This document shows, piece after piece, positions 1 through 64,000 of a DNA stretch of 64,000 nucleotides. Position 1 is the first letter of the stretch; each line of letters starts with the position of its first letter. Where the stretch lies: positions 250-64,249 of the forward strand of contig CAWDXL010000002.1 of NCBI GenBank assembly GCA_963806325.1, in the 5' to 3' direction. The notes under the pieces are model-generated. The model saw nothing but the letters and a program-made list of their open reading frames with translations, searched no databases and had not been told where the DNA came from. Source of the stretch: Candidatus Parcubacteria bacterium (GTDB lineage Bacteria > Patescibacteriota > Minisyncoccia > Phycocordibacterales > JAKAEA01). The translations under genes were made by a program, and so were the position numbers.

Positions 1-815
1 TTCATTGCAAAGAGGTGCCCCTCACGAGTTGTTATTTTGAAAAGTTCGTCTTGGAATTTGTCCCAATGCCCGCTCTTTTCGTAAAGTTCTTTTTTTGTAA
101 TATGAGGAATTTCAACTCGTTCATATCCGTATTTAGATCTCATGCTCCATACAAATTCATCCAAAAGATTTCTGAGCATGGCACCTTTAGGTGTCCACAG
201 CGGCAAGCCTGCGCCTACGAGGTCTGAGAATGTAAACAGATCAAGTTCTTTTCCAATTTTTTTATGATCGCGTTTCTTGGCTTCTTCAATAAATGCGAGG
301 TGAGCCTCGAGCTCGGCTTTTGTCGGGAAGGCAAGGCCGTAAATACGCGTCAGCATGGCGTTTTTTTCATTGCCACGCCAATATGCACCAGCGATCCGTT
401 CAAGCCTGAATGACTCAGGCCTTATTTCTCTTGCAGGGTTTTCCACATGGCCGCCGCGGCATAGGTCGATAAAATCTCCGGATTTATATAGAGTGATTTT
501 TTCGCCTTTGCCTGAAATTTCATCAATGAGCTCAAGTTTATACGGATTATTTTTAAATCGGAGCTTGGCATCTTCAAGTGTGACTTCGGTGCGCTCGAAA
601 TTTTTCCAGAGAGGAAGAATCTCTTTCATTTTCGCTTCTATTTCACCAAGTTCTTTTTCTGTAATAGGCGTCTTGAATTCAAAATCATAATAAAAGCCGG
701 TATCGGTAGCGGGACCGATGGTGTTTTTTGTATCTGGATAAAGCTCAATCACGGCTGCTGCCAAAAGGTGGGCAAGCGAGTGGCGAATATGCGCCAATTG
801 TTCATCATTTTTCAT
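1..815 (-). CDS. thrS: threonyl-tRNA synthetase, 5' part (gene runs off left edge of window)
   Basis: Not in ORF track because open-ended. Hand translation of the minus strand from ATG 815-813 gives MKNDEQLAHIRHSLAHLLAAAV...ERIAGAYWRGNEKNAMLTRIYG...GLPLWTPKG, matching ThrRS editing (HxxxH) and class II core regions. Confidence 0.85.
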   Translation of the reverse strand, partial: MKNDEQLAHIRHSLAHLLAAAVIELYPDTKNTIGPATDTGFYYDFEFKTPITEKELGEIEAKMKEILPLWKNFERTEVTLEDAKLRFKNNPYKLELIDEISGKGEKITLYKSGDFIDLCRGGHVENPAREIRPESFRLERIAGAYWRGNEKNAMLTRIYGLAFPTKAELEAHLAFIEEAKKRDHKKIGKELDLFTFSDLVGAGLPLWTPKGAMLRNLLDEFVWSMRSKYGYERVEIPHITKKELYEKSGHWDKFQDELFKITTREGHLFAM

Positions 816-923
816 GATGAGATAATAGCATATTCAGGCTGTTTTTAAAGTTTATTAAAACTTCAGGGGAATTTCATGCTGAGCTTGTAGAATAAAAACA
901 TTAGCAATATAATTGTTGGAATT

Positions 924-1337
924 ATGGAAAAAGAAATTACTCTCCGAGACATAGCAAATCTTATCGTCTTTAATAAGGAAGAACTGAAGAGTCTCATTAC
1001 AGAGAATAGGTTAGAATTATTGGATATTATTACAGAGAATAGATCGGAACTATTAACTGTCATTTCTGACAATAGGTCGGAGCTATTAAACATTATTTCT
1101 GACAATAGGTCTGAACTATTAAATATTATTTCAAAAAATAAAAGGGATGCTGATCAAAAATTTGAAACTATAAATAGAAAATTTGAGGGTATAGATGGAA
1201 GATTTGAAGCAATAGATCAGAGATTCGACTCTTTTGAGCAAAAATTTACTGATCTGACGGATATTCTGGTTAAAAATTTTGATCGCGTGTATGATGAAAT
1301 TGATGAGATGAGAATAGATCTGTGTGCGGTAGAATAA
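924..1337 (+). CDS. hypothetical coiled-coil protein with internal tandem repeats
   Basis: 137-aa ORF. Repeats ITENRLELLD/IITENRSELLTV/ISDNRSELLNI x2 are followed by heptad-like KFETINR/KFEGIDG/RFEAIDQ/RFDSFEQ. No recognisable family. Confidence 0.5.
   Translation: MEKEITLRDIANLIVFNKEELKSLITENRLELLDIITENRSELLTVISDNRSELLNIISDNRSELLNIISKNKRDADQKFETINRKFEGIDGRFEAIDQRFDSFEQKFTDLTDILVKNFDRVYDEIDEMRIDLCAVE
996..1130 (+). repeat. four tandem 33-bp (11-codon) in-frame repeats inside the 924-1337 ORF
   Basis: Units att(a/t)c(a/t)gacaataggtc(g/t)ga(g/a)ctattaaa(c/t)att are directly visible; the last two differ at 3-4 positions. Confidence 0.8.
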
Positions 1338-1367
1338 TAAAGTACAAAAATATCTTGTTAGACTAGG

Positions 1368-4300
1368 TTAGAGTGCTTTCGCTTTCTCGACAACAATAGA
1401 TGGAATGCCATTTCTCATGGAAAGTCTGCCTTTGAGTGCAATACAATTTTCCGGAGTAAAAATAGCTTCATATTCTTTATAGGTGCGCGGAAATGCTACC
1501 GCTTCAATCGATCCGGAGTCATCAGTAATTTTTAAAAACACCATTTTGTCGCCTTTTTTAGTAAGTATCGGACGCACTTCTTCAAGCACCCCATAGGCAA
1601 TAGCGATCATGCCCTCCTTCAATCCTTCCCGCACATCTTTAATGCTAAGCTCTCGCTTAGCCATTTTTTCTTTATGCGTATCGAGCGGATGGCCGGAGAC
1701 ATACAACCCCAAAAGTTCTTTTTCCCAGGCGAGCTTGCTGGCTGCAGGCGCTGCTTCTGCTGGCTTCATACGCAGCGTTGGAAGCGATGATGTATCGCTC
1801 ATGAGATTGAACAGTGAGTCTTGATTATCTGCTGATGATGATTCGCGGCTAAATAAAAGAAGATCGTCGATATTGCCGAGCATTTCTCCGCGTTCGCCGA
1901 GGCTGTCTGCTGCTCCGCACTTAATGAGCGATTCGAGCGCTTTTCTATTCAATCCTTTGCCTTTCATGCGGGTTAAAAATTCAGCGAGGGTAGTAAATTT
2001 CCCCCCTCGCTTGCGTTCGGCAATCAACGCATCAGCAATACCTTCTCCAAAATTTTTGATACTGTAGAGGCCGAAGCGGATGGCATCCTGCTCGCCCTTG
2101 ATGACTGTAAATGTGCCAAAACTTTCATTGATGTCGGGCGCGAGCACGGGGATTTTCATACGCTTGCATTCGGAAATAATTTCCGCCACTTTTTCAATAT
2201 CGCCCGATTCTGCGGTAAGCACGGCGCTCATGTAAATTGCCGGAAAATTGGCTTTCATGTACGACGTTTGATAGGCGACTTTGCCGTAGCTTGCCGCATG
2301 GGCTTTGCCGAATCCGTATGCAGCAAACGGCTCGATAAGCTTCCATAAATGATCGGCATTTTTTTCCGACATGCCATGCGAAATGAGACCTTTGAGCAGC
2401 TTGTCTTTCTCAGCCTGCATGACTTCCGGAATTTTCTTGCCCATGGCTTTTCGAAGCTTGTCGGCTTCAAGCCACGAGTATCCCGCGAGATTGATCGAGG
2501 TGAGCAACACATCGTCTTGATAGACGAGCAGGCCGTGCGACATGCCGAGGTAATTTTTCATGCGCGGATCCAAATATTGTACGAGCTGTGGATTGTGTTT
2601 GCGCTCAATATATTGAGGAATAGATTCCATCGGGCCCGGGCGGTAGAGCGCCACCATAGCATTGATATCATGAATGGTTGACGGCTGAAGATCTTTCAAA
2701 AACTTCGTCATGCCAGAGCCGTTGAGCTGGAAGAGTCCGATTGTTTCGCCGCGCGCGAGCATTTTAAATGTCCTCTTGTCATCAAGCGGAACGTTTTCAA
2801 TATCAACATCAATATTGTCTATTTGTTTTACGAGGCGTACCGCGTCGGCAAGAATCGAGAGGTTGCGAATACCGAGAAAATCAAATTTAAGAAGACCGGC
2901 ATTGTCCTCGCCGACGGCATGCATGTCGTATTGGGTAATGATCTTACCTTCACCTTTAGGATCGAGCTGAAGCGGTACGACATCGGTGAGCGGCACGGGA
3001 GAAATGACGACACCGGCAGCATGGACGGAAATGTGTCGCGCGCAGCCCTCAACTTTTTTTGCCATGTTGATAATCTCTCTCGCCTCGCTTTCTTTGTCGT
3101 ATATTTGCTTGAGCTCAGGTTCTAATTCAAGCGCGTGGTCGATCGTCATGGCAGAGCCTTGCGAACCCATCGGTATCAATTTTGAAATTCTGTCGCCGGT
3201 AGCGTAAGGATATCCAAGCGCACGGGCTGTGTCGCGCACGGCGCCGCGCGCCATCATCGTTCCGAACGTGCCGATTTGGGCAACCTTGTCGAGGCCGTAT
3301 TTTTGCTTGGCGTATTCGATCATCTGATCGCGGCGGTTGTCGGCATAATCCATATCGATATCGGGAGCGGAGGGGCGCTCGGGATTGAGAAATCGCTCGA
3401 ACGGAATGTTGTATTCCAGCGGATTGACGTTGGTAATGCCCGCGAGGTAGGTGACGAGCGATCCTGCCACGGAGCCTCTAATGGTGGTGAGAATGCCATT
3501 GTCGTGGGCATAATGCAGGAGATCGGCAACGACAAGGAAATAGGCAGAGTAGCCTTTGGTTTTGATAATGCCGAGTTCGTATTCCATGCGCTCGGTCATT
3601 GCTGAAGTGACTTCAATCTTTTTTTTCTTGATGCCTGTATTTACAAGATCACGGAGCATATCATCGTGATTTTTGCCAGGCTCAACAGGATAATTTGGAA
3701 ATTTCCATTTGCCGAGTTCGAGCTCAAGATTGCATTTGTTGACAATCTCTTGGATATTATTAAGGGCGTCGGGCGTATTTTTAAAGCTTTCTTCTGCCTG
3801 CTCCGGAGAAATAAATGAAAAATTTTCCTCGGCATCGTCGTAGCTCCGTTCGCTGTAGTCGGTACTCGACTGGATCGAAAGCAACACTTCTCGAGCGCCG
3901 CGGTCATCGGGCTCGAGATAATATACGTCGTGCGCCGCTACGAGCTTTGTGTGCGTCTCGCGGGCGAGAGCGATTATTTCATCCACAAGCTCCTCATGGC
4001 TTCCCATTTCCGGATGGTGGGTAATTTCAAGATAAAAATCATCGCCGAAAAGTTTTTTGTAAAAGGCAACGAGCTCGAGCGCCTGCTCCCTGTTTTTATT
4101 CTTAAGTGCCTGGCTGATTTCTCCGGCAAAAGCCGGCATGATGCATACAAGATCTTCAAAATATTTGCTGAGCAGCTCTTTGTCGATTCGGGGCTTGTAG
4201 TAGAAGCCGTCGAGGTAGCCTGCCGTGACGAGCTTAATCAGGTTTTTATAGCCGTTCGCATTTTTGGCAAACAACACGAGGCGGGTGCGGCGGTTGTCGA

Positions 4301-4547
4301 CGCCCGATTGCTTGTCGAAACGCGTGCGCAGAGCCATATATGCGTCCACGCCGACAATCGGCTTGATGCCGTGTTTCTTACATTCTTTGTAAAACTCAAT
4401 AGCCCCATACAGATTGCTATTGTCGGTCAATCCGAGCGCTTTAAGGCCGTGGCTCTCAGCTTTTTTAATGAGAGCGGGGATCTGAGGCAGCGCGCTTAAA
4501 AGGCTATAGTGCGAGTGGACGTGGAGATGGGTGAATCGGGGAGGCAT
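1368..4547 (-). CDS. dnaE: DNA polymerase III alpha subunit
   Basis: 1059-aa ORF with N-terminal PHP motif HLHVHSHYSLL, polymerase core and C-terminal OB region. Confidence 0.95.
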   Translation of the reverse strand: MPPRFTHLHVHSHYSLLSALPQIPALIKKAESHGLKALGLTDNSNLYGAIEFYKECKKHGIKPIVGVDAYMALRTRFDKQSGVDNRRTRLVLFAKNANGYKNLIKLVTAGYLDGFYYKPRIDKELLSKYFEDLVCIMPAFAGEISQALKNKNREQALELVAFYKKLFGDDFYLEITHHPEMGSHEELVDEIIALARETHTKLVAAHDVYYLEPDDRGAREVLLSIQSSTDYSERSYDDAEENFSFISPEQAEESFKNTPDALNNIQEIVNKCNLELELGKWKFPNYPVEPGKNHDDMLRDLVNTGIKKKKIEVTSAMTERMEYELGIIKTKGYSAYFLVVADLLHYAHDNGILTTIRGSVAGSLVTYLAGITNVNPLEYNIPFERFLNPERPSAPDIDMDYADNRRDQMIEYAKQKYGLDKVAQIGTFGTMMARGAVRDTARALGYPYATGDRISKLIPMGSQGSAMTIDHALELEPELKQIYDKESEAREIINMAKKVEGCARHISVHAAGVVISPVPLTDVVPLQLDPKGEGKIITQYDMHAVGEDNAGLLKFDFLGIRNLSILADAVRLVKQIDNIDVDIENVPLDDKRTFKMLARGETIGLFQLNGSGMTKFLKDLQPSTIHDINAMVALYRPGPMESIPQYIERKHNPQLVQYLDPRMKNYLGMSHGLLVYQDDVLLTSINLAGYSWLEADKLRKAMGKKIPEVMQAEKDKLLKGLISHGMSEKNADHLWKLIEPFAAYGFGKAHAASYGKVAYQTSYMKANFPAIYMSAVLTAESGDIEKVAEIISECKRMKIPVLAPDINESFGTFTVIKGEQDAIRFGLYSIKNFGEGIADALIAERKRGGKFTTLAEFLTRMKGKGLNRKALESLIKCGAADSLGERGEMLGNIDDLLLFSRESSSADNQDSLFNLMSDTSSLPTLRMKPAEAAPAASKLAWEKELLGLYVSGHPLDTHKEKMAKRELSIKDVREGLKEGMIAIAYGVLEEVRPILTKKGDKMVFLKITDDSGSIEAVAFPRTYKEYEAIFTPENCIALKGRLSMRNGIPSIVVEKAKAL

Positions 4548-4591
4548 AAGTATCGTGATTATAACAGAAGCTTGATGTACTATACACTTAC

Positions 4592-5227
4592 ATGTCTATA
4601 AAATTTATTGTTGGAATAGATGAAGCCGGCCGTGGGCCGCTTGCGGGCCCGGTGGCTGTGGGAGCTGTTATTATCTCTAAAGATATTTTAAAAACAAAAC
4701 TCAATGAAATTTTAAAAGAAATAAAGGGAAAAGATTCAAAAAAACTTTCGCATGCAGCGCGCGAGCTGTGGTTTGAAAAAATAAAGCTCTGGAAGAAAGA
4801 AAAAAATCTCGATTTTCATGTGGCACTTGTGAGTGAAAAAATAATCGATAAAAAAGGAATTTCTTACGCAATAAAAAAGGGGATTGAAGAGTGTTTAAAA
4901 AAACTTGACGCGTACTCTAAGGCAGATACGTATGAAATTGAAATTAAGTTGGACGGATCGCTCAAAGCTCCATCTCATTTTTCAAACCAGAAAACAATAA
5001 TAAAAGGCGATGAAAAAATCCCGGTGATCAGCCTTGCTTCTATTTGCGCAAAAGTGACGCGTGACCGGTATGTGCAAAAAATTTCCAGGAAATATCCGGA
5101 ATATTTGTTGGAAATTCATAAAGGTTATGGCACAAAAATGCATAGGAATGCTATCAAAAAATTCGGCATCTCGGCCATACACAGAGTTACATTTTGCAAA
5201 AATATCGCTGTAAATAAGGGTTTTTAA
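4592..5227 (+). CDS. rnhB: ribonuclease HII
   Basis: 211 aa with GIDEAGRGPLAGPV active-site motif. Confidence 0.9.
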   Translation: MSIKFIVGIDEAGRGPLAGPVAVGAVIISKDILKTKLNEILKEIKGKDSKKLSHAARELWFEKIKLWKKEKNLDFHVALVSEKIIDKKGISYAIKKGIEECLKKLDAYSKADTYEIEIKLDGSLKAPSHFSNQKTIIKGDEKIPVISLASICAKVTRDRYVQKISRKYPEYLLEIHKGYGTKMHRNAIKKFGISAIHRVTFCKNIAVNKGF

Positions 5228-5241
5228 GGTAATATAAATAC

Positions 5242-5270
5242 TTGCTTTTATAATTTATTCATGGTATAAT
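5242..5270 (+). promoter_or_regulatory. candidate sigma-70 promoter (TTGCTT-17-TATAAT)
   Basis: TTGCTT at 5242-5247, 17-nt spacer, TATAAT at 5265-5270, upstream of the 5349 ORF. Confidence 0.4.
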
Positions 5271-5348
5271 CATGACCAGAATAAGGTTGCCGTGTGGCCA
5301 CCTTTCAAACTCGTTCGTTGAGAAAACTTTTTGGAAAGGTTGGCACAT

Positions 5349-5978
5349 ATGCCGCAAGCTCATAAACAACTGCTGTTTGGTAGTGACGAGGAAGATTTCT
5401 CGGGTGTTATTGTTTACGATATAAGAAATCAAGATTTAATAGTCCTGCTTCAGGACTATTACAAAGTCCAAAAACCTCCGGATTATAGGGACGGCTGGCG
5501 GCCAAAAAACATGCAGCCCCAGATCAAGTTCCCGGGTGGTAAGCATAGTGAGGGCGACAAGAATGCCTACTACACTGCCGCCCATGAACTTGAACAAGAG
5601 ACAAATCTCTGCGTCTGGGATTCTGAGTTCCCGGACGATCCTGATCAGATTGCAATGCTTAATAATCTGATTCATGTGTACACCTTCGAAAAGGTTCCGG
5701 GCCGGCATAATCAGCATTTCTTTGCTGTCAGATACGATGAGTTGCTTGATGTTCCGGAACGGAAGGGTGACATATGGGAAAACGACGAAGAGTTCCTCAT
5801 TGAACCTCGTTGGGTCATGGCTAGTCGAGCCATGCAAATTCTCTTTAGGACTCACCGGCCAGCACTCGAGCATATGATAACAGTGCTCAGTTCTCAGCAG
5901 GACGGGGTGTACGACAAGGATGTACGCTATGCTGCTCGGCGTGATCCAAATCTTGCCAGGTTCCTTGCCGATCGGTAA
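5349..5978 (+). CDS. Nudix-like hydrolase (degenerate Nudix box)
   Basis: ORF track start is 5331 (TTG); ATG at 5349 preferred. GGKHSEGDKNAYYTAAHELEQETNL resembles GX5EX7REUXEEXGU but several positions deviate. Confidence 0.5.
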   Translation: MPQAHKQLLFGSDEEDFSGVIVYDIRNQDLIVLLQDYYKVQKPPDYRDGWRPKNMQPQIKFPGGKHSEGDKNAYYTAAHELEQETNLCVWDSEFPDDPDQIAMLNNLIHVYTFEKVPGRHNQHFFAVRYDELLDVPERKGDIWENDEEFLIEPRWVMASRAMQILFRTHRPALEHMITVLSSQQDGVYDKDVRYAARRDPNLARFLADR

Positions 5979-6050
5979 CTCAAACTCTTTAGAGGTTTGA
6001 GAAAATAAGCGGCGGAATGCATTCACATGCGTCCGCTGCTTTTTCATATA

Positions 6051-6083
6051 CCACCCCGGCCCCTCCTTAGAAAAGGAGGGGAG
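6051..6083. repeat. GC-rich palindromic element, copy 1 (intergenic)
   Basis: CACCCC box then hairpin CCCCTCC(6060-6066)-ttagaaaa-GGAGGGG(6075-6081). Confidence 0.75.
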
Positions 6084-6094
6084 AACACAAGCAG

Positions 6095-6123
6095 TTGATT
6101 ATTTTCACGGCTTAGGCTATAGT
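6095..6123 (+). promoter_or_regulatory. candidate promoter TTGATT-17-TATAGT directly abutting the rpmF start
   Basis: TTGATT 6095-6100, TATAGT 6118-6123. The rpmF ATG at 6132 lies only 8 nt downstream of the -10. Confidence 0.4.
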
Positions 6124-6131
6124 GTGCAAAT

Positions 6132-6392
6132 ATGGTCAATCACATGCGACATACCCGGTCACACACCGGCAATAGACGGTCTCACCACGCTCTCAAAGAG
6201 CAGAATATTTCTCTGTGTCCGGAATGCGGGGCAGCTCGAGTAAATCACACGATGTGTGTTAATTGCGGCAAATATAACGGCCGAACTGTTGTGGATGTCG
6301 TAGCTGCGATTGCTAAGAAAGAACAGAAAATAAAAGATCGAAACAAGGCCTTGGGTGCTGCCGCAGAGCCAGCCGGAGCTGCAGCAAAGTAA
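6132..6392 (+). CDS. rpmF: 50S ribosomal protein L32
   Basis: MRHTRSHTGNRRSHHAL motif and CPxCG...CxxCG zinc-ribbon pattern. Confidence 0.85.
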   Translation: MVNHMRHTRSHTGNRRSHHALKEQNISLCPECGAARVNHTMCVNCGKYNGRTVVDVVAAIAKKEQKIKDRNKALGAAAEPAGAAAK

Positions 6393-6459
6393 GGTAGTTC
6401 CGGGCGTAAAGGAGAGGTATTATCGTATAAATATGAGTGCGTTATAAACACTCGCCATT

Positions 6460-7365
6460 ATGGCAAATAGGCACCTTTCAAGATCAATAGTTCTTCAATC
6501 TCTCTACGAATGGGATTTTGGCAAAAAAAGCACCGACGAGGCGTTTGATATTTTCAAACGAAACGCCGCGGAATTTTCCGCCGGTGAAGCCGATGGTCCG
6601 TTTATGGAAAAGCTTTTGCGCAACGTCCTCGCCAAACAGCGGGAGCTCGATAATATTATCGTGAAAGCTGCGCCCGACTGGCCGCTCGAAAAAATTTCTC
6701 CTATCGACCGCAATATTCTTCGTATTGGCTTGTATGAGCTCCTTTTTTCTGACCGGAAGGAAGTGCCGGCGAAGGTAGCGATCAACGAAGCAATAGAACT
6801 CGCAAAAAATTACGGCGGCGATACATCAGGCAAATTTATCAACGGCGTCTTGGGCGCTGTGTACAAAGAAATCGGCGAGCCGGGGAAAAACGAATCTTCA
6901 AAAAAGAAAATGAAGAATGTTCCTGATAAAGATCTGCCGATCCAGCATTTAGGCGGCGCTGTGGTGTATGCAAGAGTCGGAGATGATGTGTATCTTGCTC
7001 TTGTTCATGATATTTTTGGACACTGGACGCTTTCTAAGGGAAAAATTGAAGAAGGTGAGAAGGTTGAAGATGGTATGCTCCGAGAAATCCGCGAAGAGCT
7101 TGGCCTTTCAAAGCTTACCGTCCGCGATACCTTAAACGAAAATACCTATATTGCGTTTAGTCCTGAGACCGGCAAAAAGAAAAAGCACGTTACTTATTTT
7201 CTTGTTGAATCGCCATACATTGATCTTGTGCCGGAGCAGAAAGGTGGGCTCGATGACGCGAAATGGTTTCGTCTCCGAGATATTCTCGAGCTCAATTTCT
7301 ACAACGATATTCTCCCGATTGTTACCAAAGCTATAAATATTATTCTTTCACAGAAGACTTCGTGA
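6460..7365 (+). CDS. nusB: NusB antitermination factor fused to a C-terminal Nudix hydrolase domain
   Basis: N-terminal roughly 140 aa is NusB-like (RSIVLQSLYEWDF...AINEAIELAKNYG). The C-terminus carries a canonical Nudix box GKIEEGEKVEDGMLREIREELGL. Confidence 0.85.
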   Translation: MANRHLSRSIVLQSLYEWDFGKKSTDEAFDIFKRNAAEFSAGEADGPFMEKLLRNVLAKQRELDNIIVKAAPDWPLEKISPIDRNILRIGLYELLFSDRKEVPAKVAINEAIELAKNYGGDTSGKFINGVLGAVYKEIGEPGKNESSKKKMKNVPDKDLPIQHLGGAVVYARVGDDVYLALVHDIFGHWTLSKGKIEEGEKVEDGMLREIREELGLSKLTVRDTLNENTYIAFSPETGKKKKHVTYFLVESPYIDLVPEQKGGLDDAKWFRLRDILELNFYNDILPIVTKAINIILSQKTS

Positions 7366-8057
7366 CCAAAGATTTCTCACTATTTGAAAAAAGTATAGGC
7401 ATTGTTTTTAAAAATAAAGACCTTCTTCGCCATGCCTTTACCCATCGTTCGTTTATTAATGAAAATAAAGGGCAAATTCGAGAGCACAATGAACGCTTGG
7501 AATTTTTGGGCGACGCGGTGCTTGAGCTCATTGTTACCGATTATCTCTTCAATAAATATCCGGAAAAAACAGAAGGTGACCTCACGTCATACCGATCGGC
7601 ATTAGTAAATTCAACAACACTCGCGGCGCTGGCTACGGAGCTCGGTATGAATGATTTTCTTTTGCTGTCTCACGGCGAATCAAAAGATACCGGCCGGGCT
7701 CGCGTGTATATTCTTGCCAATACGTTTGAAGCATTTCTTGGCGCGCTCTACATTGACCAGGGTTATGACGCTGCCAAAAAATTTACCGCTCAGCACGTCT
7801 TTCCTCTTACCGACAATATTGTTGAAAAGGGTTTGTGGATGGATGCAAAATCACGCTTCCAAGAGCTTGCTCAGGAAAAAATAGGCAGCACGCCGATATA
7901 CAAGACCATCAAAGAAACTGGACCTGACCACGACAAAGAATTTACCGTCGGCGTGTATATCGGCAAAGATCTTGCCGCTACCGGCGAAGGCCGTTCAAAG
8001 CAGGAAGCCGAGCAGGATGCTGCGCGCAAGGGCTTGCGGGAAAAACAGTGGATATAA
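7362..8057 (+). CDS. rnc: ribonuclease III
   Basis: ERLEFLGDAVLELIV signature and C-terminal dsRBD. The likely GTG start at 7362 overlaps the nusB stop (GTGA); the ORF-track start at 7263 lies inside nusB. Confidence 0.9.
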   Translation: MTKDFSLFEKSIGIVFKNKDLLRHAFTHRSFINENKGQIREHNERLEFLGDAVLELIVTDYLFNKYPEKTEGDLTSYRSALVNSTTLAALATELGMNDFLLLSHGESKDTGRARVYILANTFEAFLGALYIDQGYDAAKKFTAQHVFPLTDNIVEKGLWMDAKSRFQELAQEKIGSTPIYKTIKETGPDHDKEFTVGVYIGKDLAATGEGRSKQEAEQDAARKGLREKQWI

Positions 8058-8097
8058 GCCTCTCCTTATCGCTGAAAATTTGTTATAGTGAGGGCAC

Positions 8098-10392
8098 ATG
8101 TATCTGAAGAGCCTCGAAATTTCCGGTTTCAAATCTTTTGCGAAAAAGGTTGTTTTGGAATTTAATACGCCGATCACGTCTATCGTCGGTCCCAACGGTT
8201 CAGGAAAATCAAATGTTGCTGAAGCGTTTCGTTTTGTGTTGGGCGAGCAATCAATAAAATCAATGCGCGGCAAGCGCGGCGAAGATCTTATTTACAACGG
8301 CGGCCATTCTCAAAACCGCCTCAACCGTGCCTCCGTCAAGGTGATTTTTGATAACAGTACAAGAGTTTTTAAAATTGATTTCGATGAAGTGACGCTGGAG
8401 CGCGTCGTACACCGCGATTCTGCAAACGAATATTTTATCAACGGCAGCCAGTCTCGTCTTAAAGATATTATCGAGCTTTTGGCGAGTGCCCATATTGGCG
8501 CGTCAGGGCATCATATTATTTCTCAGGGCGAAGCCGATCGCATTCTTTCTGCATCACCAAAAGAGCGCCGTGAAATGATTGAAGAAGCTTTGGGTCTTAA
8601 AATTTATCATTATAAAAAAGAGGAAAGTCTTCGGAAGCTCGATAAGACCGAAGAAAACCTGAAAGAGTCACATTCACTCCGGAGAGAAATTGCGCCGCAT
8701 ATAAAATTTCTCGAGAAACAAGTGGAGAAAATCGAGAAAGCCCGCGATATGCGCGTGAATCTTGAGAAACAATATCTCGAATATTTTAAGCGCGAAGATA
8801 TATACATACGATTTGAAAAAGCCCGGCTGGCGGATGAGCGAAAAGGTCCCGATCAAAAATTGCATGTTCTTGAGCAGGAGCTTGCCGCTGCCCGCGACAT
8901 ACTTTCAAAATCATCGCAGAAGGACGCGAAAAGCGACGAGCTTCTTTCATTGGAATCAAAACTCAATATTATTCGCGGCGAGAAAAGCGTTGTTGCCCGC
9001 GAGATCGGAAGGATAGAAGGAAATATTGCCGCTGAAGAGCGGATTATCCGCAGAGAACAGGAACTTGCAAGCTCTAACGACACAAAGACGGTGATGCTCA
9101 AAGACGTAGAAAATGTCGCGCGGGAAGTGTATGAGCGCATGCAAAATGCCGAAGCGTTGGAAGATTCGGAAACGCTTAAATCAATACTGCGAGGCATTAA
9201 AGAATTGCTTGGGAATTTTATTTCGCATAACAGGACTCAGACCGATACTCAGGTGCTGACACTCGCGGCAGAGGAAATTGAAAAATTGAGGACTGAACGA
9301 AATATGGCGAGCGATAAGCTCACTGCTCTCGATCGCGACGAGCGGGAAGCGACCGACGGCTATATTCGCCTGAAGGCAGATATAGAGAAGGAAAAAGATT
9401 CAAGCCGCGATGCCGAAAAAGCAGTCTTTAGAATTATGGCGGAGCAAAACGAAACCATCTCTATTTTAAATCAGATTAAAAACCAGGAAGAGCGGGTACG
9501 GATGATTCAAGAAGAATTTACCCGCGAGCTCCAGGAAGCCGCGACTATCATCGGCAGAAGTGTGCTTAGTTTTGATGCGTATGTCATAGATTCCGAACGG
9601 ATGATTTCGGATGATGAGATCATTCACGAATCACGCACGCTCCAGGAAGACAGGCGTAAGAGTATTGAGCGCATAAAAATTAGGCTCGAAGACGCCGGCA
9701 TCGGTTCGAGCGAGGAAGTGCTTAAGGAATATACGGAGACAAAAGAGCGCGATACATTTCTTGCCCGGGAAATCGAGGATTTGGAAAAATCAGCCGAGAC
9801 GTTGCGCGTGCTCATTAAAGATTTGGAAGAAAAACTGACTATAGAATTTAAAGTCGGCGTTGAAAAAATCAACAAGCAGTTCCAGGATTTCTTCGCGCTT
9901 ATGTTTGGCGGGGGATCGGCGAGCGTGGAAGTGGTGCGCGAGATCAGGCGAAGAAAAACCTCACCCAACCCTCTCCTTGATCAAGGAGAGGGTACTGCCG
10001 ACACGGATGAGGATGGCTTTGTTGAAGAAGAAGGTGAGGAGGGTATTGATATCAATGTACATCTTCCGCAAAAGAAAGTGAAAGGGCTCATGATGCTTTC
10101 AGGTGGCGAGCGCGCCCTCACATCTATCGCGCTCCTCTTCGCGATTTCTCAGGTCAATCCGCCGCCGTTTATTATTCTCGATGAGACCGATGCTGCGCTT
10201 GATGAAGCCAACTCGCGCAAATATGGCGATATGATCGACAGTCTTTCAAAATATTCTCAGCTTATTTTAATTACGCATAATAGGGAAACGATGGCTCGCG
10301 CCGGCGTTCTTTACGGCGTTACGATGAGTTCCGAAGGTTCCTCAAAACTCCTTTCAATAAAATTCGACGAAGCCGCGGCGGTGGCGAAATAG
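8098..10392 (+). CDS. smc: SMC-family chromosome segregation ATPase, short (764 aa), no recognisable hinge
   Basis: Has N-terminal Walker A GPNGSGKSNV with SMC-type head, C-terminal LSGGERALTSIALLFAI and Walker B ILDETDAALD. The middle is continuous coiled-coil-like sequence. Confidence 0.8.
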   Translation: MYLKSLEISGFKSFAKKVVLEFNTPITSIVGPNGSGKSNVAEAFRFVLGEQSIKSMRGKRGEDLIYNGGHSQNRLNRASVKVIFDNSTRVFKIDFDEVTLERVVHRDSANEYFINGSQSRLKDIIELLASAHIGASGHHIISQGEADRILSASPKERREMIEEALGLKIYHYKKEESLRKLDKTEENLKESHSLRREIAPHIKFLEKQVEKIEKARDMRVNLEKQYLEYFKREDIYIRFEKARLADERKGPDQKLHVLEQELAAARDILSKSSQKDAKSDELLSLESKLNIIRGEKSVVAREIGRIEGNIAAEERIIRREQELASSNDTKTVMLKDVENVAREVYERMQNAEALEDSETLKSILRGIKELLGNFISHNRTQTDTQVLTLAAEEIEKLRTERNMASDKLTALDRDEREATDGYIRLKADIEKEKDSSRDAEKAVFRIMAEQNETISILNQIKNQEERVRMIQEEFTRELQEAATIIGRSVLSFDAYVIDSERMISDDEIIHESRTLQEDRRKSIERIKIRLEDAGIGSSEEVLKEYTETKERDTFLAREIEDLEKSAETLRVLIKDLEEKLTIEFKVGVEKINKQFQDFFALMFGGGSASVEVVREIRRRKTSPNPLLDQGEGTADTDEDGFVEEEGEEGIDINVHLPQKKVKGLMMLSGGERALTSIALLFAISQVNPPPFIILDETDAALDEANSRKYGDMIDSLSKYSQLILITHNRETMARAGVLYGVTMSSEGSSKLLSIKFDEAAAVAK
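9959..9994. repeat. GC-rich palindromic element, copy 2 (in frame inside smc)
   Basis: CACCCA box then the perfect 24-bp palindrome CCCTCTCCTTGA|TCAAGGAGAGGG (9969-9992), translated as SPNPLLDQGEGT. Confidence 0.75.
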
Positions 10393-10435
10393 TTAGTGGT
10401 GGAGAAATAGTTATTTGTTCCAGCTCAACTTTTTT

Positions 10436-10538
10436 CTGTCATTCCCGCGCAGGCGGGAATCCAGTTACCACTTTTTCTATATAATTTTTTACACAAAATT
10501 TTGTGGTGACTGGATCCCCGTTTTCACGGGGATGACAG
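10436..10538. mobile_element. MITE-like element with roughly 36-bp imperfect terminal inverted repeats (family 2, copy A)
   Basis: Left arm is CTGTCATTCCCGCGCAGGCGGGAATCCAGTTACCAC. Right arm reverse complement is CTGTCATCCCCGTGAAAACGGGGATCCAGTCACCAC. Each arm is itself a hairpin and the core is AT-rich. Confidence 0.6.
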
Positions 10539-10544
10539 AATAAA

Positions 10545-10800
10545 AAATGCTCCACGATTGTACGTAGTACTCCAGTAAGCTAGGATATGAAAACTCCGGC
10601 GGCACAGGATGGCCGACCGGAGGCTGACGAGCAGTCCTTTTGCGAGTTCCTGCTGCGTCTTGCCAGTCTAATCTCGCATGGAAGTGATTTTAAGTCAAGG
10701 CGTGGCAATCACTTACGGTGGTGCCATGAAATCGGAAAATTCGAATACCTGTGTATGTAATACACAGCCGACCCTTTTAGCTTATTGAGGGAGGCAGTTT
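10545..10800. other. unassigned roughly 250-bp segment: four consecutive stem-loops, or a 57-codon ORF (10587-10760)
   Basis: Hairpins: CTCCGG/CCGGAG (10594-10622), GACGAGCAG/CTGCTGCGTC (10626-10659), GTGATT/AATCAC (10684-10712) and CTGTGTAT/ATACACAG (10749-10767). No match I can see to tmRNA, RNase P, SRP or 6S hallmarks. Confidence 0.3.
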
Positions 10801-10816
10801 TCTTTTGTTAAAATTT

Positions 10817-12940
10817 TTACACCAATTTATAATCCAATGTTTTGTTGTCGAGGTCGGCTTTCATCACCTTGAATTTGACGGTGTCGCCGAGGCGGTATTC
10901 CTTTTTTGTTCGTTCGCCTTTTACCGAGTAGGTTTTTTTATTGAATATAAAGAAATCATTTCCAAGCTCGCGCAATGAGATCATGCCTTCGCAGCGCGTT
11001 TCGGTTTCTTCCACATAGATGCCCCATTCCGTGACACCGGAAATGGTGCCGGTGAAATCTTCGCCGACATGCGAGCTCATGTATTCTACTTGCTTATACT
11101 TAATAGATGCCCGCTCCGCTTCGGCGGCGGCAATTTCGCGCTCGGTGGAATGGTTGGCAATGCCTTCGAGCATGACAAATTCCTCTTTCATTTTCTTGTC
11201 GTTGTTATCCAACACATTCTGAAGGATTCGATGAACGACAAGGTCGGGATATCGGCGGATAGGGGATGTGAAATGCGTATAATATTCGAAGGCCAATCCG
11301 TAGTGGCCAATATTTTTCGGAGAGTATACAGCCTTTGCCATTGAGCGGATCGTGGCAGTCTTGATGAGTAATTCTTCTTTTGAACCTTTGATAGTGGCAA
11401 GGAGCTTATTGATTTCCTGTGAGGAAATTTTTCCTTGTCGTACCGGCAAATCATAGCCGAGTGCTTTGATAAACAGAGATAATTCTTCAAGACGGTCGGC
11501 GGCAGGCAGATCGTGAATGCGGTAAATGCCGGCGTTGATGCCTTTTTTTGCCTGAGTCTTATAGATGTATTCAGCTACCTCTCTATTGGCGAGGAGCATA
11601 AATTCTTCCACGAGTTTATGCGTATCAAGATGAGGTTTTTTATACACGCCAATCGCTCGGCCATGTTCGTCGAGCTTGAATTTAACCTCCTGCGTTTCAA
11701 AGTTGATTGCGCCGTTGTGATAATTTTTTCGTTCGAGTTTTTTGGCAATAGTGTTGAGTGTAGTGAGCTCTTGTGAATATTCGAGCGATGAATTATCGAG
11801 TGCTTCCTGAGCAGTTTCGTAGGTAAAACGTTTATTGGAATTGATGACTGTTCGGCCAAACCAGCGTTCGTGTACGGTGGCATTTTTATCCATCACAAAT
11901 ACCGCAGCAAATGCAAAGCGATCTTCGTGGGGATTTAAGCTGCACAGATCGTTGGAAAGGACTTCTGGAAGCATGGGAATAGTCCGGTCGACGAGATAAA
12001 TAGAAGTGCCGCGGCGGCGCGCTTCGGCATTGAGGGCAGTGCCTTCGCGGACGTAATAGGAGACGTCGGCAATGTGGACGCCTATTTCGTATAATTCTTC
12101 TTCCGCGATATCAACCACCCCACCCCCTGCCTGCGCAGGCAGGCCAACCCCCTCCCTAGAAAGGGAGGGGGGAAGAATTTTGAACGAAATAGCGTCGTCA
12201 AAATCTTTGGCGTCGACAGGGTCGATTGTCGAGGTAAACGTATTCCTAAAATCTTTTCTTTTTGCGATTTCATCCTCAGGCAACGGCTTTCCTGTTCTCT
12301 TGATATTGTTTGCTTCCTCGTCAACTTCTGCGGGGAAATGCGTATCAATTCCTCTGTCTAAGATAATAGACTGTATTTCGGTCTCATTGTCGCCTTTTGA
12401 ACCGATAACCTGACTAAGTGTACCAATGGGAAATGGGTCATTTTTTTCAAAACGGGTAATATCGACAAGTACTTTTTTGCCGAGGTTTTCTTTTAAATTT
12501 TCACCGGTCACTTTAATCTGCACGTACATTTTTTTATCATCCGGCAGAAGCCAAAATTCCTCGCCTTTATTGATGAGTACGCCGACAAAGCTCATTTTAG
12601 AGCGCTTCAGAATTTTTGTGATCTGTCCTGAAAACTGCTCAAAATCACCCTCTTCTTTTGATGTGGCAACCGGCCGGCCGGGGATTCCGCGCTTGACCTT
12701 GAAATATTTTCCGGTGACCTGCACTTCTACTTCATCATTATTGAGCGCTGCATTTAAAAACTCCGGTTCAATGACAATATCCTGCTCATAATCTTCGGTG
12801 CGGACAAAACCCATGCCCTTGGCAGTGGTCCTTACAATGCCCGTTACCATTTTATTTTTTTCCTGTGAATTATTGTGCGCGGTGTTAGTATTTCCCATAG
12901 ATGTATAAGCTACTATAGCAAAATATTGACCGTTTGCCAC
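10817..12940 (-). CDS. rnr: ribonuclease R
   Basis: 707-aa ORF with RNB domain (DAKDFDDAISF...VHIADVSYYV) and C-terminal S1 domain. The true start may be the internal Met near 12850 (MVTGIVRTT). Confidence 0.9.
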   Translation of the reverse strand: MANGQYFAIVAYTSMGNTNTAHNNSQEKNKMVTGIVRTTAKGMGFVRTEDYEQDIVIEPEFLNAALNNDEVEVQVTGKYFKVKRGIPGRPVATSKEEGDFEQFSGQITKILKRSKMSFVGVLINKGEEFWLLPDDKKMYVQIKVTGENLKENLGKKVLVDITRFEKNDPFPIGTLSQVIGSKGDNETEIQSIILDRGIDTHFPAEVDEEANNIKRTGKPLPEDEIAKRKDFRNTFTSTIDPVDAKDFDDAISFKILPPSLSREGVGLPAQAGGGVVDIAEEELYEIGVHIADVSYYVREGTALNAEARRRGTSIYLVDRTIPMLPEVLSNDLCSLNPHEDRFAFAAVFVMDKNATVHERWFGRTVINSNKRFTYETAQEALDNSSLEYSQELTTLNTIAKKLERKNYHNGAINFETQEVKFKLDEHGRAIGVYKKPHLDTHKLVEEFMLLANREVAEYIYKTQAKKGINAGIYRIHDLPAADRLEELSLFIKALGYDLPVRQGKISSQEINKLLATIKGSKEELLIKTATIRSMAKAVYSPKNIGHYGLAFEYYTHFTSPIRRYPDLVVHRILQNVLDNNDKKMKEEFVMLEGIANHSTEREIAAAEAERASIKYKQVEYMSSHVGEDFTGTISGVTEWGIYVEETETRCEGMISLRELGNDFFIFNKKTYSVKGERTKKEYRLGDTVKFKVMKADLDNKTLDYKLV
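12113..12171. repeat. GC-rich palindromic element, copy 3 (in frame inside rnr, double hairpin)
   Basis: CACCCC-ACCCC box, the 18-bp perfect palindrome CCTGCCTGC|GCAGGCAGG (12125-12142), then CCCCCTCCCT-agaa-AGGGAGGGGG (12147-12170). Translated on the minus strand as PPSLSREGVGLPAQAGGGV. Confidence 0.75.
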
Positions 12941-12961
12941 CTTTCTGCTACTATGTCCCTC

Positions 12962-13291
12962 ATGTTACGAATACGACTTCAGAGAGTAGGACGAAAACAC
13001 GAACCGGTCTTCCGGGTCGTTCTTACAGACTCTAAAAATAGTACGAAAAGCGGCCGCATGCTTGAGACGCTCGGTTCATATGATCCGCGCCACAAAGATC
13101 TTACAGTATTGAACACTGATCGTATCAAGCACTGGATTTCAGTTGGTGCAAAGCCCACCGACACCCTTCACAATATGCTTATTGAGAAGAAAATAATTAC
13201 CGGCAAGAAAATTAATGTTCTCCCAAAGAAAACAGTAGAGAAGAAAGAGGAAGCTCCGGCTTCTCCGGCAGCAACACCAGCAGCAGTGTAA
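12962..13291 (+). CDS. rpsP: 30S ribosomal protein S16
   Basis: MLRIRLQRVGRKHEPVFRVVLTDS is a canonical S16 N-terminus. The ORF-track start at 12875 is upstream and overlaps rnr. Confidence 0.9.
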   Translation: MLRIRLQRVGRKHEPVFRVVLTDSKNSTKSGRMLETLGSYDPRHKDLTVLNTDRIKHWISVGAKPTDTLHNMLIEKKIITGKKINVLPKKTVEKKEEAPASPAATPAAV

Positions 13292-13294
13292 AAC

Positions 13295-13340
13295 AACACC
13301 CCGGCTCGAAGACTCGCCACCCCTCTTCAGAAAAAGGGGA
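13295..13340. repeat. GC-rich palindromic element, copy 4 (intergenic, after the rpsP stop)
   Basis: CACCCC (13297-13302), box GGCTCGAAGACTCGCC, then CCCCT-cttcagaaaa-AGGGG. It is the reverse orientation of the internal box in copy 5. Confidence 0.65.
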
Positions 13341-13445
13341 TATCAATGAGACTTGTACACATTGCGCTTAAATGGCGTGCCTGTTAAAATTGAACAAGCA
13401 GTAATTACGGTCGACCTACTGCGTAACTGAATAGAAAGAATTACC

Positions 13446-13757
13446 ATGGCAGAACAAGATACACAGTTTCTAGACTTCGTCGTAAAAGCACTTGTTGACA
13501 ATCCAAACGATGTAAAAATCGTTCGGACCGTTGATGAGATGGGAGTACTCATGACGCTTGCGGTCAATCCGGCAGATATGGGTAAAGTTATTGGCCGCCA
13601 AGGCAACACTGCCAAGGCTGTGCGAACGCTTCTAAGAGTCGTTGGCATGAAAAATAATGCCCGCGTCAACTTGAAGATCAACGAGCCGGAGGGCGGTTTG
13701 AAGAATGAGCCGGTCATGAAGACCGTCGACGAAGCAATGGATGACCTTAAGATATAA
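13446..13757 (+). CDS. KH-domain RNA-binding protein (YlqC/UPF0109-like)
   Basis: Motif GKVIGRQGNTAKAVRTLL, in the conserved position between rpsP and trmD. Confidence 0.8.
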   Translation: MAEQDTQFLDFVVKALVDNPNDVKIVRTVDEMGVLMTLAVNPADMGKVIGRQGNTAKAVRTLLRVVGMKNNARVNLKINEPEGGLKNEPVMKTVDEAMDDLKI

Positions 13758-13785
13758 ATACAAGAGATAAGACTATGCAAATGTA

Positions 13786-13818
13786 AAAACCTGTGGTATT
13801 ATAATGCCGCAGGTTTTT
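13786..13818 (+). terminator. candidate rho-independent terminator after the KH gene
   Basis: AAAACCTGTGG-tattataatg-CCGCAGGTTTTT: stem with one G-U pair, followed by a T-run. Confidence 0.5.
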
Positions 13819-13828
13819 ACATTATTAT

Positions 13829-14485
13829 ATGAATTTTCACATCATCACACTGTTTCCGAATTCTCTGGACTCATACTTGAAAGAGTCTATTTTAAAACGC
13901 GCTCAGGAGGACGGAAAAATTTGCGTATCTTTTTATAATCCGCGCGATTATGCCGATGGCAAGACGGGGCATGCAGTGCGCGTGGATAAAAAGCCGTATG
14001 GTGGCGGTCCGGGCATGGTCATTCAGGCATTGCCGGTAATAAAGGCTTTGGAGGTGGCTATGAAAAAGATAAAGCAAAAATCAAAAGTTAAAATTATTTT
14101 TCTCAATCCAGGCGGAAAGCAGTTTGATACTGAATATGCCAAAAAAATAGTCTTAAAAAAGTATACAGACATTATTATTATTTCTGGGAGATATGAAGGG
14201 ATAGATGCGCGCGTGAAAAAGATATTTAAGACTGAAGATATTTCTGTTGGACCATTTGTGCTCACAGGCGGGGAGTTGCCGGCGATGATTATTATCGACT
14301 GCATTGCCCGGCAGGTGGAAGGCGTGCTTGGGGATTTCAGTTCACTTGAAGAAAACCGCGTTTCTTCGCGCAATGTGTATACTCGTCCAGAAGTGTTTGA
14401 ATATAAAAAGAAAAAATATCGGGTGCCGAAGATTCTTTTATCTGGCAACCATGCTGAAATAGAGAAATGGAAGGAAGGAAAGTAA
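13829..14485 (+). CDS. trmD: tRNA (guanine37-N1)-methyltransferase
   Basis: 218 aa with YGGGPGMV and SGRYEGIDARV motifs. Confidence 0.9.
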   Translation: MNFHIITLFPNSLDSYLKESILKRAQEDGKICVSFYNPRDYADGKTGHAVRVDKKPYGGGPGMVIQALPVIKALEVAMKKIKQKSKVKIIFLNPGGKQFDTEYAKKIVLKKYTDIIIISGRYEGIDARVKKIFKTEDISVGPFVLTGGELPAMIIIDCIARQVEGVLGDFSSLEENRVSSRNVYTRPEVFEYKKKKYRVPKILLSGNHAEIEKWKEGK

Positions 14486-14560
14486 TGAGTTTGACACAAT
14501 ATGTTTTAATATGTACTATGGAAAAAGGAACCAAGATAAAAATTAACGGGAGTAGTTCGT

Positions 14561-14734
14561 ATGATATCTCTCAAAAAGCTTGGTATATCGTTTTTTTTGA
14601 TGTTTACCCTGATAATTGCGCCTGTGCTGGGTGTAATTTTGGGGTTTAGTACCGGTGTCTTCTTTCTTTTGTTGGGGCTTTGGTGTACCGGTGATTTTAT
14701 TACGTCGAGGATTCTTTCTATGAAAAAAGAGTAG
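14561..14734 (+). CDS. hypothetical small membrane protein (57 aa)
   Basis: Hand-found ORF MISLKKLGISFFLMFTLIIAPVLGVILGFSTGVFFLLLGLWCTGDF..., with two hydrophobic helices, followed by a terminator. Confidence 0.3.
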   Translation: MISLKKLGISFFLMFTLIIAPVLGVILGFSTGVFFLLLGLWCTGDFITSRILSMKKE

Positions 14735-14762
14735 ATTCAAAGGATGTTCAGGTCTACACTTG

Positions 14763-14789
14763 CCCCTTGCTTTTGCAAGGGGTTTCTTT
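14763..14789 (+). terminator. rho-independent terminator
   Basis: CCCCTTGC-tttt-GCAAGGGG followed by TTTCTTT. Confidence 0.7.
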
Positions 14790-14802
14790 GTGGAAAAATG
14801 AG

Positions 14803-14831
14803 TTGACAAGATAAGAGTGTGGGTGTACCAT
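14803..14831 (+). promoter_or_regulatory. candidate promoter upstream of rpoB (TTGACA-17-TACCAT)
   Basis: Consensus -35 TTGACA at 14803-14808. The -10 is weak. Confidence 0.3.
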
Positions 14832-15010
14832 TATTAGTCTCTCATTGCAAGATTGTGTTTCGATAGAAATGGGAATTTGGTAAGCGTTAAGGTACCAGAG
14901 TCTTGCACTCCACTATTATCAGCTAGCATAACAACAAACAGGATACGCTCCCGTCAAGCGCGTCCTGTCCTCGTTGATTATATTTTTATAAAAGATAACC
15001 AATTATTCAC

Positions 15011-18000
15011 ATGGCACATACCGAAGAAAAAACCGTGGGTGCGGCAGCAGCAGCTTCTGCTCCATCGGGAACGCCGAGAACAAAGAAGTATTTCGGCAAG
15101 TTTAAAAAACCGCTCACGGAAATGCCAAATATGGTCGAGGCTCAGGTGGCTTCGTTCCAGAGCCTCGTTGAAACAGGTCTCTCGGAAGTTTTTAAGGAGT
15201 TTTCCTCCATCAAAGACTATTCAGGAAAGAAATTTGAATTGGATTTTACCGGTTTCAAGCTCGGACTCCCGCAGTACGATGAATTTTATGCAAAAGACAA
15301 CAAGCTTTCCTATGAAGCTCCTTTAAAGGTGACTGTCCGTCTCAAGAATAAGACGATTGGCGGCACAAAAGAACAGGAAATTTTCATGGCGGATTTTCCA
15401 CTCATGACTCCGCACGGAACATTTATTATTGCCGGCATTGAGCGTGTCATTGTGCCTCAGCTTGCCCGATCGTTCGGGGTCTTTTTCACTTCAAACGAGC
15501 TCAAAGGCAAGACATATTTTGGCGCAAAGATTATTCCGTCCCGCGGCGCATGGATCGAAATTGAATCTGAAGTAGACGGCTCACTCTATGTACGTATTGA
15601 TCGAAAGCGAAAGTTTCCGGTCACTTCTCTTTTAAGAATTTTAGGTGCTGAGACTAATGAAGCTATCCATGCGCTGTTTACCGGCAACCCTGATGCAAAA
15701 GCTTCAATTGATAATGCGCTCGCCAAGGATCATGCCAAGACTACAGGTGAATCATTTATTGAAATCCACAAGCGTCTTCGTGATGGTGATTTGGCTACGG
15801 AGGAAAATGCCCGTGAATTTGTCAAAACTATCTTTAATGAAGAGCGCTACGACGTATCACGCGTTGGGCGCTTCCGTTTCAATAAGCGCTTCGGGAAATC
15901 AATGGAGGAAGCTGAGCTTGATCGTCGCACCATCAATCTTGACGATCTCGTAACCATTGTCAGCCATATCATTAGCCTCAACAATACACCTGATGCCCAT
16001 GAAGATGATATTGATCATCTTGGATCGCGCCGAGTACGCTACGTTGGAGAGCTCCTCCAGCAGAAAATCCGCGTCGGGCTGTCTCAAATGAAGAGAAATA
16101 TCCAAGACAGAATGTCCACAATAGAATCTGATGTGACAATGCCGGTACAATTTATTTCTCCAAAGCCCCTCCAGGCTCGCATCAAGGAATTCTTTACAAC
16201 CAACCAGCTGTCACAATTTATGCAGCAGGAAAATATTCTTACTGAGCTCGAACATTTGAGAACGCTTTCTGCACTCGGTCCCGGAGGCCTCGATCGCATG
16301 CGTGCCGGCTTTGAAGTGCGCGACGTGCATCCTTCCCACTATGGCCGCCTTTGCCCGATTCATACTCCTGAAGGCCCGAACATTGGTCTTATTTTGCGTC
16401 TCTGTACCTATGCCCGCTTGAATGAATTCGGTATGATCGAAACGCCATATGCAAAAGTCAAGAATGGTAAAATCACAAGTGAAATCCAGTATCTCAACGC
16501 TCTTGAAGAAGAATCGTACAACATTGCTCACGCCGCTACGCTCTATGATGCCGAGGGCAGAATTATAGATGACAGTGTCGAAGTACGGTACAACGGTGAT
16601 CCTCGCGTCGTTTCGAAAAACGATGTGCACTACATTGATGTTTCAACCAATCAGGCTTTTTCAGTAGCCACTTCTATGATTCCGTTTTTAAACCACGATG
16701 ATGCCGCACGAGCGCTCATGGGTTCAAACATGCAAAAGCAGGCCACACCCTGCATTCTTCCCGAAGCGCCGCTTGTGGCGACTGGTATCGAAGAAAGTGC
16801 TGCCCGCGACACTGGGCGCCTTATTCTTGCTGAAGAAACGGGTGTTGTTTCTGAAGTAGATGCAAAACATATCACCGTTAAATATTCAAAAGGCAAGGAC
16901 AAGGAAAAAACATATAGACTTGTCAATTATTCCCGAACCAACGGCTTTACCTCCTTTCATCAGCGTCCTGTCGTAAATCTTGGCGATAAAGTAGAAAAGG
17001 GAACCCTTCTTGCTGACACATCGTCTTCTGACGGCGGACAGATGGCACTTGGTCAGAATATGCTTATTGCATTTATGAGCTGGTCAGGCTCCAATTACGA
17101 AGACGCTATTATTCTTTCTGAAAATCTCGTCAAAGAAAGCAAATTCACCTCTATTCACATCGAAGAATTTGTGGTGAATGTCCGCGACACGAAGCTTGGG
17201 CCTGAAGTTACCACCCACGATATTCCAAATGTCGGCGAAGCAAAGCTTAAGAATCTCGACGAAGAAGGCGTTATCAGAATCGGTGCCGAGGTCCGCCCGG
17301 GTGATATCTTGGTTGGGAAAATTACTCCGAAAGGAGAAACACAGCTTACTCCTGAAGAGAGACTCCTTCGATCGCTGTTTGGAGAAAAAGCTCGCGACGT
17401 CAAAGATACGTCAAAGCGTCTTGAAAATGGCAAGCGCGGCCGCGTCATCACTGTCAAAGTATTTTCACGCGAGAAAGGCGACAAACTGGAATCCGGAATT
17501 ATAAAGCGCATCCACATTGAAATTGCCCAGCTTCGAAATGTGTCCGTTGGCGACAAACTTGCAGGACGCCACGGCAACAAAGGTGTTATTTCAAAAATTC
17601 TTCCTGTCGAAGATATGCCATATATGGAAGATGGTCGTCCTGTCGACATGATCTTGACGCTGCTCGGCGTGCCAAGCCGTATGAACCTTGGACAGATTCT
17701 CGAATTGCACCTCGGATTGGCTGCACATACGCTCAATTATCAGGCCATTGTTCCTCCATTTGCCGGTGCTACCGATTCTGAGATCAAAGAAGAGCTCGCA
17801 AGGGCGGGTTTCAAAACAAACGGCAAAATGCAGCTCTTTGATGGCCGCACCGGCGAAGCGTTCAAACAGGAAATTGCTGTTGGCTATATGTACATCTTGA
17901 AGCTTCACCACATGGTGGAAGATAAGATTCACATGCGCTCAATCGGACCTTACTCCCTTATCACACAGCAGCCGCTCGGAGGAAAGGCTCAGCAGGGAGG

Positions 18001-18268
18001 TCAGCGTTTTGGAGAAATGGAGGTCTGGGCGCTTCTTGGCCATGGTGCTGCCTACAACTTGCGCGAAGTGTTGACGATCAAATCAGACGACATTCAGGGA
18101 CGCTCAGCAGCATTTGATTCTATTGTGAAAGGCAACGATATTAGTACGCCGAACATTCCGGCATCATTCAACGTCCTTATTTCCAACCTTAAAGGTTTGG
18201 CACTCGATGTTGAACTTAACAGACAAAAACTTCCTCCTGTCGAAGAGGAAGATGATAGTAACGCATAA
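15011..18268 (+). CDS. rpoB: DNA-directed RNA polymerase beta subunit
   Basis: 1085-aa ORF with conserved beta-subunit blocks throughout, e.g. GRHGNKGVISKI and MHMRSIGPYSLITQQPLGGKAQQGGQRFGEMEVWAL. Confidence 0.97.
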   Translation: MAHTEEKTVGAAAAASAPSGTPRTKKYFGKFKKPLTEMPNMVEAQVASFQSLVETGLSEVFKEFSSIKDYSGKKFELDFTGFKLGLPQYDEFYAKDNKLSYEAPLKVTVRLKNKTIGGTKEQEIFMADFPLMTPHGTFIIAGIERVIVPQLARSFGVFFTSNELKGKTYFGAKIIPSRGAWIEIESEVDGSLYVRIDRKRKFPVTSLLRILGAETNEAIHALFTGNPDAKASIDNALAKDHAKTTGESFIEIHKRLRDGDLATEENAREFVKTIFNEERYDVSRVGRFRFNKRFGKSMEEAELDRRTINLDDLVTIVSHIISLNNTPDAHEDDIDHLGSRRVRYVGELLQQKIRVGLSQMKRNIQDRMSTIESDVTMPVQFISPKPLQARIKEFFTTNQLSQFMQQENILTELEHLRTLSALGPGGLDRMRAGFEVRDVHPSHYGRLCPIHTPEGPNIGLILRLCTYARLNEFGMIETPYAKVKNGKITSEIQYLNALEEESYNIAHAATLYDAEGRIIDDSVEVRYNGDPRVVSKNDVHYIDVSTNQAFSVATSMIPFLNHDDAARALMGSNMQKQATPCILPEAPLVATGIEESAARDTGRLILAEETGVVSEVDAKHITVKYSKGKDKEKTYRLVNYSRTNGFTSFHQRPVVNLGDKVEKGTLLADTSSSDGGQMALGQNMLIAFMSWSGSNYEDAIILSENLVKESKFTSIHIEEFVVNVRDTKLGPEVTTHDIPNVGEAKLKNLDEEGVIRIGAEVRPGDILVGKITPKGETQLTPEERLLRSLFGEKARDVKDTSKRLENGKRGRVITVKVFSREKGDKLESGIIKRIHIEIAQLRNVSVGDKLAGRHGNKGVISKILPVEDMPYMEDGRPVDMILTLLGVPSRMNLGQILELHLGLAAHTLNYQAIVPPFAGATDSEIKEELARAGFKTNGKMQLFDGRTGEAFKQEIAVGYMYILKLHHMVEDKIHMRSIGPYSLITQQPLGGKAQQGGQRFGEMEVWALLGHGAAYNLREVLTIKSDDIQGRSAAFDSIVKGNDISTPNIPASFNVLISNLKGLALDVELNRQKLPPVEEEDDSNA

Positions 18269-18344
18269 TTAACACCCCACCCCATCCTCCCCCTTATCAA
18301 GGGGAGGGTGCCCGAGTCTTCGAGGGCAGGAGGGGTGATTAATC
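18267..18344. repeat. GC-rich palindromic element, copy 5 (full-length, rpoB-rpoC spacer)
   Basis: Inverted termini TTAACACCCC (18269-18278) / GGGGTGATTAA (18332-18342), hairpin TCCTCCCC-cttatcaa-GGGGAGGG, and internal box CCCGAGTCTTCGAGGG. Confidence 0.75.
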
Positions 18345-18362
18345 AAAAAAAATTCAACTATC

Positions 18363-21300
18363 ATGCAAAAATCAAAACCAATAAATAATTCAGATTTCGA
18401 CAATATCGTTCTCAAAGTCGCCTCTCCGGAGCGAATTAAAGAGTGGTCATTCGGCGAGGTCACAAAGCCTGAAACGATTAATTACAGGACTCAGCGATCG
18501 GAAAAAAGCGGTCTCTTCGATGAAAAAATATTCGGACCGGACAAGGATTATGAATGTTACTGCGGAAAGTACCGCGGCATCCGCTATAAAGGAATCGTCT
18601 GTGAAAAATGTGGCGTTGAAATTACCCGTTCTATTGTCCGCCGCGAGCGTATGGGTCACATCGATCTTGCGACACCGGTTTCTCATATCTGGTTTCTCCG
18701 CTCGATGCCATCGCGTATCGGCATTGTCCTTGGCCTCAATACTCAAGATCTTGAAAAGGTGATTTATTTTGCTGGCTATATTGTGACACATGTTTCTGAA
18801 GATGAGCGGTCTCGCATCATGAAGGATCTCGATTCCGAATTTAAGTCCAAGATGAAGAATCTTCAGGATGACAAATCAAAAGAGGCCCTCAAAGAGACAT
18901 ACATGCAGGCCAAGAAAGATATCGAATTGGTTCAAGAAGGCCAGGTGCTCGATGAAGTTCAGTATCACAATTACAGCTTGAAATACGGTACGCTTTTCGA
19001 GGCCGGCATAGGAGCAGAAGCAATCTATAATATTTTTAAGAGTCTTGATATTAAGAAGCTTGTCACGAAGCTCGAAGCACAGCTTGAAAAAGCAGGTGCT
19101 GCCGACACCGAAAAAATCCAAAAGAGGCTTTCAGTGCTTCATTCAATGCTTTCATCCGGGATTCGTCCAGAATGGATGTTTCTCACTCGTATTCCTGTCA
19201 TTCCGCCGGGCATTCGCCCGATGGTACCGCTTGATGGTGGTCGCTATGCCACATCCGATGTTAATGATCTCTATCGCCGTGTCATCAACAGAAATAATCG
19301 TCTTAAGAAACTTAAGGAAATTCATGCTCCCGATGTTATTTTGAGAAATGAAAAAAGAATTTTGCAGGAAGCTGTTGATTCGTTGATCGACAATTCTATT
19401 CGCCATGGCTATTCATCTCAGTCGGCTGTCAACCAGTCTCAGCGACGCGCGCTCAAATCTCTTTCCGACAACTTGAAAGGCAAGCGCGGACTCTTCAGAG
19501 CAAATCTTCTCGGTAAGCGTGTTGACTACTCAGGCCGCTCAGTTATTGTGGTCGGTCCTAATCTCTCGCTGAACCAGTGCGGTTTGCCAAAATTTATGGC
19601 GCTCGAACTTTTCCGTCCGTTTGTTATTTCCGAACTTCTTTCCCGTGAGAACTCGCGTACAATATTCGCGGTGCCGGTCGTCTCATTGACGACGGTATTC
19701 CTGAAGTCTGGGCAATCCTCGAAGATGTCATCAAAGATAAGTATGTTCTTTTGAACCGCGCACCTACGCTGCACCGCCTCGGTATTCAGGCATTCAAGCC
19801 TATTCTTATTGAAGGCAACGCTATCCAGGTACATCCGCTCGTTTGTACGGCTTTCAATGCCGACTTCGATGGTGATCAAATGGCCGTGCACGTTCCGCTT
19901 TCAAAAGAAGCACAGCTCGAAGCAAAGGAAATCATGGCTTCGGATAAAAATATCTTGAAGCCGGGAAACGGCGAGCCAACGCTTTCAAATAAAATGCTCG
20001 ACATTGTCCTCGGCTGCTACTGGGTGACAAAAATCGTTGCGGGAGAAAAAGGCGAGGGTAAAATGTTTGGCGATGGCAACAGTGCCATTACCGCGCAGGA
20101 TTTTGGCGAGCTCAGTCTCCGTGCAAAAATAAAAGTGCTTCCTGAGGATACAAAAAAATATGCAGAATTTGACGGAAAACCGTTTGAAACATCCGTTGGC
20201 CGCATTCTTTTCAATAATGTCCTTCCGGCCGACTATCCATTCATCAATTCTGAAATCAACCGCAAGAAAATCGGTGCCATCGTCAACGATATGATTGACC
20301 GTTACGGCATTGACAAAGTTCCGGGAATTTTGGACAAGGTTAAGGAATTTGGTTTCAGGTATGCCACAATCTCAGGTGTCACGTGGGGTATTGATGATGT
20401 TGTTATTCCAGCCGGTAAAGGCGCAGTTATCACTGAATCGCGTGCGAAAGCGGAAGGAGTCATCGGCCAGTTTAATGACGGTTTGCTTTCTGAAGATGAG
20501 CGCATTCGAAAAATTATCGAAATTTGGCAGGATGCAAAAAGTCAGATTGAAAAGCTTATTCCAGACAGTCTTGATAAGAATGGTCCTGTGTTTGACATGG
20601 TTACGTCTGGCGCTCGAGGTTCTCTCGCTCAAATCGTTCAGATGGCAGGGATGAAAGGTCTCATTACGAATACTGCCGGCAATACCATTGAATTTCCAAT
20701 TCTCTCGTGTTCGAAAGAAGGTCTCACACCGATTGAATACTTTATTACCACTCACGGATCCCGCAAAGGTCTTACCGACACAGCACTCAACACCGCAAAA
20801 GCAGGATACCTTACTCGTAAACTTTTCGTAGTTGCCCAGGACACAATGATTGCCGAAGAAGATTGCGGTACGAAAAAAGGCGTATGGATCAAGCGCGACA
20901 GCGGCAACGGTCTTGAAATTCCAATCTCAAAAATTATCAAAGGCCGTGTTGTTGCCGAAGATATTCTTGATAAAGAGGGCAAAGTGCTCTTCAAGCGCGG
21001 TCATGCTCTTACAAAGGATGAAGCGCTTGTGGTGGAAGGACATGGCATTGAGCAGGCATATATGCGTTCACCAATGGTCTGTGAGACCGTGGGAGGCATC
21101 TGCGCCCAGTGTTACGGCTTCGATCTCGGAAGCAACAAGCTTGTGGAGCTCGGCGAAGCAGTGGGTACCGTAGCTGGTCAGGCTATCGGTGAACCAGGCA
21201 CGCAGCTTACGATGCGTACGTTCCACACGGGAGGTACGGCTCAAGTTGGAGGTGATATTACTCAGGGTCTTCCTCGTGTTGAAGAAGTCTTTGAAAAGCG

Positions 21301-22048
21301 TATGCCAAAAAATCCGGCTGTCGTGTCGCATGCTGATGGTACGGTCACCGAAATTCAGGATACGGGCAAGGAAAAAATTATTATTCTTGCAGTCGCAGGT
21401 CCTGAAAAAACTAAAACAAAATCTAAAAAGAAATCGGACAATGAATACAAAGTAAGCTACAACCGCCTCGTGCTTGTTAAGGTTGGCGACGATGTAAAGA
21501 AAGGTGATATTCTCACCGATGGTTCGGCAGATATCGAGGAACTCTTTACGTATGGCGGCCGCGAGCGTGCTCAGGATTATATTATCAGTGAAGTTTCAAA
21601 ACTTTACGAATTGCAGGGTGAATCAGTGTCGCGAAAGCATATTGAAGTGATTGTTCGACAGATGTTCTCACGTCGCGTTATTACCGAAGCGGGCGATACT
21701 ATATTCTCAACCGGCGATATGGTTGAAAATTACCAATTCTTGCGCGAGAATAAGCGCGTTGAAGCACTCGGCAAACTCGAAGCGAAAGCTGAAGCTGTCG
21801 TCATGGGTATTACCGAAGTATCGCTTTCACGAAAGAGCTTCCTCTCAGCGGCTTCTTTCCAGCACACCACCCGTATCCTTATCAATGCCGCTATCCGCGG
21901 AGTTGAAGACAATCTCACCGGTCTCATGGAAAATGTTATTCTCGGACGTCTCATTCCAGCCGGTACAGGTTTCAGGGGTAGTCCTAAGCAGAAGATGATC
22001 GAAGCGATGCAGAGGAAAACGGAAAGGGTTGTACGGACTGAAGAGTAG
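18363..22048 (+). CDS. rpoC: DNA-directed RNA polymerase beta-prime subunit, reading frame broken once near 19649
   Basis: ORFs 18363-19754 and 19751-22048 are two halves of one gene. Shifting back one nucleotide at cgt-gag|gaa-ctc (19644-19654) restores ...[67 protein letters not shown] is present downstream. Confidence 0.93.
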
Positions 22049-22069
22049 TACTTATTGCTCTACCAAAAT

Positions 22070-22149
22070 TTGTCATTCCCGCGAAGGCGGGAATCCAGAA
22101 AAGGTTTATACTATAATAACCTGGTTCTCCGCCTGCGCGGAGATGACAG
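22070..22149. mobile_element. MITE-like element, family 2 copy B (rpoC-dnaG spacer)
   Basis: Left arm is TTGTCATTCCCGCGAAGGCGGGAATCCAG. Right arm reverse complement is CTGTCATCTCCGCGCAGGCGGAGAACCAG. AT-rich core aaaaggtttatactataataac. Confidence 0.6.
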
Positions 22150-22158
22150 AAAACACTC

Positions 22159-23904
22159 ATGTCCTCCCACGTCGAACAAATTAAGGAAAAACTGAGTATT
22201 GTCGATGTTGTCAGTTCGTATGTAGAGCTTGAAAAAGCGGGCGCAAATTATAAGATAAAGTGCCCGTTTCACAACGAAAAAACTGCCTCATGTTTCATTT
22301 CTCCTGCGCGCAATAGCTACTACTGTTTTGGTTGCGGGGCAAAAGGCGATATTTTCACATTCACTCAGGAATTCGAAGGCCTCGATTTTGTCGGGGCCCT
22401 TCGGGTACTCGCAAAACGTGCGGGTGTTGAAATTACGCGCGAAAACCCGACGCTTCGCACCGAGCGTGAACGACTTTTTCTTGTTCTTGAACATGCTACT
22501 CTTTTTTATCAGCGGCAGCTCGGTACACATATTGCCGTGCGTGAATATCTGAAAAAAAGGGGATTACAAGGAGAAACGGCTCATGCCTGGCGCTTGGGAT
22601 ATGCTCCAAATGAATGGAAAGCCCTTCTCTTATATCTTACCTCAAAAGGAGTGCGTCCGGAGGATGCTGAGAAAGTTGGGCTTGTTAAAAAGTCTGAAAA
22701 AGTGAAAGGTGACTATTACGACAGGTTCCGAGGCAGGGTTATGTTTCCCATATTCGACGCTTCCGGCCGGGTGGTAGCGTTTTCCGGACGGCAGTTTGAG
22801 TCCGACGGGACGGAAGCAAAATATATTAATAGTCCGGAAACGCCGCTATTTGAAAAGTCTAAAATTTTGTATGGATTCGACAAGGCAAAGCTTGAAATAA
22901 GAAAGCAGGATTCTGCAATCCTGGTAGAGGGTCAGATGGATCTGCTGATGTGTCATCAGGCAGGATTTTCAAATACTGTTGCATCTTCAGGCACTGCTCT
23001 TACCAATGAACAGCTCGAGATAATCAGACGCCTGTCCCGAAATCTTATTATTGCGTATGATGCCGATGAAGCGGGGCAGCATGCAGCTCTTCGGGGATTT
23101 GAGCTTGCACTCGCGCTTGGTATGGATATTAAAATTGTGACCATCCGCTCTGGAAAAGATCCTGCCGATTTGATTCTTGAGAATCCTGCATTATTCAAGA
23201 CAGCAGTACAATCTGCACGGCACATCATTGATGTGGAGCTTGAGAGAATAATAAAGAATAATAGCGAAGACAGGCGTGCACTCGGGCTTGTTGTAGAACG
23301 TGAACTTCTGCCGTATGTAGCACTCATTGAAAGTCCTATTGAGAAATCACATTTTATTTCGAAAATAGCCCATGAGGCTGAGCTCAAGGAAGAGGCAGTG
23401 TGGCAATCGGTAAGAAAGATTCTCGATAAAAGTCTTAATACCCGACAGAGTGATGTTCCACATGTATCTCTACAGAGTTCACACGCAGTGACCAAGCGGC
23501 AACAAACGTCCCCGGCGCGGGCGCTTTTTGCTGTCATATATTGGCAGGAAAAGGAAAAGAAGCCGCACGAAGGGCTCGACATACGCGCCGATATGTGCAA
23601 TATTATGGGCACAGGAGCGTTTGACGACCTTGAGAAAAACATTGCTTTATCACGCGATGAGCTCGTGTTTGAAGCCGAAATTCTTGTGGGAGAGGGTGAA
23701 CACTTGCCTGAACTTGTGTCTGAACTTCTCACACGGCTTAAGGAAGAGTATCTCCGACAGGAATTGTCGAGTCTCATGTTTGAATTGGGCCGGGAAGAGA
23801 AAAATAAAAACAGCGACAGCGCGGCAAAAATTCTCAAGCGTTGTCAAGAAATATCTCTCGAACTTCGAATGCTTACCCGTGAAAAGCAGAAGCGGCATTT
23901 TTGA
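22159..23904 (+). CDS. dnaG: DNA primase
   Basis: CHC2 zinc finger CPFHNEKTASCFISPARNSYYCFGCGAKGD and a TOPRIM region (LVEGQMDLL). Confidence 0.93.
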   Translation: MSSHVEQIKEKLSIVDVVSSYVELEKAGANYKIKCPFHNEKTASCFISPARNSYYCFGCGAKGDIFTFTQEFEGLDFVGALRVLAKRAGVEITRENPTLRTERERLFLVLEHATLFYQRQLGTHIAVREYLKKRGLQGETAHAWRLGYAPNEWKALLLYLTSKGVRPEDAEKVGLVKKSEKVKGDYYDRFRGRVMFPIFDASGRVVAFSGRQFESDGTEAKYINSPETPLFEKSKILYGFDKAKLEIRKQDSAILVEGQMDLLMCHQAGFSNTVASSGTALTNEQLEIIRRLSRNLIIAYDADEAGQHAALRGFELALALGMDIKIVTIRSGKDPADLILENPALFKTAVQSARHIIDVELERIIKNNSEDRRALGLVVERELLPYVALIESPIEKSHFISKIAHEAELKEEAVWQSVRKILDKSLNTRQSDVPHVSLQSSHAVTKRQQTSPARALFAVIYWQEKEKKPHEGLDIRADMCNIMGTGAFDDLEKNIALSRDELVFEAEILVGEGEHLPELVSELLTRLKEEYLRQELSSLMFELGREEKNKNSDSAAKILKRCQEISLELRMLTREKQKRHF

Positions 23905-23964
23905 AAGATGCTGCGGTGGGCGTGTCAGCAGGTTAATTTAGCCAGGGAACAACTATAAGAAATT

Positions 23965-25182
23965 ATGGATACAAAGAATAAAAAATCGGCCTCCCGCAAG
24001 GTGCCCGCAAAAAAAACCAAGAAAGCTGCGCCGAAGAGAAATTCGAGCGCTGTTGGGCGTGCACTGCAAAAAACAGATACTCGAAAGTCTGCATCAAAAG
24101 TTTCTCGTCGCGAAGAAATGGAAGCGAAAGCATCACGCCTTGTTCTTAAGGGTAAAGAGCGAGGTTTTGTTACCTACGACGAAATTCTCAAGGAATTTCC
24201 GGCCGTCGAAGAAGATATTATTTTTCTGGAGGAGTTGTATGAAAAATTTTCAGCAGCCGGCATTGATGTGCTTGAGGGCGGAGGGCTTCTTGATATTGGT
24301 ACTGATGAGCTTACGCCAAAAAAATCGTACTATAGCTCAGGCGACTCATCCTACGATTCCATCCAGATTTATCTAAAAGAGATTGGACGATATCCGCTCT
24401 TGACTGCCGCTCAGGAAAAGGAACTTGCACAGAGGATCGAGAAAGGTGATCCCGAAGGCAAGAACCTTCTGATGCGGGCCAACCTACGTCTCGTTGTTTC
24501 TATCGCAAAAAAATATGTCGGCCGCAGTCCTGATTTGACGCTCCTCGATCTTATTCAAGAGGGAAATCTTGGCCTTTATAAAGCTGTTGATAAATTTGAT
24601 TGGACGAAAGGCTACAAGTTTTCGACATATGCCACGTGGTGGATCCGCCAGGCTATTACCCGCGCGCTTGCCGATCAATCGCGCACAATCCGCGTGCCGG
24701 TGCATATGGTGGAAACTATCGCAAAATATAAGCAGGTAGTAAGAAGGCTTGCTCAAGATTTGGGCCGTGATCCATTGCCTGAAGAAATTGCCACGGAAAT
24801 GGGTATGGAAGTCGAAAAAATTTATAATATTGAAAAAATAGACCAGAGTACCGTCTCATTGCAAAGCCCGGTAGGGGATGAGGGCGGCGACAAAGAGTCC
24901 GAGCTTCAGGATTTTATTGCTGATGATAAAATACTTTCCCCGGATTTAGAATCCTCGCGGAGAATTGTGTCAGACCAGGTCAAGGAAATTCTCGATGATC
25001 TTCCCGAAAAAGAACGGAAAATTCTTGAGCTTCGCCACGGTCTTATCGACGGCATTCAGCATACGCTTGAAGAGGTGGGTAAAAAATTCGGCGTGACCCG
25101 TGAACGTATCCGCCAGATTGAAGCGAAAGCTCACGAAAAAATTCGCCAACACGAAAAAATCAACAGATTGAGGAATTATTAA
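23965..25182 (+). CDS. rpoD: RNA polymerase primary sigma factor (sigma-70 family)
   Basis: Regions 2-4 present, with [13 protein letters not shown] and a C-terminal HTH ending [17 protein letters not shown]. Sits in dnaG-rpoD synteny. Confidence 0.93.
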
Positions 25183-25193
25183 TCTAATGTGTG

Positions 25194-25275
25194 TGCCGAG
25201 GAGAGGACTTGAACCTCCATGGATTGCTCCGCTTGCTCCTAAGGCAAGTGCGTCTGCCAATTTCGCCACCTCGGC
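25194..25275 (-). tRNA. tRNA-Leu (anticodon UAG), long variable arm
   Basis: Minus strand GCCGAGG...CTTGC-CTTAGGA-GCAAG...GGTTCAAGTCC...CCTCGGCA. It has a 7-bp acceptor stem, G37 and a 14-nt variable arm. No encoded CCA. Confidence 0.9.
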
Positions 25276-25324
25276 ATGTTTCCCGTAAGCCTGCTGATTT
25301 TAGCAGACTTTATCTTATTTTACT

Positions 25325-25357
25325 AACAAAATAAAAGGAGCCATTGTGCATGGCTCC
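25325..25357 (-). terminator. rho-independent terminator for the 25384-25710 gene
   Basis: GGAGCCAT-gcaca-ATGGCTCC, followed on the minus strand by TTTTATTTTGTT. Confidence 0.65.
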
Positions 25358-25383
25358 TCTTGGCATTCAATGTTTCTCAACGT

Positions 25384-25710
25384 TCAAAAACAAATGTCAG
25401 GAAACAAGCACTTTATCATCCCCTCTGCCAAGGGGATGTTGTGCTTAATGATCGTTCTCAGATAGAGCCCCTCATCTTGAATTGGTTGACCTTTCTCACG
25501 TGCTTGAGCAAGCTTTTGTAGCAAAACCAAAGCTGCCAGATCGCGGTCGGGTTCATGCTGAACAACTGTCCGAAGGTAAAATGGAGTTTTTCCTCTTAAT
25601 TCTTCAACAGCACTTAGGTATAGCGGGCCCCCTGTTTGTAGTTTCCAAAAAGGGTTACTTTCTTTGAATGGCTCCTGTAAGGAATCGTCCGGGTTTTCTG
25701 ATACCTGCAT
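25384..25710 (-). CDS. hypothetical protein (108 aa)
   Basis: ORF with a downstream terminator. No recognisable motif. Visibly GC-richer than its neighbours. Confidence 0.45.
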   Translation of the reverse strand: MQVSENPDDSLQEPFKESNPFWKLQTGGPLYLSAVEELRGKTPFYLRTVVQHEPDRDLAALVLLQKLAQAREKGQPIQDEGLYLRTIIKHNIPLAEGMIKCLFPDICF

Positions 25711-25822
25711 CGATCAGGATCTCCTTGCCTAAAGTTTGAACTTTGGATTGAATAAAGAACAACTGGCAGTAGTATAGCACACATTTACATATATTTCACC
25801 TCTCATGTATACTGGAGGAATA

Positions 25823-27559
25823 ATGTGGTACCAGGCGACAAATCCATTGCACAGCGTTGTTTTATCTGCGGCAATAGCAGTCGTTCCTATTATAATTTTA
25901 TGCGTCCTTCTTCTAAGCCGGAAAGTGGCCGGACATATTGCAACGCTGTCTACGCTTTTCATTGGATATATCGTCGCCGTGACGGTGTATACGATGCCGG
26001 CTGGCTTGGCGGGCATGGCCGCATTTTACGGAGTGCTGAGCGGATTGTTTCCAATTGGCTGGATTGTAGTAAATGCAGTTTTTTTGTACAACATTAGCGT
26101 CAGAAGCGGCAGCTTTGAAATTGTGCGCGATAGTATTGAGTCCGTGACGACTGATCGCCGCATTCAAGCCCTGCTCATTGCCTTTTGTTTTGGAGCCTTT
26201 TTGGAGGGAGCTGCAGGCTTTGGAGCGCCAGTAGCGATTACTGCAGGAATGCTTGTGGGACTTGGTTTTGAGCCGCTCTATGCTGCTGGCATCTGCCTGA
26301 TTGCCAATACTGCCCCTGTGGCGTTTGGCGGCATCGGTATAGCTATTATTACCGCTGGCCATCTGACCAATATTGACCCCAATGCTCTAAGTACCATGAT
26401 TGCTCATCAGCTTCCGTTTGTTGCGCTGATTATTCCACTTTGGCTTGTGCTCATAGTGTCAGGGTGGAAGGGGGCCAAAGCAATCTGGCCGGCGATTTTA
26501 GTGACAGGTGGATCATATGCTGTGACCATGTTTTTGACGGCAAGCTATCTTGGACCGACGCTGCCAGATGTTGTTTCGGCAATCGTGTCGATACTCTGCC
26601 TTATTGGTTTTTTGAAAATCTGGCAGCCGCAAGAAATGTGGCGTTTTCCAAAGGAGCGCGCTGAAGCGGTTGTACAGCCAGTACGGCCTCAACATAGCCG
26701 CACTGAATTGATGCGTGCCTGGACCCCTTTTATCCTGCTCATTGTTTTTATAGGCAACTGGGGAATGACTGGTATTCAGCAAATCCTCGGGAAAGCCACC
26801 GTGCAAATTCCTTTTGGTATGCTGAACAACTCAATAATAAGCAATGGCGCACCGCTGCCGATTAGCTACTCTTTTGCGTGGCTTGGTGCAGCCGGCACCG
26901 CAATTCTTTTTGCTGCAATTTTGAGCTCGATTTTCCTCGGTCTTTCCTGGAAAGAATTTTTTCAGACTGCGTGGCAAACACTTAAAGAATTATTCAAACC
27001 GCTCGTTACCATCGGTTCAATCGTCAGTTTTGCCTATGTTGCCAATTATTCAGGAATGTCTGCAGCTATCGGCAATGCTCTCACTGTCACCGGCAGATTT
27101 TTCCCGTTTATTTCTCCTCTTCTCGGCTGGTTCGGCGTTTTTATCACCGGCAGCGATACATCCTCTAATGCGCTTTTTAGCACTATTCAATCTCAAACTG
27201 CCCGCTCGCTCGGCATTAATCCTGTGTTGAGTGTAGCTGCAAATAGTACCGGCGGTGTCGCGGCAAAAATGATTTCTCCGCAGAGCATTGCTGTGGCTAC
27301 TGCTGCCGCCAAGCTTCAAAATCAGGAGGGAACACTGTTTCGATTTACTATTCTTCACAGTATCGGTCTGGTGGCAATCATCTGTGCGATTACGTACATT
27401 CAAGCATATTATTTAAGATGGATGATTCCAAATGTGGCGCTGCCGGCAGCTACAGCTCTGTCTACCGGCCTTGGTATTGGAACAATCAGCATCATTGCTC
27501 TGTCAATTATTATAGTAGGTATTCTGGCGGTATCGTCGCACCGTTTTACACGGTCATAA
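25823..27559 (+). CDS. lctP: L-lactate permease family transporter
   Basis: About 578-aa polytopic membrane protein with an LctP-like N-terminus (WYQATNPLHSVVLSAAIAVVPI). The start at 25823 is preceded by GGAGG. Confidence 0.75.
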   Translation: MWYQATNPLHSVVLSAAIAVVPIIILCVLLLSRKVAGHIATLSTLFIGYIVAVTVYTMPAGLAGMAAFYGVLSGLFPIGWIVVNAVFLYNISVRSGSFEIVRDSIESVTTDRRIQALLIAFCFGAFLEGAAGFGAPVAITAGMLVGLGFEPLYAAGICLIANTAPVAFGGIGIAIITAGHLTNIDPNALSTMIAHQLPFVALIIPLWLVLIVSGWKGAKAIWPAILVTGGSYAVTMFLTASYLGPTLPDVVSAIVSILCLIGFLKIWQPQEMWRFPKERAEAVVQPVRPQHSRTELMRAWTPFILLIVFIGNWGMTGIQQILGKATVQIPFGMLNNSIISNGAPLPISYSFAWLGAAGTAILFAAILSSIFLGLSWKEFFQTAWQTLKELFKPLVTIGSIVSFAYVANYSGMSAAIGNALTVTGRFFPFISPLLGWFGVFITGSDTSSNALFSTIQSQTARSLGINPVLSVAANSTGGVAAKMISPQSIAVATAAAKLQNQEGTLFRFTILHSIGLVAIICAITYIQAYYLRWMIPNVALPAATALSTGLGIGTISIIALSIIIVGILAVSSHRFTRS

Positions 27560-27565
27560 TATTGC

Positions 27566-30181
27566 ATGCTTGTGGTATACTGGCTGTGTATGCCTGCAAA
27601 TATACAATTATTGCTGCACAAAAAATATGTTCAATATTTTTTTATCGGCGTGTCCATTATCAGTATCCTCTCTTTAAGCTGTGTTTCGCTGGCTCAAGCC
27701 ACCGCGCTTCCTCCGAAGTTTATCAAGCAGATTATTGCCCCGCCGGCCGTAGGCAAGATTGCATATTTTAGTCCCGAAAGTGTGGCATTTGATACATCGG
27801 GAAATATGTATGTTGGTGATGAAAGAAATAATATTGTTCAAAAATTTGATCCGTCCGGCAATTATGTCAGTCAATTTGGCGGATTTGGTTCTGGCGACGG
27901 CCAGCTCTGGTCACCTACGGCTGTTGCTATTTCCACCTCAACGGGTGACGTGTTTGTTGCCGACAACAGCAATAGCCGTTTTGAAGAATTTTCTCCTTCA
28001 GGCGCGTATATAAATCAATGGGATGTCTCCTATTACCCGGATTTTATGGCCATGTCGCCTCTTACGGGCATCATCTATGCTATTGATTATAGCGCCAGCG
28101 ATGGTTACTTTATCAATGAATATGACCAATCGGGCAACCTTGTAAATTCGTGGGGTGATACTAGTCAGTTTGGAGCGCCGTCAGGCATTGCTTTCGATAA
28201 TTCGGGCGATATATATATTACCGATGCCGGCAATTTGAATGTTCAGGAATTCTATCCGGACAATTCATTTGATCGCGTGATTACTTCAACTGATCCCAAC
28301 TTTGTCCCGTTTCAATCTCCACTTGGAATAGCTGTTGATAATTCAGGTAATGTATACGTCACCGATATAGATAAAATAAATATTCAGAAATTTGACAGCA
28401 ACGGAAACTATGTCGCCACATGGGGAACAATCGGATCCGGTCAGGGTCAATTTCAAGGGCCGATAGACGTTGCTATTGATAGTTCAAACAATGTATATGT
28501 TGTTGATAATACAAACAACAATATTCAGAAGTTTACCCCGTCAGGCGCTTTTGTTACCGAATGGGAAGACATGGGTACCGGTAATGGACAATTTGACAAC
28601 CCATCGGGCCTTGCTACTGATGCAACAGGCAATGTGTATGTCACTGACAGTGGCAATGATCGTGTTCAAAAGTTTGATAAAAATGGCGGCTACCTTTCTC
28701 AGTGGGGAACATTTGGAAGCAGTACCGGCCAATTTTTTGAACCAACAAGCATTGCTATCGATCCGCAGGGGAATGTCTATGTTGGCGATCATCAGCTTAG
28801 CACCGTCCAGGTTTTTGATTCCTCGGGCAATTATATGGCTCAAATCGGGACCTCAAATGACGATGGAAGCAATAGCGGTCCTGGCTCTTTGTATGACGTA
28901 ACCGGTGTGGCTTTTGCTACCTCTACCAATACCGTATACGTTAATGAATCAAATGCCTTGCCTCAAGAATTTGCGGGTCCCGCGAGCACCACCACAACTC
29001 CTTATTCGTTTATAAAATATTTTGCATCTACAGGAAGAGGTAATGGTCAGTTTAGGCACGGGGCCGTATCCCTTACAATATCTCCCGTGTCGGGTGACAT
29101 CTATGCGCTGGCCGGTGGTATTGTACAAGAATTTGATCAACATGATAATTACATAGCACAGTGGCCAATATCCGGTTCAGCCAATTCTATTATTGCCGGT
29201 TCAGACGGCAATATATACGGCATTGATTCCAATCACGGCATTATTGATGAGTATGATCCGTCCGGCAATCTTTTGACGTCGTGGGGTGCACAGGGTTTTG
29301 GTGATGGTCAATTTAGTCAACCGAACAGCATTGCTGTAAATCCAGATGGATATGTGTATGTTTCTGATTCAAGCAACAACCGCATCTCCGTCTTCTCCAA
29401 TGATTACACTCCTCCACTCGTAGCGGTCACAGCACCTACGGCATCAAGTACAGTTTCAGGCACTATCACCCTCACCGCATCATCCACTGATACCCAATCA
29501 GGTCTTGCAAGCATCCAGTTCCAGGTAGATGGAAACAATGTCGGTACTGTCGGCACGTCTTCTCCATACTCCATCTCATATGATGCATCAGGACTCTCGG
29601 CCGGTGCTCACGCTATCACCGCTATTGCTTATGATAATGTTGGCAACTATGCCACATCTTCAGCAGTTACTATTACGGTTGACACTTCCTCATCGGGTGG
29701 GGGAGGAGGTGCCAATGTCCCAGAAGTCCAAAGTAGCGGTGGAAACATTATTCAAAGTATTGCTCCTGTTTCTTCCGTTGTTGAATGTCCAGTTGGAGCG
29801 CGGTTCAATAGCGTAACTGGTGCTCGCTGTGCTTCATTTTCAATCGCCGGTTGCTCTTTGGGGTATGTATACAATATACTTACTGGGTCTCTCTGCCAAA
29901 AGATGGGCAATGCCAGTACCACGATGCCGACAGCTCTGCTCTTTACTCGCAATCTCGCTGTGGGTAGCAGGGGACAAAGCGTCCGTGCACTTCAAGTGTA
30001 TCTCAACGCTCACGGTTTCATAGTAGCTGCCACGGGTCATGGATCACCCGGGTTTGAAACCACTTATTTTGGTTTGGCCACGAAAAATGCCCTCATTAGA
30101 TTTCAGAAGTTTAATGGCATAAAGCCAGCCAATGGCCGCCTCGGGCCAGTTACCCGGTTATTTATTTCCAATAATCACTAA
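27566..30181 (+). CDS. secreted NHL-repeat protein with Ig-like segment and C-terminal peptidoglycan-binding domain
   Basis: Signal peptide ...SLSCVSLAQA, at least 10 repeats of the GNVYVTDxxNNxIQKF type, and a C-terminus SRGQSVRALQVYLNAHGF...FGLATKNALIRFQKFNG (PG_binding_1-like). Confidence 0.8.
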   Translation: MLVVYWLCMPANIQLLLHKKYVQYFFIGVSIISILSLSCVSLAQATALPPKFIKQIIAPPAVGKIAYFSPESVAFDTSGNMYVGDERNNIVQKFDPSGNYVSQFGGFGSGDGQLWSPTAVAISTSTGDVFVADNSNSRFEEFSPSGAYINQWDVSYYPDFMAMSPLTGIIYAIDYSASDGYFINEYDQSGNLVNSWGDTSQFGAPSGIAFDNSGDIYITDAGNLNVQEFYPDNSFDRVITSTDPNFVPFQSPLGIAVDNSGNVYVTDIDKINIQKFDSNGNYVATWGTIGSGQGQFQGPIDVAIDSSNNVYVVDNTNNNIQKFTPSGAFVTEWEDMGTGNGQFDNPSGLATDATGNVYVTDSGNDRVQKFDKNGGYLSQWGTFGSSTGQFFEPTSIAIDPQGNVYVGDHQLSTVQVFDSSGNYMAQIGTSNDDGSNSGPGSLYDVTGVAFATSTNTVYVNESNALPQEFAGPASTTTTPYSFIKYFASTGRGNGQFRHGAVSLTISPVSGDIYALAGGIVQEFDQHDNYIAQWPISGSANSIIAGSDGNIYGIDSNHGIIDEYDPSGNLLTSWGAQGFGDGQFSQPNSIAVNPDGYVYVSDSSNNRISVFSNDYTPPLVAVTAPTASSTVSGTITLTASSTDTQSGLASIQFQVDGNNVGTVGTSSPYSISYDASGLSAGAHAITAIAYDNVGNYATSSAVTITVDTSSSGGGGGANVPEVQSSGGNIIQSIAPVSSVVECPVGARFNSVTGARCASFSIAGCSLGYVYNILTGSLCQKMGNASTTMPTALLFTRNLAVGSRGQSVRALQVYLNAHGFIVAATGHGSPGFETTYFGLATKNALIRFQKFNGIKPANGRLGPVTRLFISNNH

Positions 30182-30190
30182 TTTTTTATC

Positions 30191-30616
30191 ATGAAAATCA
30201 ACAACTATATATCAAGTTTTGCTATAGCAGCACTTCTCTTTATTTCTTCACCGGTAGTAGCCGCCACAAAGTCTTCACAGACAGCGTTGATTGGTGTGGT
30301 TTCAAATATTACCGCGACAACATGTACACTCACAACGCTCAGGTCTCCTATTGCTGCATATACAGTTGATATTTCTGGTGCTCGCGTTATCAATTTCCCT
30401 GTTCGTCGAAAATCTTCAGCATTGCCTGTACAAGCTGGAGATTTGGTAATCGTACATGGAATTCTTTCAGCAAGTACTACTCTTGACGTTTCCTTTATGC
30501 TTGATCGCGGTGCATATCATGCTCCGCATGTGAAGCTTAAGCCAACAGTGGCCGGAATTGCTTCCACAACAATAGATGCAGCAACCTCTACAGCATCAAC
30601 AACCGCCGGATTGTAA
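30191..30616 (+). CDS. hypothetical secreted protein (141 aa)
   Basis: N-terminal signal-like helix AIAALLFISSPVVAA. No other motif. Confidence 0.5.
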   Translation: MKINNYISSFAIAALLFISSPVVAATKSSQTALIGVVSNITATTCTLTTLRSPIAAYTVDISGARVINFPVRRKSSALPVQAGDLVIVHGILSASTTLDVSFMLDRGAYHAPHVKLKPTVAGIASTTIDAATSTASTTAGL

Positions 30617-30731
30617 CCGTGTAGGATATAAAAAGGAGCTACATATTTTTTTGCTTTACAATACTTTTTTTAGTGATATACCTACGGTAGAATTACAACA
30701 ATAAACCCGTTCTTTTTACCGGAGGATTGGT

Positions 30732-31103
30732 ATGAAGTATTTTCTTGCGATAGCTCTACTGCTCGTTTCTTTCGGTTGCGAAGTCTCCTATCATCCGTTC
30801 GGAAATGAGGTATACGCCGCTCCCGACGGCCAGTATTACGCGGTGTATGACGATGAAGGCTATCCCTTCTACTATCTGTATTGTAGCGGAGGGATATATT
30901 ATGGGGTTGAAGAGGGCTGGTCCTATTGGCCAGGACATGGACACTTTTATCACGGATACAGAAGTTCGTATGGGCATTGGGGATACCGCGGGCAAGGTCA
31001 TTTCGGTGGGAATGGTCCGCACTACGACAACAGGAATGGCGGAGGGGGAAATAGGAGCAGTGGAAATCATTCAGGCGGCGGTCGTGGAAGCGGTCGTCGC
31101 TGA
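30732..31103 (+). CDS. putative lipoprotein, Tyr/Gly/His-rich low-complexity tail
   Basis: Lipobox-like LLVSFGC, then YYAVYDDEGYPFYYLYCSGGIYYG and GHGHFYHGYRSSYGHWGYRGQGHFGGNG...GGGRGSGRR. Confidence 0.55.
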   Translation: MKYFLAIALLLVSFGCEVSYHPFGNEVYAAPDGQYYAVYDDEGYPFYYLYCSGGIYYGVEEGWSYWPGHGHFYHGYRSSYGHWGYRGQGHFGGNGPHYDNRNGGGGNRSSGNHSGGGRGSGRR

Positions 31104-31296
31104 AAATAGGAAGGAAGAATATTATTGGCCGCTTCTTCGGAGGCGGCCAATTTTCAATGGCGAGATATGAAACTGAATCGGTTATGCAATTAAATTAAAT
31201 AACACACATACATAAGTGATATGGAAAGATAATGCGTGTATGTGCGTCTGTACTTGGCCAAAGGTCGATATAACAGTTTTTAACACATCAAAAAAC

Positions 31297-31491
31297 ATGA
31301 GAGTATTTGTATGTTCGTGCAGCCATATTATCAGCGGGAGAGATGATATGGAAATTATGAGAAAAGCAAGCGACCACATCAAGCTTGTTCATCCTAGTAA
31401 TTATGAAGAAATGCTTGAAGTGTTGTCCCCATATCAAATACGAGAATGGATGAAGATGCATATGATTACAAGAAAGACTGCACTATCTTGA
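31297..31491 (+). CDS. small protein, possibly DUF1059-like
   Basis: MRVFVCSCSHIISGRDDMEIMRKASDHIKLVHP resembles the DUF1059 pattern (MxxFxCxC...EIxxKAxxHxKxVH). The internal Met of ORF 31216-31491 is preferred as start. Confidence 0.35.
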   Translation: MRVFVCSCSHIISGRDDMEIMRKASDHIKLVHPSNYEEMLEVLSPYQIREWMKMHMITRKTALS

Positions 31492-31549
31492 TTTACGAGC
31501 TGATTATTACTAATACTGCAATAGCTTAAAAATGAATTCTGGCTGAAAA

Positions 31550-31578
31550 AATAGCGCTATAAGGATGGCGCTATTTTT
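31550..31578 (+). terminator. candidate terminator
   Basis: AATAGCGC-tataaggatg-GCGCTATT followed by TTT and preceded by an A-run, so possibly bidirectional. Confidence 0.5.
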
Positions 31579-31590
31579 GTAATTCAAAAT

Positions 31591-31631
31591 AAAAAAAGAA
31601 AAGCTCGCGGCGCACAAAATGCGACGCGAGC
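31591..31631 (-). terminator. rho-independent terminator of the 31673-32776 gene
   Basis: GCTCGCG...CGCGAGC stem, followed on the minus strand by TTTTCTTTTTTT. Confidence 0.6.
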
Positions 31632-31672
31632 TGAGAGGGAACACGGATGAGTCCTTAATACGAGGCGGTAGA

Positions 31673-32776
31673 CTACCGATAAATTGTCAGCACCCGAATT
31701 GTGCCAGCGCCCGGCACGTTGTCCGCGGCACTTCCCCAAATTTGGGTCAAGGTCTCAAGCTCCAGGTGAAATGTTGTGGTGTCGGCGGGGTTGATTTCGA
31801 CAGTGAGTGCAATGCTTCCATTGGCAACTGTGCCATGGAGTGCATATGCTGGGCCGAGGGTGCGGCTCGACAGGCCTGGCAATTCATACTCGCTCGTGCC
31901 CGTGATGGCGCCGGTCGAAGGATCTTCGGTGAGATTGAGCTGAATGATCGATCCTGTGCTCGGATCGCCATTGTTGATGACCACTCCGTTCCAGATACCG
32001 GAGACGTCGAACGTGAAGACGGGAGCGGGCTGTGGCACGGTTATGACAGGCGGCAGATCTTGCTGTCTCGTGATAAACATGCCGCTCACAGAATTGTGAA
32101 TCGACACCGAGTAGATGCGATTGGTCGGGCTTGTTGCAACGATGTCGTTGCTGTCGATGATGCTGCCATCAATCGGGTTGATACCGACACCGAATGTGCA
32201 TGACACCATTTCGCCGCCGATAATCACATGCCGGATGTAGCTCGGGGATGCAGAATCGGCGGCGCTGCCGGTACCTCCAAACTGATTGTCAGAGCCGAGG
32301 CTGGTACCGACCAGGAATGTCGAGCTGACCGCATTTCCGCGGATATGGAGGGTAGTAAGGGTACCGCTGCAGACAAATATTGCTCCTGACGCGCTGTTTA
32401 CCGTGACTGTTCCCACGCTCCCGTTGATGACCGACAGACCGGAAGCAAAGCTTGCATTACCCTGGATCGCTCCAATGGGGCCGGTAGTAACAATACCGTC
32501 GATTTGTGCCGGCTTGCCGTGGCCTTGGACGGTGAGTACGGAGTGGACGGTTGTCCCAGTCAAAGCGAGGTCTATCCCACCATTTGCATCTGGCATCAAT
32601 GTTCCAGAACCTCCTCCCCGGAGGGAAACGGTGTCAGAGACACCGTTGGACTGGATATACGAGCCCGGATAATTGCGACCGGCGATCGTGCCGAATGGAA
32701 CGACGGTTCCGTTCATCAATGTGCGCGTTTCCAGCGCCTCACACACAACAGGACGAACACGACGATTTTTCCGCAT
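31673..32776 (-). CDS. hypothetical secreted protein, GC-rich, Gly/Thr/Ser/Val-rich beta-type sequence
   Basis: Start ATG 32776 is preceded by AAGGAG. The N-terminus MRKNRRVRPVVCEALETRTLMNG carries an R-rich...LExRxL motif. No catalytic motif seen. Confidence 0.65.
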   Translation of the reverse strand: MRKNRRVRPVVCEALETRTLMNGTVVPFGTIAGRNYPGSYIQSNGVSDTVSLRGGGSGTLMPDANGGIDLALTGTTVHSVLTVQGHGKPAQIDGIVTTGPIGAIQGNASFASGLSVINGSVGTVTVNSASGAIFVCSGTLTTLHIRGNAVSSTFLVGTSLGSDNQFGGTGSAADSASPSYIRHVIIGGEMVSCTFGVGINPIDGSIIDSNDIVATSPTNRIYSVSIHNSVSGMFITRQQDLPPVITVPQPAPVFTFDVSGIWNGVVINNGDPSTGSIIQLNLTEDPSTGAITGTSEYELPGLSSRTLGPAYALHGTVANGSIALTVEINPADTTTFHLELETLTQIWGSAADNVPGAGTIRVLTIYR

Positions 32777-32886
32777 GACAGACTCCTTGTGAAAGGGGGT
32801 TGGTACTTTTTCTGAAGGAAAGGTAATCATGTTTATCAATAAAAGTCAAGCTGTAATTATATGACTTTGCCGTCGTCTGGGTATCA

Positions 32887-33351
32887 ATGAGTTATTCCAC
32901 GACCAAAACGCTTGGTATTTTTAATTTCAGAAAAGAAGCGTTTGTTCAAGTGATGAAGTTTATCCTGACAGGTGCTGCCAACACCGCTATCGATTTCATT
33001 ATTCTCAATATTCTCCTTTTTCTGTTCGGGGTTACTTCAGTGAAATACGCGATATTTAAAACGATCGCTTTTCTTCTGGCATTAACTAACAGTTATTTTT
33101 TAAATAAATATTGGGTATTTGAGAAAAGGGTAAACAAAAACTCTATACTCAGGGAACGTCTTTCTTTTGTGGGTTTAAGCACTGCAAGTTTGCTGCTAAA
33201 TTCGGCCGTGTCTTCGTGGGTATTTGCCGTTTTAGGTCGCACTCCTGACATGTTTTCTCCAATCGTTGCCGCAAATGCAGGAGCAGTAGCGGGTGTTGTG
33301 GTCGTATTTATTTTAAATTTTGTGTTCTATAAGTTCATAGTTTTTGCTTAA
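32887..33351 (+). CDS. GtrA-family membrane protein (lipid-linked sugar translocation)
   Basis: FILTGAANTAIDFIILNILL...NSYFLNKYWVF pattern with four TM segments. Confidence 0.75.
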   Translation: MSYSTTKTLGIFNFRKEAFVQVMKFILTGAANTAIDFIILNILLFLFGVTSVKYAIFKTIAFLLALTNSYFLNKYWVFEKRVNKNSILRERLSFVGLSTASLLLNSAVSSWVFAVLGRTPDMFSPIVAANAGAVAGVVVVFILNFVFYKFIVFA

Positions 33352-33386
33352 AGTGTTTGCATGTCTTACAAGCCTAATATCTGCAC

Positions 33387-34412
33387 ATGTCTATGAACCC
33401 ACGTACCATTTCAGTTGTCATTCCGGCATATAACGAGGAGAAACGTCTAGGGCAAACGCTTGAATCGCTGCGATGCTATTTTGCATCGCATGCATTTTTG
33501 CCCGAGGTAATTATTGTAGATGATGGATCCATAGATGATACGGTTGGTGTAGTGCGGCGCTATCAGCAGGCCATGCCGTTTCTTAAGCTCGTGGAGCTTC
33601 AAGAAAATCATGGCAAAGGTTATGCGGTCCGTATGGGTATGCGCGAGGCTCAGGGTGAATATCGTTTGTTCATGGACGCCGACAACTCTGTTGATATTTC
33701 CAATCTTGATACATTTTTGCCCTACGCTCAAAATCATGTTGCTGACGTGATTATTGCATCCATAGAAGTCGGAAATGTGACGGCGCGTGAACATAACGGC
33801 ATGTATCGGCGCGCCCTAAGCCGCCTTTCAAAACTTCCGGTGAGGCTTTTTATTACATCAGAAGTAAAAGACACGCAGCGCGGATTTAAACTATTTACGA
33901 AGCAGGCGGCCGAAAGTATTTTTAGCCGTCAAACGATCGACCGATTCGGTTTCGATATTGAAATCGTCGCTATCACGCTTGCTCACAGATTTTCTATTAA
34001 GGAAGTGCCAGTAGAATGGGATAATCCTGAAGGTTCAACAGTTACGATCGGTTCGTATTTTACAACGCTCTACGAGCTGGCTAAAATCGTCTTAAACAAA
34101 GCGACCGGCGCATATGATGTAATCCCGTTTAATACAGAGAAGGAGGCGTATAAAGGCAGGGGATTTACATATAAAAACAAAGAATTTATTCATCACAGCA
34201 GCCTTCCTCATGAAGACACTGCTTTTTGGGTTGCGCTGTATTATCAAAAAATAATTATTGTTGCTGCGGCGCTTGTAATCGGCATATGTCTCATTGCACA
34301 TTGGCATGCGACACTTGTTGTGCTTTTTTCCGTTCTAACGATTTATATTTTCTCGATCTGCTTTTTGGGGGATTCATTATTTATAAGAGCCTCAAAAATA
34401 CTCCGGAGATAA
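33387..34412 (+). CDS. family 2 glycosyltransferase (polyprenyl-phosphate sugar synthase, GtrB/CsbB-like) running into the N-terminal TM part of the next, decayed GT2
   Basis: ISVVIPAYNEE...IIVDDGSIDDT...DADN motifs in the first roughly 230 aa. The distal roughly 100 aa are hydrophobic and continue in another frame at about 34380. Confidence 0.75.
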   Translation: MSMNPRTISVVIPAYNEEKRLGQTLESLRCYFASHAFLPEVIIVDDGSIDDTVGVVRRYQQAMPFLKLVELQENHGKGYAVRMGMREAQGEYRLFMDADNSVDISNLDTFLPYAQNHVADVIIASIEVGNVTAREHNGMYRRALSRLSKLPVRLFITSEVKDTQRGFKLFTKQAAESIFSRQTIDRFGFDIEIVAITLAHRFSIKEVPVEWDNPEGSTVTIGSYFTTLYELAKIVLNKATGAYDVIPFNTEKEAYKGRGFTYKNKEFIHHSSLPHEDTAFWVALYYQKIIIVAAALVIGICLIAHWHATLVVLFSVLTIYIFSICFLGDSLFIRASKILRR

Positions 34413-35606
34413 ATGTTTTAAAGGAAGAGCTTGTTGCTCTCCGCGATAATGATATGCCTATGTACACCATCTTCTGCCCGCTCTATAAGGAATGGCAGGT
34501 AGTGCCGCAATTTATCAAGGCAATGTCAAACCTCGATTATCCAAAAGAAAAACTGCAAATACTCTTTCTTCTCGAGGAAAATGATGCAGAGACTATTGAA
34601 AAAATAAGAGAGAAGCGCATGTGCCGCCGCACTTTGAAATAGTTATTGTGCCTCATTCATTTCCAAAAACGAAACCAAAGGCGATGAATTATGGGCTTCA
34701 ATATGTGCGCGGGAAATATCTAGTTAGTCATCGATAGTGGAAGATATTCCAGATCCCGATCAGCTCAAAAAAGCCGTCATTGCTTTTACAAAAGTGCCTG
34801 CCGCTAGACAGCTTGTATCAGGCAAAGTTGAATTTTTATAACGCGCCGCAAAATACTCTCACGCGCATGTTCACGAGTCGGAATATTCATTCTGGTTTCA
34901 TCTTCGTCTTCCGGGACTTCAAGTCGTTTGGTGCGCCGATTCCGCTCGGAGAACACAATCCAATCATTTTATTGTATCGTGCCTGCGTGAACTTTCCGGA
35001 TGGGACGCTTTTAATGTGACCGAAGATTGTGATCTCGGTATCCGTATTTCCAAGCACGGATTTAAAACTGCCATTGTTAAATCAACTACATATGAGGAAG
35101 CAAACTCCCGTATGAAAAATTGGTACAACCAGCGCAGCCGGTGGGTGAAAGGCTATATTCAGACCTATCTCGTCCATAATCGCCGGACGAATGATTTTTT
35201 TGAACATAACACGGCAAAAGTTTTTTTCTCTTTCCAGATCATTGTTGGAGGCAAAATACTGTCTCTATTTATAAATCCTCTGATGTGGATCATTACTATC
35301 TGTTATTTTTTATTTCGGGCTCATGTAGGCATCTTCATTCAATCGTTGTTTCCGCTGCCGATTCTTTACATCGGCGCAGTTTCATTCGTGCTGGGCAATT
35401 TCATGTATCTCTATTATTATATGGCCGCGTGTATCAAGCGTGGACACGACAGTTTTGTAAAATATATTTTTCTGGTGCCGTTTTATTGGCTTGGTATGAG
35501 TGCGGCGGCATGGAAAGCTGTATACGAAATTGTCGTAAAGCCCCACTACTGGTCGAAAACAGTTCACGGGCTTCATCTCCTGCCGGCAAAAAAGATTCCG
35601 GCATAA
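34226..35606 (+). pseudogene. processive family 2 glycosyltransferase broken into at least 4 frames
   Basis: Fragments: MPMYTIFCPLYKEWQV...LLEENDAETIEKIRE; HSFPKTKPKAMNYGLQYVRGKYLV; EDIPDPDQLKKAV; TEDCDLGIRISKHG...QRSRWVKG (QxxRW). They lie in different frames, separated by stops. Confidence 0.75.
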
Positions 35607-35625
35607 TCATGTAATTGTTCCCCCC

Positions 35626-37239
35626 ATGAACCGACTTCGTGTTCTGTTGCATTCTATAACCTCTGAACAGATTATTTTTTTTCTGTCAGCTATCGCAGCG
35701 ATTATTGCGAGTACGTATTCCTATCAGCATGGCTGGATTGCAGCCTATGGGGATGCTGAATCACATCTGAATATTGCCAAAAGGGTCATTACGAGCCTTA
35801 CGCCGGGCTTTGCTCAGCTTGGCGGTATTTGGTTGCCGCTGCCGCACATGCTTCTTATCCCGTTTGTGTGGAATGATTTTTTGTGGAGAACAGGTCTTGC
35901 AGGGTCAATTGTCTCCGGAGCTTGCTATATCGTCAGCACTCTTTTTATTTATAAAATCGCTTTTCACCTTACAAAAAATCAGGGTGCAGGCCTCTGTGCC
36001 GCCTTTGTGTTTGCCTCAAACCCAAACATTCTCTACATGCAGACGACGCCGATGACAGAGCTCACACTCATTGTATTTTTTATTCTTTCAAGCTATTACT
36101 TCATTCTTTTTCTTGATACAGAGCAATTCTTTTATATCATTATTGCTGCTTTTTTTGGTTTTCTTGCATCACTGTCGCGCTATGACGGCTGGGGACTTGT
36201 TCTTATGGAAGCCTCTATTCTTTGTCTTTATTATTTTCCCTACACAATTGTTTGGAGGCATATGTCTCTTGTTAAGAAAGATCAGAAGAAAGATGTTGCA
36301 GCTGAATTTCGGCGTCTTGAGGGCCGTTTTATTCTATATTCGACTCTGGCTTTTTTCGGTATTGTGCTATGGCTGCTGTGGGATTTTTTGATTCTCGGCG
36401 ATCCTCTGTATTTTTCTCATAGCCAATTTTCTGCAAATTCTCAACAGCAAAGCTGGCTGACGAAAGGCGAGCTGCCGGCATATCACCACATGCTCACTTC
36501 CATTATCTATTACCTGTACACGAGCGTGGAAAATGCAGGGATTATCATTGCTGTGCTTGCCCTGATTGGACTCATTTTATTTCTTTTCTCGCAGCAGCAT
36601 CGCCACAAGTTTTACGTCCTTCTCGTGCTTGCCGTTCCTTTTATTTTTAATGTTGCCACCTTGTACCTTGGACAGTCCGTAATCTTTTTGCCGGGTCTTA
36701 CTCCCTCTACATTTGAATGGACACTTTTCAACGTTCGGTATGGCATCATGATGATCCCGTTTATTGCTATTTTTATAGGCTACCTTTTTTATTCGGTCAA
36801 TACGTTTGGCAAGGTGGTAGTGGCTATTCTTGTCATCATAGAACTTGCATTGTTTGGTTCTCATATTTCACACGTCATCACCCTTGATGATGGCGTCTAC
36901 GGGCTGTCATCAGGGATTGCCAGAGTTCCAGATGCCCAAAATTACATTAATGAGCATTATGATTATGGCTACGTTCTTGCCGATGATTATGCAAGAACAT
37001 TCAGTATTATCAGATCTCCGGTACCGATGCAGGATGTGATCTATGTCGGTAATAAGCCGTATTGGGAGGATTCTTTGGCGCATCCGGAGACATACGCCCG
37101 ATGGATTATCATGCAGCAAAATGATGCCGTATGGAATGCTATCTGGAATAATCCGGCCACGCAGGCCGAACTTTTTAAGTACTTCAACAAGGTGTATACC
37201 TCAAGCAACATTCTTATTTTTCGTAGAATTAGCCCATGA
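35626..37239 (+). CDS. polytopic membrane protein, GT-C (PMT/ArnT/YfhO-like) glycosyltransferase candidate
   Basis: 537 aa with about 12 hydrophobic segments and a soluble C-terminal part. Lies next to GtrA and the GT2. Confidence 0.5.
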   Translation: MNRLRVLLHSITSEQIIFFLSAIAAIIASTYSYQHGWIAAYGDAESHLNIAKRVITSLTPGFAQLGGIWLPLPHMLLIPFVWNDFLWRTGLAGSIVSGACYIVSTLFIYKIAFHLTKNQGAGLCAAFVFASNPNILYMQTTPMTELTLIVFFILSSYYFILFLDTEQFFYIIIAAFFGFLASLSRYDGWGLVLMEASILCLYYFPYTIVWRHMSLVKKDQKKDVAAEFRRLEGRFILYSTLAFFGIVLWLLWDFLILGDPLYFSHSQFSANSQQQSWLTKGELPAYHHMLTSIIYYLYTSVENAGIIIAVLALIGLILFLFSQQHRHKFYVLLVLAVPFIFNVATLYLGQSVIFLPGLTPSTFEWTLFNVRYGIMMIPFIAIFIGYLFYSVNTFGKVVVAILVIIELALFGSHISHVITLDDGVYGLSSGIARVPDAQNYINEHYDYGYVLADDYARTFSIIRSPVPMQDVIYVGNKPYWEDSLAHPETYARWIIMQQNDAVWNAIWNNPATQAELFKYFNKVYTSSNILIFRRISP

Positions 37240-38486
37240 AATATTTCGTCTATATTTTTTTTACTGTCTGGTCAATGGTTGCTGCAAAAGTTTTTCCACC
37301 TGCATCCTCTGATGTGCAGCCACATATGTTTGCGGTGCAATCCATTGATACAATGAAATATTCACGGGATCTCGCTCTTCAGGAATTGCACGATCCATCG
37401 TTTGACGCGACAATCAATGAAGAAATGGGCGATATTAAAGATGCCGGAGCAAACTATGTGGCGATTGACACGCCGTATGATGCACAATTTTCTCCGATGC
37501 TTGCCCGCTGGGTAAATGCTGCCCGATCACACGGTCTCTCGATATGGTTTCGCGGGAATTTTTCAGGGTGGGAAGGCTGGTTTAATTATGCGACCATTAC
37601 GCCGGCAGATCACGAAATGATGTTAAACCAGTTTATCTCAGCAAATTCTAACTTGTTTCAAAATGGTGATATTTTTACGCCATGCCCTGAATGTGAAAAT
37701 GGTGGCCCTGGTGATCCTCGCCAGACGGGCAACCCTACAGCCTACCGCGACTTTCTTATACGTGAATACAATGCTGCCGGGAATGATTTTAAAAAAATAG
37801 GTAAAAAAGTAACAATTTATAATTCAATGAATGCGGATGTAGCGGCATTTACTATAGATCCGCACACGGCAGCGGCGCTTGGAGGCACAATTCTCATTGA
37901 TCATTATGTATCTTCAGCTCATGAATTTGGATCTACAATCATGTCACTTGGCTCGACGAGCAAATCTCTGGTCGGTATCGGTGAGTTTGGAGCGCCAATT
38001 CCTGATTTGAACGGTCCTATGACGGAGGTCGAGCAGGCTGATTTTGTCGACAGCCTGCTCCGCCAAGCGTATCTTCAAACTACCAGGATCCCCAGTATGA
38101 ATTATTGGGTTCTCCAGGGCGGTTCTACAGCCCTGGTAAATGATGATGGTACTACCCGCGAAGCATATGGTACAGTGAAAAAATACTATACCGCTCCCTA
38201 TGTTGCTGGTGTTGTGAAAAATAATCTCGGTATACCGCTTGCAAATATTCCTATCGTTGTCGATAATATCCCGTACGTGCCCACGAATGATTCCGGACAA
38301 TATCAGATTTTTCTTCCCGACAGCACGACAACCGTCGTCATTGGCGGAAATGGTTTTATATCTACGACGACTGTTTTTGCAAAACCATCTGCTCCCATAC
38401 AGGCCTCTATAATCCTTAGTCCGCTTCGTCCCACAGCTTTGTATAAATTTTTGGTATGGCTGCACAATATTTTTAATCATTTCTGA
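37236..38486 (+). CDS. secreted protein, possible glycoside-hydrolase-like domain plus C-terminal carboxypeptidase-regulatory-like domain
   Basis: Signal peptide present. C-terminus VAGVVKNNLGIPLANIPIVVDNIPYVPTNDSGQYQIFLP is typical of CarboxypepD_reg-type beta sandwiches. ATGA start overlaps the upstream gene. Confidence 0.45.
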   Translation: MKYFVYIFFTVWSMVAAKVFPPASSDVQPHMFAVQSIDTMKYSRDLALQELHDPSFDATINEEMGDIKDAGANYVAIDTPYDAQFSPMLARWVNAARSHGLSIWFRGNFSGWEGWFNYATITPADHEMMLNQFISANSNLFQNGDIFTPCPECENGGPGDPRQTGNPTAYRDFLIREYNAAGNDFKKIGKKVTIYNSMNADVAAFTIDPHTAAALGGTILIDHYVSSAHEFGSTIMSLGSTSKSLVGIGEFGAPIPDLNGPMTEVEQADFVDSLLRQAYLQTTRIPSMNYWVLQGGSTALVNDDGTTREAYGTVKKYYTAPYVAGVVKNNLGIPLANIPIVVDNIPYVPTNDSGQYQIFLPDSTTTVVIGGNGFISTTTVFAKPSAPIQASIILSPLRPTALYKFLVWLHNIFNHF

Positions 38487-38579
38487 TCATACATGGGCTA
38501 GTTACTTTGTTCTTATCAAATCGTAGATATCTATGAAGATGGCGAAGAAAAATTAATTATATAACCACTAACATATCGC

Positions 38580-39791
38580 ATGAATCAGGAGGAACTTTGG
38601 ACGCTGGGGTTTAATACTATTAGAGAGCTTGAAACAGAACGGGGTATTTTGGCTTCGGGAAAAGAGGAAATATACGGATGTATTTTTGGCAGGGATTCCC
38701 TCATCACGGCGCTTAAGCTTTTAAAGACATATGAAAAAATTAACGATGGATATTTTCTGTCGCTTGTGAAAAAAATACTGGTTAATTTGGCGCGTTTACA
38801 GGGCCAAACTTCAATCATTGAAAGCGGTGAAGAACCTGGCAAAATTATTCACGAATTCCGGGAGCACAATCACGAACATCTAACAGGTCGAAAAAATCGG
38901 CCGTGGTATGTGTATCCCGACTCAACAATGAAAAATTATGACAGTGTAGACAGCACCCCGCTCTTTTTGATTGCTGTCTCAAAATATATAACATTGAGCG
39001 CTGATGAAACATTTCGGAATGAAATTATGCCATCCGTGGACAAAGCGCTCGGATGGCTGCGCGGAACTATCGCTGCTGATGAACGAGGGTTTGTGAGTTA
39101 TGTGTTCAATCCGGAAAGAAAGGGCGGGGGACTGTTTACTCAAAGCTGGATGGACAGCAGCGAGTCGATTTTTCACGAAGACGGTTCGCCGGTCTCATAT
39201 CCTATAGCGCCGGTTGAAGTGCAGGCCTATGCATATTTGGCACTCATCTTATGGAATTTTAGCGACGAAGCGGCAGCACTTAAAGAGCGATTCAGTCATT
39301 ATTTTGTTGTACCCGATGGTAAAAAATTAACTGTCGCGTTTGCTCTTGATGGATCGGGTAAACCAATGGAGTCGCTGCGCTCGAGTATCGGCCATATTCT
39401 GTGGGCTTCTGCCGGCCGCGATTCAATTCTTGATACTGCTTATATTCCAGATCTCGTTCGGCTTGTGCTGTCTCCTGATTTGTTTGAGCCGACTGCTGGC
39501 ATCCGAACACTTGGAAAACAGTCGCGCCATTTTGATCCGGCAAGCTACCACAACGGTTCTATTTGGCCCCATGATACAGCCATAATTGCTGAGGGTCTTG
39601 AAAATTTTGGGTACATGAGAGAAGCAGAAAGCGTGAGGCATGCCCTCAAACATTCATGGGAGCATTTCAAAACGCCGATTGAGTTGTTTGTGTTTCAGAA
39701 AGAAGGCTTTAGTGAATATCTTTCGGATACCGGACAAAAAGCATGTGTAAAACAGGCGTGGAGCGCGGCATCGATTTTGGCTGAACTATGA
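38580..39791 (+). CDS. amylo-alpha-1,6-glucosidase / glycogen-debranching-enzyme C-terminal-like (six-hairpin glycosidase)
   Basis: [16 protein letters not shown]...TQSWMDS...[17 protein letters not shown] pattern. Confidence 0.65.
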
Positions 39792-40865
39792 TGCTTGCCT
39801 AGCCAATATTTCAGCGTATGCCCGCTCATATCCGTCGGCCATTTTCTTGGCGTTAAAATTTTTTAGTGCATGTCTGCGGCACTCTGCTCGGTCGATGGTG
39901 TCGATAATAACGACTGAGTCGATCATTTCTTCGATAGAATTGACGACAAATCCGGTTTTGCCGTGCACGATTATTTCCGGTATTGCTCCATAATTTGTGG
40001 CGACGACCGGACAGCCGCATGCCATTGCTTCAATGAGGGTTAGTCCGAAAGGCTCGCGCCATGTAATGGCATGGATAAAACACATAGCTCTGCTCATGAG
40101 CTTGTTGCGTTCCGCGGTATCCACCTCGCCGATCCAGGTTATTTTTTCTGAGAGATATGGTTCGACGTATGCTTCAAAATAAGGACGATCCACTTCATCA
40201 AGCTTGGCTGCAATGATGAGGGGTAAGTTCATATTGATCGCCAGCTCTATAGCGTTGTGAACCCCCTTTTCCATTGAAATGCGCCCCACAAAAAGAAGAT
40301 ACCCGTCATGTTCATTTGAAAAAGGATAGTGTTCAAGATCAAGCCCATTATAAATTGTTCCTATATAGTTGAGATTTGGCACGATAGCCTGAGCGTTGGA
40401 AATTGTGGCTATGTACGGTTTGTTGAGTTTGCGAAAAATATGCCGGTTTTCAACTGTAAAAGGCCCGTGGCAGGTGAGCAGCACCGGTGTTTTGGAGACA
40501 TTTGCGGTAGCTAGGCCTATATATGCATTATGATCATGAATAATGTCAAATTCATTTTGATGTGAATATGCTTCGCCTATATTAAAAAGTGTCCAAATAT
40601 TAAGTCCATAGATGTCTTTAAGTTTTGCTTCGCGCAAGCAGCGGGGGTACACAGAAAATAATTTTGCCGACGTGATGGAATCCCCGCTCGCAAACAATGT
40701 TACGTCGTGCCCGCGGCGCACCAGTTCTTCGGTCAAATCATACACAACACGCTCGGTACCCCCATATTTTTTTGGCGGCACACGTTCTACGATTGGAGCT
40801 ATCTGAGCAATCTTCATATCCCTTGTATGACGCAGCTCCTCAAAAAAATTTACCCATGAAAACAA
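39786..40865 (-). CDS. family 4 glycosyltransferase
   Basis: [10 protein letters not shown]...[20 protein letters not shown]...GKTGFVV motifs. Confidence 0.85.
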
Positions 40866-41031
40866 TTTTTTGATGTGACGTTATACGATCACGTTAGCCG
40901 CTAACATATTTATAATCCACGTGCACATCTCAAGGCCTCAATGAAAAGCCCGCCAGGAAACATGAAGTTTCTCTGGCGGACAAAGATTTTCGGACAAACC
41001 GAAGAAAGAACGGGGATGGCTGCTTGAACGA

Positions 41032-41826
41032 TCAGGGAGGGGTAGTCACGGTCGTGCTTTCGACAATGTTGATTTTTGAGAAACAGACACCATAGGGAAG
41101 TTTCCCGCCGGAAGTGAGAATCCGTTCATATCCGTGTCCAACACCGGCATTGCCTTGAATGCATGTGCCGGCTGTGGCATCAGTGCAGCCGAGAAGATAA
41201 ATGTCAACAGCTGCCGTGTCGGTGCGGGGCACGTTGATATTGTTGGCACCGTCACCTTCATAGATAATGCACGGGCCAGTGCCGGTAGTGATGCAATCAT
41301 CACCGGCAGAGCCAACGAAGGTGTCAAAACCCGAACCGCCGATGAAGGTCACGCCGACTTGCTGGCAGATGTTTGTGTAGAACTTGTTGAAGCCTGCACT
41401 CATATAATCGGTGCCGCAGCCCGCAATCGCCGTGACTGGTATCGTGGCGGTAGCGATATAGACATGGTCATTGCCGGCCGTCGGCTCCACGATCACGTTT
41501 GATCCATCGTCGAACCCCTTTGTGGTGTTGACGACAATCGTGTCGTTGCAGGATCCGCCGGTGATCTTGATGATCGCATCACCCCATGTGGCATAGGGGA
41601 TGCAGCGGCTCGTGCCATTGTCGACAACATTGATTTCGTGTCCGGCGAATATGACCGTCATGTCATTTGGTTTGCACGGGTTGCCGCAAATATTGATGAC
41701 CGGCGGAGGACAGGCAGGTGTGCCTGCGGAGAACATCTGGCGGCTCTCCAATGGTTCAATGGCGATAGGGCTAGGGGCATCATCATATAGACGCCGCTTA
41801 CGACTGGGCGGAAAAAAACGAATCAT
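41032..41826 (-). CDS. hypothetical secreted protein, GC-rich, Gly/Asp-rich repeats
   Basis: ATG 41826 is preceded by AAGGAG. The N-terminus MIRFFPPSRKRRLYDDAPSPIAIEPLESRQMFSAG has an RR...LExLExRxxxS motif. GGSGFDTFVGSAGDDCI is reminiscent of calcium-binding GGxGxD repeats. Confidence 0.6.
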   Translation of the reverse strand: MIRFFPPSRKRRLYDDAPSPIAIEPLESRQMFSAGTPACPPPVINICGNPCKPNDMTVIFAGHEINVVDNGTSRCIPYATWGDAIIKITGGSCNDTIVVNTTKGFDDGSNVIVEPTAGNDHVYIATATIPVTAIAGCGTDYMSAGFNKFYTNICQQVGVTFIGGSGFDTFVGSAGDDCITTGTGPCIIYEGDGANNINVPRTDTAAVDIYLLGCTDATAGTCIQGNAGVGHGYERILTSGGKLPYGVCFSKINIVESTTVTTPP

Positions 41827-41953
41827 ACAGCTCCTTGAAAAGAACAAAGACCACGGACTTGAAACATATCAAGCTCCTGGTACATGGTAGTCAAAATACC
41901 CGCCGTGTCAATTGACGGGCTGAATCATACATTCTTTTCTCTTTAGGCTTAGG

Positions 41954-42568
41954 CTAGTTTTTATATACCCACACGCGTGCCGACATGCCGCTCTTGAGCT
42001 CCGGATACCGGGCAGGATTGAAGCGTACATATATGCTAAATTCATTTGTCGGCCGCTGGTTGAAAATGTTGTTGGTGACGCTGGCTTCCGATGTTTGGCT
42101 GATCTCATCAACAATACCGTAGTATTCGTTGGATCCGAATGCGTCAACAGTAAACTTTGCTACATCGCCGACATGTATATCTTCAAGCCCTTTATCTTCA
42201 TCAAGATTTCCAACAACGCGCAATTGGGTCGGATCAATCATGGTGGCGACGACAGCCTGGCCGGCAAGCGGATTTTCAAATTGACCGATATTTTGGTTTA
42301 CAGAAACAATTAATCCGGCCACCTTTGCTTTTATAATTTGATCCCCAACGCGCGCGATCGGTTCGTTGGCGGTCACGGAGTCTCCGGCTTTTACAAATAC
42401 CTCCTGAAGTATATCCGAGTTTGCAGGGGAGAGGCTGATGATTGGAGCCTCAATAACAGATTTGTCTATATAAACATAGTGTGAGGATACGTAGAGATAT
42501 ATACCAAGCGCACATGCTCCGATCAAAATAATGCCAATAAACCAGATTAACGTCTTTTTTTGTTTCAT
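41954..42568 (-). CDS. HlyD-family periplasmic adaptor-like protein
   Basis: N-terminal TM helix, then a lipoyl-like segment (VFVKAGDSVTANEPIARV) and a beta-barrel segment. Confidence 0.55.
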   Translation of the reverse strand: MKQKKTLIWFIGIILIGACALGIYLYVSSHYVYIDKSVIEAPIISLSPANSDILQEVFVKAGDSVTANEPIARVGDQIIKAKVAGLIVSVNQNIGQFENPLAGQAVVATMIDPTQLRVVGNLDEDKGLEDIHVGDVAKFTVDAFGSNEYYGIVDEISQTSEASVTNNIFNQRPTNEFSIYVRFNPARYPELKSGMSARVWVYKN

Positions 42569-42572
42569 AATA

Positions 42573-44116
42573 TTAAAAATCAGTAATGTTATCTCCCGCA
42601 TTTAATCCCGAAACAACCTCGGTCATGTTGTCGCTTCCCGTAAGGCCAAGCATGACCTTTTGTCGAATAACTTTGCCATTGTTCTGAATAAGAACAATAT
42701 TTGTGCCGTTGTCGTCGAATACAAGGCGGGATGGTACTTCCACAACATTGTCGTGTTCGGCGGCTGTGATGGATACGTTGCCTGTCATGCCCGCGCGGAT
42801 TCTTTCATCAGGCTGGGTAAAATAAAGGGTTACGTGATAGGCGGGTGATCCATTCTCTATTGTTTCTGAGGTATCAACTGCAGTTACTTGGGCGGGGAAA
42901 ATCACACTGTTGCCATATGCATCAAGGGTAACTGTTGTCGTGGCGTTTGTCTGCACTTGCGAGACATCTGTTTCTGGGGCATACGCATCAATTTTCATTA
43001 TGCCGCTATTAATCACAGAAAGTACCGGAAACATCGGCTGATACGACCATACCTGGCTTGGCAGTTACGTTTCTTGAATGCCCGAAAATGGTGCTGTGAT
43101 TGTGGTGTTGTCATAATTTATCTGGGCTGCCTGAAGCGCTGCTTCGGCAGAATCAAGGCTTGCTTTGGCTGAATCAAGTGTGTCGGGAATAGCGGGGGCA
43201 ACTTGAACGGTGAGATTTGATTGAGCATCTTGAACAGTTTGGATACCAGAGGCAATAGCTGAGACGGCGTTTGCGGTCGACGCAGCAGTGGACGCTGCGG
43301 TGCTTGAGTAGGCATTCATAATGCTCTGATATTTTGGCTCATTGAGCGAAATTGAATTCACGACAGAAACAGGGTCAGATGTAAAATTTTGAATTTTTGC
43401 AAGATATGTTTGAGAAGTTGATGCCAGATCCTTTGCGTTGTCGAGTGATGATGATGCCTGCGCGATTGCGGTTTGCCATGCCGACAATGTAGTGCCAATA
43501 GCGGCACGTTCTGAATCGAGATTGAGATTTTTATTTTCATCCGATGCCGTCAGAGTAATTGGTAAACCTGTCGTTACGATCAACAAATATTCCGAATTGA
43601 GGAGAAAATGAATCAGCGTTGGTAAAAAATTGATCGGCGCTTGTATGAATTATATTATTTATTGCCGTGTACTGTGATTGATCAGGTTGGCAAGGTTTTG
43701 CTCGGCATTGGTGATTAATAGCTGGCTCGCGCTGATGCTTTCCGGGGTATCGGAACCATTGAGCACTTTGTCATAGTTTGCCTGGGCCACAGCTACAGTG
43801 CCTGCGCCTCGCTGAGTGCTGTTTGTCGGGCTGAATTATCAAGACTTGCAAGTGGCTGCCCTTCAGTGATGATTTGTCCTTCTTTTACATTCACCGCTGC
43901 TATTTTGCCTGATTCCTGAAAAGAAAGACCAACGCTGTTGCCTGAAGATACTGTTCCTGGGATATCTAAAAATGAAATAATATTACCGCGTGTGACCGTG
44001 TAAAAGCCAAGTGCAGGTTTGGTGTTTGAAAAAATGTCCAGATTTCGCCGCCAATAAAACAAGGCAACGATAAGTAAGACAAAAAAACGGATATGATTGA
44101 TAAAAAACTGTTTCAT
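42573..44116 (-). pseudogene. efflux periplasmic adaptor (HlyD/MacA-like) split into three ORFs
   Basis: 43793-44116 is the N-terminal TM plus lipoyl part (VNVKEGQIITEGQPLASL). 43065-43586 is coiled coil. 42573-43034 is the C-terminal barrel. The three are in different frames. Confidence 0.7.
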
Positions 44117-44164
44117 AAAATAATGTTAATACTATGACGATTATATAATGGATTGCTCATCATC

Positions 44165-44903
44165 TCAAACTTGGATTTTTTCAAAGAAATAACTGCCGAT
44201 CCACAAGAGCAGCGCCGCAGTGACCGCAAGTACCACTATGTCGCGTCCCAAACCCAAATCGTGATAGCCAATATCGGAAAGGGAACGCGCAGTCCGTCGA
44301 CACCATAGGTAAGCGGATCGATGCGTGAAATAACCGAAAGTTCGATTGGCAATCCCTGCAGTGGAAATAAAGCGCCGAAAGAAAGAACATCGGCTGTACA
44401 ATAAATTAAGGATAAGTGAAAAAGCTTATGTCATCAAGAAAGGAAGCGATGATGGTGCCGAAGGATGAAAAAATGAGGCGATAAAAAACATGATGAGTAT
44501 CGCAGGCAAAACCAGTGTCCAGCTCACCGGTCGAAAACCAAAGAAGAGAGAAATGATAAGCACGATGGTGCCTTGGATAGTGGCTACTGTTGCGCCGCCG
44601 AGCGTTCTGCCGAGCATGACGTCAAAACGCGACATGGGAGCTACTAATGTTTTAAGAAATCCAACTGCCGATCCCAGATGACCTCCATTCCCGTAAAAAT
44701 TGCCGTAAATATGATACTCATTCCTATAATGCCAGGCGCTAGATAATCGAGATAATTGCCTCCGGCTACCAAGAATGTATTGCCGAAGCCGTAGCCAAAC
44801 ATAAGGAGGAAAACAATAGGCTGAGCAAGTGTCCCACCATGCGCGCCCTCGATCGTATATATTTTTTGATTTGCCGGAGCCAAAGGTAATAAATCTTTTT
44901 CAT
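44165..44903 (-). pseudogene. ABC-2 type transporter permease with at least 3 frameshifts
   Basis: MKKIYYLWLRQIKKYIRSR (start 44903), then QPIVFLLMFGYGFG...LAPGIIGMSIIF...WDRQLDFLK and LGRTLGGATVATIQGTIVLIISLFFG, in other frames. Confidence 0.75.
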
Positions 44904-44917
44904 TAGATATTTAAATA

Positions 44918-45703
44918 TTATCGCCGCATCATGCGCTGCATTGAACGTGCGTGGTCTGAAGGGTCTGCTTCTTCTCCGCGAATATTCTTGCCGGTGAGCG
45001 CAAGGAACGCGTCATCAAGAAACGTAGTATTTGTCTGATGTTTAAGCTCTGCTGATGTACCCATCGCAACGATTTTTCCATGATCCATGATGGCAATACG
45101 GGTGGCGATTCTGTCTGCCTCTTCCATTTGATGCGTAGTAAGAAATACGGTCATTTTTTCGGTTTTGTTGAGATGCTGCAGGCGGTCCCACAGCAGACTT
45201 CGTGTCTGGGTATCAAGTCCTGTTGTCGGTTCGTCAAGAAAAAGGATTTTCGGCTCATGCAAAAGTCCACGGGCAATTTCAAGCCGGCGCTTCATTCCTC
45301 CGGAAAATGATTTAACAAAACTGTCTTTTCGTTCCCATAGATCGACAAATTTCAAAAGCTCCTCACTTCGCTGCCATCGGTCTTTGTCGGGTACATCGTA
45401 AAGCACGCCGTGCAAATCCATGTTTTCCCAGGCAGTCAGATCATCATCGAGGCTAGGATCTTGAAAAACAATACCGAATGTCCGGCGCGCTGCCTCGGGA
45501 TCTTTTACGGGATCTATATTGTCGAGCATGACAGAGCCTGAAGTGGGGTGGAGGAGCGTCGTAAGCATTTTTATAGTTGTACTTTTTCCCGCGCCGTTTG
45601 GTCCAAGAAATGCAAATACCTCTCCATCATTTACGGTAAAAGAAACATTATCTACTGCTACAAAGTCGCCATATTTTTTAGTGAGATTGCTTACTTGAAT
45701 CAT
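44918..45703 (-). CDS. ABC transporter ATP-binding protein (DrrA-like)
   Basis: Walker A GPNGAGKSTT, signature FSGGMKRRLEIA, Walker B ILFLDEPT. Confidence 0.9.
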   Translation of the reverse strand: MIQVSNLTKKYGDFVAVDNVSFTVNDGEVFAFLGPNGAGKSTTIKMLTTLLHPTSGSVMLDNIDPVKDPEAARRTFGIVFQDPSLDDDLTAWENMDLHGVLYDVPDKDRWQRSEELLKFVDLWERKDSFVKSFSGGMKRRLEIARGLLHEPKILFLDEPTTGLDTQTRSLLWDRLQHLNKTEKMTVFLTTHQMEEADRIATRIAIMDHGKIVAMGTSAELKHQTNTTFLDDAFLALTGKNIRGEEADPSDHARSMQRMMRR

Positions 45704-45809
45704 GTGACTGTATTATAGTCTTTTTTAATTTTTTTAAAAAGTATTTTGTTGAGCTTCAATTTTCCAATTTCAATCAATTCATATACATAAAAAACTCAAC
45801 CAATAAAAA

Positions 45810-45906
45810 GGACCGCTTCCGGGGGGAAGAAGCGGTCCGAGGGCGGCCCATTGGGGGGAGATGGGCCAGGGCTGTGGTCCTAGTGGGGAAGGGGGTCTAG
45901 GACCAG
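45810..45906 (-). ncRNA. three tandem GC-stem hairpins with conserved C-rich loops; the last doubles as a terminator
   Basis: Minus-strand loops are ACCCCCUUCCCCA, CUCCCCCCA and UUCCCCCCG on unrelated stems (GGTCCTAG, GGCCCAT, GGACCGCTTC), joined by similar 6-nt linkers. The last hairpin is followed by UUUUUAUU. Confidence 0.45.
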
Positions 45907-45964
45907 TGGGATCAGAATGATGAACAACGGTCTATACACCATACTAGTCTAATTGCTGGAAATG

Positions 45965-46066
45965 TCAAGAAGCTCTCATTTTCTCCAAGGCTTTGTCTTT
46001 TATCTTCCGAATCTCTTCAGGAGTCATGTTAAATTCTGATTTTTTAAGGTCACCAGGAATATCCAT
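45965..46066 (-). CDS. 33-codon ORF resembling the sigma-70 region 4.2 recognition helix
   Basis: MDIPGDLKKSEFNMTPEEIRKIKDKALEKMRAS. The segment TPEEIRKIKDKALEKMR compares with the rpoD C-terminus in this window, [23 protein letters not shown] lies 4 nt upstream of the ATG. Confidence 0.3.
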   Translation of the reverse strand: MDIPGDLKKSEFNMTPEEIRKIKDKALEKMRAS

Positions 46067-46069
46067 GGC

Positions 46070-46122
46070 TGTCTCCAGACAAAGAGCCGTTGTCTAGACA
46101 ATGTAGACTGTCTACTTGTCTC
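46070..46122. promoter_or_regulatory. three adjacent palindromes sharing TGTCT/AGACA half-sites (operator-like)
   Basis: TGTCTCCAGACA (46070-46081), TTGTCTAGACAA (46090-46101) and GTAGACTGTCTAC (46103-46115), plus the half-site TTGTCTC. Confidence 0.5.
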
Positions 46123-46145
46123 ATGCATCAAAATTTACTTTTAAT

Positions 46146-46174
46146 ACTATATCATCTAAAACTAATTATGTAAA
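46146..46174 (-). promoter_or_regulatory. candidate promoter TTTACA-17-TATAGT reading toward the small ORF
   Basis: Minus strand: TTTACA (46174-46169), 17-nt spacer, TATAGT (46151-46146). Confidence 0.5.
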
Positions 46175-46185
46175 GTGTTTGTTGA

Positions 46186-46222
46186 ATATAAAAACAACCG
46201 CTCGGCATGAGCCGGGCGGTTG
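46186..46222 (-). terminator. rho-independent terminator of the 46259-46666 gene
   Basis: CAACCGCCCGGC-tcat-GCCGAGCGGTTG, followed on the minus strand by TTTTTATAT. Confidence 0.7.
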
Positions 46223-46258
46223 GGGTTAAAAAGATCAACACGACGTAACGAAGTTCTG

Positions 46259-46666
46259 CTACTTCTCTTTGAATTCGATCACGATCTCATCACAAAACTT
46301 GTTGACGTAGATTCTGTGTTGAAATGCGGGAAGAGGAGATTTGATTCCCGGTAACTCTGCTGAATACAGAAGCAGCATCTGGTCACTCGTAAGCCGAGTT
46401 GCCAGCGGGACATCCTGTATTTCACCCGGAACAATACATCTCTTGTCGCAGAACACGAGAATGGGTGCCGGTTGAGTCGTTGCCGTCCATGTTTCATCAA
46501 TGAACAGCGGCTGCGACGTCCTGTTGAGAATGAGGACGTGATCGGTGCACACTCGGCGCATTGCCCCGAGGGTAAGCCGCTCGGTGGCTGGAGAGGTGCA
46601 GCCAATAAGACCGGCGAAACAGAAAACGGTAACAATGACGCTCAAGAGACGAGGAACACAGCGCAT
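46259..46666 (-). CDS. hypothetical lipoprotein
   Basis: MRCVPRLLSVIVTVFCFAGLIGC lipobox. GGAGG lies upstream of ATG 46666, the internal Met of ORF 46259-46729. Confidence 0.55.
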   Translation of the reverse strand: MRCVPRLLSVIVTVFCFAGLIGCTSPATERLTLGAMRRVCTDHVLILNRTSQPLFIDETWTATTQPAPILVFCDKRCIVPGEIQDVPLATRLTSDQMLLLYSAELPGIKSPLPAFQHRIYVNKFCDEIVIEFKEK

Positions 46667-46817
46667 AGCAAGGCCTCCAAAAAAGTTCGGCGATTTCTTA
46701 AAAACATGATACACAACTTTGACGCTCATGTCAAGTTTTTTGAGTAAAAATAAGAGGTCTGGATCTTTTATGATTCAGACCTCTTTGTGTGATGTATATT
46801 GTGTGCTTGTCTCTACA

Positions 46818-47277
46818 TCAATCAGGGCACTTGCGTGCGCCGTAAGACTTAAGCCTCTCGACGATTTTTTGGATCTCGATATCCCAATGAAGACCGGCCC
46901 TGTTGTGGTCGGCTATTGATCCGCATATCATATACGGGGTGCTGTCACACTGTTTACGCCGGGCAGTAACCCATTCCTCATCAGAGGCGATATTGCTCAT
47001 CCAAAAATAATCTGAGGAAATGACTATCTGCTGTAATGCTTGATTGCGGATTGCTTCAGAAACTTTGTCCGGAATTTTTACGTATTCCCATGTAAATGTT
47101 GGAAATAATTGGCGGAGGCAAGAAAAGGGGATCGTATCCTAGAACTTCTGAAGCTACGAGAAAATCCTGGATAGTGACAAGAAGATCAAAACGATGGCAA
47201 GAAATAGGTTTAGGCGGATTACCTTCAAGAATAAGGAGATTTTCTTTCTGAATTGTCTGGTTATCAAATTTCGGCAT
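46818..47277 (-). pseudogene. hypothetical gene apparently split by one frameshift near 47100
   Basis: ORF 47056-47277 has GGAGAG upstream. Its frame-shifted continuation ...FTWEYVKIPDKVSEAIRNQALQQIVISSDYFW runs without a stop into ORF 46818-47000. Confidence 0.3.
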
Positions 47278-47604
47278 GTGGACTCTCCATAGTCTCGCGG
47301 ACTATCTCACGCATGGGTGTATATCCCTTGTAAGCCTTGGTGACAGGCTTTGTAAAAAAGAACGCAGGTACTCAAGACGTTGGAGAAGGAGTTTACTTAA
47401 TACTTAACATAATAGCAAAATGTAATTTTTTGAGTCTGGGATCATCTTCATATCCATGTTTGATGATGTTTTCTCAATCGTAGTAATTTTTCTTGTGCTT
47501 TCTCTAATTGCAGGTCTCGTTGTGATCGGTTGTATAATCGGATTTGCGACGGTGTTAATAGGATTTATTTTCTAAGATATAAAAAGGAGAATAAAATTCT
47601 ATAC

Positions 47605-48091
47605 CTATTTATGTGCAGCTAGGAAATTGTCAAGCTTGGCTAGCTGCTGTGTGAATCCAGCTTCCATGCCCTCGACAGCCATTCGGGCTGCAGATCCTGT
47701 TTCGTGTATAATCGCAACAATTTTCAATGCGGTCTTGCCATTTTTTTCGGTCAACGTTACCTCTGTGGTTTGACTGATCAGCGTATCATCTTTACTTTGC
47801 CCTTCCGTCCACGCTTTGGCGTCATATGAAAGTTTTGAATATGGTTCAACAGCAGTAAATTTTGCAAGCATTGGCCACCGTGTCCCCTTATATGGACCCA
47901 TTGCTTCTCCGGCTTCCATGACAATATAAAATTTGCCGCCCACGCGCAAGATCGACTTCGCAATCGGGGATAACAACATTATTGGGCCCCCACCACTGTT
48001 TAAGCAATTCGGGATCGGTCCAAGCATTCCAAACCATTTCGGAGGAAGCATCAAAAACTCGTTCTAATATCAATTCTTTTTTATTGTTCAT
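47605..48091 (-). pseudogene. SRPBCC/AHSA1-family protein with one frameshift
   Basis: ELILERVFDASSEMVWNAWTDPELLKQWWGP (47888-48091) continues in another frame as ...GGKFYIVMEAGEAMGPYKG...FTQQLAKLDNFL (47605-48054). Confidence 0.7.
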
Positions 48092-48335
48092 AATGTTTAT
48101 TTTTATCTAACGCTCAACCATGACGTTAATTTGGTTCGTCAATTGCATAAAATATATCTGTTATATGTGTTTTACGGCAGTAAGATACTTAAGTCAATAC
48201 TTAGATCAAAAGAAACCCCAACCTTTTTCGGTCGGGGTCATCATTTTGAATATTAAACGAAGAATAATCTTGAATTCAACTAGAAATGCTTGACACATCA
48301 ATTTATTATGCTAGTTTTATATTCAGTTTTTATGT

Positions 48336-48408
48336 ATGGGCGTAGCTCAATCGGCAGAGCACCAGACTGATGGTCTGGAGGTTCTAGGTTCAAGTCCTGG
48401 CGTCCATT
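48336..48408 (+). tRNA. tRNA-like gene, anticodon position reads GAU (Ile) but with atypical features
   Basis: The cloverleaf folds by hand: acceptor ATGGGCG/CGTCCAT with A1:U72 and one G-U pair; D arm GCTC-AATCGGCA-GAGC; anticodon arm CCAGA-CTGATGG-TCTGG; T arm CTAGG-TTCAAGT-CCTGG. G37 and a pairable C32-G38 are unusual. Confidence 0.6.
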
Positions 48409-48480
48409 TGTATATGTTCCACATGATGGTGATCCTGTGCCTTGCGGCCGTACACACCCTTGGCTCAGTGATTCTCGCTT

Positions 48481-48514
48481 GGCCGCTCGTACTGACAAAC
48501 GAGCGGCCTTTTAT
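48481..48514 (+). terminator. rho-independent terminator
   Basis: GGCCGCTCGT-actgacaa-ACGAGCGGCC followed by TTTTAT. Confidence 0.75.
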
Positions 48515-48541
48515 ACGCACAAAAATGGGGGGTATAAATTT

Positions 48542-48580
48542 GATATAAAAAAGAGCCGGTTTCAAATGAGAAACCGGCTC
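48542..48580 (-). terminator. rho-independent terminator (minus strand)
   Basis: GAGCCGGTTTC-tcattt-GAAACCGGCTC, followed on the minus strand by TTTTTTATATC. Confidence 0.65.
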
Positions 48581-49310
48581 CATGTTTGGGGCAACACGCC
48601 CGAGCGGTATTGAGGATGTGCAGACAATTGAATCCATTCGAATCCATTCTATTTCAGACGCACATCCCGAGGTACTAGCTGGGGGATGGTATATTCGAAA
48701 ACAAATAAAAAGCAAGCAGAACCCGTCATGTTGACTATATGTATATATGATGTTAGAGTGAAAAACTAAGATGTAATCCAAACCCAAAGGAGGCCTATTA
48801 TGGCTGGTGGTTCACAGTAAGACGCGGCGCGGCGATTCTTCTGACCTACGGACATGATATTTGTTCTTGCTTCTGCGAGACGACGGGACACCTGGAGCTA
48901 ATGCAGCGCTGCAGTGGGCAGTTACTGGAGGTATCGAGCCTGGGGAAAGTCCGATGAGACGATTGGTCGTGAGATACTGGAAGAGATAATCTTCCCAGAT
49001 GACAGTCTTGAGATTCTCGGCGCAACCGTTTCCAACACATCGTACATCGGTACCCTAGTGGACAGCAGGCCACGACTCCGGCAGGGCGAAGGCTGTGCCC
49101 GAGGATTCTTTCCTTCGATGCTCTCATCAGAGTCTGGCGAAGGTCGAAGGCGAGGATCATGTGGGAGTGCTATCCGGCACTTCATGCAAAACGCCCCCGA
49201 AGGAAATCCGCAAGCTCTCAGCTTCATGGCGCTCCGGCCTCACTTTTCACGAATGTCCGGTGTCTCACCGCTGCCAGTAACTTAAATCGAATTGTACCAA
49301 AGCAGTTCGT

Positions 49311-49338
49311 TGCCCGATGATGAGTCGGGCATTTTTTC
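49311..49338 (+). terminator. candidate terminator
   Basis: GCCCGA-tgatgag-TCGGGC followed by ATTTTTTCTT. Confidence 0.5.
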
Positions 49339-49390
49339 TTGTTCGAAAAATATTCAGGCATTTCCATAAAAAATTTGCTAAAATAGCTTC

Positions 49391-49641
49391 ATGACCAAAA
49401 AAGCAATTTCCAGCGGCGTAGTGCATACGGTGCCAGCGGATTTGCAAAAGCTATCACTCCTTCTGAAGTGATGGACATGGGAGATTACACCGCTCGCTCG
49501 CAATGAGTGGATTTGTCGATTATTTCAGTCAAAAAACCGGAGACAAGGGAGTATCATATCAAGCGCGCACGTGAGGGATCTTTATCAAAGGCAAACGCCG
49601 GCCGTGCTGCTGACGCCACTATGCCTCATCAGTTGAAATAA
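49391..49641 (+). pseudogene. YdeI/OmpD-associated family protein, multiply disrupted
   Basis: MTKKAISSGVVHTVPADLQK, ITPLARNEWIC, KKPETREYHIKRARE and GKRRPCC are family-typical pieces found in three different frames with stops between them. Confidence 0.6.
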
Positions 49642-49866
49642 AAAAGCCATGGGGCAAACTGCTTTGCGCACCATGACTTTTGATTCGCTGACTCTGTCTT
49701 TGTGGTCGGCGATACCCTGACCCTCGCCATTAGGCCGGGTAACGTGATCCAGCCACTCGTCAGATTTTCAGCAAATCTCATTCGGGCTCGCTGTAGTATA
49801 CATGAGCTTCGCCTTGATTCAAAATGAATTTAAATGTCTAATTTTGTACCAAGATTTTTACAATAG

Positions 49867-49914
49867 TATAAAAAGAAAGCCCCAGATGAAAGACTGGGTC
49901 TTTCATCTGGGGCT
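49867..49914 (-). terminator. orphan strong hairpin/terminator
   Basis: 17-bp perfect stem AGCCCCAGATGAAAGAC with a 3-nt loop, followed on the minus strand by TTCTTTTTATA. No intact gene lies immediately upstream. Confidence 0.5.
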
Positions 49915-50337
49915 GGGGCGAATCTAAACTATTCCTTTTTTGCAGCCCTCTGCACTTGCGCGATGAACTATTGCAGGCATTTTGTCCAAATCCGTCGCTC
50001 GTTGCTATCGGTGCATTGTTGTGCGTACTTGGCGTCGGATATGCTATCTGGGTGTGGTAACTATTTGTGAATAATCTATCGTTTACTCGCTAATACTAAA
50101 TATGGGGAGGGGCGGCTAACGGTCAAATTGATTACCAATAAATTCGAATTCTTGCTACAATAAAAAGCACGGTATAAGAGATGTTTTACAAATCTTGAAT
50201 CATTGCCCCGATTACAAGACCACATCCGTCCATAACCTTTAGGGTATTTCTAAAGGTCGAATTTAAAAATCAACCCGGTATTTAATTTATGGAAGAAAAG
50301 ATAAATTGTGAATATGATACGATTTTTGAACGATAGA

Positions 50338-50955
50338 TTATTTGCACAGAACTGTTTCAATGGGGAGACCAAAAAGAAAATTATTGCTCTTTGTTATCAT
50401 TGTAAAACTATTATGTGTGAGAATATCTTCCAAAAATATTGGCTTGCAGTCTATGATAGACGGAAACTGTGTATGAACCCATTCGTATAACCTTGCTATG
50501 GAATTTTGTTCAACAGTTTTTGATAGTGAAAGTATGCATATTCTTCCTGATGGTTTAAGAACTCGTCGGCATTCTTGTAACACAACATCAGCGTCTCTCT
50601 CACTAAATGTTTCTAAAACAAAACTCATAAAAATAGCGTCAAACATTTTTTCCGGATAGGGAAGGGCGAGAGCACTGCATTGTGATAGTTCAATAGATTT
50701 TTTTTCAGGAACTTTTTCTATTTTTTTCTCTGCGATTGCAAGCATATTTTTTGAAATGTCCACGCCAAAAGCTTTACCATTTCCTTCGATCAATTTTGAG
50801 ATATTAATAAGGGAACTGCCTGTTCCGCAGCCGATTTCAAGAATGTATTCTCCTGGTTGAGGAGCAAGCATCCCTAGTGCGCTGTCAGTGGCATTTTTCT
50901 CCCATCTTCCGGCAATAAGATCGTACCATCGGGCAAGATATGAATATACAAACAT
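50338..50955 (-). CDS. class I SAM-dependent methyltransferase
   Basis: Motif I ILEIGCGTGS and a post-I acidic residue (GVDIS). Confidence 0.8.
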   Translation of the reverse strand: MFVYSYLARWYDLIAGRWEKNATDSALGMLAPQPGEYILEIGCGTGSSLINISKLIEGNGKAFGVDISKNMLAIAEKKIEKVPEKKSIELSQCSALALPYPEKMFDAIFMSFVLETFSERDADVVLQECRRVLKPSGRICILSLSKTVEQNSIARLYEWVHTQFPSIIDCKPIFLEDILTHNSFTMITKSNNFLFGLPIETVLCK

Positions 50956-51025
50956 AATTAAGGTATTTTAATTGTAACCTGATATAATTTTACCATGGAT
51001 ACAAATGTATATGCTGGTCTGAAAG

Positions 51026-53362
51026 ATGAAGGATATTGATGGATTGCGTGAGCAGTATGGCTACAATGAATTGCCTGAATTTCATGAAAGTCTCATCCTG
51101 CTCTATTTAAAAAATTTTTGGGGACCGCTTGCATGGCTCATGGAATTAATGATTATTATTACTTTTGCGTCGGGTAATATAATTGAAGCGATTGTTATTG
51201 CTTGCCTTCTCTTGATAAATGCTGCTATCAACATTTATCAGCGCCGATCGGCAGATGTAGCTTTGTCCACCTTGCGTCAGGCTATACAGGTTGTCGCTCG
51301 CGTGAATCGAAGCGGTTCTTGGAAAGTGCTGCCCTCGCGTGAACTTTTGCCTGGTGATATCATTCGTCTTCGAGCTGGCGACATTGTACCGGCAGATGCG
51401 ATGATCATTGAAGGCAATTTAAGCGTTGATCTTTCCAGTCTGACAGGCGAGTCACTACCGCGGGAGATTGGCAATCAGGCTGAAGTCTATTCTGGCGGCA
51501 TTGTGAGGCGCGACGAGGCGACCGCTACGGTGACTATGATCGGCAAGCAGACTCAATATGGCAAAACAACGGAACTTCTTGAAATTGCCCATCCTCCGAC
51601 GCACATGGAGAAAGTTGTGTTCAGTATCATAAAATATTTTTTTGTACTCAATCTTGCTGTGGCAGCTGCCGTAATAATTTTTGGCTTTAGTGTCCATGCT
51701 CCAACGCTGCAGATTATAAATTTTGTCATTGTCTTACTCCTCATGTCGGTACCGGTGGCTTTTCCGACAATGTTTTCAGTGGCACAAACATACGGTGCGC
51801 TTCAGCTGAATAATCCCGATACTTCTGGCAAGGAAGGGGATGGTAAAAGAGTTTTAGTCCGTAGGCTGGCTGCGGTGCAGGAAGGTGCCATTATGGATAT
51901 CTTATGCAGCGATAAAACAGGCACATTGACGCAAAATCGCTTGAGTGTCGCGGAAATTACGCATTATGGCAGCAATAACGATAATCGTGTATTGATGCTC
52001 GCCGCTGCCTGTAGTGATGTAGCTGATGAAGATGCTATTGATCAGGCTATTTTTAAAAGAGCTGCTGAACTAAAGATTGTTATTCCGAAAAAAATAATTT
52101 TCCTTCCATTTGATTCGTTAACCAAACGTACACAGGCAGAAGTTGTGGAAGGAGATAAAAAAATAAAAATTGAAAAAGGTTTGGCCGACCTGTTGATCAG
52201 TCCTGATATATTTTTTGCAAAAGAAGCTCTTGAAGATGTGGCGAGTATGAGCGCCAAAGGGCTGCGCGTTTTAGCTATTATTACACATGAGATGTCCGCC
52301 CAGTCTGATACAAAGACAGAGTGTATCGGTCTGATTGGTTTGGATGATCCGATCCGTGAAGATGCTCCGGCACTTATTCAGGAGCTTGCAGAGCTTGGTG
52401 TGCGAGTCGTGATGATTACTGGAGACGGGCGTGTCACAGCACAGGCTGTGGCGCGGCAGCTTGGTTTACAAGGTGCTGTTTTCACTTCTGCTGATCTCAA
52501 GCAAAATCCACAAATTGCATGTAATGGTGCAGTATTTGCTGAAACCTATCCGGAAGATAAATTAACGATTATTCGAGCGTTGCAGAATGCGGGTCATGTT
52601 GTTGGTATGACAGGGGATGGGGTAAATGATGCACCCGCACTGCATCAAGCTGAAGTTGGCATTGCTGTATGTGATGCGACAGAAGTCGCAAAACAATCTG
52701 CAAGCTTTATCCTGACAAGTCCGGGGCTTGATGGAGTGCGCAGGGTTGTGACTGCCAGCCGGCGTGTATATATGCGCATCCGCACATGGGCTCTCAATAA
52801 GGTAATTAAATCCGTAGAGGTTCTTTTTGTTGCTACTATTATATTTTTAATAACGCATTCATATATTCTATCTCCGCTTCTGGCTGTTCTTCTTCTCTTA
52901 GCAAATGATTTTGTCACGATATCCATTGCTACTGATCACACTACGCCTCTTGCCCGTCCAGCTCGATGGGATATCCCGAATCTTATTATTGCGTCGGCTT
53001 ATTGTGCGCTGGTACCGATTGTGTTTGCCATGGCAATTTATTTCTATGCGGAGCATTTGGATTACTCGTTTGATGTAGTCAGAACGATTATGTACTGCAC
53101 CCTTATATTTTTAGGAAAAGCAACTTTGCTTGCTGTCCGAGCGTGGCCGTACGGGTGGAGTGTCCGTCCAAGCAAAATACTTGTCGAAGCATTGGCATTT
53201 TCTCTGATATTTACTTCTATCGTCTCTGGATTTGGAATATTTATCGCAGCTATGCCTCCGTTCTTCTTTATAATTATTACTCTATGTGCGATTGCAAGCT
53301 TTTTCCTCATTCAGATCATCAAGCAATTTCGCAGTGTTCGTGCTTTATTGGATATCAGGTAA
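51026..53362 (+). CDS. P-type ATPase, plasma-membrane proton-pump-like (type IIIA)
   Basis: DKTGTLT, MITGDG, GDGVNDAPAL, and an N-terminus YGYNELPE...FWGPLAWLMELMII typical of H+-ATPase-type pumps. 778 aa. Confidence 0.85.
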   Translation: MKDIDGLREQYGYNELPEFHESLILLYLKNFWGPLAWLMELMIIITFASGNIIEAIVIACLLLINAAINIYQRRSADVALSTLRQAIQVVARVNRSGSWKVLPSRELLPGDIIRLRAGDIVPADAMIIEGNLSVDLSSLTGESLPREIGNQAEVYSGGIVRRDEATATVTMIGKQTQYGKTTELLEIAHPPTHMEKVVFSIIKYFFVLNLAVAAAVIIFGFSVHAPTLQIINFVIVLLLMSVPVAFPTMFSVAQTYGALQLNNPDTSGKEGDGKRVLVRRLAAVQEGAIMDILCSDKTGTLTQNRLSVAEITHYGSNNDNRVLMLAAACSDVADEDAIDQAIFKRAAELKIVIPKKIIFLPFDSLTKRTQAEVVEGDKKIKIEKGLADLLISPDIFFAKEALEDVASMSAKGLRVLAIITHEMSAQSDTKTECIGLIGLDDPIREDAPALIQELAELGVRVVMITGDGRVTAQAVARQLGLQGAVFTSADLKQNPQIACNGAVFAETYPEDKLTIIRALQNAGHVVGMTGDGVNDAPALHQAEVGIAVCDATEVAKQSASFILTSPGLDGVRRVVTASRRVYMRIRTWALNKVIKSVEVLFVATIIFLITHSYILSPLLAVLLLLANDFVTISIATDHTTPLARPARWDIPNLIIASAYCALVPIVFAMAIYFYAEHLDYSFDVVRTIMYCTLIFLGKATLLAVRAWPYGWSVRPSKILVEALAFSLIFTSIVSGFGIFIAAMPPFFFIIITLCAIASFFLIQIIKQFRSVRALLDIR

Positions 53363-53384
53363 AACCTGATTTTTGCTACTATTT

Positions 53385-53564
53385 TCATCTATAAAAATGC
53401 ACAGCAATATACATTGCAAGCATCCCAAGGACGAAGCCTGCACATACCGTGACAACATCATGGAATGGTTTCCAGATGACTCCAAACCATGAGAGCGCGA
53501 GAATAATTACCCACACAACAGCAATCCCGATTATATATACATAGAGAGGTCTTTTATTTTGCAT
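53385..53564 (-). CDS. hypothetical small membrane protein (59 aa)
   Basis: Hand-found ORF MQNKRPLYVYIIGIAVVWVIILALSWFGVIWKPFHDVVTVCAGFVLGMLAMYIAVHFYR, with two TM helices. Confidence 0.4.
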   Translation of the reverse strand: MQNKRPLYVYIIGIAVVWVIILALSWFGVIWKPFHDVVTVCAGFVLGMLAMYIAVHFYR

Positions 53565-53994
53565 AGTCTCATTATACGCTCAATTGTTAAATAAGCTCCT
53601 AAACTCTGTTTGGGGTACGAAAAATAACCATTGAGAAATGAGGTTGAAAAAAGTGCTCTCGGGACTGTGCCAAGTTAGAACCGCTATTAAGAGTATTTAT
53701 AGTGGATATTTTACAGTAGTGAGGACATGGTAAATAAAAACTCCTGAATCTTGTTAGATCCAGGAGTAGCTTGTGCACCGTCGCCAGAGTTAATACGGAT
53801 CGTTGCCCCCAATCCCGCTGGCCTATTTGTCTATATAATGACAGGCGCCTTCTCGGCCGAGCCACCGTATTCAGAGAGTTTTACTGTCCTCTCAAAATTA
53901 GCAACTGCTGTCGGCTCTTTCGAACTTTACGGACTACCTATACCGCAACGAGTGTGCGCAAAGCTTTTGGTAATTTATCACTGTAAGATTGAAA

Positions 53995-54047
53995 GTCAAT
54001 GTCTGCTCGCGCTACGGTACGATTTTCGAACAATAGATTGGGTGGGG
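53995..54047 (+). repeat. left copy of the direct repeat bracketing the paralog cassette; also the coding tail of a recombinase remnant
   Basis: gtcaa..TGCTCGCGCTACGGTACGATTTTCGAACAATAGATTGGGTGGGG. Translated as LLALRYDFRTIDWVG. Confidence 0.8.
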
Positions 54048-54096
54048 GGGAATATGAGGTACAGACAATGGTAGTGGAAGAGACGGAGAAATTATT

Positions 54097-54133
54097 GAGA
54101 TAAAAGAACACCCGAGCTAATAACTCGGGTGTT
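54097..54133 (-). terminator. rho-independent terminator of paralog 1
   Basis: AACACCCGAG-ttattag-CTCGGGTGTT, followed on the minus strand by CTTTTATCTC. Confidence 0.65.
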
Positions 54134-54152
54134 TACTCCTTTCAAAAATATA

Positions 54153-55391
54153 CTAGGAAATTGTCAGGGCGCCACCAGGCAACTGATTCTCTGGCAGACG
54201 GTCTGCTCGTACAATTGTCGGACGTCGCCAGTTGATACGCGGAGCATCGGGATTGTCGCCGGTACCAGGGGCTCGGCACCACGTACCCCGACGGAAGTGG
54301 GTGCACTTCTCACCAAAGGCCCGCTGTCGTTCTTTCCCTTCAAGTCCGAATGCGACTCGCTCATCCGTCGTTAACGTAAACTGACTTGAGATGGTACAGA
54401 CTTCAGCTTCATTTGTTACGGCGTTTGGGGTCATTGCTGGGCCGTACTTCATGAATGGCTGCTGCCATTTTGAACAATGAGGGCTTCCGGCCGGCAGGGT
54501 CGTGAGATAGAGGCAGAAGCCAACAACAATCTCTCGAGAGCTCTCCGCGCATTTCATGATTGACGCAACAACATCGGGATCTTCGATGTGTTGCTTGTTT
54601 GCGATTGGCAGAGCGAGCTTATCGCCAGGAGTGCTGGCCACGTAATCTTTTAGATCGTAGTTGATCAGATCTAGAGGATTCCGCTCGTATGCCATTTCTT
54701 TGAGCAGAAATTCATTCCCTTCGATGGGAACTTTCCACCCAGCCCAACGGCATGGACGAAACTCATGATTGCGACGATGGAAGTTTCTGATCCGAGCGGC
54801 AGCTCTCTGATACTCTTTTTTCTCAAGCATCCTCCCAATCTTCACCTTCTCTTCCTTACTGAGCGGGCGTTGATTGTCGAGTTCAGCAGGAAGCAGCATT
54901 GTTTGGAACCACTTATGGCCGCCTTCATCTGTTTGTACGGAACAGAGCATACAGTCGTAGTGAAGCTTGTCGATATCGTTTATGGGAACACTCAAGGTTA
55001 CCGCAAACGAATCAAATGGAAACTTCACATCGCTCCAGCGCACTGATTCAAGAGATGTGTTCTGGAGAAGAGTCTGGAGCTCGGGAGTGAGGTGAAAGAC
55101 CCGTCGGGAATGCTTGCACCACTGGAAGAGTGATTGGGGAAAGTCATTTAACTGACCGAAGTCTCCGAACCACTCGTCTCGCACGTTGAATCGTGCCTTG
55201 TCGAACTCGGATGTTCGCGCCGAAAGCAAATGCTTGCGGAAATCCTGAAAGTGGAGCTGCCCACCTTCAAGAGGAAAGTTGAGCGGCCTTCCCATGATCT
55301 TGGCGAAACGGTAGCTCATTCGAGACGTGTAGCATTCGTCTTCCCATCTCACAAGTGCCTGCTCGATGCGTTTGACTTGATGCGACATCAA
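54153..55391 (-). CDS. orphan protein, paralog 1 (412 aa), unknown function
   Basis: Long intact ORF with AAAGGAG RBS, its own promoter and terminator. Shares blocks with the neighbouring gene: SRRVFxLxxxLQTL, TSLExV, FPFDSFA, CLYxxTLPA, and C-terminal HFRRGxWxRxPGxGxNPDA...WxRPT. Confidence 0.8.
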   Translation of the reverse strand: MMSHQVKRIEQALVRWEDECYTSRMSYRFAKIMGRPLNFPLEGGQLHFQDFRKHLLSARTSEFDKARFNVRDEWFGDFGQLNDFPQSLFQWCKHSRRVFHLTPELQTLLQNTSLESVRWSDVKFPFDSFAVTLSVPINDIDKLHYDCMLCSVQTDEGGHKWFQTMLLPAELDNQRPLSKEEKVKIGRMLEKKEYQRAAARIRNFHRRNHEFRPCRWAGWKVPIEGNEFLLKEMAYERNPLDLINYDLKDYVASTPGDKLALPIANKQHIEDPDVVASIMKCAESSREIVVGFCLYLTTLPAGSPHCSKWQQPFMKYGPAMTPNAVTNEAEVCTISSQFTLTTDERVAFGLEGKERQRAFGEKCTHFRRGTWCRAPGTGDNPDAPRINWRRPTIVRADRLPENQLPGGALTIS

Positions 55392-55427
55392 ATACTCCTT
55401 TCATTTTGGAACAAAAAACTGTTCAAT

Positions 55428-55456
55428 ACTTTATCATGGAAATAGTGACATGTAAA
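55428..55456 (-). promoter_or_regulatory. candidate promoter of paralog 1 (TTTACA-17-TAAAGT)
   Basis: Minus strand: TTTACA 55456-55451, TAAAGT 55433-55428. Confidence 0.45.
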
Positions 55457-55506
55457 GAAAGTATGTATAGCGAACACTTTGCGGTTGTGAGGGGTTGGTG
55501 AGATTT

Positions 55507-55542
55507 GTATAAAAAGAAAACCGCTGGGCGAACCATGCGGTT
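55507..55542 (-). terminator. rho-independent terminator of paralog 2
   Basis: AACCGC-12 nt-GCGGTT, followed on the minus strand by TTCTTTTTATAC. Confidence 0.55.
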
Positions 55543-55581
55543 AAATGCGACAACACGAATTTGGCGTGTGATTTATGTTGT

Positions 55582-56850
55582 CTAGGTTTTTACGGGAAGC
55601 AGGATAGTTTCTGCACCGAGCGGAAGCTGTCCTTTTTGAAGAAGGTGCCGATCGATTACGGTCGGGCGAACCCAAACGGATTTTTCGGCATCAGGGTTCT
55701 GACCTTCGCCAGGTGGTCTTCTCCAGAAACCGCGACGGAAATGCGGATTCTTTTGAGTGCAGCCTGCCAGTTCTTCGCTCACACTCTTGCTCTCAAGAAG
55801 ATTTCTCTCCTCAGGAGAAAGCGTAAACTCGCACGAAAGCATACAGACCTGTGCTTCGTCGACAACCGCTTGAACAGGCATCGCTAGAGGCTCAATGTCA
55901 GCATCTTGCCACTCCGTCCTGTGTTTAGAAACAGCTGGCAATGTGCGGATATAGAGACAAACCCCCGCAAGGATGCGCAGAGCCTGTTGCTGCGCAACCC
56001 GATCTCCAAGAGCACCGATATCATCGAAACCACCTTTCTTTGCAAAAGCCTGGAATAACTTGGCGATGTGCTCCGTCACCAAATCTTCTTTGTTGTCAGC
56101 TTGCCACAATAAAGGGGCATGCATGTTGCGGTAGGTGAGAACATGCCTTTCGGCAATGTGGCATTTGTGCTTGAGCGCATCCCACTTTTTGCGCTTCGAG
56201 AGCTCAGTAAGCTCCCGTTTCAGCGCAAGTGAAAGAGGGTTGTATTCAGCACAGCGGTCGGGGATGAGAAGACACATTCCTGCGTTGTTCCCGCCTGATA
56301 ACGCGTTTTGACTATGACTGGCAAACAAAAGCATGTCGTAGCGATTGCCACTTTCTCCGACGATCGGCACCGGCAGCTCGATGGCAAATGAATCAAAGGG
56401 AAACCTGAGGTCTCCGAGTTTTACATCTTCCAACGAGGTGGCGGCAATCAAGGTCTGGAGGTCTTCACTCAAACGAAAGACTCGTCGAGATCCAACTGTC
56501 CAGTTGTACAAAAGCTGTGGGAAAGCGCTTCGCAAGAGTAGATCAACAGGGTAGTGGTCTGGTGCAATGATCGAAGTGGTATATGGATCACAGCTCCATC
56601 CATACCTCTTGTGATCAAACGTTCCTACAGTGCCTCCCGATGCAACTGAATCGAGAAGGTACTTCCGGAACGATCGCCAGTTGTCGAGATCGCCACGATC
56701 CTTGACGAAGTTCCCATGAAGGCGATGGTCGAGTTTTAGACCCTTGATCCAGTCTCTGCGCCTATTGCCAACAAACATGATGTCTTCCCACGCTACGAGC
56801 ATATTCTCGAGCCGAGTGATTTTTCCTGCAGGTTTTTCCGCAGTGTTCAT
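55582..56850 (-). CDS. orphan protein, paralog 2 (422 aa), unknown function
   Basis: Intact ORF with near-consensus promoter upstream. Shares its conserved blocks with 54153-55391. Confidence 0.8.
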   Translation of the reverse strand: MNTAEKPAGKITRLENMLVAWEDIMFVGNRRRDWIKGLKLDHRLHGNFVKDRGDLDNWRSFRKYLLDSVASGGTVGTFDHKRYGWSCDPYTTSIIAPDHYPVDLLLRSAFPQLLYNWTVGSRRVFRLSEDLQTLIAATSLEDVKLGDLRFPFDSFAIELPVPIVGESGNRYDMLLFASHSQNALSGGNNAGMCLLIPDRCAEYNPLSLALKRELTELSKRKKWDALKHKCHIAERHVLTYRNMHAPLLWQADNKEDLVTEHIAKLFQAFAKKGGFDDIGALGDRVAQQQALRILAGVCLYIRTLPAVSKHRTEWQDADIEPLAMPVQAVVDEAQVCMLSCEFTLSPEERNLLESKSVSEELAGCTQKNPHFRRGFWRRPPGEGQNPDAEKSVWVRPTVIDRHLLQKGQLPLGAETILLPVKT

Positions 56851-56911
56851 TATTCACCATCCTTGTTGTTAAGGTTCATTAATGGAAGGACACCCCTCCA
56901 ATCTGGATAAT

Positions 56912-56939
56912 ATTATATAAGAAAAATTAAATATGTCAA
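56912..56939 (-). promoter_or_regulatory. near-consensus promoter of paralog 2 (TTGACA-16-TATAAT)
   Basis: Minus strand: TTGACA 56939-56934, TATAAT 56917-56912. It abuts the right direct repeat. Confidence 0.55.
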
Positions 56940-56944
56940 CTATT

Positions 56945-56989
56945 TGCTCGCACTGCGATACGATTTTCGAACAATAGATTGGGTTGGGG
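56945..56989 (+). repeat. right copy of the direct repeat bracketing the paralog cassette
   Basis: TGCTCGCACTGCGATACGATTTTCGAACAATAGATTGGGTTGGGG has 4 mismatches to the left copy. The three in the alanine, leucine and arginine codons are synonymous for LLALRYDFRTIDWVG. Weaker similarity continues about 60 bp further. Confidence 0.8.
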
Positions 56990-57044
56990 AGTATAAGTTT
57001 CCAGAACTAGCTTTGAAAGAGATACGAGGTTTACTGGTATAAAA

Positions 57045-57660
57045 CTAAACTCCATCTTTGCTAGGAATATAACCCAACTTCTCAAACGGGTAATGTTTAT
57101 TGTTGGGATGAGATTCGCGATTAGACCATTTGTATGACGATCGGCTCGATGAAAAGATAAGCTCTGATTTTTGGCAGAAGAAGCAAAAAGAAATTACTGA
57201 TGAACAGCTTGGTATGCTTGAGCAAATCAAAAAAATAAAAAGTGACGAGGCGCGCTACTTTGAGATCTGGCTCAACATTATAGATTTAGCTCGACGTTCC
57301 GCAGAAATTTATGCAAAACGCAGTCCGGAAGAGAAGCGACTACTTTTATCCTGTTTATTTTCGAACCTAACTTTAAAAGACAAAAAAGTCATATATACCT
57401 TCAAGAAACCAGTAGCAGTGCTTGCTCAACGGGTTCAAGAAAAGATTGATGCTGAAAACATTTTCGAACCAGAAAAAACCCTTGTGACAAAAGGGTTAAA
57501 GGGTGATTCTGAACCTAAACTGACTGGATTGCTCGACATGGTACGAGAAATAGGAACCTTCTGGAAGCACAACAAAGAGCTTATTTGGCTACCAAATATC
57601 AAACAGGGATTCTTTGGAATTACGCAGCCGACGGCTGAGGAGATGGCTAAGTATAAATAA
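57045..57660 (+). pseudogene. large serine recombinase, C-terminal fragment only
   Basis: YDDRLDEKISSDFWQKKQKEITDEQL...RLLLSCLFSNLTLKDKKV resembles the coiled-coil/C-terminal region and parallels ...AILACLGSNLTLKGKKV in 62249-63172. No catalytic or zinc-ribbon part upstream. Confidence 0.65.
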
Positions 57661-57662
57661 AC

Positions 57663-57965
57663 TTACTTCTTTCCAGGTCCCCATTGCCAGCGCAATTTTT
57701 CTCCTTTCCAGTAACAGATACTAATAAGAAGAATCGTCAGTACAATGATTGGCAGCGCAAATATGAGGAAATTGCTTCCCGAATCAGGATTTCCTGGGAT
57801 ATCCTTTTCTCTGGAGACTACGAGGGTAACGAGGAGTGCGACATACACAAGAAGAACGCACCAGCCTTGCCATTTTGCTGGCACCCAGCCCCAGCCATAA
57901 AACTTGGCCTTGAACCAGTAGCCTTTCGGATTGTCCTTTAAATAGTTTATATACTCATTGATCAT
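57663..57965 (-). CDS. hypothetical small membrane protein (100 aa)
   Basis: Trp-rich N-terminus (GYWFKAKFYGWGWVPAKWQGW) and two TM helices. Confidence 0.55.
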   Translation of the reverse strand: MINEYINYLKDNPKGYWFKAKFYGWGWVPAKWQGWCVLLVYVALLVTLVVSREKDIPGNPDSGSNFLIFALPIIVLTILLISICYWKGEKLRWQWGPGKK

Positions 57966-57994
57966 GTGGCTATAATTTTATCAAAATTTGAGTT

Positions 57995-58062
57995 TGTTTA
58001 CATTCGATCGATGAATGTACACAAACATGCCTAGTTTGCATACATTGGCGGGTGGAATGTAT
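57995..58062. promoter_or_regulatory. two inverted repeats sharing TACATT/AATGTA half-sites upstream of abiEi (candidate operators)
   Basis: TGTTTACATTC-n7-GAATGTACACA (57995-58023) and ATACATT-n9-AATGTAT (58040-58062). An extended -10 TGCTATATT lies at 58097-58105. Confidence 0.45.
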
Positions 58063-58145
58063 TCAAATCTACTTGTTGTATTTATAGCCCAAAATATGCT
58101 ATATTGTGACTGGAGTATACCTTTAAGGATAACTCTAGTCTAAAA

Positions 58146-58748
58146 ATGGACAATAAACCAACAAAAGGAGCATATTTAGAAACGTTGTTAAGGTCAACCA
58201 AAACCATCTTTTCTATACAAGATGTTGCTTTGATGTGGGGCGAAGAAAACGAAAGGACAATTAGCATTAGATTAAATAAGTATGTGAAGGCTGGAAAGTT
58301 GATCAGGGTCCGTCGTGGTTTATATGTGAAAGACCAAAACTATGATCGATTTGAATTAGCCACCCGTATCTATACCCCCTCATACATCAGCTTTGAAACG
58401 GTGTTAACTCGTGAAGGGGTCAACTTTCAATACTATGGAAATGTTTTTGCTGCATCTTATATCAATCGAGAAATTAATGTTGGTGAGCAAAAAATTACTT
58501 TCGTGAGGATGAAAGATTATGTATTAAGTAATACAACCGGAATTGAACACAAAGATGGGTATGCAATCGCCACTCGAGAGCGAGCTTTTTTGGATCGTAT
58601 ATATGTGAGTAAGGACTACCATTTTGATAATTTAGCCAGTTTAAATTGGGATAAAGTATTTGAATATTTGCCCATTTACCATAACAAGCGCTTGGATAAG
58701 AAAGTAAAAGAATACTTTGGAGCTTATAAGAACAATAAAACCGTATGA
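58146..58748 (+). CDS. AbiEi-like type IV antitoxin / transcriptional regulator
   Basis: N-terminal winged-helix-like IFSIQDVALMWGEENERTISIRLNKYVKAGKLIRVRRGLY. 4-bp ATGA overlap with the downstream AbiEii gene. Confidence 0.65.
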   Translation: MDNKPTKGAYLETLLRSTKTIFSIQDVALMWGEENERTISIRLNKYVKAGKLIRVRRGLYVKDQNYDRFELATRIYTPSYISFETVLTREGVNFQYYGNVFAASYINREINVGEQKITFVRMKDYVLSNTTGIEHKDGYAIATRERAFLDRIYVSKDYHFDNLASLNWDKVFEYLPIYHNKRLDKKVKEYFGAYKNNKTV

Positions 58749-59440
58749 CATTAGATTACTCAAAACATAAGAATATCTTGTTGCAGATCTTAAAGGATAT
58801 CTATTCGGATACCTCTATTTCACCCTACTTAGGTTTTAAGGGCGGTACGGCGGCATTGATGTTCTATGACTTGCCTCGAAATTCAGTCGACCTAGATTTT
58901 GATTTACTTGATGAGACCAAAGAAACAGAGGTCTTTGAGAAGATAAACAAAATTATCAGTGCCTACGGCAAAATCACTGATTCATACATGCAAAGATTTA
59001 ACTTAAGAAATGTCATTTCTTATGATCCCAAGGCACAAAATATAAAAGTAGAAGTAAACCGCAGAAAATTCGGTTCAAAATATGAAGTAAAGAATTTGCT
59101 TGGTATTTCGATGCTTGTAATGGTCCAGGAAGATATGTTTGCTCACAAATTGATGGCAATGCTTGAGCGAATTGGTAAAACAAGTCGTGATATTTTCGAT
59201 GTTCAATATTTTGCTAAAAATAACTGGCCAATCAACCGTAAGATTGTAGAGGAACGGTCCGGAATGTCTTTTAAAGAAGCTTTGGCTAAGTGTATCGAGA
59301 TGCTGGAGAAGATGGATAACAAGCACATTCTCGATGGTCTTGGAGAGTTGCTTACTGATCCTCAAAAGGATTCTGCTCGAGCTAAGTTAAAATCAGATAC
59401 TATTTTCCAGTTGAAGTTAATGCAAAGTAACGAAAAATAA
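58745..59440 (+). CDS. AbiEii/AbiGii-family nucleotidyltransferase toxin
   Basis: LGFKGGTAALMFYDLPRNSVDLDFD motif, typical of DUF1814/AbiEii. Confidence 0.8.
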   Translation: MTLDYSKHKNILLQILKDIYSDTSISPYLGFKGGTAALMFYDLPRNSVDLDFDLLDETKETEVFEKINKIISAYGKITDSYMQRFNLRNVISYDPKAQNIKVEVNRRKFGSKYEVKNLLGISMLVMVQEDMFAHKLMAMLERIGKTSRDIFDVQYFAKNNWPINRKIVEERSGMSFKEALAKCIEMLEKMDNKHILDGLGELLTDPQKDSARAKLKSDTIFQLKLMQSNEK

Positions 59441-59444
59441 ATCC

Positions 59445-60161
59445 ATGAATCCAGTTGCAAACCAAAATTCAAAAGATAATCAGAACAACTACTCGGAGAG
59501 TATGCTCAAAGGTCGCATGGCTGAGACACTTGTCGAAGAATTGCTCAAGAAATCTGGTAACACGGTCTATCGCTTTGGATATGAAGCTATTATGCAAAAC
59601 TTGGTCCAGATCAAGCAGAGCTTCGATGCACATAGTGATGCTGGTGAAAGAATCAGGGCAATCCCAGATTTCATTGTTATAGACAAAAATGGTGAACCTA
59701 TTTTTGTTGAAGTTAAATTCCGATGGAATGGACAACTTCACGAAAATGACCAGCTTCGACTCAAGAGAATAAGTAATTTTTGGAGCGCTAAGATTATCTT
59801 TGTAAATTCAACAAAAGCACCTTTCTTTATGGTTTCAAGTGCGCCATATGTCGATGAAAAAGGACAGTTGATTTGCCGACCTCTTTCTGAAGAGACTGCC
59901 TGGAAAATTGATCCAGCAGTTTATGAAGAGTTTGAAGCTTTGGTAAAGAGATATATTACTCCGCCTTTAAAGATTACAAACACAAAGCCTGAGGGCAAGA
60001 AAGAGACTTATATCAAATGTGTAAAGTGTGGCAATGAAATCTACTGGAATACGCACAGAAATATGACTCCGTGTTCATGTGGTGCTATTTCAGTCGATGG
60101 TTGCGAAGATTACATACGCATTACCGGCAAGAAGGAAGATTATGTAGAAATACAAAAATAA
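59445..60161 (+). CDS. PD-(D/E)XK-like nuclease-fold protein with C-terminal zinc ribbon
   Basis: IPDFIVIDKNGEPIFVEVKFR (D...EVK pattern) and C-terminal CVKCGNEIYWNTHRNMTPCSCG. Confidence 0.55.
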   Translation: MNPVANQNSKDNQNNYSESMLKGRMAETLVEELLKKSGNTVYRFGYEAIMQNLVQIKQSFDAHSDAGERIRAIPDFIVIDKNGEPIFVEVKFRWNGQLHENDQLRLKRISNFWSAKIIFVNSTKAPFFMVSSAPYVDEKGQLICRPLSEETAWKIDPAVYEEFEALVKRYITPPLKITNTKPEGKKETYIKCVKCGNEIYWNTHRNMTPCSCGAISVDGCEDYIRITGKKEDYVEIQK

Positions 60162-60165
60162 TTAT

Positions 60166-60360
60166 ATGAATCCAGTTGCAACATTCATTCAAAAAATAAT
60201 TGAAACTTACGGTAGCGGCCATGCGCGAGAGCATTCGTATCGCCCAGCCCTCAAGGAGCTTTTTGAACTGACAACAGGATTGACGGTCATTAATGAGCCA
60301 AAGCGCAGCGAACACGGCGCTCCTGACTTCGTATTTCTTAAGGGAAAGACTGTTATTGGA
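60166..60360 (+). pseudogene. N-terminal fragment of a type IIG/MmeI-like restriction-modification enzyme
   Basis: GSGHAREHSYRPALKELFE...VINEPKRSEHGAPDFVFLKGKTVIG is the typical N-terminal nuclease module. The sequence then leaves the family and stops. Confidence 0.55.
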
Positions 60361-61855
60361 AGAAGAACTCCGCGATGCTCCTGTTCTAGAACAAGTCCTC
60401 GAGAGTTTAAAAGGATTTATCGGAAAATTACCTGTAGTTTCTCATAATGGACTTAAATTTGATTTCCCGATGCTTGAGCACGTGGGATTTAAAATAGCTG
60501 AAAAATACGATTCCCTCGAGCTTGCGTTTTTTATGCTTCCAACACATGAGCTTGGTCATTCTGCCGCCGCTCTTGCAAAGAGGTACGGATTTGGCGAAAC
60601 TCCGCACCGAGCACTCGAAGACTGTAAACTTGAATTTGAAATCATAAAATGTCTACAAAAGGAATATGAAAATAAACCTGTCGACAAAGCTAAAGCCCTG
60701 AAAGCTTTGGCTGAAAGGATTGGTTGGTGGTGGTCCGGAATGCTTAGTGGTCCTAGTGAGCCTATTGATCACATATCTTCTCTTGTCTCAAAACACGAGC
60801 CTTACAGAAAGAAGGACGGTACAGAAGATGATAAAGCCACTAGTCTTGAAAAGATTGATGCCAAAGATGTAGAATCTCGGTTCGTCCATAGACATGGAGA
60901 ATCGAAAGCCTCGGATTATTCAGAAGGATCGTCCTGAACAGCGAAATATGGCAGGAATGATTGCTAATGCGTTCAATGAACAAAAGCACCTGGTAATCGA
61001 AGCTGGTACTGGTACCGGTAAGTCAAAAGCCTATCTGGTTCCGTCGGTTATTTTTGCACTTAAAAATAAAATCCTGTAATCGTCGCCACTCACACAAAAG
61101 CTCTCCAGGACCAGCTTTTCTTTAAAGAAATACTCCATCTTAAGGAGATAGTTGATCCGAATATCAGAGTGGCGGTTCTTAAGGGTAAAAGAAATTATGT
61201 CTGCCTCAAGAAATTCGAAGATTTTGTTGATGAGGTACTAACAGAGCTAAGCCAGCGATCTTTATATGAGTTTGGAAAATCTGGAGCTAAATACACGAGT
61301 CGCTTGGCGTGTATACTGATTGCCGCATGGGTTCTCGAGACTGAACGTGGAGATTGGGATGAACTTCCTTACTGGTTGAAAGATAAGATTCCAAAGCGTA
61401 TAGAACAGGATATATGTAATTGGGACGAGCTTTGTATAAAAGAGGTGTGTGATTTCTATGATGAAGAAAAGTGTTTTTTAGCCAAAGCCCGTTTGCGAGC
61501 TAAAGATGCCGATCTGGTCATTGCTAACCATGCAATTGTCTTATCGGGAATCATTCCATCAAGTGAAACAGAGGAAGCTATTGTAGATGAGGATCAGGCG
61601 GAAGAAACAGAGGCCGCTAGTCCTTTTGCACATGCCGTTTTCCCCACGGAAGCAAAGTTTTTAGTGATAGATGAGGTTCACCACCTTGAAGATGATGCAA
61701 CATCCGCGTGGACAAAAAGTATTTCCCAAGTAGATATGGAACTTTTGATAGAACAACTTTATGGAAAACGCAGTATAAAAGGTTACATTGATTCAATAGC
61801 AAAGCTAAAAAATAGTAAGAGACTATATGATTTAGCAATGGGCTTCAGCCTATGA
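60293..61855 (+). pseudogene. DnaQ-like exonuclease / DinG-family helicase, truncated and frameshifted
   Basis: VVSHNGLKFDFPML and HRALEDC (Exo II/III; Exo I missing). Then EAGTGTGKSKAYLVPS (helicase motif I, 60894-61079) and LVIDEVHHLED (DEAH box, 61169-61855), in different frames. The C-terminal half is absent. Confidence 0.7.
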
Positions 61856-62169
61856 GGGAGATCTTCCATTAAACGAGATACGAAGGGGTCACCAAGAAGG
61901 GGTAGATTCACCTGATAATACAGGCAATTTACAGGGTAATCGCAGTATCCCAGAAGATACTACGGAAGTACCCGTAAATACGGGTAAATTACGGGAATCA
62001 AGTGGCGTTGATAATGCAACGGTAGAACAACGCATGCGTAGTATCCAATCTGATACCACGGAGTCACCATTTAAAAACGGTGAGAAAAGGGGTGAAGCAG
62101 AAGCTATGACCCACAATGAATTGAGTCTTGAAGACATCAGAAACGATGATTTAGGAGCAGGAAGCGCAC

Positions 62170-63172
62170 AATAAGCAATCCGTTTTATTACGGCTGGTTT
62201 GAATATCCGTATAAGAGTGGCGAATGGCACAAAGGAGCGCACGAAGCCATGATCACCGAAGAAGAATTCAATAAGGTCCAGCTCATTATGGGTAGGACTA
62301 TGCAGCCTCGACCGAGACCTGAGAAGAGCTTTGCCTTTACCTCGCTTATGAAATGCGGACACTGTGGTTGTAGCATCACTGCTCAAGCGAAAGTAAAACG
62401 CCAGAAAAATGGAAACGTGCATCATTACGTTTACTACAATTGCACAAAGAAAAAAGTAGATGTGAAGTGTCCCGAGCAATGTATCGAACTCAAGAACCTC
62501 GAACTTGATATCAAAGCGAAGTTAAGCGAGATAACTATTTCAGAAAAGTTTAAGAACTGGGCGATCAAGCATCTCCACGAATTACGAAAGACCGAAGCCG
62601 ACAGTGACACCTTGGTCCTGAAAGGCAAGCATAAAGAACTCGAAGAAACGACCAAGAATTTACAATCACTCACACTCAATTTTACCTCACCGACCAACCA
62701 AGATCGTACGATGATTTCAGACGAAGAATACCAGACACTTAAGATGGGAATGGTTAAAAGGAAGCTGATCCTCGAAGACGAACTCAAGGTCCAAAACAAA
62801 GAGCTTCTTGAGTGGGTTGAGCTTACCGAAAGAACCTTTGATTTTGCCTGCTATGCTCGCATTTGGTTTGAAAAAGGAGACGATAAGGCCAAAAGAGCGA
62901 TACTCGCATGTCTTGGCTCGAACCTCACCCTAAAGGGCAAAAAGGTCCATGTTTCTTACCATTCTTTCATAAAGACGATTATAAAAACACGAAAGGCTAT
63001 CGAAGCCGAATTAGACTCCGCTCGAACCTCCGAAAACATAAGCGGTAAAAGACAAAACGAGCCGCTTTCGGCTCGTTCGTCACTAAGGCTCCGCATGTTG
63101 AACGATGTTAGAACCTGCATATTAAGGGGAAATGAGTATGCTCCGTCGCTTCAGGACAGGGTCTTAGGTTGA
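62170..63172 (+). pseudogene. large serine recombinase lacking the N-terminal catalytic domain
   Basis: NPFYYGWFEYPYKSGEWHKGAHEAMITEEEFNKVQ, zinc ribbon CGHCGCSITA...YYNCTKKK, and a coiled coil. No resolvase domain lies upstream (stop at 62172-62174). Confidence 0.75.
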
Positions 63173-63253
63173 AGATTGCACTACATAGCCCATAGTAAGT
63201 CAAAAGTGGTAAATAGTGCCTTAATACAAGGCTTTTATACGAAATGAAAATCA

Positions 63254-63282
63254 TTGACAAATATACACTGTTATGATATTAT
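63254..63282 (+). promoter_or_regulatory. near-consensus promoter TTGACA-17-TATTAT
   Basis: TTGACA 63254-63259, TATTAT 63277-63282, about 95 nt upstream of the 63378 start. Confidence 0.55.
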
Positions 63283-63377
63283 ACACTACAGTACCTGCAA
63301 GACATTCTTGCACCTGATCCAGCAGTTTTCTGGAAGCTCGTGAGCAACGAGTACGTGTTCATTCACAAGGAGAAGCC

Positions 63378-64000
63378 ATGAGTAGTGGCAATCAGTTCGA
63401 GCGTCTTTTCAAGCTTCAGGCAACCGTCGGCAAGCTCGTCTTGGGCGGCAAGCGTGACCCCGAGAAGATCGCCAACATTTTTCAGGCGATTATCGAGGGA
63501 TCGGTGGAAGCAAGCTTCAGCAATGAAGCAACTCCAGCCGACGTCAATGCCGTCATCAATAAGGCGGCAGCAGAATTTGATCTGTCGTCCGAGCGCAATC
63601 TCGACTGGTGGCTCGCCAAGACCCAGGAGTTCGCCAAGAAGCATCTCGGCGTTGACATCAACCTGCGTGAGCGCTTCGCCATCCCGGCGGAACTTCCCTG
63701 GAAGAGCGTCATCCCAGTCTTCGACCCAGGCAGCCTCACCAACCGTGCCGTTGTCGAGCAAGCCCTCAAGGCTCTCGGCCTCACTGTCTACGAGGAAACT
63801 GACGTCATGAAGTATTCTGGTTCGGAGGCTATTAATGCGCCGACACTTCACTTCATCGAGAACTCAGTTCGTCCCAACTCCGACACGATGAACATGTCGC
63901 CGAACCAGCTGCGCAAGACCGGGAAATCATACCTGTCTCTGCACGGCTACGGTCTCGCCTTCGCGGTCTATTACTTTGCCACCGACAAGCATCTCGATCC
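63378..64000 (+). CDS. hypothetical protein, GC-rich, 5' part (runs off the right edge)
   Basis: Not in ORF track because open-ended. AAGGAGAAG RBS then ATG 63378. Hand translation MSSGNQFERLFKLQATVGKLVLGG...SYLSLHGYGLAFAVYYFATDKHLD has no stop to the end of the window. Confidence 0.6.
   Translation, partial: MSSGNQFERLFKLQATVGKLVLGGKRDPEKIANIFQAIIEGSVEASFSNEATPADVNAVINKAAAEFDLSSERNLDWWLAKTQEFAKKHLGVDINLRERFAIPAELPWKSVIPVFDPGSLTNRAVVEQALKALGLTVYEETDVMKYSGSEAINAPTLHFIENSVRPNSDTMNMSPNQLRKTGKSYLSLHGYGLAFAVYYFATDKHLD

Follow-up and report, generated by a model that had tools for sequence, protein, structure and literature searches.

The DNA analyzed here, which we call the window, is a stretch of 64 kb from a 225,718-bp source contig of a Patescibacteria MAG. 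The proteins of this contig form singleton clusters at 90% identity, and exact-protein look-ups for the genes of the window found none on record. The locus under study is located on the minus strand, directly upstream of a gene coding for an ABC ATPase and in the neighborhood of a P-type ATPase gene; their best matches, at 83% and 79% amino acid identity respectively, are both in Patescibacteria/CPR MAGs. Read along the minus strand, the order is an orphan 156-aa ORF, a TTTACA promoter-like site, three palindromes, a 33-codon ORF, a TTGACA promoter-like site, three hairpins, a U-tract and the ABC ATPase gene. The features are the following:

46729-46259, minus strand: orphan ORF of 156 aa with its own terminator, matching only itself
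46146-46174, minus strand: upstream promoter-like site TTTACA-17-TATAGT with a TG, assigned to the small-ORF unit
46070-46113, minus strand: three TGTCT/AGACA palindromes (GTAGACAGTCTAC, TTGTCTAGACAA and TGTCTGGAGACA) within the 33-codon ORF's leader
45965-46066, minus strand: 33-codon ORF (MDIPGDLKKSEFNMTPEEIRKIKDKALEKMRAS), with GGAG 6 nt ahead of the ATG
45941-45968, minus strand: promoter-like site TTGACA-16-TAGTAT, with 10 of 12 consensus matches (a prediction)
45906-45935, minus strand: 5' segment of the predicted RNA, about 30 nt from an inferred start site, U/A-rich and mostly unpaired
45875-45905, minus strand: hairpin 1, 9-bp stem UGGUCCUAG/CUAGGACCA and 13-nt loop ACCCCCUUCCCCA, predicted -12.6 kcal/mol
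45869-45874, minus strand: linker 1, CAGCCC, C-rich and unpaired
45844-45868, minus strand: hairpin 2, stem UGGCCCAU/AUGGGCCG and 9-nt loop CUCCCCCCA, predicted -11.8 kcal/mol
45839-45843, minus strand: linker 2, CCCUC
45810-45838, minus strand: hairpin 3, the terminator stem, GGACCGCUUCU/GGAAGCGGUCC with the 7-nt loop UCCCCCC, predicted -18.6 kcal/mol
45803-45809, minus strand: U-tract UUUUUAU of the intrinsic terminator, with the predicted 3' end of the RNA near 45805

Three tandem hairpins with C-rich loops had been described here from the letters of the DNA, and the sequence is indeed as described. Between 45905 and 45810 of the minus strand, the three hairpins are adjacent and perfect, with stems of 9, 8 and 11 pairs when U.G pairs are counted. 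The stem of hairpin 1 has 8 pairs if the outer U-A is left out, that of hairpin 2 consists of 7 Watson-Crick pairs and an outer U.G, and the 11 pairs of hairpin 3 include one U.G and become 10 when the loop is taken as UUCCCCCCG. The minus strand from 45906 to 45803 reads CUGGUCCUAG-ACCCCCUUCCCCA-CUAGGACCA CAGCCC UGGCCCAU-CUCCCCCCA-AUGGGCCG CCCUC GGACCGCUUCU-UCCCCCC-GGAAGCGGUCC UUUUUAU. The loops, of 13, 9 and 7 nt, are nearly all C, with the C-runs arranged as C5UUC4 in loop 1, CUC6 in loop 2 and UC6 in loop 3, and they follow each other at spacings of 35 and 32 nt.

The likeness between the three units is not limited to the loops. A CCC(N)CU linker is found ahead of each hairpin: GCCCU is present in both linkers when the flanking base is counted, and CCCACU precedes hairpin 1. 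All three stems exhibit GGNCC at their start and GGN'CC at their end, with a central pair that is U-A, C-G and A-U respectively, and the inner stems are wholly different between the units. The sequence-only reading had called the stems unrelated, which is right for the inner stems but not for these common stem bases. The shared linker, stem base and C-rich loop lead us to regard the hairpins as three diverged copies of one unit.

We compared the fold and the composition of the element with the background of the window. The minimum free energy gave a z-score of -4.3 for a 151-nt stretch and of -6.1 for the predicted 133-nt RNA, and none of 200 dinucleotide shuffles was as stable as the hairpin stretch. 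Positions 45811-45910 correspond to the 100-nt segment of highest GC content in the 64 kb (0.70, compared to a mean of 0.448 with an sd of 0.07), and C makes up 42% of the predicted RNA. In the predicted ensemble, the four C-runs of the loops (C5, C4, C6 and C6) have an unpaired fraction of at least 99%. On the two strands of the window together, a loop with CCCC is closed by a stem of 8 or more pairs in only five hairpins, and three of the five are the adjacent trio; no comparable hairpin cluster was present in 80 bacterial loci of about 0.9 Mb. The three-hairpin observation is real. A separate structural feature is located at 10434-10540, between convergent genes, where a near-perfect inverted repeat of about 35 pairs has a fold z-score of -8 and is the top structural outlier of the window once GC content is corrected for.

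Pattern matching, both exact and with mismatches, a hairpin scan and a covariance model all show the element to be single-copy within the 64 kb. A generic REP-like repeat had been named in the first reading as the alternative, and with one occurrence a dispersed palindrome of the REP/BIME type is not supported within the window. The 28 stem positions are all paired despite the lack of common sequence in the inner stems. As far as the sequence can speak, this perfect pairing of differing inner stems, together with the varied middle pair of GGNCC, argues for selection on pairing. The comparison between units carries some weight because the neutral decay of duplicates would not give 28 pairs out of 28. 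The covariation announced in the sequence-only reading is seen only from unit to unit within this locus; no homologous locus was found in which it could be compared, and inter-unit covariation at a single locus is no substitute for comparative evidence. The hairpin element is probably an RNA gene.

The same reading had proposed a strand-specific structured element closed by an intrinsic terminator, and here the prediction agrees with it. Hairpin 3, with its 11 pairs (7 of them GC) followed by TTTTTATT, has the makeup of a rho-independent terminator, and the terminator of the element is predicted on the minus strand only. The near-consensus TTGACA-16-TAGTAT site is about 35 nt upstream of hairpin 1, with a predicted transcription start at about 45935-45933, and its TTGACA shares bases with the TGA stop codon that closes the 33-codon ORF. 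The hairpins begin about 60 nt past this stop codon and would be the 3' UTR of the ORF if transcription reads through. On the other side, the ABC ATPase gene starts 102 nt beyond the U-tract, with a TATAAT 8 nt ahead of its ATG. The ABC ATPase genes of relatives (loci L002, L005 and L007-L009, at about 5960-6003) show a conserved GGTTATAATCTGA...ATG arrangement.

This layout could also be explained by functions in cis only. The hairpins would then be the 3' end of the small-ORF transcript, in which hairpin 3 terminates and hairpins 1 and 2 stabilize the RNA, blocking 3'-to-5' exonucleases and shielding the promoter of the downstream ABC transporter from read-through, while the C-rich loops would play no part in pairing. 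The short distance from the ORF stop, the good promoter and SD that the ORF has of its own, the minus-strand terminator, the TATAAT of the ABC ATPase gene and the lack of pairing targets in the window (see below) are all consistent with it. However, each of the other terminators of the window consists of one hairpin with an ordinary loop, protection leaves four looped C-runs and C-rich linkers unexplained, and a near-consensus promoter-like site is located directly upstream of the hairpins. The 33-codon ORF, moreover, lacks homologues and is possibly no gene at all. We consider this explanation rather unlikely.

The small ORF and its leader were further analyzed. The C-terminal 22 residues of the 33-aa product showed a weak likeness to Sigma70_r4 (Pfam, 15 bits, E 0.018, sub-threshold), covering the last helix of sigma-70 region 4, which is the recognition helix; no sigma-like sequence was found upstream of the ORF in any frame. 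Neither of the two protein collections contained a homologue, the one match being a 2427-aa repetitive protein. Of the palindromes in the leader, the last overlaps the SD. The TGTCT..AGACA form was found twice, compared to 0.17 expected, and is confined to this leader within the window. As RNA, the leader folds in an ordinary way (z = -0.19), so that the palindromes look like DNA operator sites, and judged by their sequence they may be such sites. We rejected the idea that the leader arose by duplication of the 5' end of the ABC gene, the alignment being no better than those of shuffles.

The tail of hairpin 3 with its U-tract (AGCGGTCCTTTTTAT, 45803-45817) and the terminator of the 156-aa ORF (AGCGGTTGTTTTTAT, 46188-46202) are identical at 13 of 15 positions. 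These two tails are 385 bp apart and flank the whole module of small ORF and hairpins. Their similarity may be a chance likeness or a trace of module insertion.

We then searched for the element in related loci. A synteny scan for genome contigs carrying the adjacent ABC ATPase gave 80 loci, all from Patescibacteria or Acidobacteria MAGs. In the closest relatives (75-83% aa identity) no such hairpins were found upstream of the ABC ATPase gene, and the genes upstream of it differ between the relatives' loci. A search of related loci by covariance model had been put forward as a check on the structure, and with a model built from the single sequence it gave nothing convincing in the 80 genome loci and nine P-type ATPase loci (L201-L209). 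Its matches in Acidobacteria loci and in L204 were rejected as GC-rich or terminator look-alikes, and the runner-up in the window (20.7 bits, 48546-48633) is an ordinary terminator. Altogether, no homologue was detected at the syntenic ABC-transporter locus of relatives or in about 1 Mb of loci, and distant blastn searches against phages and plasmids returned nothing relevant to the element. Metagenome contigs were scanned with the loop-only pattern CCCCCTTCCCC..CTCCCCCC..TTCCCCCC, which contains no stem bases and gave at least 120 loci; all of the matches listed are polypyrimidine low-complexity sequence, with a median pyrimidine content of 0.91, and none is three-stemmed. Among these matches (L081-L200), long pyrimidine-rich tracts with C-runs, at a median of 91% across the span matched, are frequent in a few JGI samples, for example Ga0179593_* and Ga0179591_*, and such tracts are a trap for loop-only scans of C-rich motifs. 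Conservation is the weak point of the case for the hairpin element.

The surroundings of the element differ from those in a related MAG. On its contig CAYQFA010000010.1 (loci L202, L203 and L005), the ABC operon, an isochorismatase gene and the P-type ATPase gene are contiguous and co-oriented. In the window (41954-53362), the ABC operon is inverted with respect to the P-type ATPase gene, from which it diverges at a distance of 5.3 kb. These 5.3 kb hold the hairpin module, orphan ORFs, an AHSA1-like gene, a tRNA-Ile and 1.9 kb devoid of ORFs, and are absent from the relative's contig. The ORF-less part, 48409-50337, adjoins the tRNA-Ile and shows no convincing ORF over about 1.9 kb. It contains minus-strand intrinsic terminators near 48546, 49330, 49640 and 49880, strongly folding segments at 48481-48580 and 49821-49960, and no Rfam family at threshold. 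On the operon side, the genes for an ABC-2 permease and a HlyD/YknX-like adaptor (42573-44883, minus strand) are split across frames, with intact homologues in L202; they are either pseudogenes or the result of long-read homopolymer errors. If the frameshifts are homopolymer errors, the lengths of the C-runs in the hairpin loops could be off by one as well.

Such a setting raises the question of a functionless by-product, in which a terminator or palindrome was duplicated in tandem at an inversion or insertion breakpoint and lies, possibly transcribed, in a decaying lineage-specific region. The 5.3 kb that separate the ABC operon from the P-type ATPase gene here and are missing in the L202/L203 relative, the orphan ORFs on the flanks, the frameshifted permease and HlyD-like genes, the resemblance at 13 of 15 nt between the upstream terminator and the end of hairpin 3, and the lack of homologues in the loci searched would all fit it. 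But neutral duplicates should have gained mismatches, which the fully paired stems did not, and the loops have kept their C-runs in a composition that is extreme for the window. We regard a by-product as unlikely.

The repeated GGNCC may also be read at the level of DNA. The window contains 84 GGNCC sites, compared to 141 ± 12 in dinucleotide-preserving shuffles, every one of which was higher, and this scarcity could be restriction-site avoidance. It is possible to imagine that the cluster of six sites, or a G-quadruplex or i-motif in the DNA, serves as a site for a protein or for restriction-modification, or as a barrier to replication or transcription. The avoided sites do form the bases of all three stems, and four runs of at least 4 G stand within 75 nt of the plus strand. 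Nevertheless, any stem that starts with GGNCC automatically yields a pair of sites, the spacing of 25-26 nt between the G-runs is poor for a quadruplex, and the U-tract and promoter give the element the strand polarity typical of an RNA gene. We consider a DNA-level feature highly improbable.

At gathering thresholds, Rfam recognized only two tRNAs in the whole window. A permissive search (E ≤ 10) on a 191-nt stretch around the hairpins returned full-length, sub-threshold matches, and almost all of these are sRNAs with stable hairpins, C-rich apical loops and a terminator. The highest score was that of ar14/cuckoo (RF02344), at 33.4 bits for a gathering threshold of 58.8, with an E-value of 5e-5 on the 191 nt that becomes about 0.02 when scaled to the window; ar14 was not reported in a 4-kb Rfam search. 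It was followed by sX13 (RF02232; 27.6 bits for a threshold of 50), Scr3202 (RF02833; 27.5 bits for 52) and 6C (RF01066; 26.9 bits for 47), whose whole model is spanned by hairpins 2 and 3. Weaker matches were anti-hemB and a few others. RsaE/RoxS (RF01820) gave no match at E ≤ 10 on this stretch. The likeness to C-rich-loop regulatory RNAs suggested in the sequence-only reading is consequently borne out in that the nearest models are such sRNAs, all below threshold, but its example RsaE is not among them. The element has the architecture of the C-rich-loop class and is a member of none of these Rfam families.

In RsaE/RoxS and RNAIII of the Firmicutes, unpaired UCCC/CCCC motifs pair with G-rich SD regions; the host here is not a Firmicute. 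This pairing principle is cited in PMC3771888. The cuckoo RNAs (ar14; CcsR1-4/NfeR of Alphaproteobacteria) resemble the element by their tandem stable hairpins, C/U-rich apical loops and terminator end. They are often co-transcribed with a very small ORF and cut out of its UTR (PMC8034643), to which the small ORF beside the hairpins would be a parallel. The cuckoo family was built by a search based on structure, with a descriptor or thermodynamic matcher. In contrast, the anti-SD motif CCUCCUCCC, carried by each cuckoo loop (PMC8034643), is missing from all three loops here. The adjacent 33-aa ORF, with no match to DUF1127, differs from that of the cuckoo CIN1 subgroup, which contains this domain, and the host is a Patescibacteria MAG rather than an alphaproteobacterium.

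The sX13 RNA of Xanthomonadaceae folds into three stems capped by 4C/5C loops and, independently of Hfq, represses mRNAs with G-rich motifs near the start (PMC3771888). Its arrangement of a 5' region without structure and a set of three stem-loops that bear 4C/5C at the apex, the third of which is the terminator, is also that of the predicted fold here, and both RNAs are about 115-130 nt in size; this is a likeness of architecture and not homology. The two share no sequence homology, sX13 adjoins polA in another host and context, and the element has longer C-runs and no G-rich start regions in the window. With 6C and Scr3202 of Actinobacteria, it shares loops in which at least six C follow each other. 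In 6C, pairing takes place directly between the C6 loops and G-rich ribosome-binding sites, and no chaperone is needed (PMC6486639). Two stem-loops with at least six loop C are present here as to number, loops 2 and 3 each having C6 at this one locus; the element differs from 6C in that it has three hairpins instead of two and in that its host has a GC content of 45% and few SD or G-rich starts.

We also considered TIGR arrays, which occur in CPR and phages and consist of about 36-nt units, with two variable spacers between box C/D-like motifs, next to a gene for a Nop-domain Tas protein (PMC12045711). A TIGR array was rejected since no Nop-domain protein is encoded among the neighbors, and TIGR spacers were rejected since the loops, which consist almost purely of C over 7-13 nt, have neither the length nor the variety of spacers.

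The loops had been read as anti-SD sequences. CUCC is present in loop 2 only, the other loops being plain C-runs suited to G-runs rather than to GGAGG, and most genes of the window have no SD: an SD-like 4-mer was found at -20 to -4 of 11 of the 50 gene starts, compared to 12% of random positions. A TANNNT box starting 10-20 nt upstream was found at 18 of the 50 starts, compared to 15% of random positions, which suggests, by promoter-like sequence, that many mRNAs in the window may be leaderless. The anti-SD reading is weak. Target prediction at start regions, also proposed beforehand, did not bring out partners within the window, as no loop-to-start duplex energy was above background. The best duplex, of -17.8 kcal/mol and located upstream of the gene at 18363, falls short of the 1% quantile of random windows, and runs of at least 5 G were absent from the translation-initiation regions of the window (about 50 starts). 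These results, which cover a portion of the genome, weaken the targeting of G-tracts, which may still apply.

The lack of base-pairing targets in the window would also suit a decoy, in which the three C-rich loops sequester a poly(C)-preferring RNA-binding protein, for example one with a KH domain. In the sponge RNAs CsrB and RsmZ, repeated GGA loops titrate CsrA, and the repetition of a C-rich motif in each apical loop on different stems recalls this design. Three sites are nevertheless few, no candidate binding protein is encoded nearby, and no precedent of a bacterial poly(C) sponge was found in the literature searched. As the documented C-loop sRNAs all act by base pairing (PMC3771888, PMC6486639), we find a decoy very unlikely.

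Our favored reading, with a probability of about 0.4, is that the element is a lineage-specific sRNA or 3'-UTR RNA of about 130 nt whose C-rich loops pair with G-rich mRNA targets. We infer its transcription and ends, its action in trans, its targets and its origin by duplication from the features described above. A C-rich RNA of about 130 nt would be made from the minus strand, either by initiation at a promoter of its own where the 33-codon ORF ends, or as the 3'-terminal part of the ORF mRNA, or in both ways, and would end at hairpin 3 and the U-tract. The three stable stems would keep the four C-runs permanently single-stranded in the apical loops. The loops could then base-pair with G-rich stretches of target mRNAs by G-C 'kissing', either loop to loop or loop to single strand, and the pairing would alter the translation or the stability of the targets with no chaperone, as has been shown for sX13, 6C and cuckoo/CcsR. 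The three units would probably derive from a local tandem duplication, after which the stems diverged with compensation.

A more specific form of the favored reading, which we put forward tentatively and as somewhat doubtful, is that of a young, lineage-specific CPR riboregulator, born by tandem duplication and kept by selection, which acts by chaperone-free kissing between C-loops and G-tracts in a genome whose mRNAs appear to be mostly SD-less or leaderless. If this were true, the RNA would target G-tracts, either those of 5'-proximal coding sequence or those of the SD-led minority of genes, and it would not be a general anti-SD mimic.

With a single unconserved locus, the value of the element is that of a lead and not of a result; it provides a concrete RNA that can be looked for in metatranscriptomes of CPR-rich samples. 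The CPR/Patescibacteria have tiny genomes with few recognizable regulators. In the literature searched, we found no description of post-transcriptional regulation in this group and none of an endogenous base-pairing sRNA in Patescibacteria, for which the hairpin RNA may be the first candidate. If the reading is true, the element would be an independent case of the C-rich-loop design seen in Alphaproteobacteria, Xanthomonas, Actinobacteria and Firmicutes, and would support the view that G-C loop pairing is a simple, chaperone-free solution that bacteria have repeatedly re-invented.
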